Assembly: GCF_022701215.1 (NCBI RefSeq)
Contig: NZ_CP089976.1
Location: 1,260,001 to 1,292,000, forward strand
DNA: 32,000 bases
Reading direction: 5' to 3'
From: Moraxella nasovis
Lineage (GTDB): Bacteria > Pseudomonadota > Gammaproteobacteria > Pseudomonadales > Moraxellaceae
The notes beneath the pieces are model-generated. The model saw nothing but the letters and a program-made list of their open reading frames with translations. It was not told the DNA's origin and searched no databases. Made by a program: the position numbers and the translations under genes. Positions 1-32,000 of the stretch are shown in pieces. Within the stretch, counting starts at the first letter, position 1, and every line of letters starts with the position of its first letter.

Positions 1-228
<228 letters not shown>

Positions 229-269
229 TTTTGAACTATTTAATTTCAACCCTTCACATAGGTCATTAA

Positions 270-524
<255 letters not shown>

Positions 525-627
525 GCTGAAGCTGTCAGTTTATGCCTATTTCCATGGTGCTACCGACAACAGTGTGGCACCCAGAAATCGGCTATCACCT
601 GACTTTCACTATCAACGAGGTGATTAG

Positions 628-1098
628 ATGAACATTAATGCCACTATTATTGGTCAGATGATTGCGTTTGCGATTTTTGTGTTGTTTTGCATGAAATTCG
701 TATGGCCACCACTGATCGGTGCTATCAATGAGCGTCAACGCAAAATTGAAGAAGGCTTAAATGCTGCTGAGCAAGCCAAAGCGGACCTAGCTTCTGCTGA
801 AGCAAAAGTCGCTCAAGAGTTTGCTGCAGCAAAAGTAGAAGCAGCTTCAATCATTGATCGCGCGAACAAAACCGCCAATCAAATGATTGAAGAGGCGAAA
901 GATCAAGCTCGCTTAGAAGGTGAGCGTATCATTGCCCAAGCACAGCTAACTATTGAGCAAGAAGCGGCACAATCTCGTGAGAAATTGCGTTCTGAAGTTG
1001 CTCATTTAGCAGTATTTGGTGCAGAAAAGATTTTGCAAAGCAAAGTCAATGAACAAGAACACGCCAGCATGCTTGAACAGTTGGCAGCTAAGCTGTAA
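628..1098 (+). CDS. atpF: F0F1 ATP synthase subunit b
   Basis: The 156-aa product has one N-terminal TM helix followed by a long Ala/Glu/Lys/Gln-rich helix. An SD (gaggtg) is present, and the gene sits between atpE and atpH. Confidence 0.9.
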
Positions 1099-1110
1099 TT
1101 AGAGGATATC

Positions 1111-1659
1111 ATGGCTGAATTATCAACCTTGGCAAGACCTTATGCAAAAGCTGCGTTTGATTACGCCAAAGAACAAAATGTAATTAACCCTTGGGAAGAC
1201 TTTTTGTCGGTTGCAAGCAGCATTGTAAGCGATGAAGATTATGTTTCTTTGCTCAGCAATCCAGCCATCTCTGCCAAGCAAAAGGCGGCTGTTTTGATTG
1301 ATGTACATAATGCACAGGCAGCCACCCCAGCTTCTGAAGCGTTGGTTAATTTTACAATTCAGTTGTCAGAGCAAAACAGATTGGCTTTATTGCCTGAAGT
1401 TCTCACTCATTACAGCAAGCTGAAATCTAACGAGCTAAAACAGATTGATGCTTACGTTACTTCAGCCTACCCCTTGACATCTGAGCAACGCCAGACATTG
1501 CAAGAAAAACTTGCAATTTCAACAGGCTCTATCGTAATTCTGCATGAAGCAGTAGATCCAGACCTGCTTGGCGGTGCTACAGTTAAGGTAGGGGATAAGT
1601 TCACTGATGGCTCGGTGCGAGGCAAGTTAAAACAATTAAAGACACAACTGACTGCATAA
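1111..1659 (+). CDS. atpH: F0F1 ATP synthase subunit delta (OSCP)
   Basis: The 182-aa product has an N-terminal [10 protein letters not shown] motif and a C-terminal [20 protein letters not shown] motif typical of delta/OSCP. The gene order also fits. Confidence 0.9.
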
Positions 1660-1693
1660 GTTAGCAAGTTGTCATTTTAAAGGAAACAAGGCA

Positions 1694-3238
1694 ATGCAAC
1701 AATTGAATCCAGCCGAAATCAGTAATCTGATTAAGCAGCGTATTCAAGACCTTGATGTGAACGCAACGGCAAAAACTGAAGGCGTGATCGTCAGTGTCTC
1801 TGATGGTATTGTACAAATTCATGGTCTTGAAGAAGCCATGTATGGTGAAATGATCGAGTTTGAGGGCAATGTTTATGGCATGGCACTTAACCTTGAGCAA
1901 GACTCTGTTGGTGCGGTTGTACTAGGCGACTACCTAAGTTTGCAAGAAGGTCAAAAAGCTTACTGCACAGGTCGTATTTTGGAAGTGCCAGTAGGTCCTG
2001 AGTTACTAGGTCGTGTCGTTGATGCACTGGGTAACCCCATTGATGGCAAAGGTCCCATCAACGCAAAACTAACCGACAAAGTAGAGAAGATTGCGCCAGG
2101 TGTTATCGCACGTCAATCCGTTGATGAGCCTGTGATGACAGGTTATAAGGCAGTTGATACCATGATTCCAATCGGTCGTGGTCAGCGTGAGCTTATCATT
2201 GGTGACCGTCAAACTGGTAAAACTGCTTTGGCAATTGATGCCATCATTGCTCAAAAAGATTCAGGTATCAAATGTATCTATGTTGCCATTGGTCAAAAAC
2301 GTTCAACCATTGCGAACGTAGTGCGTAAATTAGAAGAAACAGGTGCTTTGGCATATACCACAGTAGTAGTTGCGTCAGCATCAGAACCTGCTGCTCTTCA
2401 ATACATCGCTCCATATTCAGGCTGTACGATGGGTGAGTACTTCCGTGATCGTGGTGAAGATGCACTGATTGTTTATGATGATTTGTCTAAGCAAGCAGTT
2501 GCTTATCGTCAAATTTCACTACTATTACGTCGTCCACCAGGTCGTGAAGCGTATCCAGGTGATGTATTTTATCTACATTCACGTTTATTAGAACGTGCTT
2601 CTCGTGTCAATGCCGATTATGTAGAAGCATTTACTAAAGGCGAAGTGAAAGGTAAAACTGGTTCTTTGACCGCCTTACCAATCATTGAAACCCAAGCAGG
2701 TGACGTGTCAGCATTCGTACCGACCAACGTAATTTCTATTACAGATGGTCAGATATTCCTTGAGTCAAATTTATTTAACTCAGGTATCCGTCCTGCGGTG
2801 AACGCTGGTATTTCGGTATCTCGTGTAGGTGGTGCAGCACAGACTAAAATCATCAAGAAGCTATCAGGCGGTATCCGTACAGCTCTAGCACAGTATCGTG
2901 AATTGGCAGCCTTTGCTCAGTTTGCATCTGACCTTGATGATGCCACCAAGCAACAGCTTGAGCATGGTGAGCGTGTAACAGAACTGATGAAGCAAAAACA
3001 GTATGCGCCTATGTCTATTGCTGACCAAGCTGCTGTGATTTATGCATCAAACGAAGGTTATTTAGCTGACGTGCCAGTAGAAAAAATCGGTGCATTTGAA
3101 GAAGCGTTATTACGTTACTTACGCACTGATCATGCCGCATTGATGACCGAAATTGACCAAACTGCAAACTATAATGATGACATTGAAGGTCGTCTAAAAG
3201 CTGCTATTGAGTCTTTTAAAGCAACAGGCAGCTACTAA
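1694..3238 (+). CDS. atpA: F0F1 ATP synthase subunit alpha
   Basis: The 514-aa product carries Walker A GDRQTGKT and reads as the alpha subunit along its whole length. Confidence 0.98.
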
Positions 3239-3315
3239 GGCAATATGAATGGTGTGTCAGATTATTGACACACCAAACCTTATTTATTTAAGATAAGTCC
3301 CGTATTGGAACAACT

Positions 3316-4191
3316 ATGGCAAGCTTAAAAGAAATACGTGCAAAAGTAACCAGCATTAAAAGCACTCAAAAAATTACACGTGCAATGCAAATGGTGGCTG
3401 CCAGTAAAATGCGTCGAGCTCAAGAACGCATGGAAATGGGTCGTCCTTATAGCGAAAGTATGCATCGTGTGATTTCACACTTGGTGCAAGCACAGTCGGA
3501 CTATAAGCACCCTTATATGGTAAGCCGTCCCGTTAATCGTGTGGGCTTTATCGTGGTCACATCAGATCGTGGCTTGGCAGGTGGTTTGAACATCAACTTA
3601 TTCAAAAACTTGCTAAAATCAGTCAAAGAATATCAAGATCAATCGGTGGAGATTGAGTTTGCTGCTATTGGCTCTAAGGGTGTTAGCTTCTTTAAGAGTT
3701 TCGGTGGAAAAGTAAGCTCGGCATTGACTGATTATGGCGATAGTCCAAGCTATGAGCAGTTAAGTGCTCCAGTTCAGGCAATGCTTGATGACTATAGTGC
3801 AGGTCGTTTAGATCGCATCTACTTGGCGTATAATAAATTTGTTAATGCAATGACCCAAAAACCATCACTTACCCAGCTTGTGCCACTACCTGCAGGTGCG
3901 ATGGAGAGTAAGGCGGATAATGTTTCGCATGGTTGGGATTATATTTATGAACCTAGCACAAAGGTGCTAATTGACAACCTTATGGTGCGTTATGTCGAAT
4001 CGATTGTTTATCAAGCTGTGCTTGAAAACATTGCTTCAGAGCAGTCAGCTCGTATGGTTGCAATGAAGGCAGCTACTGATAACGCTGGTAACTTAATTAA
4101 AGACTTACAGTTAGTGTATAACAAGCTGCGTCAAGCGGCGATTACTCGAGAAATCTCAGAAATCGTTGGCGGTGCTGCTGCTGTCTCCTAA
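3316..4191 (+). CDS. atpG: F0F1 ATP synthase subunit gamma
   Basis: The 291-aa product has the N-terminal [36 protein letters not shown] and C-terminal [24 protein letters not shown] sequences, both gamma hallmarks. Confidence 0.95.
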
Positions 4192-4209
4192 TCCCTTTAA
4201 GGATATGCT

Positions 4210-4605
4210 ATGTGGAATTTTAATAAAAAATTAATGGTTGTGGGAATGCTTACAGCATTAACGCTAACTGCTTGTGTGTCAACTGGCAATATCAGTATGA
4301 AAGAACAGAGCCAGCAAAGCATTGATAGTAAGATTATCAAGGGTAAAACTACCAAGCAAGAAATTGCTAATTTGTTTGGTCATGCAGATGCGGTTACTTT
4401 CACTGACAGTGGAAAAGAATTGTGGACATACGCTTACTCACGCTCTAAACCAAAAGCAAGAAATTTTATTCCTTATAACTTCTTTTCTCTTGGTGATAAT
4501 GTTCAAACAAAAGAATTGGTTGTTTTGTTTGATACTCAAGGAGTGGTTTCCAACTATACTTTTAGAGAAACAGCCAATCAAACTAGATATGGCATCGTAG
4601 AGTAA
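4210..4605 (+). CDS. Small lipoprotein, possibly SmpA/OmlA (BamE)-like, embedded in the atp operon
   Basis: The 131-aa product has a signal peptide with lipobox LTLTA|C (MWNFNKKLMVVGMLTALTLTAC). An SD (aagga) lies upstream. The segment KGKTTKQEIANLFGHADAV...ELWTYAY resembles the SmpA/OmlA fold signature; that family call is from memory only. Confidence 0.7.
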   Translation: MWNFNKKLMVVGMLTALTLTACVSTGNISMKEQSQQSIDSKIIKGKTTKQEIANLFGHADAVTFTDSGKELWTYAYSRSKPKARNFIPYNFFSLGDNVQTKELVVLFDTQGVVSNYTFRETANQTRYGIVE

Positions 4606-4630
4606 CTACATAATAATTAGAGAATTATAG

Positions 4631-6064
<1,434 letters not shown>

Positions 6065-6134
6065 TAAAAGACACCCAAGTAAAGCAATGGCGTTTTACTT
6101 GGGTTGTGTTGCAACGAAATGATTGGGAGATTCA

Positions 6135-6551
6135 ATGGCTACATTTAAATGTCGTGTAGTGAGTGCTCGTGAAGAGTTATACGCTGGCGATGTCAGTTTA
6201 TTGATTGCTAAGGGTCATGATGGCGAAGTGGGTATTTTGGCAGGTCATACACCGCTAATCACGCTACTAAAGCCTGGGGCATTGCGTATTAAGAACAGCG
6301 AAGGTGCTGAAGAAGTAATTTATGTTTCTGGCGGTGTTTTAGAAGTGCAGCCAAACATTGTTACTGTTTTGGCTGACTCTGCTGAACGTGCTCATGATCT
6401 AGATGAAGCGAAGATTTCTGAAGCACGTCGTGCAGCTGAACAGATGCTGGCAAATCAGAGCAGCACAGTTCAGACGAACGCTGCTTTGGCTGCTCTTGCT
6501 GAGTCTGTTGCTCAGCTACAAACAATCCAGAAATACAAAAACCGTGCGTAA
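6135..6551 (+). CDS. atpC: F0F1 ATP synthase subunit epsilon
   Basis: The 138-aa product was read from the ATG at 6135, with SD gggaga 5 nt upstream. The tracked ORF starts 4 codons earlier at a TTG. The protein has an N-terminal beta-sandwich (VVSAREELYAGDV...GILAGHTPLIT) and a C-terminal helical hairpin. Confidence 0.92.
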   Translation: MATFKCRVVSAREELYAGDVSLLIAKGHDGEVGILAGHTPLITLLKPGALRIKNSEGAEEVIYVSGGVLEVQPNIVTVLADSAERAHDLDEAKISEARRAAEQMLANQSSTVQTNAALAALAESVAQLQTIQKYKNRA

Positions 6552-6580
6552 TATTTTGGGTTTGTTGGTTTATTAAGGAT

Positions 6581-7312
6581 ATGATCATGACAGCACTTGC
6601 AACGCCAGAAAAAGAAAAAACACCTTATATTCTAATCGTAGAAGATGATGAAAGATTGGCTCTGCTAACACAGGATTATCTGCAACGAAATGGCATGGAA
6701 GTTGCTATTGAAAGCAATGGAAATACAGCGATTCAGCGTATCATCGATGAACAGCCAGATCTTGTCTTACTTGATGTAATGCTGCCAGGTTGTGATGGCT
6801 TGACAGTGTGTCGTGAGGTGCGACCACACTATCAGCAACCCATCTTAATGCTGACTGCTAGAACTGATGATATGGATCAAGTGCTTGGTCTTGAGATGGG
6901 TGCAGATGATTATGTTGCCAAAACAGTTCAGCCAAGAGTCTTGCTTGCTCGAGTTCGTGCATTGCTAAGAAGATTGGATGGTGTGGCGAGTGAGGATTCT
7001 CCTCAGCGTTTGCAGTTTGATAATTTGGTGATTGATAATGGCGGCAGATCGGTTACTTTAGATGGTCAGTTGGTTGACTTCACAAGTGCCGAATATGACT
7101 TATTATGGCTTTTGGCATCAAACTCTGGCAAGATTTTGTCTCGTGAAGATATTTTTGAGCGTTTACGTGGTATCGAATACGACGGGCAAGATCGTTCCAT
7201 TGATGTGAGAGTTTCACGCATCCGACCAAAGATTGGTGATGATCCTGAAAATCCAAAACGTATTAAGACGGTTCGAAGTAAAGGTTATTTATTTGTCAAA
7301 GATGGTAATTGA
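6581..7312 (+). CDS. bfmR: OmpR/PhoB-family response regulator (BfmR/RstA-like)
   Basis: The 243-aa product has a receiver domain (ILIVEDDE...DLVLLDVMLPG) and a winged-helix output domain (TSAEYDLLWLLASNSGKILSREDIFERLRG...RIKTVRSKGYLFV). It closely resembles my memory of Acinetobacter BfmR, so the symbol is tentative. The start could instead be ATG 6587. Confidence 0.88.
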   Translation: MIMTALATPEKEKTPYILIVEDDERLALLTQDYLQRNGMEVAIESNGNTAIQRIIDEQPDLVLLDVMLPGCDGLTVCREVRPHYQQPILMLTARTDDMDQVLGLEMGADDYVAKTVQPRVLLARVRALLRRLDGVASEDSPQRLQFDNLVIDNGGRSVTLDGQLVDFTSAEYDLLWLLASNSGKILSREDIFERLRGIEYDGQDRSIDVRVSRIRPKIGDDPENPKRIKTVRSKGYLFVKDGN

Positions 7313-7326
7313 TGTGACAATCTATA

Positions 7327-7358
7327 AAAAGCTGACAGTTTGTCGGCTTTTTTATTTT
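7327..7358 (+). terminator. Rho-independent terminator or attenuator between the response regulator and kinase genes
   Basis: The sequence aaaagctgaca-gtt-tgtcggctttt forms a stem of about 10 bp with one G-U pair. It is followed by the T-tract ttttatttt. Confidence 0.55.
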
Positions 7359-7410
7359 AAAATTTATGCGATGGCTTGATTAAATGAAGATCTGCAAATG
7401 AGTAGTGGCT

Positions 7411-9054
7411 ATGGAAAAATTTTTGATCAGTGAAAAGAGTATCTTTTTTCGTATATATGCAGGATTGGTATTATTATGCATATCAGTTGCACTTTTTGCT
7501 TATGGTCTTACCAATCTAGTTAATCAAAAGCGTCTACAATCGTATCGTGAAAATATGTCATCTGGCATATTTTATTTAATTTCTCAAGGTGTGACGCACC
7601 AAGAAAATGAGATTGACCGTGCGTACTGGCTTGCTGATGCCAGTAGCTTTTTTGGTGAAGAATTTAATATCATACCCATCAACTCTGTGTCGTTTACAAA
7701 ACGTGAGATTCAACGCCTTAATAGTGAAAAAACTGTAGTTCAAGCCCACGCTGATTCTTCAAAACTCACTTTTTATCACCGCATTGAGGGCGAGAGTAAT
7801 TTACTGACTGTCAGCTTATCACAAGTGGGTGAGCGTCAAGTGCGTGCCATGACAATTTTTTTGTTAGACGATTTGTCATATTTTCCAACCATGAACCAAA
7901 AACAAGCACGACTTAAATTTTTGGAGAAAAAATTTGGCATTCCTTTTGGTATTTACCCAATTAAGCATTTGGGCTTGGATTTAGAGCAAATTGGCAGGCT
8001 TCGTAGAGATGAGCCAGTCATGCTTTTTAGAGATGGTGACAGTATTCGTGATACCACTCTTTCTGTGGTGATGGCATCTCAGCTTGATACCATGGCAATC
8101 GTTATTGGACCTGCACCGCTGTTTAAGTGGTTTCCATTGAATTTATTAATTAGTATCGTGTTATTAAGTATGATGCTAATTAGCCTTGGGGTGTATGGAC
8201 TGATCCTACCCTTAGAAAAGCGTTTAAGACTGCTTCAGGCTGGGGTTGATCGAGTAACAAAAGGTGACTTAGACACCAAGATTGAAGTTATCGGTCGAGA
8301 TGATGTAGCTAAGCTGGCATATACATTTAATGTCATGACCTACCGTATTAAACGCTTGATCGAATCGCAAAGAGAGCTGACCCGAGCGGTATCACATGAA
8401 CTAAGAACGCCTGTGGCACGCATTCGCTTTGCAGTTGAGATGCTAGCTGACGATGATGATTATGAGTCGAGACAATCTCAAAAAGCCTATATTGATGAAG
8501 ATATCGAATCGCTAAACAAACTGATTGATGAAATATTAACCCATGCCAAGCTTGAAGAGGGAGTGCCAACATTAGACTGGCAAATGGTAAAGCTTGCTGA
8601 TTTGGTGACTCGGATCGAGCGAGAGACTAACGCACTGGGTAAGTCGATTACCGTAAGAACTGTTTTACCTAGTGTGAAAGTTGCGGCAATGGCAGATCTT
8701 AAGTTGTTGCATCGTGTGGTGCAAAATTTTGCTGGTAATGCCATGCGATATGCTAAAAGTACTATCATTATTAGTGCTGGAGTGAAGTCAGGTATGGCGT
8801 TTGTGAGTGTTGAGGATGATGGGCAAGGCATACCCAAGGCAGATCGTGAGAAGGTTTTTGTGCCATTTGCTCGCCTTGATGATAGCCGCACTAGAGCCTC
8901 AGGTGGCTATGGATTGGGATTGGCAATTGTTAGTCGCATTGCATTTTGGTTTAATGCGACCGTTACAGTAGATGACAGCCCTGAGCTTGGTGGGGCACGC
9001 TTTATTATGACATGGCCTGTTAAACAAGCAGGTGTTAAATTACCCAAGTTATAA
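7411..9054 (+). CDS. bfmS: Sensor histidine kinase (BfmS/RstB-like)
   Basis: The product is about 547 aa. It has an N-terminal TM helix, a periplasmic domain of about 215 aa, a second TM helix and a HAMP region. The HisKA H-box is SHELRTPVARI and the HATPase N/G boxes are NAMRYA, DDGQGIP and GGYGLGLAIV. A GTG at 7405 is an alternative start. The symbol is tentative. Confidence 0.88.
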   Translation: MEKFLISEKSIFFRIYAGLVLLCISVALFAYGLTNLVNQKRLQSYRENMSSGIFYLISQGVTHQENEIDRAYWLADASSFFGEEFNIIPINSVSFTKREIQRLNSEKTVVQAHADSSKLTFYHRIEGESNLLTVSLSQVGERQVRAMTIFLLDDLSYFPTMNQKQARLKFLEKKFGIPFGIYPIKHLGLDLEQIGRLRRDEPVMLFRDGDSIRDTTLSVVMASQLDTMAIVIGPAPLFKWFPLNLLISIVLLSMMLISLGVYGLILPLEKRLRLLQAGVDRVTKGDLDTKIEVIGRDDVAKLAYTFNVMTYRIKRLIESQRELTRAVSHELRTPVARIRFAVEMLADDDDYESRQSQKAYIDEDIESLNKLIDEILTHAKLEEGVPTLDWQMVKLADLVTRIERETNALGKSITVRTVLPSVKVAAMADLKLLHRVVQNFAGNAMRYAKSTIIISAGVKSGMAFVSVEDDGQGIPKADREKVFVPFARLDDSRTRASGGYGLGLAIVSRIAFWFNATVTVDDSPELGGARFIMTWPVKQAGVKLPKL

Positions 9055-9067
9055 AGTCAATGTTTGA

Positions 9068-9670
9068 TTAATCAAGCAAGTGGTTTGGATTATTTGTTCC
9101 TTGGTAAGTCAAAGTGATGTCATCTACTATGCTTACCACACTTGGAATGTAACAGCCCATCGACCCATCGTCAATCAGCAAATCGGCAATGCCATTAAAA
9201 TGCTCCGCTATTTCATAGGTCATCTCAAGTGAGCCATCTAGTACGCCAATCGGCAAACTTACTATCGGTGCATTTAAGCCTTCAAGCAAGGCAAGGGTAA
9301 GGGGTGTGGTTGCTAGCAGTATGCTGATAGATTTTTGGTTATCTAGTAGCTTTTTTGGCACAGCCTTAGTTGCTACTAGCGTCAATGCTGTCTGGCTTGA
9401 TGCGTGCGACTTTAGCAGACGATGTTGGGCATTGCTGACATCTGCATAATGTGCAATTTGACTTAAATTGTCACAAAGTAGGCTAAAAGGGTAGTTGCCA
9501 TCAGCAAGTCGACAAAGCTTATCCAGTGCGGTCTTGGCGGTGACTGACACCCCAAATGCATAGCCAAGCCCAGTGGGATAAATGATTAACTGATCGTTTG
9601 TCAATGCCTGCACTGCTTGGCTGATAAGGCGTGCTTGCGGGTTTTTTGGGTGAATATAAAGTGTTTGCAT
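9068..9670 (-). CDS. yciO: YrdC/Sua5-fold protein, YciO subfamily
   Basis: The 200-aa product begins LYIHPKNPQARLISQAVQAL...LIIYPTGLGYAFG. This aligns by eye with E. coli YciO (FYIHPDNPQQRLINQAVEIV...VIVYPTDSGYALG). Confidence 0.72.
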   Translation of the reverse strand: MQTLYIHPKNPQARLISQAVQALTNDQLIIYPTGLGYAFGVSVTAKTALDKLCRLADGNYPFSLLCDNLSQIAHYADVSNAQHRLLKSHASSQTALTLVATKAVPKKLLDNQKSISILLATTPLTLALLEGLNAPIVSLPIGVLDGSLEMTYEIAEHFNGIADLLIDDGSMGCYIPSVVSIVDDITLTYQGTNNPNHLLD

Positions 9671-9681
9671 AAACTATCTTC

Positions 9682-10401
9682 TTAGTGAATTGAAGTATAA
9701 AAATTTGGCTGGCATAGGCTTAGTAATACCCAAAGTAGCCGCTTTGCGTCTTTGGGAAGAAAGTTTGGTTGGCTTAAAAAATGCTGAGCTTGGGTAAATA
9801 CATCAGCTGCAAAGGTGCTGTTTGATGTGTCAAAGTCGGCATTTAGATTGTCTTGGGAAACATAAAAATAACGTCCACACGCTAAGCTAAGCAGGCATTC
9901 AACAGCTTGAGGTTTGATTTCTACCTGTTCAAATAAAGCCTGAGCGTCTTTATTACGACCGTCTGCCTGATACCAGTAGCCAAAATCATCAATTTGTCGT
10001 CTGTCAAACCCTGCTATGCACCAGTGGCTAATCTCATGTAAGGCACTTTGGAAAAACCCGTGAGCAAATTCAATACGAGCTGGCTTACCATCGTATGGTG
10101 CAAAATACTCAGGTTCGCCATCGCCACGCACTAGTGCAGTGGGAGTTTTGGTCATAGTGGCATTATGATATAATTGATTGAACAGTGTGATAAGCCAGTC
10201 GGTTAGCACGCTTTCGTCGTGATGGGCGTTTTTTACGCTTTGCCAAGATTTTGCATAGGTTTGCCAATCTGCTTTTGATATCAGACAGCTTAGCATTGGC
10301 TGTATTATCGCTGTGATTTGTGGGTCTTGATGAAAGCTTTGCCATGCTTTAGTGATGGCGTTATTGGTGCTATTTGGTGACAGTTGGCTAAAGTCAATCA
10401 T
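9682..10401 (-). CDS. epmC: Elongation factor P hydroxylase (EpmC/YfcM family)
   Basis: The motif HEISHWCIAG..RRQIDDFGYWYQADGR....FEQVEIKPQAVE matches the YfcM signature. I used the ATG at 10401; the tracked ORF begins 4 codons upstream at TTG 10413. The protein has an N-terminal extension relative to the E. coli protein as I remember it. Confidence 0.72.
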   Translation of the reverse strand: MIDFSQLSPNSTNNAITKAWQSFHQDPQITAIIQPMLSCLISKADWQTYAKSWQSVKNAHHDESVLTDWLITLFNQLYHNATMTKTPTALVRGDGEPEYFAPYDGKPARIEFAHGFFQSALHEISHWCIAGFDRRQIDDFGYWYQADGRNKDAQALFEQVEIKPQAVECLLSLACGRYFYVSQDNLNADFDTSNSTFAADVFTQAQHFLSQPNFLPKDAKRLLWVLLSLCQPNFYTSIH

Positions 10402-10473
10402 GGCTATTGGCAAATAAAAAGCTGAAATTTTTTGTAAATTATGGAATAATAGGGTAATTTTATCATAGATTAG

Positions 10474-11043
10474 ATGATTTTAGCGATGTCAAATACAACA
10501 GATTATCACCAAACCGCCAAAGAATTACCCACTAATATCCTGCTAGAAAAATGGATAGACGCCGGCTTTTCTTGGGTGGGCGAGATTTTTATTCATGAAT
10601 TTGAACGACTGTCAAAACAGGTTTATTTTAGCGAAAATGCCAATCCTAAGCTAAGTGTTAATGTTCAACTTGCTAAGAAAGATGGCGTGTTATGGCTGAC
10701 TTATGATGTACAAGGCGATATCTTGTTGTCTTGTCAGCGTTGTCTTGAGCCTATCGCCTTTGATGTAACGGGCGAATACCGTTTGGCAATTTTGGCAAAT
10801 GAGCATGAGACATCACGCATTGGTGGTGCTGAGTTTGTACTTCTTGATGAAGTGTGCCCAAGCGAGAGTCGTAAAATGTTGCCAATTAAAGCCTTATTAG
10901 AAGATGAGCTGTTATTGGCTTTGCCTTTATCGCCACGTCACGACGACTGCACAACACCTATAGACGCATCTGATCATGACGAGAATCAAGAGCAGGATAA
11001 TCCTTTTGCAGTGTTATCTGCATTAAAAGGCAAGCTAAACTGA
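10474..11043 (+). CDS. yceD: DUF177 / YceD family protein (23S rRNA accumulation protein)
   Basis: The 189-aa product has the CQRCLEP... Cys motif and an acidic tail. It keeps the conserved position immediately upstream of rpmF. The start may be ATG 10486. Confidence 0.8.
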   Translation: MILAMSNTTDYHQTAKELPTNILLEKWIDAGFSWVGEIFIHEFERLSKQVYFSENANPKLSVNVQLAKKDGVLWLTYDVQGDILLSCQRCLEPIAFDVTGEYRLAILANEHETSRIGGAEFVLLDEVCPSESRKMLPIKALLEDELLLALPLSPRHDDCTTPIDASDHDENQEQDNPFAVLSALKGKLN

Positions 11044-11268
11044 AATATAATGCCAAATCAACACTTAATTTTGTAAATTTTTTAGTTTAAGCTTTCACTT
11101 TAGTAAAAATTTTGATAGAATATGACGTTTATTGCGTTCAAGCCTTGCTTGCGTATTGGGAGACGCCCAAATCCCAAACCAGATGCAATCCGCTCGCTAC
11201 TATTGACGCAACCGTTTTTTGTAAATCAGGCAGCTATTTCTGTCTTTTCATGAACATTAGGAGCTATC

Positions 11269-11451
11269 ATGGCAGTTCAACAAAACCGCAAAAGCCGCTC
11301 ACGTCGTGACATGCGTCGTTCACACGATCGTATGTTGGTAAATATTTTGAGCATTGACTCTACTACTGGTGAAAAACACATTCGCCACCACGCGACTAAA
11401 GACGGTTTTTACCGTGGTCGTCAGCTGTTCAAGGTAAGTCAAGACAGCTAA
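11269..11451 (+). CDS. rpmF: 50S ribosomal protein L32
   Basis: The 60-aa product begins [20 protein letters not shown], a canonical L32 N-terminus. An SD (aggag) is present. Confidence 0.95.
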
Positions 11452-11474
11452 TTTGACGTGAATTAAAGCATAAG

Positions 11475-11509
11475 CCAAACCGATTGTTCTCAATAGGTTT
11501 GGTTTTTTT
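11475..11509 (+). terminator. Rho-independent terminator after rpmF
   Basis: The stem ccaaacc ... ggtttgg is followed by tttttt. Confidence 0.55.
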
Positions 11510-11630
11510 GTGCAAGCTTTTGTGGTGAAGCTAAATTTTTGAGTAAACAATTGTTTATTTTTTATGCTAGAATGAAATTATGCTAGAATGTAACCTTTGG
11601 TTTATTAATTTTAAAGATAATGGGTGATTT

Positions 11631-12584
11631 ATGGTAAATTTGGTAGAAAATGCAAAGCGTATCGCAGTGCTTTTTCCAGGTCAAGGCTCACAGGCAGTAG
11701 GGATGATGAATGAACTTGCCGAGCAGTTTGATGTTGTGCGTCAGACCTTTGATGAGGCAAGCGAGGCTTTAGGGTTTGATTTATGGGAAGTAACCCAAGA
11801 CGAATCACGCCTACATAAGACCGAGTTTACGCAGCCTGCACTGCTTGCAGCAAGTATTGCCATTTGGCGAATCATCAGCCCAAAGCTTGCCGAGAAAGGA
11901 CTTGAGCCTTTATATTTGGCAGGTCATAGTTTAGGCGAGTATTCAGCATTAGCAGCAAGTGGCGTACTAAGTCTTGGCGATGCTGTAGTGCTTGTACACG
12001 AACGTGGTAAGCTGATGAGTCAGGCGGTTATCGGTATGGATACGCAGATGGCGGCGGTTTTGGGGTTAGAAGATGAGCAGGTGGCAAGCCTGTGCGAAGA
12101 AGCAAGCCATAACACAGGTAGTGTTGATCCCGCTAACTTTAACAGCCCAGGTCAGGTGGTTGTAGCAGGTACGCAGCTTGGTGTGTCAGCTGTGATAACA
12201 GCAGCACAAGCCCTTGGCAAAAAAGCCGTCCCCCTAAAGGTATCTGTACCGTCTCATTGCCAATTAATGGATTCTGCTAGTGAAGCCTTGGCTGATTTAT
12301 TAGCTAAGACTAAATTTACAATACCAGCCATTCCAGTAATTCAAAATCGCCATGCTAAGATTCATACAAGCCTTGATGATATTAAAACTGCCTTAGCTGA
12401 GCAGCTGTCTAAGCCAGTTCAATGGGCAAAGACGATGGATAAATTAGCAAACGCAGAGATTGATTTGGTAATCGAATGTGGACCGGGTAATGTCCTATCT
12501 AATTTGGCTAAGCGTCAAGCCAGCTCAATAGCAGCACTGCCAAGCGATAAGCTTGATCGCTTGGAGAAGATTGAGGCATTATAA
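11631..12584 (+). CDS. fabD: Malonyl-CoA:ACP transacylase
   Basis: The 317-aa product has the FPGQGSQ motif and the active-site GHSLGEYSAL motif. It sits in the fabD-fabG-acpP context. Confidence 0.93.
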   Translation: MVNLVENAKRIAVLFPGQGSQAVGMMNELAEQFDVVRQTFDEASEALGFDLWEVTQDESRLHKTEFTQPALLAASIAIWRIISPKLAEKGLEPLYLAGHSLGEYSALAASGVLSLGDAVVLVHERGKLMSQAVIGMDTQMAAVLGLEDEQVASLCEEASHNTGSVDPANFNSPGQVVVAGTQLGVSAVITAAQALGKKAVPLKVSVPSHCQLMDSASEALADLLAKTKFTIPAIPVIQNRHAKIHTSLDDIKTALAEQLSKPVQWAKTMDKLANAEIDLVIECGPGNVLSNLAKRQASSIAALPSDKLDRLEKIEAL

Positions 12585-12614
12585 GTTTAACCTAAATAAA
12601 ATAAAAGGTGAGTT

Positions 12615-13343
12615 ATGAGTAGAAAGATTGTTTTAGTGACAGGTGCAAGTCGTGGTATCGGACGTGCGATCGCCTTACGTTTCGCTAATGAAGGCTGTTT
12701 TGTGATTGGAACTGCCACGAGTGAAAAAGGGGCAGAAGCGATTAGCGAATATCTAGGCGAGTTTGGCGGTATGGGACGTGTTCTTGATGTCAGCAGTAAT
12801 GAATCTGTAGATAAGCTGTTTGAAGAGATTGACAGTGTTTATGGTGCACTTAATGTGCTTGTAAATAACGCAGGCATTACCAAAGACGGCCTACTGATGC
12901 GTATGAAAGATGAGGATTGGGCAGAAGTGATGGACACTAATTTAAGCTCAGTTTATCGTACCAGTCGCCGTGCTGTGCGTGGCATGATGAAAGCTCGCCA
13001 TGGTCGCATCATCAACATCAGTTCTGTGGTCGGTCAAATGGGCAACGCAGGTCAGTCTAACTATGCAGCAAGCAAGGCAGGTATGGAAGGCTTTAGCCGA
13101 GCATTAGCACGTGAAATCGGTTCTCGTGGCGTTACGGTGAACTGTGTCGCTCCTGGATTTGTGGAAACAGATATGACCGAAGAGCTAGACGAGCGTCTGA
13201 TTAATTCCATGCTAGATGCTGTACCGCTTGGGCGCATGGCTCAGCCAGAAGAAATCGCCGCCGCTGTTACTTTTTTGGCAAGTGATGAGGCAAGCTATAT
13301 TACTGGTGCTGTCTTGGCAGTAAATGGCGGTATGTATATGTAA
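12615..13343 (+). CDS. fabG: 3-oxoacyl-ACP reductase
   Basis: The 242-aa SDR has the TGASRGIG cofactor motif, NNAG and the YAASKAG catalytic motif. Confidence 0.93.
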   Translation: MSRKIVLVTGASRGIGRAIALRFANEGCFVIGTATSEKGAEAISEYLGEFGGMGRVLDVSSNESVDKLFEEIDSVYGALNVLVNNAGITKDGLLMRMKDEDWAEVMDTNLSSVYRTSRRAVRGMMKARHGRIINISSVVGQMGNAGQSNYAASKAGMEGFSRALAREIGSRGVTVNCVAPGFVETDMTEELDERLINSMLDAVPLGRMAQPEEIAAAVTFLASDEASYITGAVLAVNGGMYM

Positions 13344-13373
13344 TCTGTATTGACAGATAAGCCAATACAGATT
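13342..13373 (+). other. Perfect 11-bp stem hairpin directly after the fabG stop
   Basis: The sequence is aatctgtattg-(10 nt loop)-caatacagatt. No clear T-tract follows, so it may be an attenuator or an mRNA processing/stability element rather than a strong terminator. Confidence 0.4.
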
Positions 13374-13410
13374 AACATAAATTATTATTGTGAACATATG
13401 TACATAAAGC

Positions 13411-13439
13411 TTGCACTTTTTGGCAAATTGTTTTATGAT
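13411..13439 (+). promoter_or_regulatory. Candidate sigma70 promoter for acpP
   Basis: The sequence reads TTGCAC-N17-TATGAT and lies about 80 nt upstream of the acpP start. Confidence 0.4.
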
Positions 13440-13517
13440 AAGGGCAATTTTTAGGGCAATCCTAAGCGGTGGCTGGCATGGTGCTGGCACTGTTCATTTG
13501 AATTTAAGGAATATCAC

Positions 13518-13754
13518 ATGAGCGATATTGAAGCAAAAGTTAAAGGTGCGGTTGCTGAGCAACTTGGTTTAAATGCTGATGAAATCCAAAATGAAGCATC
13601 ATTCATGGACGACCTAGGTGCAGACTCACTAGACTTAGTTGAGCTTGTTATGGCATTTGAATCTAGCTTTGGCATCACCATCCCAGACGAAGATTCAGCT
13701 GAGCTGACTACTGTCCAAAAAGCCATCGATTATGTAACTGCAAAAGTTGCTTAA
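13518..13754 (+). CDS. acpP: Acyl carrier protein
   Basis: The 78-aa product has the DLGADSLD phosphopantetheine attachment motif. An SD (aagga) is present. Confidence 0.97.
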
Positions 13755-13764
13755 TTTTGATGAT

Positions 13765-13796
13765 AAAAAAGCCCCATGTACTGGGGTTTTTTTATT
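13765..13796 (+). terminator. Rho-independent terminator after acpP
   Basis: The sequence aaaaaagcccca-tgtac-tggggttttttt forms a GC stem followed by a T-tract. Confidence 0.65.
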
Positions 13797-13916
13797 GCGT
13801 GTTTGATTTGTAAATCTCGATTATAAATGCTAATTAGTGCTTGTATCTAATTTTGCTAATGTTCACTTTTTAAAGAATGTTGGCATTGGCTATGATAGCC
13901 ACATAAAAACTGCTAT

Positions 13917-14006
13917 AATAGTATGTTTATGAATAGTATGTTTATGAATAGTATGTTTATGAATAGTATGTTTATGAATAGTATGTTTATGAATAGTATG
14001 TTTATG
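13917..14006. repeat. Perfect tandem repeat, 6 x 15 bp (aatagtatgtttatg)
   Basis: The repeat was read directly from the sequence. It is six identical head-to-tail units, 76 nt upstream of the hemA ATG. A TATAAT hexamer (13914-13919) overlaps the first unit. Confidence 0.97.
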
Positions 14007-14081
14007 GTCAGATCTATTTTGCAGCAGTAAATAAGCTGTTGATGGATTGACTTTGCGTATTTTAGACTTGGTTAGGTTTTG

Positions 14082-15425
14082 ATGAAATTAGCGGTGATCG
14101 GCATCAATCATAAAACAGCCCCTGTGTCATTACGGGAGAAGCTGTCTTTTGGTGCGGATATGCCTAAAGCCATCAAGCAGCTAAGCAGCATTAGCGATGG
14201 ATGTGCTATTGTCTCAACTTGCAACCGCAGTGAGCTATATTTTGGTATCGGTTCTGATGTAGCAAGCGAGAATGATAAGTTAAGTGATGATTTGATTTAT
14301 GCTTCGCAGATTCACCAAGTGCTGGTATGGTTTGCCCAATCAAAAGGTGTTAATCTTGATGACATCAAGCCATATCTGTATATCTATGAGAGCGTAAGAG
14401 CATTAAACCACTGGGTTCGGGTCGCTGCTGGATTAGATTCGATGATTCTAGGTGAGCCGCAGATTCTTGGTCAGATTCGCCAAGCAGTAGCGTTATCTCG
14501 AGAATATGGCGGTATTAGCCCTGATTTTGGCTGGCTGACTCAGCGAGTCTTTGCCGCTGCACGGACGATTCGCCGTGATACGAAAGTAGGTCAGCAGGCG
14601 GTAACCCTTGGCTTTGCGACTGCTAAGCTTGTGACACAGATTTTTGATGAGCCAAAGAGCTTAACGCTTATGCTGGTCGCGGCAGGCGAGATGAATCGCT
14701 TGGTTGCCCATAATGTTGCCACGCTTGGCATGGGTCGCATTATCATTGCTAACCGTAGTGAGCAGCGAGCCAAAAATTTGGCAGAAGAATTATTAAAAAT
14801 GGCAAGCCAAGCGGGGCGAGCATGCGAGATTAGCGTCATTGGCTTAAGTGAGCTTGGTAGTCATTTGTGCGAGGCGGATGTGGTCAGCAGCTGCAGTGGC
14901 AGTATGGATACGCTGATTACGCTTGAGATGGCAAAATATGCCCTAAAAGTACGGCGTAATAAGCCAATGTTGATGGTGGACTTGGCAGTGCCACGAGATA
15001 TCGCACCTGCTGTCGGTTCGCTAGATGATGTGTATCTGTATTCTGTCGATGATTTGCAACACGTCATTGCAGGTAATCTACAAGAACGTAAGCAGGCTGC
15101 AGTTGAGGCGGAAATTTTAGCCAGCCAGCTTGTTGCAGGCATTGAACAGCAGTTACAAGTGCAACTGGCTCGTAACCAGATTATTGCCTATCGCCAAATT
15201 GCGAAAGCTCACCAAGCACGCCTACTCACAAAAGCGATGAGTAAGATTGATGGTGGAGAGAATATAACTGACGTATTAGAGCAGTTTGCCCATGAACTAA
15301 CGCAAGCTCTTACGCACGCACCATCTAAGATGATTCGTGATCTGGCATTACAGAATGATCCTAACAGCTTAGAGCTTGTTACCACATCCTTAAATGAAGC
15401 ATATCGCAATAAACCTAGCATTTAG
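14082..15425 (+). CDS. hemA: Glutamyl-tRNA reductase
   Basis: The product is about 447 aa. Its N-terminus is KLAVIGINHKTAPVSLREKLSF and it carries the catalytic-Cys motif STCNRSELY. The tracked ORF begins one codon earlier at a TTG. Confidence 0.93.
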   Translation: MKLAVIGINHKTAPVSLREKLSFGADMPKAIKQLSSISDGCAIVSTCNRSELYFGIGSDVASENDKLSDDLIYASQIHQVLVWFAQSKGVNLDDIKPYLYIYESVRALNHWVRVAAGLDSMILGEPQILGQIRQAVALSREYGGISPDFGWLTQRVFAAARTIRRDTKVGQQAVTLGFATAKLVTQIFDEPKSLTLMLVAAGEMNRLVAHNVATLGMGRIIIANRSEQRAKNLAEELLKMASQAGRACEISVIGLSELGSHLCEADVVSSCSGSMDTLITLEMAKYALKVRRNKPMLMVDLAVPRDIAPAVGSLDDVYLYSVDDLQHVIAGNLQERKQAAVEAEILASQLVAGIEQQLQVQLARNQIIAYRQIAKAHQARLLTKAMSKIDGGENITDVLEQFAHELTQALTHAPSKMIRDLALQNDPNSLELVTTSLNEAYRNKPSI

Positions 15426-15678
15426 AGTTTTTCATTGCATAATAAATAAAAGTCCAGTAGGTGAGTCTGAGCGGATTTTTATTTATCGTTTTTGCATGAA
15501 AATAGAGGCAAAATGAGAGAAATTTACGCATATAAACGTTAATACATTAATTAACACGTTGATAAAAAAGAAAAAATGACATAAGACTTTTGTGGAAGCG
15601 TATATTTTTGTTGATTTTTTGGCTTAAGTTTTGTAGATTGGTGATGTAATTTATTAAGCCTACAACAAGGAGTAAGTG

Positions 15679-16812
15679 ATGACAGCCCTAAGACGTGATG
15701 TTGATTCTGGTGGATTGCTAGAGTATTCGGTGGTGTATACTGATCGAGCCTTAAATCATATGTCTGCGGTATTTGGTCAGGTCATGCGAGATTTATCAAG
15801 TGAGCTAAAATCACTGTATCACGCTGACGCAGTGGCAATCATCCCAGGGTCTGGCACATCTGGCATGGAAGCGGTCGCACGGGCTTTTGGGCGTGACAAA
15901 GATTGCGTCATTGTGCGAAATGGGTGGTTTAGCTATCGCTGGACGCAGATTTTAGATGCCATAGATTTGGCTAAATCAAGCCAAGTTTTTTGTGCTAAAC
16001 AAGCACAAAATGCAAGCGAAGAACCAACGTTTGCCCCTGCCGATATCAAAGAAGTATCTGACTTTATCAGAAAGCATCGCCCTAAGGTGGTCTTTGCTCC
16101 ACACGTCGAGACAGCGTCTGGCATGATGCTAAGCGATGAGTACATTGAGCAGCTTGCCTGTGCGGTGCATGAGGTTGGTGGGTTATTGGTGATTGATAGT
16201 ATTGCATCAGGCTGTATGTGGCTTGATATGAAAAAGCTTGGCATTGATGTGCTGATTAGTGCTCCCCAAAAAGGGTTATCTAGCACGCCTTGTGCCGCTC
16301 TTGTGCTGATGAATGACTTGGCGGTAACAAGACTGGCAGACAGTAAGCCATCAAGTTTTGCTTTAGATTTACAGGCGTGGCTAAACATTATGCGTGCTTA
16401 TGAAGAGGGTGGGCATGCTTATTATGCTACGATGCCTACAGATGGGCTAAAGCAGCTAAGAGATGCGTTATTTGAGGCTAAGGCGGTTGGTTATGACGCC
16501 CTAAGATCTGCCCAAAAACAGCTTGGTCAGCAGATTTTAGCTATTCTTCAGGATAAGGGTATACAAAGCGTCGCCGATCCAAACTATCAGGCTTTTGGTG
16601 TGGTGGTGTGCCATGCACCCAGTGAGGCAGTACATAAGGGAGTAGCATTCGCCGAGCAGGGTTTACAAATTGCAGCAGGCACACCATTGCAAGTGGGTGA
16701 GCCAAGCGATTATCAGAGCTTTCGCATTGGGCTATTTGGGCTTGACAAGCTGACGGATGTTGATGGTACGGCTACCCGCTTTAAGCAAGCAGCAGATAAA
16801 GTATTTGGGTAA
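15679..16812 (+). CDS. Class-V (AGXT/PhnW-like) PLP-dependent aminotransferase
   Basis: The product is about 377 aa. It has a PGSGTSGMEA glycine-rich loop and a SAPQKGL candidate PLP-lysine motif. An SD (aaggag) lies 6 nt upstream of ATG 15679. The substrate is unknown. Confidence 0.78.
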   Translation: MTALRRDVDSGGLLEYSVVYTDRALNHMSAVFGQVMRDLSSELKSLYHADAVAIIPGSGTSGMEAVARAFGRDKDCVIVRNGWFSYRWTQILDAIDLAKSSQVFCAKQAQNASEEPTFAPADIKEVSDFIRKHRPKVVFAPHVETASGMMLSDEYIEQLACAVHEVGGLLVIDSIASGCMWLDMKKLGIDVLISAPQKGLSSTPCAALVLMNDLAVTRLADSKPSSFALDLQAWLNIMRAYEEGGHAYYATMPTDGLKQLRDALFEAKAVGYDALRSAQKQLGQQILAILQDKGIQSVADPNYQAFGVVVCHAPSEAVHKGVAFAEQGLQIAAGTPLQVGEPSDYQSFRIGLFGLDKLTDVDGTATRFKQAADKVFG

Positions 16813-16824
16813 TTTAATTTACGA

Positions 16825-16852
16825 AAAACCCTTAGATTTAACTAAGGGTTTT
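16825..16852 (+). terminator. Rho-independent terminator after the aminotransferase gene
   Basis: The sequence is aaaacccttag-atttaa-ctaagggtttt. Confidence 0.6.
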
Positions 16853-16882
16853 ACAAATTATCAAACCAATTATATTATTAAA

Positions 16883-17593
16883 GGGGCTGTACTAGATTAA
16901 CCTTAAATCCCACACCACTTCCTAAGCACTTTAAGCTGATTAAAGCTAAACCATAGTTAAATCTAAACTTCCGTCTTTGATAAAAAGATGAATGTTTTTC
17001 TTGCCAATACCGTTGTATTTTCTCAAAATACGCTTAGCTTGAGACCAGAAGTTTTCTTGTACTTTGATGTGATTGGCTCTGTTTTTTTGTTTGTAAACTC
17101 TTTTGAATGGTTTATTCTAAAATGCTTAAAACACTCACATCTAAGGCATTATAGCTTTTATAACTATCCGTATAAACAATACTATCAGGCTTGATTTTAT
17201 TAGTGATGATGGGTATGAGCGTTGTTTGTTCGGTATCTTTTACAACTATGGTATAAACCCTACTATTTCTCTTTAAAAGACCAAATACAGCGGTTTTACT
17301 CCACGACAACGCTTGCCTTTACGAACACCACCAAAATAACTTTCATCAAGCTCTATTTTACCATCAAAGCGTGTTTGAGCTTCTAGGTTAAGATGGTATT
17401 GTATCAAAGTTAAGATTTTATGGTAAAATAACGCTGCTTAAGTTTGGGTGAATTTCAAGTAAATCACTGGCTGTTCTAGCAGTAACTTGGGCGATAAAAA
17501 ATTCAAGTAGCTTTAACTGAACTTTTTTAGTAGTTTACAACGAGTTATCTTCATTTTTGTCGTATAGCATGGTTGCTAATCTACGTCAGCCCC
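16883..17593 (-). mobile_element. Decayed IS1595-family element (IS1016-group-like, 711 bp), copy 1
   Basis: The imperfect terminal inverted repeats are GGGGCTGTACTAGATTA and GGGGCTGACGTAGATTA (14 of 17 match). The minus-strand translation gives MKITRCKLLKK..., ...AVFGLLKRNSRVYTIVVKD...KIKPDSIVYTDSYKSYNALDVS... and ...FRFN. These are typical of IS1016-type DDE transposases but are broken by several frameshifts and stops. I found no flanking target-site duplication. Confidence 0.85.
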
Positions 17594-17608
17594 TAAAAAT
17601 TAAAAAAA

Positions 17609-17779
17609 TTACCTACCAAAAATCAATTTTAAAATAGCCCGTCCAAGCTTTCTTTCCCACCCGCCACGAGTGGTTGGCACGCCAAGTTTATTGGCAATTT
17701 TTAGCCTCAACCCTGTTAAGCCAACCAATCGTTTCCATGAAAAAGAAAAACCTGTGCCTTTTAATAATTTCTTACTCAT
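17609..17779 (-). CDS. Untracked small ORF encoding a 56-aa highly basic peptide (hypothetical)
   Basis: Hand translation gives MSKKLLKGTGFSFSWKRLVGLTGLRLKIANKLGVPTTRGGWERKLGRAILKLIFGR. It starts 11 nt after the stop of the H1-like gene on the same strand and ends 15 nt before the IS end. It has no convincing SD (only ggt), so its coding status is uncertain. Confidence 0.35.
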   Translation of the reverse strand: MSKKLLKGTGFSFSWKRLVGLTGLRLKIANKLGVPTTRGGWERKLGRAILKLIFGR

Positions 17780-17790
17780 ACCAAAAAAAA

Positions 17791-18132
17791 TTATTTTAGT
17801 AGTTTTTTGAGCAGCCGACCAATACCGCCCGTTGACTTTTCTTTTGCAGCACGAGCTTTTGCCATTTTCTCAGCCATCGCCCTACCTTCTTTGGTGCGCA
17901 AGTCCACTTTGCCGTCAGCACGTCTTTTAATGCTTGATGCGGTGGTTTTTTTGGTAGTAGAGTTACTTGCGGTTGTTTTAGTCGTTGTCCTCTTGGTAGT
18001 TGTTTTTTTGGCAGTTGTTTTGGCGGCTCGTGCTTTGGCTTGACGTGCTTTTTTGGCACGCTCTACCAATTCTTTGTATTCTTTGGTGCGTTTATCTACT
18101 TTGCCATCAGCAGTTTTTTTCAAAGTTGCCAT
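17791..18132 (-). CDS. Lys/Ala/Thr-rich hyperbasic protein, histone-H1-like (hypothetical DNA-binding)
   Basis: The 113-aa product has about 37 K+R against about 10 D+E by hand count. It has an internal repeat ADGKVDxRTKE...AKARAAK either side of a T/K-rich linker. A strong SD (aggaga) is present, and it is the fourth gene of a tightly spaced operon. Confidence 0.7.
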   Translation of the reverse strand: MATLKKTADGKVDKRTKEYKELVERAKKARQAKARAAKTTAKKTTTKRTTTKTTASNSTTKKTTASSIKRRADGKVDLRTKEGRAMAEKMAKARAAKEKSTGGIGRLLKKLLK

Positions 18133-18153
18133 AATTTTCTCCTAAATTTTAGA

Positions 18154-18570
18154 TCAATTTTCGTCTTCTTCGTATTCAATGACCAAATCGTCAACTTCAT
18201 CAACAAAATCATTAAAAATTTCACTTGCTCTATCTTCTGATACGTCCAAAATGTCGGCAAATGAAAAATAATTTGCCATTTCATCAATACTAATGACTAA
18301 ATCAGAAGCCAAAACATCAAGACAAACTAGCAATACTGCTTCTTTGTCGGTAATATTTTCGGCAGATGTGGCAAGATATTCATCAAACGCATCATCGTCT
18401 AGCATGTCAATGTGTTTGATCTCTTCGGCAACGACTGCATCCAAATCGCCAAGTCCTAGTTCGGTTGCTAATTGTGCGACACAGCTTTTGGCAATTTCGT
18501 CATATTCGCCACCATCTGCAATCACAGATGTTGCAATAAAAGGGGCAAGATTTTTGCTTGTTAGTGCCAT
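18154..18570 (-). CDS. Hyperacidic protein, possibly TerB-like (hypothetical)
   Basis: The 138-aa product has about 37 D+E against 5 K+R by hand count. Two segments (SVIADGGEYDEIAKSCVAQLATELGL and LDVLASDLVISIDEMANYFSFADILDVSEDRA) fit the TerB-type pattern xxA.aDG.i...E...l..ia..Lgl. That family call is a weak recollection. An SD (gaggt) is present. Confidence 0.65.
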   Translation of the reverse strand: MALTSKNLAPFIATSVIADGGEYDEIAKSCVAQLATELGLGDLDAVVAEEIKHIDMLDDDAFDEYLATSAENITDKEAVLLVCLDVLASDLVISIDEMANYFSFADILDVSEDRASEIFNDFVDEVDDLVIEYEEDEN

Positions 18571-18598
18571 ATTTACCTCGTTAGATTAGTTTAAAAAA

Positions 18599-19123
18599 TT
18601 AGTTCATAAAAAAATAAGCAGCTAGGGCTAGTAGGATAGCCGCCCCAATAATCCACACCCAAATTGGCATACCTGCTGACGTTTCTACTTTGGATTGTGA
18701 TTCGTATTCGTAAGTAATATCAAAGCCATTCTTGCCTTTGCAGGATTTATCCACTTGACCAAAAATTTGATATTGCAACATTTCTTGTTGTAAAATCGCT
18801 AAGCTTTCACCTGTCCACATTTTATTAAAACCAACTTTTTGACCATCACCCAAAACAAGCCATTCGCCATCTCCCACAAAGCAAGCGCTTTCTGCAATAT
18901 ACCATTTACTTCTCGGTCCATTTTTGCCTTGTTCGATCTCTTGATGGGTCAAAAAAAGTTCATCCATACCCGTATCTGGGCAGACATTTTGTTTGTAAAA
19001 TTTTGCTCTTAGTTCAGAAAGCGTTGTATTCGGGTACTTTTTTAGATAAGCGTGCATCATGCCCAGTGCGGTACGATTTTGACTTTTTCCAGTTACTGTT
19101 GCTGTTGAAATTTGCCTTGTCAT
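18599..19123 (-). CDS. Tail-anchored membrane protein, unknown function
   Basis: The 174-aa product has a soluble domain of about 145 aa and a single C-terminal TM helix (MPIWVWIIGAAILLALAAYFFMN). I recognise no named family. Confidence 0.65.
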   Translation of the reverse strand: MTRQISTATVTGKSQNRTALGMMHAYLKKYPNTTLSELRAKFYKQNVCPDTGMDELFLTHQEIEQGKNGPRSKWYIAESACFVGDGEWLVLGDGQKVGFNKMWTGESLAILQQEMLQYQIFGQVDKSCKGKNGFDITYEYESQSKVETSAGMPIWVWIIGAAILLALAAYFFMN

Positions 19124-19147
19124 TATAAGCTCTCTATTACAAATAAA

Positions 19148-19525
19148 TTACGACAAAGTGGCGATTAATTTTGAGCCAAATTGTCTGGTATTCCAGTTTT
19201 CATCATAATCAAGACCGATTTTATCGGCAATTTCTCTTAATGCCTCTTTGGTGTTGGCATACACTCTAAAACTAGCAACACTGCCATTATCTAATATACG
19301 CACGCAATATTCGCCAAATTGTGCAATGCCGTCTTCGCCATATTCTTTGATAAGTTTGCTACCAAACTGTCTTGTCGTCCAGTTGTCATCATAATCAAAA
19401 CCAACTTCTTGTGAAATGGCTCGCAAACTTGCAATGACATTGTCATATTCTTTTAATACACTAATACTGCCGTTTTCATGTTGCGAAACAAGATATTCGC
19501 CATAAGCGACTGATTTTACTGCCAT
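19148..19525 (-). CDS. Small cytoplasmic protein made of two tandem copies of a ~55-aa domain, unknown function
   Basis: The product is 125 aa when read from ATG 19525, which has SD aggag 7 nt upstream. The tracked ORF extends 34 codons further upstream without an SD. The two copies share GEY..NGS..LR.I...G.DYD.NW.TRQFGSKLI. Confidence 0.68.
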   Translation of the reverse strand: MAVKSVAYGEYLVSQHENGSISVLKEYDNVIASLRAISQEVGFDYDDNWTTRQFGSKLIKEYGEDGIAQFGEYCVRILDNGSVASFRVYANTKEALREIADKIGLDYDENWNTRQFGSKLIATLS

Positions 19526-19622
19526 AATACTCACTCCTATAAATAAATATTTGCTTTGGTTGTTTTTTAGCTTAGGAAAGCAAAGATTTTGCAATCCAAT
19601 CAAAAACAATAAGACACCACCA

Positions 19623-19643
19623 AACATTAAAAATGTTAACGTT
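19623..19643. promoter_or_regulatory. Cluster of AAC(A/G)TT half-sites (AACATT-aaa-AATGTT-AACGTT), candidate operator
   Basis: This inverted repeat was read directly from the divergent intergenic region between the cassette and the XRE gene. Confidence 0.3.
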
Positions 19644-19660
19644 TGTAATTTTAAAATACA

Positions 19661-19677
19661 TCATTTATAATAAATGA
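19661..19677. promoter_or_regulatory. Perfect 17-bp palindrome TCATTTAT-A-ATAAATGA overlapping a TATAAT hexamer, candidate XRE operator
   Basis: The palindrome has 8-bp perfect arms and lies about 80 nt upstream of the XRE start. An extended -10-like TGTAGAAT follows at 19685-19692. Confidence 0.4.
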
Positions 19678-19755
19678 TTATTATGTAGAATCCACCAACA
19701 AATCCGACTTTTTACACCCACTTTTTCATCATCCTACCCACAAAAAAGGGACTTT

Positions 19756-20121
19756 ATGGACATCACCAAAAATCTTGCCAACCTTAGAAAAGAACATCAT
19801 CTTACTCAAGAACAAATGGCGGAAAAATTACAAATGTCTAAAAATGGTTATGCCAAATTAGAGCGTGGTGAAAGTAGGGTTACCATTGAACATTTGTTTA
19901 AAATTGCCCAAGAATTTAACATAGATGCCAGTGAATTATTAAAAGAGCATAAAGACATAAATTTTTTATTGGGTGATAATAATACAAATTATGCCAACCG
20001 CTATTATGGCGAGACAACCATACAAATAGAAAAACTAGAACTCATCATCGCCCACAAGGACGAGCTGCTTGCTCAAAAAGACAAAGAAATCACTCTGCTA
20101 CGACAACTGCTGGATAAATAA
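19756..20121 (+). CDS. XRE-family (HTH_3) transcriptional regulator with a C-terminal coiled-coil
   Basis: The 121-aa product has LRKEHHLTQEQMAEKLQMSKNGYAKLERGESRVTIEHLFKIAQEFNI, a canonical Cro/CI-type HTH. Its C-terminal heptad-like segment is IEKLELIIAHKDELLAQKDKEITLLRQLL. It is divergent from the minus-strand cassette. Confidence 0.85.
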   Translation: MDITKNLANLRKEHHLTQEQMAEKLQMSKNGYAKLERGESRVTIEHLFKIAQEFNIDASELLKEHKDINFLLGDNNTNYANRYYGETTIQIEKLELIIAHKDELLAQKDKEITLLRQLLDK

Positions 20122-20175
20122 ATTTACCTTTGGGGCTTTTATTGATAAAATGCATTTTTATCTTGATAAATGCCC

Positions 20176-20677
20176 ATGAAAACCCTAGCAATCCTAGGCG
20201 GTATGAGCCACCAAAGCACCGCCATTTATTATAACCAAATCAATGACTTAGTCCACAATCCCTAGGGGCAAATCATTCAGCACGCCTGCTTGTACTGAGT
20301 GTGGATTTTGAGACGATTGCCAATTTGCAGCGACTTGACGATTGGCAGACCATGGGCAGCTGCTTGCTTACGATGCCAAAACCTTAGAGCAGGCAGGGGC
20401 AGACGGCATACTACTTGCCACCAATACCATGCACAAAGTCGCCCATAAGATACAGTCTGCCATCAGCATTCCATTTTTGCATTTATTGCAAGCCACAGCC
20501 CTACAACTAAGCACGCATGGCATCACCAAAGTAGGATTGCTTGGCACACGTTTTACCATGTCGGACGGCTTCTATCAGGCATATATGGCGGATTTTGGGA
20601 TTGATGTGATTACCCCCAATGCCGACACACAAGACGAAATTCATCGCATTATTTTTGATGAATTGTGCTTGGCATAA
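20176..20677 (+). pseudogene. Aspartate/glutamate racemase family (YgeA-like) pseudogene
   Basis: MKTLAILGGMSHQSTAIYYNQIN... runs into a stop. Homology continues in a second frame (LGANHSARLLVLSVDFETI...) and then a third (LLATNTMHKVAHKIQSAISIPFLHL...GLLGTRFTM...IIFDELCL). This means at least 2 frameshifts. The last ~70 aa expected from my memory of E. coli YgeA are missing. Confidence 0.75.
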
Positions 20678-20719
20678 TCAAGTTTTGCGTAGATTATCTT
20701 GATTTTAAATCATCTAAAA

Positions 20720-22303
20720 TCAATGCTCTCGGGTCGATCTAAACTCTACTTCAGGATATCTTTCTTGCATAAGCTGTAAATTGACACGGCTTGGAGCAAG
20801 ATAAGTCAGATAGCCACCGCCATCTACTGACAGCTGATCGTGGGCTTTTTTCTTAAATTTCTCAAATGCCACTTTATCATCACAATGCACCCATCGTACG
20901 GTGGCAATACTCACAGGCTCAAAGGTGCATTGTACTTTATATTCTTCTTTTAGGCGATGAGCCACCACTTCAAACTGAAGCACGCCTACCGCTCCTAAGA
21001 TTAAATCGTTATTAATTTGGGGCATAAATACTTGAGTTGCCCCTTCTTCAGACAGTTGCTGTAGACCTTTTTGTAGTGCTTTAGATTTTAGTGGATCTTT
21101 TAGCACCACACGGCGAAATAATTCAGGGGCAAAGTGGGGAATGCCTGTAAAATTTAAGGTTTCGCCACTTGTAAAACTATCACCAATCTGAATGGTACCA
21201 TGGTTATGTAAGCCAATGATATCGCCTGCATACGCCTCTTCTAGGGCTTCACGATCACCTGCTAAGAAGGTTAAGGCATCTGAAATTCGCACCTCTTTGC
21301 CGATACGAACGTGGTTCATTTTCATGCCTTTTTCGTATTTACCACTGCATACACGCATAAAGGCAATGCGATCTCGGTGTCGTGGATCCATGTTGGCTTG
21401 GATCTTAAATACAAACCCTGAAAATTCAGGCTCGTCTGCCTTGACGGTGCGTTCTATTGCTGTGTGATCTTTGGGTGGCGGTGCGTATTGGGTTAAGATA
21501 TCTAAAATCATATTAACACCAAAGTTGCCAAGTGCTGTACCAAACAGTACAGGCGTTTGTCTGCCTGCTAAAAACTCACTTTCGTCCCAGTCTTCATGAG
21601 CCATTTGTACCAATTCTAGGCTTTCTTCAAACTGTTTAAAGGCAAGCTCACCAATTTTTTGGCGAATGTCTGGATAGTCATAGCCGTCACGACTCTCAAT
21701 CTCGACGATTTCTGTACCATGCCCTTTTTTATATAGGTAGGTTTTATTATCTACTAGATGATACACACCAGCAAAATCTTGACCCATGCCAATCGGCAAA
21801 GTAAACGGAATGCATTGAATATTAAGCACTTTCTCGATTTCGTCTAACAGCTCTAAGGGGTCTTTAATCTCTCGGTCTAGTTTGTTCACAAAAGAGATGA
21901 TGGGCGTATCACGCATACGACACACTTCCATCAGTTTAATCGTACGTTCTTCTACGCCTTTAGCACCATCAATTACCATCAGGGCAGAATCCACAGCAGT
22001 CAGCGTGCGATAAGTATCTTCAGAGAAGTCAGCATGACCTGGGGTGTCAAGTAAGTTTACCATATGGTCGGCATATGGAAACTGCATGACGGATGTAGTA
22101 ATGGAGATGCCACGTTCTTGCTCCATACTCATCCAGTCGGATGTGGCGTGTTTGTCGGTTTTGCGAGATTTTACTTCGCCTGCCGTTTGGATTACCTGCC
22201 CCCACAGTAGCAATTTTTCAGTCATGGTTGTTTTACCAGCATCAGGGTGACTAATGATGGCGAATGTGCGGCGTTTGTTAATTTGGTTTTGTAGGTCGGT
22301 CAT
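20720..22303 (-). CDS. prfC: Peptide chain release factor 3
   Basis: The 527-aa product was read from ATG 22303 ([26 protein letters not shown]). It has the GTPase motifs G1 AGKT, DTPGH and NKLD. The tracked ORF has a 26-codon upstream extension that I reject. Confidence 0.95.
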
Positions 22304-22371
22304 AGTTGTGATTACGTTTAAAATTTGACATATTATAAGGCTTTGAGATGAAAAAGGCGAATTTTTGGCAT

Positions 22372-22401
22372 AAAAAAGCACTCAAAAAAGAGTGCTTTTT
22401 A
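22372..22401 (-). terminator. Rho-independent terminator after the 340-aa membrane protein gene
   Basis: The sequence aaaaagcactc-aaaaaa-gagtgcttttt is symmetric, so it could work in either direction. On the minus strand it is followed by a T-tract. Confidence 0.6.
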
Positions 22402-22421
22402 TTTTAGTTGGCTCAGCTAGA

Positions 22422-23444
22422 TTAACGCAGTCTGCGGTAGTTAGCAGCAGCAGAACGAGCACCTGCAATACTTGCGATGAACGTTAGTAGTGCACTGATT
22501 AGCCAGAATAGACCGCCGTATAATGCTGCTTTACGAGCATGATCTTCAGCTTGTGCTAGACCTTGTTCGATGTCTTGACGAGTTTCTTCGATGGTTTTCT
22601 CAGTTTTTGCTTTGTACTCTTGGTAAGTTTGAGTGGCTTCGGTACGCACTTGTTCAGCTTGAGCACGGCTTAAGCCTTGAGCTTGTAGACGGTTGATGAA
22701 CTCATCGCTTGCTAGTACGCCTTCAATGTGAGCCATGCGTGCTTTTGCATGTTCGTCTAGGTTTTTCCAAGTGTCAATGCTTGTAAAATCAAGTGATTGC
22801 ACTTCTTCTTTGGTGTCTTTTAGTAGGTTTTGAACTACAGTAGCGGTTGCACTGATTTGAGCTTGGTCGATACCGTCTAGGTTTTTTGCTAGAATGGCTT
22901 CGATGTCTTCACGGCTAACATCGCCTTTCACGCTTTCGTAAGCTGTGCGTGCTTTATTAGCAATTTCGCTGTTTGCCAATAGGCCAGAGGCTGCAGCACC
23001 TGTACCTGCAGCAGATGCCGCAGCACCTGTTACGCTGCTTACTGCACTGCCTGCACCGCTTGCTATGCTACCTACTGCATTACCTGCACCACGCACGATG
23101 CTAGTCGCACCACTCATGGCAAAGTAGCTCGTTGCTACGATGATAACCGCTGCTGTTAATACACCTGTTAGTGTTGCATCTTTTGGGTGAATGGCAGTGC
23201 CATCACCTAAGATGGATTCAGGGGCAGATGCTTTAACGGCAAAATAACCTGCCACAAAAGCACTTAATAATGCTGTGATAATGGTATAAATACCTGCTGT
23301 AATGCCTGCACCTTGTAGATCTAACGACAAGAAAGAACCAAGAACCAGTGCCAATGCTGCCATCGCAATGATCACAACAAGACCCATTAAAAGACCGGCA
23401 AAAATGCCACGCCATGAAGGTCTGGTCATAGAGATTACTGCCAT
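22422..23444 (-). CDS. Membrane protein with an N-terminal helix bundle, a Gly/Ala/Ser low-complexity segment, a charged helical domain and a C-terminal TM helix (unknown function)
   Basis: The 340-aa product has about 3-4 N-terminal TM helices. Next come GAGNAVGSIASGAGSAVSSVTGAAASAAGTGAAASG, a helical region of about 150 aa rich in E/Q/K/A, and a final TM helix LYGGLFWLISALLTFIASIAG. An SD (aggag) is present. Confidence 0.72.
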   Translation of the reverse strand: MAVISMTRPSWRGIFAGLLMGLVVIIAMAALALVLGSFLSLDLQGAGITAGIYTIITALLSAFVAGYFAVKASAPESILGDGTAIHPKDATLTGVLTAAVIIVATSYFAMSGATSIVRGAGNAVGSIASGAGSAVSSVTGAAASAAGTGAAASGLLANSEIANKARTAYESVKGDVSREDIEAILAKNLDGIDQAQISATATVVQNLLKDTKEEVQSLDFTSIDTWKNLDEHAKARMAHIEGVLASDEFINRLQAQGLSRAQAEQVRTEATQTYQEYKAKTEKTIEETRQDIEQGLAQAEDHARKAALYGGLFWLISALLTFIASIAGARSAAANYRRLR

Positions 23445-23743
23445 ACAAACTCCTAAATTTTATCTTATGAACTATTAAACTGCTTAAAAACGTGCCAATA
23501 TCGAGCGTTATTTGCTCAATTATTTGTTAATTGGCACAATTAATAGGCAAAATCAGTTAATTATAGCTTAATTAGTTGATTATTTCAGAATTATTTGTGG
23601 TTTATTTGTAATGTTTTGTTAATAAAGCTGTATTTTTAAAGAAACTTTTAGCATGATTTGCGATATAATGTCGTTAAAAATCATAAGATAAATCCCCCTA
23701 TATTTGCTATAATCATGTTAAATTTATCTTTATAGTAAGTACC

Positions 23744-26632
23744 ATGAATAAGCCAATTCCAAATCTCACCAAACTTCCCACCGATCACATTGATAAACAA
23801 AGTGTGCCTGTCGTACTGGTTGATGGTTCGTATTACCTATTTCGCTGCTTTCATGGATTGCCACCTTTATCAAATTCTAAGGGTTTGCCAACCAATGCCA
23901 TTCGTGGCGTGTTAAATGCCCTAAACCGTCTAATGACTCGTTATAATCCCACGCACATTGCTGTCGCTTTTGACACGAAAGCGCCGACTTTTCGTCATGA
24001 ATTATCTACCGACTATAAAGCTCACCGCCCACCGATGGATGATGATTTGCGTGTGCAGATTCCATATATACACCGCATGATTGAGTTAAGCGGTATTGCA
24101 CTTGTGGTGCTTGATGGCTTTGAGGCAGATGATATTATTGGTACGCTTGCTTATACAGCTTGCCAACAGGGACACCCTGTGGTTATTAGCACAGGCGATA
24201 AAGACATGGCACAGCTTGTCAATGATTGCGTTATTTTAGAAGATAGCTTTAAAAGTGTGGTTACAGACACAGCAGGCGTGATAGAGAAGTTTGGTGTATC
24301 GCCAAGCCAAATTATTGACTACTTAACGCTGATGGGTGATGCATCAGATGGTATTGCAGGCATTCCAAAAGTGGGAGCAAAAACAGCAGCAAAATTACTA
24401 ACACAATATGGCGATATTGATGGTATTTTAGCAAATTTAGACCAAATCAAAGGCGTGGTTGGCAAGAATCTAACTGAGCATCAAGCTGACATTCCACTCA
24501 ACAGAACGCTTGCTACCATCGTAACGAACCTAAACTTGCCGATTGGCTTTGATGATATTCGTTTAGATTGTTCATTAGCCGCCCAAAAAAGCCGTGCTCA
24601 AGCTTTATATGAACTTTTTGATGAACTTGAATTTAAAAAAGAAAAAGAGCAAATGGCTCGGATGTTGACAAACGACGAAGTTACTAAGTCGCCCACCCAA
24701 GATTTTATAGGGCAGTCTATTGATGGCTCTTATGATAGTTCTCATAAAGAAAATAGCACTACCGATATCCCAATCGTGCAATCACTGCCAGATAGCCCTG
24801 TGAATTATCAGACCATCACCACCATGTCTGATTTTAAGGCGTTATTACAACAGCTAAATCAAGCCGCATATTTTGCCATCGATACTGAGACGACCAGCGT
24901 AAATTGGCAAGTGGCAGAGCTTGTCGGTATCTCGGTGAGTTTGGCTGATTTTACAGGGTATTACATTCCTGTTGGGCATACCGATGATTTTGGTGTTGTA
25001 TTAAAAGGTCAGCTTGATCGTGATGAAGTACTTCGACTGTTACAGCCTATTTTGGCTAACCCACAGATTGGTAAAATCGGTCAGCACATAAAGTATGATG
25101 CTCATATTTTTGCTAAATATGGTATTGATATTAAAAATTGGCACATGGATACCATGCTGGCAAGCTACGTGATTAACACTGTCGCAACTCGCCATAATAT
25201 GGACGAGTTGGCAAGCTATTATTTGGGTGTAAAAACCACTACATTTGAAGAGGTTGCAGGCAAGGGGGCTAAGCAAGTAAGCTTTGATCGGGTGTCTTTA
25301 AATGTTGCAAGTCACTACGCTGCCGAGGATGCTGATATCACGCACCGATTATTTAGTGTGTTTAGTCGCTATTTAGCACAGGACGATACAGCGTATGAGC
25401 TATTACACCGATTAGAAATTCCCACCGCTCAGATTCTAGCACAGATGGAGCGTGAGGGTGTGCTGATTGATGTGCCGTTTTTAGAGAAGTTGTCTGCAGA
25501 ATTTGATGAGCAAATTATTAAGCTTGAAAAACAGGCACACAGCTTGGCAGATGAAGCCTTTAATGTGGCAAGCCCTAAACAGCTTGGAGAGATTTTATTT
25601 GACAAGCTTGGCATCATGGGGGGTAAAAAAACCAAGACAGGGCAATATTCTACTTCTGAAAGCGTGTTGTCTAAAATCGATCATCCGCTTGTGGATACGG
25701 TGCTAGAACACCGTAGTCTATCGAAACTAAAAAGCACCTATACAGATGCCTTAGCTAGGGTTGCAGATAAAAAAGGGCGTGTGCATACCAGCTACCATCA
25801 GGCATTGACGAGTACAGGTCGCTTGTCATCATCTGAGCCAAATTTACAAAATATCCCTATCCGCACTCCAACAGGTCGCCGTATTCGTGAGGCATTCATC
25901 GCTCCAAAAGGTCGGGTGATTTTAGCAGCAGATTATTCTCAGATTGAGCTTAGGCTGATGGCACATTTTAGTCAGGACGAAGGGCTGATTTATGCCTTTA
26001 ATCACAATTTAGATATCCATACAGCAACTGCAGCTGAGATTATGGGTAAGCAGTTGGCAGAAGTAACACCAACCGCAAGACGTTCAGCGAAGGCGGTGAA
26101 TTTTGGGCTGTTATATGGCATGAGTGCTTTTGGCTTAGCCAAGCAGCTTGGTGTAGGTCGAGAGGTTGCCAATGACTATATCAAGCAGTACTTTGCCCGC
26201 TATCCTGCGATCGGTGAATATATGGAGAAGACCAAAGAGCAAGCTAAATCTTTGGGTTATGTGCAGACGATTTTGGGCAGAAAATTGTACGCACCAGACA
26301 TTCATGCCAAAAACGCAATGATTCGCCAAGGTGCTGAGCGAGCGGTTATTAATGCGCCACTACAAGGGTCGGCAGCTGAGATTATTAAGCTTGCTATGAT
26401 TGCAGTTGATAAGGTATTGCCAAAAGAACATGCTAAGCTACTACTACAAGTGCATGATGAGCTTGTGTTTGAAGTAGATGAAGACAAGGCAGACGAGATT
26501 GGCAACCTAATTAAAAATGCCATGCAAACTGCCTTATCAAAGACTGCCAAGGACTTAGGTTGGAATGTGGATTTTGCTGTGCCATTGGTCGCTGAAATCG
26601 GTGTGGGTGAGAACTGGGAGGCTGCTCACTAG
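23744..26632 (+). CDS. polA: DNA polymerase I
   Basis: The 962-aa product has a 5'-nuclease domain (VLVDGSYYLFRCFH), a 3'-5' exonuclease domain (FAIDTETTS) and polymerase motif A (ILAADYSQIELR). Motif B is RRSAKAVNFGLLYGMS and motif C is LLQVHDELVFE. Confidence 0.98.
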   Translation: MNKPIPNLTKLPTDHIDKQSVPVVLVDGSYYLFRCFHGLPPLSNSKGLPTNAIRGVLNALNRLMTRYNPTHIAVAFDTKAPTFRHELSTDYKAHRPPMDDDLRVQIPYIHRMIELSGIALVVLDGFEADDIIGTLAYTACQQGHPVVISTGDKDMAQLVNDCVILEDSFKSVVTDTAGVIEKFGVSPSQIIDYLTLMGDASDGIAGIPKVGAKTAAKLLTQYGDIDGILANLDQIKGVVGKNLTEHQADIPLNRTLATIVTNLNLPIGFDDIRLDCSLAAQKSRAQALYELFDELEFKKEKEQMARMLTNDEVTKSPTQDFIGQSIDGSYDSSHKENSTTDIPIVQSLPDSPVNYQTITTMSDFKALLQQLNQAAYFAIDTETTSVNWQVAELVGISVSLADFTGYYIPVGHTDDFGVVLKGQLDRDEVLRLLQPILANPQIGKIGQHIKYDAHIFAKYGIDIKNWHMDTMLASYVINTVATRHNMDELASYYLGVKTTTFEEVAGKGAKQVSFDRVSLNVASHYAAEDADITHRLFSVFSRYLAQDDTAYELLHRLEIPTAQILAQMEREGVLIDVPFLEKLSAEFDEQIIKLEKQAHSLADEAFNVASPKQLGEILFDKLGIMGGKKTKTGQYSTSESVLSKIDHPLVDTVLEHRSLSKLKSTYTDALARVADKKGRVHTSYHQALTSTGRLSSSEPNLQNIPIRTPTGRRIREAFIAPKGRVILAADYSQIELRLMAHFSQDEGLIYAFNHNLDIHTATAAEIMGKQLAEVTPTARRSAKAVNFGLLYGMSAFGLAKQLGVGREVANDYIKQYFARYPAIGEYMEKTKEQAKSLGYVQTILGRKLYAPDIHAKNAMIRQGAERAVINAPLQGSAAEIIKLAMIAVDKVLPKEHAKLLLQVHDELVFEVDEDKADEIGNLIKNAMQTALSKTAKDLGWNVDFAVPLVAEIGVGENWEAAH

Positions 26633-26650
26633 GGTGATAGCCGAGAAGAT

Positions 26651-26680
26651 AAAGCAGAATATAAAGAGTTGCTCTGCTTT
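26651..26680 (+). terminator. Possible terminator hairpin after polA
   Basis: The stem aaagcaga ... tctgcttt is 8 bp with a large 14-nt loop and a weak T-tract. Confidence 0.3.
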
Positions 26681-26781
26681 AGTTGATGAATGATCGCTGG
26701 AAATGATATATTTCATCAAATAAAATAATCCAGTAAAAACAATAAGTTACATAAATATTTAAAAATTTATTAAAAAAGTGC

Positions 26782-26809
26782 TTGCACCGCTTAGAAAATA
26801 TGTTATTAT
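26782..26809 (+). promoter_or_regulatory. Candidate strong promoter of the tRNA operon
   Basis: The sequence reads TTGCAC-N16-TATTAT. It has an AT-rich UP-like tract upstream and a GC-rich discriminator (acgcacc) downstream. It lies about 25 nt before tRNA-Thr. Confidence 0.5.
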
Positions 26810-26831
26810 ACGCACCACTTAGGAACACACC

Positions 26832-26907
<76 letters not shown>

Positions 26908-26989
26908 TTCCTAAGAACTCATTCGGTAAAGCCCATCTCTTGGGCTTAATCTTTTAAAAGACCATTAAAAGATATGCCGTATCAAATCA

Positions 26990-27073
26990 GGTGGGGTTGG
27001 GGAGCGGTCAAACCCAACAGACTGTAACTCTGTCGCGAAAGCTTCGAAGGTTCGAATCCTTCCCCCACCACCA
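26990..27073 (+). tRNA. tyrU: tRNA-Tyr (anticodon GUA), class II with a long variable arm
   Basis: The 84-nt sequence is near-identical in its acceptor and T-arm to my memory of E. coli tRNA-Tyr (GGTGGGG...GAAGGTTCGAATCCTTCCCCCACCACCA). The anticodon loop is cuGUAac. Confidence 0.92.
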
Positions 27074-27092
27074 TTTTTCTATCAGACACACT

Positions 27093-27166
27093 GCGGGTGT
27101 GGTTTAGTGGTAGAACCTCAGCCTTCCAAGCTGATGGTGCGGGTTCGATTCCCGCCACCCGCTCCA
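27093..27166 (+). tRNA. glyT: tRNA-Gly (anticodon UCC)
   Basis: The 74-nt sequence has acceptor GCGGGTG/CACCCGC, anticodon loop cuUCCaa and an encoded CCA. Confidence 0.92.
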
Positions 27167-27169
27167 TAT

Positions 27170-27244
<75 letters not shown>

Positions 27245-27252
27245 TATTTAAT

Positions 27253-27288
27253 CCCTTGAAATGCATTAGTTTCAAGGGGTTTTGATTT
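27253..27288 (+). terminator. Rho-independent terminator after the tRNA operon
   Basis: The sequence cccttgaaa-tgcattag-tttcaaggg is followed by gttttgattt. Confidence 0.6.
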
Positions 27289-27493
27289 ATTAGCAGTAAA
27301 TTCTTGTTAAAATTAAACTTGTTGTTTTACGCATTTTTCGCATAAAATACGCAAAAACTGTAAAATTTACGCCAAGATTGCGATTAAAATCTCTTTATGT
27401 ATTTATAAGATTGTCAGCATAGGTTGTGCTGTCTGTGGTATATTATCTTTTTATATGAGCCAATCATAAAAAAGAAGCTATAAGAAAAAAGAA

Positions 27494-28207
27494 AGGACTG
27501 CACCAGAATAACACCTGTGTTTACTAGTATTATGAAGATAACTCGTTGTAACACAGCAAAAAAAGCAAGTTAGTTACTTGAATTTTTTGTACTTCAAATA
27601 ACTGCCAGAAGTGCAGCAGATTTACTTGGCATTTAAGCATAATTTAAGCAGCGTTATTTATCATAAAATCTTAACTTTGATACAATATCATCTTAGCCTA
27701 GAAGCTCAAACACGCTTTGATGGTAAAATAGAGCTAGTGAAAGCTATTTTGGTGGTATTCGTAAAGGCAAGCGCTGTCGTGGTGCTGGCGGTAAAACCAC
27801 TGTCTTTGGTCTTTTAAGGCAAATGGTAAAGTTTATACCGTAGTTGTTAAAGATATTAAAACAAACACACTTATGCCCATTATCAGTAGTAAAATCAAGC
27901 CTGATAGTATTGTTTATACAGATAGTTATAAAAGCTATAATGCCTTAGATGTCAGTGTTTTAAGCATTTTAGAATAAACCACTCAAAAGAGTTTGCTGAC
28001 AAAGAAAACGCTCATAATTACATCAAGGTACAAGAAAACTTCTGGTCGCAAGCTAAGCGTACACTACGCAAATACAACGGCATTGATAAGAAAAACATTC
28101 ATCTTTTTATCAAAGACGGAAGTTTAGATTTAACTATGGCTTAGCTTTAATCAGCTTAAAGTGCTTAGGAAATGGTGTGGGATTTAAGGTTAATCTAGTA
28201 CAGCCCC
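27494..28207 (+). mobile_element. Decayed IS1595-family element (IS1016-group-like), copy 2, inverted relative to copy 1
   Basis: Copy 2 aligns by eye along its whole length with the reverse complement of 16883-17593. The last ~108 bp differ at only 2 positions, while the 5' third is much more diverged and its left terminal repeat is degenerate (aggactgcaccagaata). The transposase frame is broken by in-frame stops and frameshifts. Confidence 0.85.
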
Positions 28208-28241
28208 TAAAAGAATGTAGCATCAATACAGCCTTAATAAA

Positions 28242-28269
28242 TTGACTAAAAATCATGATTAGGTAAAAT
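28242..28269 (+). promoter_or_regulatory. Candidate promoter for tuf downstream of the IS
   Basis: The sequence reads TTGACT-N16-TAAAAT. A second candidate, the extended -10 TGTTATAAT, lies at 28295-28303. Confidence 0.35.
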
Positions 28270-28412
28270 AGTGTTCTTTAAATATGTTTTTTTGTGTTAT
28301 AATTAGCTAGATATGGCAAATTTCAGCGTTTGACAAAATGGACGCTTGTCTGTCAGTTTAACACCCACAAGCTTCTCGTCAAGCGAGAGCTTCACAACAA
28401 GAGGATACACTC

Positions 28413-29603
28413 ATGGCCAAAGCCAAGTTTGAACGTAACAAGCCGCACGTAAACGTAGGCACCATCGGTCACGTTGACCACGGTAAAACCACTCTAACTG
28501 CTGCTATCGCAACTGTTGCTGCTAAGCACCACGGCGGTGAAGCAAAAGACTACGCTGCTATTGACTCAGCTCCTGAAGAAAAAGCACGTGGTATTACCAT
28601 TAACACATCTCACATTGAATATGACACTGCCAATCGTCACTATGCACACGTAGACTGCCCAGGACACGCTGACTATGTTAAAAACATGATCACAGGTGCA
28701 GCTCAAATGGACGGTGCTATTCTAGTTGTATCAGCAACTGACGGCCCAATGCCACAAACTCGTGAGCACATCTTGCTATCTCGTCAGGTTGGTGTACCAT
28801 ACATCATGGTATTTATGAACAAGTGCGATATGGTAGATGACGAAGAACTTCTTGAGCTAGTTGAAATGGAAGTGCGTGAACTTCTATCTGACTACGACTT
28901 CCCAGGTGATGACACGCCTATCATCAAAGGTTCTGCTCTAGAAGCCCTAAACGGTTCTGACGGCAAATACGGTGAGCCAGCAGTTCTAGAACTATTAGAC
29001 ACACTAGACACTTATATCCCTGAGCCTGAGCGTGACATCGATAAGCCATTCTTAATGCCAATCGAAGACGTATTCTCAATCTCTGGTCGTGGTACCGTTG
29101 TAACAGGCCGTGTAGAGTCAGGTGTCATCAAAGTTGGTGAAGAGATTGAAATCGTTGGTATCAAACCAACCGCAAAAACGACTTGTACTGGTGTTGAAAT
29201 GTTCCGTAAACTACTAGACGAAGGTCGTGCAGGCGAAAACTGTGGCGTGCTACTTCGTGGTACTAAGCGTGAAGACGTACAACGTGGTCAAGTACTAGCA
29301 AAACCTGGTTCAATCACTCCACACACCAACTTCGACGCTGAAGTGTATGTACTATCAAAAGAAGAAGGTGGTCGTCACACGCCATTTTTAAATGGCTATC
29401 GTCCACAGTTCTACTTCCGTACCACTGACGTAACTGGTGCTATCACTCTACAAGAAGGTACTGAAATGGTAATGCCTGGTGATAACGTTGAGATGAGTGT
29501 TGAACTTATCCACCCAATCGCTATGGACAAAGGTCTACGCTTCGCTATCCGTGAAGGTGGCCGTACTGTAGGTGCTGGTGTTGTTGCTAATGTTAAGAAC
29601 TAA
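28413..29603 (+). CDS. tuf: Elongation factor Tu
   Basis: The 396-aa product begins [28 protein letters not shown] and carries DCPGH and NKCD. It reads as EF-Tu along its full length. Confidence 0.99.
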
Positions 29604-29620
29604 TTAGCAAATTGTCAAAA

Positions 29621-29648
29621 AAAGCAGACTTAGGTCTGCTTTTTTTTG
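29621..29648 (+). terminator. Rho-independent terminator after tuf
   Basis: The sequence is aaagcagac-ttag-gtctgcttttttttg. Confidence 0.75.
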
Positions 29649-29669
29649 TTTAATCTGGGATAAAATTGC

Positions 29670-29697
29670 TTGCAATTATAAAAATTTTTGCTATAAT
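29670..29697 (+). promoter_or_regulatory. Candidate promoter for tRNA-Trp/secE/nusG
   Basis: The sequence reads TTGCAA-N16-TATAAT with TGc giving an extended -10. It lies about 18 nt upstream of tRNA-Trp. Confidence 0.5.
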
Positions 29698-29715
29698 AGC
29701 AGACCTTAACACCTT

Positions 29716-29791
29716 AGGCGATTGGCTCAATTGGTAGAGCATCGGTCTCCAAAACCGAGGGTTGGGGGTTCGAGTCCCTCATCGCCTGCCA
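29716..29791 (+). tRNA. trpT: tRNA-Trp (anticodon CCA)
   Basis: The 76-nt sequence has acceptor AGGCGAT/ATCGCCT, anticodon loop cuCCAaa and an encoded CCA. Confidence 0.92.
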
Positions 29792-29850
29792 CATTTCTTC
29801 TATGTTATCCTTTTATATTTATAAATTGGTCACTCCAAGGCAAGTCCTTC

Positions 29851-30309
29851 ATGAGCGATAATAAGAATTATCTTAACACCCAAGCTGCTGATCATTCAAA
29901 GCGCCCAACCACCATCTCCAAAGAAAATGTTGTTGAGGTGGCAAAAACACGTTCGGCAAAAGACGTTCTCTTGTGGATTTTGGCAATTGTTGCATTAATT
30001 GGTGCAACATTAGTCACGCAGTACCTACCACGTTATTGGGTAGCAGCGAATGATGTTTGGGTGCAAATCGGTATTACAGTAGCTTTGATTGTATTTGCGA
30101 TTTGTTGTCTTGTCTTTACTCACCAAGGTCACGCTTTTAAAGTGTTGTTAAAGGATGCTGGTATTGAATTACGACGAGTAACATGGCCGACAAAAAATGA
30201 GACCGTGCGTTATACCTGGCAGGTGCTTTTGGCTATGGCTATTGTTGGCTTTATCGTATGGCTTTTAGATAACGCCTTTAATTATCTATTGGGTTTTGTT
30301 TTAAACTAA
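29851..30309 (+). CDS. secE: Preprotein translocase subunit SecE
   Basis: The 152-aa product was read from ATG 29851 and has three TM helices. It carries the conserved ELRRVTWPTKNETVRYT motif. The tracked ORF start at 29722 overlaps tRNA-Trp and is rejected. The exact start is uncertain because the SD is weak. Confidence 0.85.
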   Translation: MSDNKNYLNTQAADHSKRPTTISKENVVEVAKTRSAKDVLLWILAIVALIGATLVTQYLPRYWVAANDVWVQIGITVALIVFAICCLVFTHQGHAFKVLLKDAGIELRRVTWPTKNETVRYTWQVLLAMAIVGFIVWLLDNAFNYLLGFVLN

Positions 30310-30324
30310 TTTAGGGGTTCGGTT

Positions 30325-30855
30325 ATGCGTTGGTATATTATCCAAGCATTTTCAGGCTATGAAAAGCAAGTTCAACGTTCATTGGTTGAACGAATTAAAC
30401 GTAGTGAGTTTGCAGAACAATTTGGTGATGTACTTGTACCAACCGAAGAAGTTATTGAAATGCGTGACGGTAAAAAACGCACGGTTGAGCATAAGTTATT
30501 CCCTGGTTATGTACTCATCAATATGGACATGACCGAAGATACATGGCACATTGTTAAAGACTGCCCCAATATTACAGGATTTATCGGTGGTACGCCAGAA
30601 AATCCTGCACCAATCACCAAAGTAGAAGCTGACCGCATTTTAAATCGCATCCAAAAAGGCAATGAGGCACCGCGTCCGAAGACAATGTTTGAGCCAGGTG
30701 AAGAAGTGCTTGTGATTGATGGACCGTTTACCGACTTTAAAGGCGTTGTGAAGAAAGTTGACTATGATAAGTCTAAGCTTTATCTGACTGTCAGTGTCTT
30801 TAATCGCCCAACTGATGTTGAATTAGAGTTTACAAAAGTTGAAAAATTAAATTAA
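30325..30855 (+). CDS. nusG: Transcription termination/antitermination factor NusG
   Basis: The 176-aa product begins MRWYIIQAFSGYEKQV (NGN domain). Its C-terminal KOW domain reads GEEVLVIDGPFTDFKGVVKKVD. Confidence 0.96.
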   Translation: MRWYIIQAFSGYEKQVQRSLVERIKRSEFAEQFGDVLVPTEEVIEMRDGKKRTVEHKLFPGYVLINMDMTEDTWHIVKDCPNITGFIGGTPENPAPITKVEADRILNRIQKGNEAPRPKTMFEPGEEVLVIDGPFTDFKGVVKKVDYDKSKLYLTVSVFNRPTDVELEFTKVEKLN

Positions 30856-30875
30856 TTATTGTATAATTAAAAATT

Positions 30876-30901
30876 AGCTCTAGTTTAATCTAGGGCTTTT
30901 T
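30876..30901 (+). terminator. Hairpin plus T-tract between nusG and rplK (terminator or attenuator)
   Basis: The sequence agctctag-tttaat-ctagggct has one G-U pair and is followed by ttttt. Confidence 0.5.
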
Positions 30902-30985
30902 GACGAAATAAACGATTTTGTTTATTTATCACTATCACGGGGAGCTAATGATATTAGCGTTATCACCCATTATTGGAGAAATCTC

Positions 30986-31417
30986 ATGGCAAAGAAGATT
31001 GATGGCTACATCAAGCTACAAGTGCCTGCTGGCAAAGCGAACCCTTCACCACCGATTGGACCTGCTCTAGGTCAAAAAGGTGTGAACATTATGGCATTTT
31101 GTAAAGAGTTTAATGCTGCATCAGCAAATATTGAACCAGGCCTGCCAATTCCTGTTGTAATTACGGTATTTAATGACAAATCATTCACGTTTGTGATGAA
31201 GTCGCCACCTGCGGCTGTGCTACTGCGTAAAGCAGCAGGTATTGCCAAAGGCTCTAGTGTACCGAATAAAGATAAAGTTGGTACAGTAACACGCGCCCAA
31301 CTTGAAGAAATTGTAAAAACTAAAGAAGCGGACCTAACCGCTGCTGATCTTGAAGCTGCAGTACGTACCATCGCAGGTACAGCACGCTCAATGGGTCTTA
31401 ATGTGGAGGGTGTATAA
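30986..31417 (+). CDS. rplK: 50S ribosomal protein L11
   Basis: The 143-aa product begins [36 protein letters not shown], a canonical L11 sequence. Confidence 0.98.
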
Positions 31418-32000
31418 TGGCTAAGCTAACTAAGCGTCAAAAGCTCATCAATGAAAAAATTGACAGCGATAAACTATACACCATTGAAGAAGCGGTTGCA
31501 ATCTTAAATGATTTGCCAGCGGCAAAATTCAAAGAATCAATTGACATCGCTATCAACCTAGGTGTTGATCCACGTAAATCAGACCAAGTTGTTCGTGGTG
31601 CTACCAATCTACCAGCTGGTACTGGTAAAACTAAACGTGTTGCGGTATTTGCTCAAGGTGCTACTGCAGAAGCTGCTAAAGAAGCAGGTGCTGACGTTGT
31701 TGGTTTTGAAGACTTAGCTGACAGCATTAAAGCTGGCAACATGGACTTTGATGTGGTTATTGCATCACCAGACGCTATGCGTGTGGTTGGTCAGCTAGGT
31801 ACTATCTTAGGTCCACGTGGTCTTATGCCAAACCCTAAAGTTGGTACAGTAACTGCAGACGTAGCAACTGCTGTAAAAAATACCAAAGCGGGTCAGGCTC
31901 AGTACCGTGTAGATAAAGCAGGTATCATTCATGCTTCAATCGGTCAAATTGGTTTTACTGGTGAGCAAATCGAACAAAACGCAACTGCGTTATTGAATGA
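31417..32000 (+). CDS. rplA: 50S ribosomal protein L1 (3' end lies outside the window)
   Basis: The ATG overlaps the rplK stop (TAATG). Hand translation gives [16 protein letters not shown]...[33 protein letters not shown]...[15 protein letters not shown]. The frame stays open to the window end and is not in the ORF track. Confidence 0.95.

Follow-up and report, generated by a model that had tools for sequence, protein, structure and literature searches.

The block of about 2.5 kb at positions 17609-20121 of the Moraxella nasovis DNA analysed here (32,000 nucleotides, referred to as the window) raised the question of whether its small genes form a functional system and, if so, of what kind. 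Six ORFs were present. Five were located on the minus strand and encoded products designated D, T, A, B and P, with intergenic gaps of 24, 28, 21 and 11 nt for D-T, T-A, A-B and B-P, respectively; the sixth, which was divergently oriented on the plus strand, encoded an XRE regulator. The ORFs and their spacings agreed with those given in the first-pass annotation of the locus. The block and its immediate flanks contained the following features.

16990-17600 (borders approximate), minus strand: degenerate IS1595-family (putatively IS1016-like) element, with a DDE_Tnp_IS1595 match and broken ORFs
17609-17779, minus strand: P, ORF of 56 aa
17791-18132, minus strand: B, ORF of 113 aa
18154-18570, minus strand: A, ORF of 138 aa
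18599-19123, minus strand: T, ORF of 174 aa
19148-19525, minus strand: D, ORF of 125 aa
19526-19755, no strand: control region shared by the divergent D and XRE genes, with a palindrome and a promoter-like site
19756-20121, plus strand: XRE/HTH_3 regulator, ORF of 121 aa with an HTH_3 match
20167-20677, plus strand: frameshifted, truncated Asp/Glu racemase pseudogene with an Asp_Glu_race match

All five minus-strand genes were real, conserved and under purifying selection. When compared to the closest relative, locus L085, the dN/dS values were 0.07 for P, 0.10 for B, 0.11 for A, 0.22 for T and 0.15 for D. The 56-aa ORF, which had previously been mentioned as an untracked reading frame, is a real gene, since it was both conserved (79% amino acid identity in L085) and under purifying selection. 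Searches with Pfam, NCBIfam, PADLOC and PHROG profiles gave no match for four of the five window families, in agreement with the earlier view that four to five of these products were unassignable. The GC content of the block was 37.2%, compared to 41.6% for the window (SD of 1.7% for windows of the same size), and ranked fifth lowest of 295 same-size windows; an AT-richness that had been judged by eye was thereby confirmed.

Both flanks carried broken genes, as had been proposed. On the left, a 65-aa ORF fragment matched DDE_Tnp_IS1595 (E = 1.7e-10, 41.5 bits against a cut-off of 27) over profile positions 36-94 of 153; the ORF was broken and the region had a GC content of 33.8%. On the right, a partial racemase matched Asp_Glu_race (E = 3.7e-20) over profile positions 56-150 of 211, and the start of the protein (MKTLAILGGMS...) was found in another frame that ran into a stop codon. 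The genes flanking the module differed between Moraxella species. Among the Moraxella loci compared, only L085 shared a nearby prfC gene, relative to which its module was inverted, and none of hemA, the aminotransferase gene or prfC was present in the fetched Moraxella loci L005-L010. Since the chromosomal site varied from species to species, the module is accessory in Moraxella, a status that had been suspected from the outset and with which the low GC content also agrees.

Relatives of T were found at 226 places in the species-genome collection; 80 of these were examined, six of them Moraxella loci and the rest from Bacteroidales. In Moraxella, as in most of 73 Bacteroidales loci, homologues of all five genes formed a cluster with a common orientation; in the majority of loci, those of D, A, B and P were no more than a few kb away from T. 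This neighbourhood analysis, which the first-pass annotation had called for, revealed a conserved co-occurring module. In the Bacteroidales loci every module gene (565/565) was co-directional with T. Among 83 loci, A was present in 67, B in 63, D in 55 and P in 41, together with four Bacteroidales additions: a domain designated U (68 loci), a coiled-coil protein, C (51), an Ion_trans channel, I (50), and a PD-(D/E)xK-like protein, N (37), which carried an E…D…ELK motif. A further addition was an OmpA domain on T, and a Ser/Thr kinase often joined the module, with kinases nearby in 29 loci. A and B were adjacent in 62/62 loci; they constitute an obligate gene pair of an acidic and a basic protein, which fits the idea that they are partners.

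Across these loci the gene order was strongly shuffled, paralogues had expanded and domains were re-fused, giving D-T, U-T, T-U, D-U, U-N and D-N fusions as well as a protein combining LRR, TerB-like, U and D regions. An apparent sharing of a domain between the coiled-coil protein and the channel was rejected, since it arose from a single contig in which the channel gene was split. The family profiles of U and N gave nothing significant against PDB sequences. The Bacteroidales flanks consisted mostly of housekeeping genes, and no integrase or transposase family was among the 25 most frequent flanking families. Searches of 50,697 phage records and of 2.9 million IMG/VR viral contigs did not reveal the module. 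Carriage as plasmid cargo was likewise rejected, since a tblastn search of 72,556 plasmids with T gave no match. The module families occurred in Muribaculaceae, Bacteroidaceae and Porphyromonas; at 90% identity, clusters numbered more than 2,900 for T, a part of which may match the OmpA domain alone, and more than 980 for D. No description of the module was found in the literature on this domain combination. These results leave us highly confident that the five genes are a real functional module and not a chance neighbourhood. The chances are about even that Moraxella obtained this block by horizontal transfer and that it represents, as D-T-A-B-P, the smallest version of a hitherto undescribed module with a wide distribution among host-associated Bacteroidales.

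T was a 174-aa bitopic membrane protein with a cytoplasmic α/β domain of about 145 aa, containing an invariant KxQNRTALG motif, followed by the single C-terminal TM helix that had been recognised previously, which spanned residues 153-172 of the structure model (pLDDT of 90.3). The N-terminal strand-helix-helix region had conserved basic and polar residues. No PDB fold matched the model with E<1; the top structural matches, none of them significant (E>1), included winged-helix proteins. OmpA domains bind peptidoglycan; Bacteroidales homologues of T carried an OmpA_C domain after the TM helix, the Moraxella proteins did not, and it was solely through this domain that the T family profile matched PDB sequences.

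The reading frame of D extended to 19627. Its homologues began at the ATG of the 125-aa form, which was preceded by an AGGAG sequence. The tandem duplication seen in the first reading was visible in both the family alignment and the structure model (pLDDT of 91.3) as two domains of about 60 aa with a βββαα topology. The D model had no fold match in the PDB or among viral structures, and no enzymatic motif was present in D. Its more than 988 relatives were all unnamed and without a Pfam domain; in other genomes the D domain occurred in fusions with T, U, N and further proteins. D is a candidate adaptor. The proposal that D and U belong to one superfamily was rejected (hhalign E = 0.2).

By sequence homology, A is assigned to the TerB-domain family. 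The window protein alone had no Pfam match; it is placed there because it is homologous to the A family (hmmsearch E = 1e-40), which itself matches TerB. Of 22 aligned homologues, 18 matched Pfam TerB (PF05099; best E = 5.5e-14), and the family profile matched the TerB structures 2ou3 and 2jxu with E values of about 2e-4 to 5e-4, so that the description of this acidic protein (computed pI of 4.05) as TerB-like was upheld. B carried the repeat ADGKVDxRTKE...KARAAK twice, together with a linker rich in Thr and Lys and an amphipathic tail, RLLKKLLK, that was conserved at the C-terminus; in nearly all members the C-terminal 11-mer was the most amphipathic window, with a median µH of 0.74. Its earlier designation as histone-H1-like held for composition, the protein being basic with a computed pI of 11.1, but not for family, because only chance-level Pfam matches (E≥0.1), no NCBIfam match and no histone-like or nucleoid family were found. 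P (computed pI of 12.0) was characterised by the motif GFSFSWKR...GVPTTRGGWERKLG, and homologues with about 50% identity were present in the 41 loci noted above. It adjoined the Ion_trans channel gene in 23/33 loci that held both. Among 1.84 billion representatives, 389 P-related clusters (50% identity) were found. Giant proteins with about 10 apparent P repeats topped that search and were rejected, as P0255, the sole one examined, proved to have FN3-like repeats that matched P weakly.

The regulator matched HTH_3 with 57.4 bits against a cut-off of 23 (E = 1.5e-15) and had a C-terminal coiled coil. It resembled the HTH models of antitoxins and control proteins (HipB, PezA, RstR, C-proteins), all specific NCBIfam scores being below threshold; for the RstR model (NF041951) the score was 55.6 bits against a curated cut-off of 80. 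Derivation from a prophage or filamentous phage, as that RstR-like score might suggest, was rejected because the five products had no PHROG match, phage records and IMG/VR contigs gave none either, and the RstR score was below the cut-off; ORF and PHROG analysis revealed no filamentous-phage genes near the XRE gene in the window. XRE homologues adjoined the module only in loci L001 and L085; L009 had a weak match or a different small HTH protein, and this regulator was lacking from the remaining Moraxella loci and from almost every Bacteroidales locus. The XRE gene is an add-on to the module that is specific to the M. nasovis lineage. The description of the cassette as XRE-controlled is accordingly appropriate for that lineage (L001 and L085) and not elsewhere, the regulator being missing from most copies. 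A perfect 9+9 palindrome, ATCATTTAT-A-ATAAATGAT, was located at 19660-19678 and overlapped the promoter-like site; in L085 and L001 this position was occupied by another palindrome, TTGTTAATTAACAA. These palindromes may be operators.

In the arrangement that we propose, T would anchor a cytoplasmic platform at the inner membrane. The acidic TerB protein A and the basic B would form a charge-complementary pair, and the amphipathic tail of B could bind the membrane. D would serve as a coupling adaptor without catalytic activity, recruiting partners to T, presumably by contact, according to the logic of effector-associated domains. What is recruited or regulated in the complete modules of Bacteroidales may be a voltage-gated-type cation channel together with P, a protein resembling a nuclease, and a kinase of the Hanks type. 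In M. nasovis the module would be reduced to the core and P and controlled by the divergently encoded XRE repressor, for which the palindrome at 19660-19678 is the probable binding site. It is, on balance, probable that the products form a membrane-associated complex in which D is the adaptor. From the proposed anchor, A-B pair, adaptor and recruited parts it would follow that the whole assembly is a membrane-surveillance or envelope-stress signalling system, for which a conflict (phage-defence-like) role may be the most likely one; such an anti-phage or conflict role is suggested tentatively, at somewhat less than an even chance. The output of the Moraxella module is obscure, because this form is without any candidate effector of recognisable activity (channel, nuclease-like protein or kinase).

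The most far-reaching reading, a possibility that falls well short of even, is that the block is the minimal core of either a new multi-component membrane-surveillance immune system or a new kind of kinase- and channel-linked envelope signalling complex that was transferred into Moraxella. The system would comprise at least five families without a family model, two of them with confident structure models unlike any solved fold. It would be a frequent possession of Bacteroidales from the mammalian gut and mucosae, and the new coupling-adaptor domains D and U would mediate its assembly. Given the mostly housekeeping flanks and the lack of integrase or transposase families among the 25 most frequent, a chromosomal physiological system fits these data as well as immunity does. 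It may be, although we consider it rather unlikely, that this is a housekeeping-type envelope, ion-homeostasis or stress-signalling system and not an immune one; the TerB protein, a peptidoglycan-anchored membrane protein, the cation channel and the Ser/Thr kinases would monitor or regulate the membrane potential or the metal or osmotic status, and Moraxella would retain the structural core alone. The chromosomal setting, the absence from phages, plasmids and viral contigs, the TerB, OmpA_C and Ion_trans domains with kinases nearby, and the lack of a match to defence models for most components are consistent with this explanation. The patchy distribution and variable location within Moraxella argue against it, as do the shuffled gene order, expanding paralogues, re-fused domains and PD-(D/E)xK-like component of the module and the recurrence of TerB with membrane partners in validated defence systems; these traits are more typical of conflict systems.

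A defence or toxin-antidote function had been put forward at the outset and is retained here as a hypothesis. In its classical form, a toxin-antidote or Abi cassette, toxins acting on membranes or DNA would be supplied by B and/or P, with A as the neutraliser and XRE as the repressor. The extreme complementary charges (pI of 11.1 and 12.0 against 4.05), the invariable A-B adjacency, the amphipathic tail of B and a divergent XRE gene with sub-threshold likeness to antitoxin and control-protein HTH models would suit such a cassette. It is nevertheless improbable, since PADLOC and TA checks of the five products revealed no toxin, antitoxin, Abi or known defence family, the A-B pair was never alone in the loci examined (T was always and D or U usually present), and XRE was missing from most copies. 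TA modules are common on plasmids and phages, where this module was not found, and its 5- to 10-gene architecture is unlike that of two-gene TA loci. The basic, repetitive composition of B, together with the conserved basic and polar N-terminal residues of T and the non-significant winged-helix matches of its model, also suggested a nucleoid-membrane tether or chromatin-like system, with B as a histone-like DNA binder and the cytoplasmic domain of T as a DNA-binding anchor. This is very improbable: B matched no histone-like or nucleoid-protein family, the fold matches of T had E>1, and the conserved amphipathic tail of B points to the membrane rather than to DNA. The IS remnant and pseudogene at the flanks, the RstR-like repressor and the low GC content are features that a chance assemblage, or decaying prophage or IS cargo without joint function, would also show, but the occurrence of the same gene set across phyla, purifying selection, domain fusions and the lack of phage matches contradict this explanation, the probability of which is negligible.

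If the module is a working system, it adds abundant unannotated protein families to bacterial membrane biology or immunity. It would give TerB, the role of which in defence systems is obscure, a defined and invariant partner in B, and would extend the adaptor-coupling principle to two new domains, D and U. A culturable Moraxella species offers a simple four- to five-gene version, in which dissection of the core (anchor, TerB protein, basic partner and adaptor) would be feasible. Should the module belong to ordinary envelope physiology, several large families of hypothetical proteins would still gain a context.

The module was compared with the known systems closest to it. PADLOC models gave no match at E≤1 for the window proteins except XRE; among ten module proteins of locus L015, only A (to PDC-S48) and T (its OmpA domain to ZorB, together with a very weak CARF match) were recognised. 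Like the ter tellurite and stress operon (terZABCDEF), the module has a TerB-family protein, but neither the cassette nor its recurrent neighbours include TerC, TerD, TerA or TerZ. XRE-regulated type II TA and phage repressor modules (HipB, PezA, RstR, C-proteins) share a divergent HTH_3 gene, small genes and a promoter palindrome with the cassette; in the latter, no toxin partner was detected with Pfam, NCBIfam or PADLOC, conservation of the module does not extend to the regulator and there is no compact two-gene unit. The TM helix followed by an OmpA/MotB-type domain in the Bacteroidales T proteins (E = 1.7e-8 with ZorB models) resembles Zorya (ZorA/ZorB, MotAB-like), although the match is limited to the OmpA domain, which Moraxella T lacks, and the conserved neighbourhood families include no MotA/ZorA-like partner.

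Bunzi, Shango and Dionysus are validated defence systems that contain TerB proteins with membrane partners and are all proposed to survey the membrane. In Dionysus (DinA/DinB/DinC), a TM protein and a TerB protein are paired with a membrane-active effector. In the module, too, a small cytoplasmic protein of the TerB family shares an operon with partners anchored in the membrane, but the likeness stops at the TerB superfamily. The A family profile matched DinB over a 20-residue motif only (hhalign E = 0.17), and comparison of the T family profile with 399 of the 557 aa of DinA, a MAEBL-like protein with a TM segment, gave E = 0.63. The cassette has no pore-forming DinC, the window block no four-TM DinC-like gene, and there was no counterpart of the SngB ATPase or SngC helicase of Shango and no match to BnzA, the TM-containing TerB protein of Bunzi; the D, T, B, P and U families have not been reported in these three systems. 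Effector-associated domains (EADs) couple components in NTP-dependent conflict systems, and the signature of a coupling adaptor is a small non-enzymatic domain that occurs both standalone and fused to components of one neighbourhood (Kaur et al. 2020, PMC7159879). The recurrent neighbours of the present module include no vWA-MoxR, STAND or GTPase core. D and U both occur standalone and in fusions (D-T, U-T, D-U, U-N and D-N), as coupling adaptors do.

The five minus-strand reading frames that had been claimed for the cassette at 17609-20121 of the window were all recovered in place, with lengths of 125, 174, 138, 113 and 56 aa (products D, T, A, B and P, respectively) and gaps of 24, 28, 21 and 11 nt. 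The divergent 121-aa XRE gene was also confirmed (HTH_3, Pfam E=1.5e-15), as was the damage on both flanks: on the left, a broken IS1595-family transposase gene (DDE_Tnp_IS1595 fragment, E=1.7e-10), and on the right, a racemase pseudogene (Asp_Glu_race, E=3.7e-20, profile positions 56-150 of 211), whose N-terminus lies in a different frame and runs to a stop codon. The AT-richness noticed by eye was borne out by a GC content of 37.2%, compared to 41.6% for the window; among same-size windows the block lay approximately 2.7 standard deviations below the window and ranked fifth lowest of 295. The predicted charge extremes were real, with pI values of 12.0 for P, 11.1 for B and 4.05 for A. No Rfam families or tRNAs were detected within the block. 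The T protein was 100% identical to LU293_06295 / WP_242746457.

Features of the window:
17609-20121: cassette, with D, T, A, B and P on the minus strand and XRE divergent
19660-19678: perfect 9+9 palindrome in the D/XRE intergenic region, overlapping a promoter-like site
22422-23444, minus strand: 340-aa Ala/Gly-rich membrane protein between prfC and polA, with weak HpsJ-like matches (E=0.003, under the cut-off)
26832-27244: tRNA cluster Thr-Tyr-Gly-Thr
29716-29791: tRNA-Trp

The closest relative found was L085, a metagenome contig with 94% identity in PrfC. It has kept all five genes, at amino-acid identities of 64-82% and with dN/dS values of 0.07 (P), 0.10 (B), 0.11 (A), 0.22 (T) and 0.15 (D). 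Since it is conserved there, with so low a dN/dS value, the previously untracked 56-aa ORF is a real gene.

A word-based protein search for relatives of T returned only nine, with the same gene order on their short contigs. Scanning one genome per species with a pattern located T relatives at 226 places; the best 80 of these comprised six Moraxella loci, the remainder being from Bacteroidales (Muribaculaceae, Bacteroidaceae, Porphyromonas uenonis, Alistipes, Alloprevotella, Barnesiella and Duncaniella). Loci were searched with the window proteins using tblastn and iterated HMM searches, and most of them had homologues of D, A and B, and even of P, no more than a few kb from T. Further families were found in the Bacteroidales copies, located between and beside the five.

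Occurrence of the module families among 83 loci (counts are lower bounds, many contigs ending early)
T: 83 of 83, the query family
A: at least 67
B: at least 63
D: at least 55
P: at least 41
U, small domain, ~100 aa: at least 68, often two copies
C, basic coiled coil, ~90 aa: at least 51
I, Ion_trans channel, ~570 aa (PF00520, E=3e-19): at least 50
N, ~230 aa, with an E…D…ELK motif typical of PD-(D/E)xK nucleases: at least 37, three of them Moraxella

The A and B genes were neighbours in all 62 loci that held both, and T adjoined the pair in almost all of these. In 73 Bacteroidales loci every module gene (565/565) was on the same strand as T, and P adjoined I in 23 of the 33 loci with both. 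The first-pass reading of the block as a candidate novel accessory system was partly supported and considerably enlarged. What M. nasovis carries is the minimal Moraxella form of an uncharacterised module that is widespread and spans two phyla, and most of the module's families are without any model. No earlier description of this gene set was found in the part of the literature that could be searched.

The module families are tied together by domain fusions, of which D-T, U-T, T-U, D-U, U-N and D-N were found, together with D joined to another C-terminal domain and a combination of LRR_5, TerB-like, U and D domains. The largest such fusion seen was a 622-aa protein with BspA-type LRR repeats, U and D (Bacteroidales locus L047:8116-9981), in which a DUF533 (TerB-like) match was weak (E=0.0012, under the cut-off). 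Direct comparison of D with U ruled out homology between them. In 29 Bacteroidales loci a Hanks-type Ser/Thr kinase gene was present no more than 9 kb away, mostly in the same orientation as T and 1.6-4 kb upstream of it; examples are L044:6633-8033 and L017:15059-17656. Candidate targets for them are a conserved motif in D, WTTRQFGSK, and the Thr-rich linker of B. These kinases matched the PADLOC defence-kinase models PD-T4-6, mad6 and MkoA, which probably reflects their generic kinase domain, the likeness to PD-T4-6 and mad6 being at the domain level only.

The A proteins belong to a TerB family: Pfam TerB was matched by 18 of the 22 members aligned, the best at E=5.5e-14, and a search with the profile of the family retrieved the TerB structures 2ou3 and 2jxu. 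The window A protein alone was too divergent to score against Pfam TerB. For D, T, B and P of the window, searches of Pfam, NCBIfam, PADLOC and PHROGs gave nothing significant. At the Bacteroidales locus L015, U and N had no match in Pfam, PHROGs and PADLOC, the sets checked, and C had none in PADLOC, the only set checked. Publicly, T is named only "OmpA family protein" or "hypothetical protein", and D is a "hypothetical protein" except for one evidently wrong label. AlphaFold modelling was confident for both T and D. The model of T (pLDDT 90.3) has an α/β domain followed by a helix at 153-172, and that of D (pLDDT 91.3) has two βββαα units. Bacteroidales T proteins carry an OmpA_C peptidoglycan-binding domain after the TM helix (PF00691, E=1.7e-20). 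Where OmpA_C domains act is established, which orients T; because this domain lies beyond the TM helix, the conserved N-domain is cytoplasmic.

The histone-H1-like label proposed for B was not supported. This protein contains two "GKVDKRTKE…AKAR" repeats, and in nearly every member the C-terminal 11 residues (RLLKKLLK or RLKRLFK) form the most amphipathic stretch (median µH 0.74). MinD and FtsA carry membrane-targeting helices, to which the B tail can be likened by analogy only. The P protein belongs to a wider small-protein family (389 clusters at 50% identity) with the motif GxSFSWKR…GIPTTRxGxERKxG, often ahead of a TM segment; this motif marks a wider uncharacterised family of small membrane-proximal proteins. 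In three proteins from the P-family search (P0256, P0324 and P0340) the motif was an N-terminal module, once duplicated, followed by TM segments, a Cys-rich region or an excalibur-like DRDNDGVGCE end. The top-scoring giant proteins look like false positives; the one examined, P0255, consisted of FN3-like repeats.

The module is accessory in Moraxella, as had been proposed, and its flanking genes vary among the loci of different species. It adjoins a G3E GTPase gene in M. caviae (L006), M. porci (L008) and M. pluranimalium (L010), with a response-regulator gene and a Tex gene next in the latter two, and follows a catalase gene in L086. From translations read by eye, it lies in L009 between what we take to be threonyl-tRNA synthetase and IF-3 genes, and in L005 beside a small gene pair that resembles a toxin-antitoxin pair. 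The hemA, aminotransferase and prfC genes were absent from all of L005-L010. Comparison of L085:9447-12694 with 17609-22381 of the window revealed that the cassette adjoins prfC in both but in opposite orientation: in L085 it is the P end that points towards prfC, the two being separated by an 83-aa winged-helix-like gene, whereas in the window the XRE end does so across the racemase pseudogene. This difference suggests inversion or re-insertion at this site, and the L085 arrangement is consistent with the IS remnant and the pseudogene having been points of local rearrangement. The Moraxella flanks examined showed no integrase, and the module was not found in phage, plasmid and IMG/VR collections. 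The tRNAs, which are ~7-10 kb to the right, were ruled out by distance as an attachment site. Around 40 Bacteroidales copies, the four nearest flanking genes were mostly housekeeping; recurrent exceptions were kinases (13 of 147 proteins), DUF4230 (8) and AAA_14/DUF4143 (5), and no integrase or transposase family was among the 25 most frequent.

Several Moraxella loci had individual features. Two or three T paralogues were found in a row in M. porci (L008:9123-9971) and M. pluranimalium (L010:8028-10549), one being a 282-aa protein with two T N-domains. In L010 and L006, N directly followed T, and A and B were undetectable. In M. porci a DUF4236 protein (L008:11818-12102, E=4e-22) was encoded ~0.5 kb downstream of B, after a 154-aa gene, at roughly the position of P, which directly follows B in M. 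nasovis; the two share a loosely similar Gly- and basic-rich pattern. The two closest relatives encoded, beyond XRE, a conserved 78-aa Lys/Asn/Asp-rich protein with one hydrophobic segment (L001:272-508 and L085:9076-9312) that was absent from the window. In a metagenome assembly with the gene order B-A-T (L004:150-574, GCA_009295485.1), the TerB gene was split into ORFs of 45 and 96 aa by a frameshift or assembly error.

The proposed XRE control is plausible for the M. nasovis lineage, close XRE homologues (63-68% identical) being found only in L001 and L085, but is no property of the module. A different small HTH gene was present in L009, and no regulator HTH gene was found in L005-L008, L010 or L086. 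In thirteen Bacteroidales loci a small gene, H, was located upstream of D; its product was unrelated to XRE and had no Pfam match but is taken to be an HTH protein. Five further Bacteroidales loci had an XRE-like HTH gene upstream of T and divergent from it. At the position of the window palindrome a different palindrome was found in L085 and L001, a pattern that would fit co-evolving repressor-operator pairs.

The invariant pairing of A with B, their opposite charges, the amphipathic tail of B and the T anchor led us to propose a complex on the cytoplasmic side of the inner membrane, in which T would be the membrane anchor. Effector-associated domains (EADs) are small, non-enzymatic coupling adaptors that occur standalone and fused to varied components of the same neighbourhood (PMC7159879). 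D and U show exactly this architecture and are therefore proposed to be coupling adaptors that would recruit T, N and other partners. In the fuller modules, the cation channel with P, the nuclease-like protein and the kinase could provide signalling parts and potential effectors. The main rival explanation is a physiological ion or envelope function. We infer function throughout, and prefer to see the module as a system for membrane surveillance or envelope stress that is likely to act in conflict, because TerB proteins have membrane partners in validated defence systems and because of the charge pairing, the adaptors and the candidate effectors. The M. nasovis form has no recognisable effector, so either B or P may provide its output by acting on the membrane, or this form may be no more than a remnant core.

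The module is abundant in gut Bacteroidales, and through it TerB gains a fixed partner, B. The M. nasovis cassette represents a small, tractable version, the function of which we infer throughout.

Three validated defence systems, Bunzi, Shango and Dionysus, contain TerB proteins with membrane partners and are all proposed membrane surveyors. Membership of Dionysus was rejected (A family against DinB, E=0.17; T family against the stored part of DinA, E=0.63; no DinC), as was that of Shango and Bunzi, for which there were no PADLOC matches. The likeness to ZorB of Zorya was limited to the OmpA domain of the Bacteroidales T proteins, and no ZorA was found. The module is not a member of the Ter operon, and no toxin-antitoxin family was matched; a toxin-antidote or abortive-infection mechanism, as first suggested, is a hypothesis. 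In its presumed mode of action the module comes closest to the TerB membrane-surveillance systems, with EAD-style coupling added.

Follow-up and report, generated by a model that had tools for sequence, protein, structure and literature searches.

The hyperacidic and hyperbasic proteins encoded side by side in Moraxella nasovis, here called C and D, form a real and conserved gene pair that is co-transcribed and often overlaps at the level of translation. The pairing is not due to chance, as the homologues, their adjacency and the mirror image of their charges recur across two phyla. An operon, A-B-C-D(-E), that occurs in host-associated Bacteroidota and Moraxella has this pair as its invariant core. 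The operon is tied to the inner membrane via the product of gene B, and this membrane-anchored module has moved between the two groups. The most economical reading is that C acts as a stoichiometric neutraliser or chaperone of D. Direct neutralisation is plausible, and the fuller proposal, in which C would bind and neutralise D at about 1:1 at the membrane while ionic or envelope signals modulate the binding and free D for an anionic target, is given a probability of roughly 45%. This reading is favoured because the charges match, the adjacency is conserved, start and stop codons overlap and the two families diverge in a correlated manner.

Within the window, i.e., the whole stretch of 32,000 nucleotides that was analysed, the interval 17791..18570 corresponds exactly to two ORFs (Table 1). 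The first-pass annotation of this interval gave no strand; both ORFs lie on the minus strand. Its charge counts were reproduced upon recounting: the product of gene C contains 37 D+E and 5 K+R (pI 4.05, charge of -32.4 at pH 7), and that of gene D contains 37 K+R and 10 D+E (pI 11.06, charge of +26.5 at pH 7). The reported spacing of 21 nt and the presence of a Shine-Dalgarno sequence for each gene were likewise correct. The gap spans 18133..18153 and holds the AGGAG of gene D, 6 nt 5' of the ATG; a GAGG is present 5 nt 5' of the ATG of gene C. The two genes share a reading frame.

Table 1. Features of the operon and its upstream region in the window.
Feature	Position	Strand	Description
Gene A	19148..19525	minus	125 aa; two tandem domains of ~60 aa, '...LREIA..GF.YD..WNTRQFGSKLI'
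Gene B	18599..19123	minus	174 aa; conserved cytoplasmic alpha/beta domain (~1-140), C-terminal transmembrane helix (154-173)
Gene C, hyperacidic protein	18154..18570	minus	138 aa; divergent, predicted TerB-fold protein
Gene D, hyperbasic protein	17791..18132	minus	113 aa; two repeats, T/K-rich linker, amphipathic C-terminal helix
Gene E	17609..17779	minus	56-aa basic peptide, 'GFSFSWKR..G.PTTR.G.ERK.G'; located 11 nt 3' of D
XRE-family regulator (HTH_3, RstR-like)	19756..20121	plus	Pfam HTH_3, 1.5e-15; NCBIfam RstR-like, 5e-15, below cutoff
Divergent intergenic region between A and the XRE gene	19526..19755	.	230 bp, AT-rich

The pair sits in a row of five minus-strand genes that runs from 19525 to 17609 with gaps of 11-28 nt. 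Since these genes share a strand and are so closely spaced, A-E are taken to be one operon. Gene A likely starts at the ATG at 19525, which follows an AGGAG, and not with the longer ORF from 19627. The intergenic region upstream of it contains promoter-like hexamers and short palindromes, which are matches to consensus only. The XRE gene on its other side is presumed, from its position, to be the regulator of the operon. A divergent small HTH gene also precedes gene A in Moraxella marmotae (locus L001), and an unannotated divergent ORF of 75 aa takes this place in locus L008. The cassette is surrounded by the housekeeping genes hemA, an aminotransferase gene, prfC, polA and tuf; it adjoins a fragment of an IS1595 transposase gene and a truncated racemase gene, and its G+C content is 38.7%, versus 42-43% in the flanks. 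The genes terC, terD, terZ and terA are absent among the neighbours in the window, and no Ter families occur among the annotated neighbours in the related loci. Literature searches returned no description of a module that combines TerB, OmpA and a basic protein.

The distribution of the pair was assessed by a species-level scan with one genome per species, seeded with the alignment of D only. Relatives were found in 195 stretches, and 80 loci were examined by searching their six-frame ORFs with HMMs made from the proteins of the window and of loci L001, L002 and L006. A same-strand C gene lay within 50 nt of D in 77 of these 80 loci, all retrieved via D only and originating from related species and lineages, so that the 77 is not a tally of independent events. 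The order was D→C in 47 of the adjacent cases and C→D in the other 30. In the three remaining loci, there was a C-D gap of 209 nt, a position at the contig edge and no C gene, respectively. The loci belong to Moraxella, Capnocytophaga, Porphyromonas, Muribaculaceae, Paludibacteraceae and rumen Bacteroidales and thus cover two phyla. Cultured carriers among them are Moraxella porci DSM 25326 (L010), Capnocytophaga periodontitidis (L023) and Porphyromonas pasteri JCM 30531 (L066). The pairing idea was said in the first-pass annotation to fail if the two genes were never neighbours in other genomes; they are neighbours in nearly all of the loci examined, in either order. The adjacency persists despite the inversion of the order, the spread over two phyla and many changes of neighbourhood, while A and E shift position. 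In many of the D→C loci, the stop codon of the one gene and the start codon of the other overlap by one base (e.g., 5001..5258 and 5258..5686 in locus L006), which points to coupled translation. Fusions of C to D were not found among the long members of the C family, whose extensions are membrane anchors or unrelated segments.

The cassette A-B-C-D(-E) is also carried by M. marmotae and by metagenomic Moraxella (L002-L005) in differing chromosomal neighbourhoods, which amounts to three distinct neighbourhoods in this genus when the window is included. On a contig of the Muribaculaceae type (L006), all five families are present in one same-strand cluster: A is located upstream, D overlaps the start of an acidic TerB protein of 142 aa, an OmpA-bearing homologue of B follows, and E is found directly upstream of an Ion_trans channel. 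Database searches returned 53 clusters matching C, all of ~135 aa and attributable to Moraxella, and 117 clusters matching D, of which the near ones are from Moraxella and the more distant ones, of ~85 aa, from Bacteroidales.

The charge mirror is a trait of the family, beyond the pair in the window. C, D and E have median net charges of -24, +23 and +14, respectively, and the sum of C and D amounts to -2.3 ± 3.4 over 78 pairs, so that the charges nearly cancel. Across the pairs, there is no covariation between the two net charges (r = -0.11). Their range is narrow, so the matching could also reflect two proteins that are constrained independently, and this coefficient says little either way. 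Two TerB-like paralogues that do not adjoin D have charges of -10 and +3 and are thus far less acidic, in what is a small sample (n = 2). The distance matrices of C and D correlate at 0.91, the top value among the pairs of components, and the partial correlation given B is 0.72, compared to 0.27-0.48 for the other pairs. This mirror-tree signal is suggestive, being confounded by the two gene-order clades and by shared phylogeny.

Judged from its sequence, D appears to be a new protein family that is distinct from the H1 and Hc1 histones. It consists of two helical repeats of the type 'ADGKVD-x-RTKE' ('GKVDKRTKE'; pattern x-G-K-V-D-K/L-R-T-K-E), each followed by an Ala/Lys/Arg-rich helix. The internal repeat is detected by BLASTP with an E-value of 2e-9, and in the family alignment neither repeat varies at the residues D, R, T and K. 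No relative of D was found in Pfam, NCBIfam, PHROG, PADLOC or the PDB; the best Pfam E-value was 0.1, for the low-complexity models of silk and mucin, and neither a linker-histone winged-helix nor an Hc1 match was obtained in Pfam, NCBIfam or the PDB. The first-pass annotation had labelled D as an H1-like nucleic-acid-binding protein, a label that is not supported. The H1-like look of D arises because the K/T/A-rich linker is expanded in Moraxella specifically; the linker is short in most homologues, including those of Bacteroidota. The C-terminal 11-14 residues are strongly amphipathic ('L.NR[LI]KRLF' in Bacteroidota, 'GIGRLLKKLLK' in the window), with a mean hydrophobic moment of 0.77 versus 0.30 for internal windows. 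This tail may resemble the membrane-targeting helix of MinD.

The acidic protein is, by sequence comparison and structure modelling, a divergent TerB-fold protein that is homologous to bona fide TerB-domain proteins. The suggestion of a TerB relationship had come with the advice to search the protein against Pfam TerB, and this search by itself was negative: the C protein of the window matched no Pfam family at E ≤ 1 and hence lies below the gathering threshold of PF05099 (24.4 bits), and it matched nothing in the NCBIfam, PHROGs and PADLOC scans either. The fold and the superfamily, however, are supported by its relatives and its model. The orthologue in L006 scores 35.9 bits against Pfam TerB (threshold of 24.4) and aligns end to end with the protein of the window by BLASTP (25% identity, E = 5e-10). 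A comparison of the Moraxella and Bacteroidota families of C by hhalign gave a probability of 99.94% (E = 4.8e-37, 136 columns), and PF05099 is matched by 22 of 24 Bacteroidota orthologues at E ≤ 0.01, the best at 3.9e-13. The AF2 model of C contains seven helices (pLDDT 91.6, pTM 0.85). Among the 50 matches listed by Foldseek against the PDB, only 2ou3, a COG3793 tellurite-resistance protein, and 2h5n, which is PG1108, were of high probability (1.0, with a TM of 0.54-0.62 and E-values of only 0.05-0.1); the next match had a TM of 0.25, and all others among these 50 stayed at about 0.34 or less. Profile and sequence searches against the PDB gave insignificant matches only, with 2ou3 on top (E = 0.46). 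PG1108 was also considered as an orthologue of C and was rejected, as the C protein of Porphyromonas pasteri has no sequence match to it.

Two repeated acidic 'DG....E' motifs are a known trait of TerB. The two TerB-like segments that had been noticed in the acidic protein can be placed at residues 18-25 ('ADGGEYDE') and 88-97 ('ASDLVISIDE', including D90 and E97). In a set of 79 sequences, motif 1 ('A-D-G-E-Y/F-x-E-x-E') is conserved, as is motif 2, with D90 at 95% and E97 at 100%; in most Moraxella members, G replaces the first D. A profile of C retrieved only 86 clusters at E ≤ 1e-3 from 1.84 billion representative proteins, and the family is accordingly a small and specific subfamily of TerB. 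A few of its members have their own membrane anchors.

Among the partners of the pair, B was present in 70 and A in 58 of the 78 loci with C; E occurred in 45 loci. For B, the AF2 model reached a pLDDT of 86; its cytoplasmic domain has no fold match in the PDB or BFVD, and the searches of the PDB by sequence and profile were insignificant. Most homologues in Bacteroidota add a periplasmic, peptidoglycan-binding domain of the OmpA type to B (e.g., L006 and L057). The window cassette of Moraxella has neither this domain nor an Ion_trans channel. No sequence relative of the product of A was found in the PDB. The domain of A, which may be SAP/HeH-like, is fused to a PDDEXK_4 nuclease in some Bacteroidales and once to B. 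M. marmotae (L001, 6745..6930), Capnocytophaga and Bacteroidales have homologues of E, which there usually sits directly upstream of an Ion_trans channel; E adjoins such a channel in 13 loci. The clusters of Bacteroidales commonly hold such a channel (50 loci) and a charged coiled-coil protein of ~82 aa (47 loci), in addition to a PD-(D/E)xK-like protein (27 loci) and HTH-like proteins.

The proposed mechanism may be outlined as follows. C and D would be made together and assemble into a charge-neutral complex of about 1:1 on the cytoplasmic face of the membrane. In this complex, C, as an acidic and probably cation-binding module of the TerB type, would keep D, and perhaps also the peptide E, soluble and inactive. 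A change in the ionic conditions or in the envelope, sensed by the acidic TerB motifs, would loosen the complex, and in Bacteroidota the OmpA anchor of B and the neighbouring voltage-gated-type channel may be linked to this step. The helical repeats of the freed D could then attach it to an anionic target, and its amphipathic C-terminal helix would direct it to the membrane. The output may be an adaptation to envelope or ion stress or a defence-like, abortive response. A membrane theme runs through the system, given the transmembrane helix of B and its OmpA domain in Bacteroidota, the amphipathic tail of D, the anchors in some members of C and the Ion_trans channel beside E. PMC11003894, with reference to Turkovicova 2016, reports that TerB partners with the membrane protein TerC.

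A broader version of this proposal can also be formulated. The pair may be the switch of an undescribed membrane-anchored signalling or effector system, which Moraxella and the Bacteroidota of gut and mouth would share through horizontal transfer. Here, a folded TerB polyanion would stoichiometrically cage its dedicated polycation, perhaps E too, and release it when a change in cation flux or in the envelope is sensed together with the OmpA-anchored B and the channel; the polycation would then act on the membrane or the nucleoid. This version is speculative and considered somewhat unlikely as a whole.

TerB domains are widespread, and their mechanism is poorly understood. A charge-matched, co-evolving and obligate partner such as D would offer a concrete and testable way to learn what TerB domains bind and regulate. 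C belongs to the known TerB superfamily, whereas D and the surrounding operon are undescribed in the libraries queried, and the four families A, B, D and E match no family in Pfam, NCBIfam, PHROG or PADLOC. Among animal-associated Bacteroidales, Muribaculaceae included, the operon is common, and it has also entered Moraxella. If C and D form a complex that is sensitive to salt or cations, it would provide a simple bacterial case of regulation by a polyanion and a polycation, which is known mainly from the chaperones of eukaryotic chromatin. Such a switch, if true, would be prokaryotic and genetically hard-wired, its operon being drawn from four families outside these libraries, and the module might reveal a new mechanism of envelope stress or defence.

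The same gene pair has been weighed as a toxin with its antidote, in the manner of a TA or abortive-infection system. D would then be a polycation whose toxicity comes from disrupting membranes or condensing the nucleoid, C would serve as its protein antidote, and the cassette as a whole would be a mobile addiction or defence module. Adjacency, opposite charge and the overlap of start and stop codons fit this explanation, as do the divergent XRE-type regulator found next to the operon both in the window and in L001, the three Moraxella neighbourhoods with the IS1595 fragment and the truncated racemase gene next to the window copy, and the sporadic, phylum-crossing distribution. The PD-(D/E)xK nuclease domains that Bacteroidales carry next to A or as fusions with it, and the fact that the classical ter operon inhibits phage, can be counted in its favour as well. 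However, the products of A-E in the window matched no TA or PHROG family and nothing in PADLOC-DB v2 at E ≤ 0.1. The matches of L006 run through generic domains only, as its C resembles PADLOC PDC-S48 over a TerB-like stretch of 37 residues and its B resembles ZorB via the OmpA domain. No relatives of D or B, the two proteins searched, were found in 2.9 million viral contigs of IMG/VR or 72,556 plasmids of PLSDB. Both gene orders occur, whereas TA families are usually of fixed gene order, and the invariant D-R-T-K of both repeats makes the motif of D specific, unlike generic cationic peptides. The pair does not have a stand-alone two-gene form either, as A and/or B accompany it in nearly all loci. 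The self-contained antidote/toxin module envisaged in the first-pass annotation is therefore not supported, the pair being part of a larger operon with A, B and often E, and a toxin/antidote function is regarded as unlikely. A nucleoid function, with D as a histone-like binder of DNA or RNA and C as a nucleic-acid mimic that titrates it, could explain the extreme K/R content of D with its H1-tail-like K/T/A linker in Moraxella, the about 24-32 negative charges of C on a compact helical bundle and the nucleic-acid link hinted at by the fusion of the A domain to a nuclease. This explanation is quite improbable: D matches no histone-like or DNA-binding family and no solved structure, the H1-like look of its linker is specific to one lineage, most homologues having a short one, the fold of C matches TerB-like proteins and not known DNA mimics, B and Ion_trans as the conserved partners are membrane proteins, and D itself ends in an amphipathic helix.

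It may also be that C and D do not neutralise each other at all and are separate subunits or accessory factors of a membrane complex centred on B, with their adjacency reflecting co-regulation only. They would then have different ligands: C would bind cations, and D would bind anionic lipid, peptidoglycan precursors or polyphosphate. TerB domains are reportedly acidic in general and thought to bind metal, which would suit such a role for C, as would the lack of covariation between the two charges and the conservation of A, B and E in the cluster. Nevertheless, the charge sums cluster tightly near zero, C and D diverge in closer correlation than any other pair of components, and the TerB-like paralogues that are unpaired with D are much less acidic. 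Moreover, the adjacency of the two genes survives the inversion of their order and every change of context, whereas A and E move around. Mere co-membership is thus held to be an unlikely explanation, and the neutralisation of D by C is preferred.

Several known systems resemble parts of this module. The B protein of Bacteroidota is built like MotB, ZorB and Pal: its N-terminus lies in the cytoplasm, a single helix spans the membrane, and the OmpA-type domain that binds peptidoglycan is periplasmic. Through this domain, it obtains weak matches to ZorB in PADLOC and to MotB in NCBIfam. It differs from these proteins in that a MotA or ZorA partner is missing and its large, conserved cytoplasmic domain has no fold match; the B protein of the window does not have the OmpA domain. 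Type II TA systems are also made up of adjacent small genes with coupled expression, plausible neutralisation and an XRE-type regulator nearby. On the other hand, no TA family was detected for C or D, and in place of a stand-alone bicistronic module there is a cluster of 4-5 genes in Moraxella to >10 in Bacteroidales, of variable order and not detected in the plasmids and viral contigs searched. DMP12 of Neisseria and HI1450 of Haemophilus are DNA-mimic proteins that bind HU, and they resemble C as small and highly acidic proteins that could neutralise a small and highly basic one. The fold of C is unrelated to theirs and TerB-like, D is not HU-like, and the context here consists of membrane proteins; we know of no case in which DMP12 or HI1450 is encoded with HU as a conserved adjacent pair. 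The DNA mimics Ocr, ArdA, DMP12 and HI1450 were absent among the 50 Foldseek matches listed for C, which is weak evidence as such mimics are structurally diverse.

Prothymosin-alpha with the linker histone H1, like the acidic histone chaperones, exemplifies the near-complete mutual neutralisation of a polyanion and a lysine-rich polycation. This analogy had been drawn at the outset, and the charges of C and D do nearly cancel; C is a predicted folded helical bundle (pLDDT 92) rather than a disordered chain, and D does not have a winged-helix globular domain. As for TerB itself (PF05099; 2ou3 and 2h5n; terZABCDEF, resistance to tellurite, phage and colicins), an obligate polycationic partner has, to our knowledge, not been described. 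The C protein of the window obtains no Pfam TerB score and has no terC, terD or terZ nearby, and C, with charges from -24 to -32, is far more acidic than the TerB-like paralogues without a D partner. What C appears to share with TerB is the same all-helical fold with duplicated acidic motifs, in a membrane-proximal context that is common to both.

The cytoplasmic alpha/beta domain of protein B was modelled with confidence (pLDDT 86), and a Foldseek search of this model against the PDB and BFVD returned zero matches. The domain may represent a new fold. Moraxella porci DSM 25326 was found to carry two B genes. In the product of the first, the cytoplasmic domain occurs in two tandem copies and a transmembrane helix is not apparent. 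Within the acidic, TerB-like C family, some proteins possess a membrane anchor of their own: in the cluster representative P0233 it is a transmembrane helix at the N-terminus, and another, P0201, ends in a long, hydrophobic C-terminal tail.

Gene E, whose basic peptide is characterized by the motif GFSFSWKR..G.PTTR.G.ERK.G, is kept across Moraxella and Bacteroidales, and in the latter it lies mostly immediately 5' of a gene for an Ion_trans channel of about 570 aa. No family was found for this peptide in Pfam, NCBIfam, PHROG or PADLOC. The Bacteroidales clusters also encode two further small conserved proteins, a highly charged coiled-coil protein of ~72–82 aa and a domain of ~104 aa, neither of which belongs to a database family. 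In one locus (L057), the latter is joined to the C-terminus of B.

The IS1595-family fragments beyond the operon, whose reading frame is disrupted, presumably stem from an insertion sequence that has decayed. The product of the racemase ORF on the other side matches only positions ~63–167 of a 236-position profile; the gene is therefore probably a pseudogene, a remnant of rearrangement beside the cassette. The ORF between prfC and polA gave nothing in Pfam at E ≤ 0.001.

Positions of the features discussed
Feature	Sequence	Position	Strand	Remark
Gene B	window	18599..19123	-	structure model m11104372a4e9
B genes of M. porci	L010	5128..6006; 6045..6542		
Gene E, 56 aa	window	17609..17779	-	11 nt 3' of basic gene D
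Two extra small proteins	L006 (Muribaculaceae-type contig)	7251..7469; 6846..7163		equivalents in ~47 loci
IS1595-family (ISXO2-like) transposase fragments	window	17112..17407	-	just past 3' end of operon
Asp/Glu racemase, truncated, 111 aa	window	20342..20677	+	adjoins cassette
340-aa ORF	window	22422..23444	-	flanked by prfC and polA
Fused A domain	L068	~5557..6960		
Fused A domain	L025	~5122..6177		
Fused A domain	L056	~5978..6967		
Fused A domain	L013	2753..3532		

The two-repeat A domain forms part of larger proteins in some Bacteroidales, joined there to a nuclease domain of the PDDEXK_4 type and to another, C-terminal domain; in locus L013 it is joined directly to the B domain. These fusions are Rosetta-stone links inside the module, and they hint that the module may be involved with nucleic acids.
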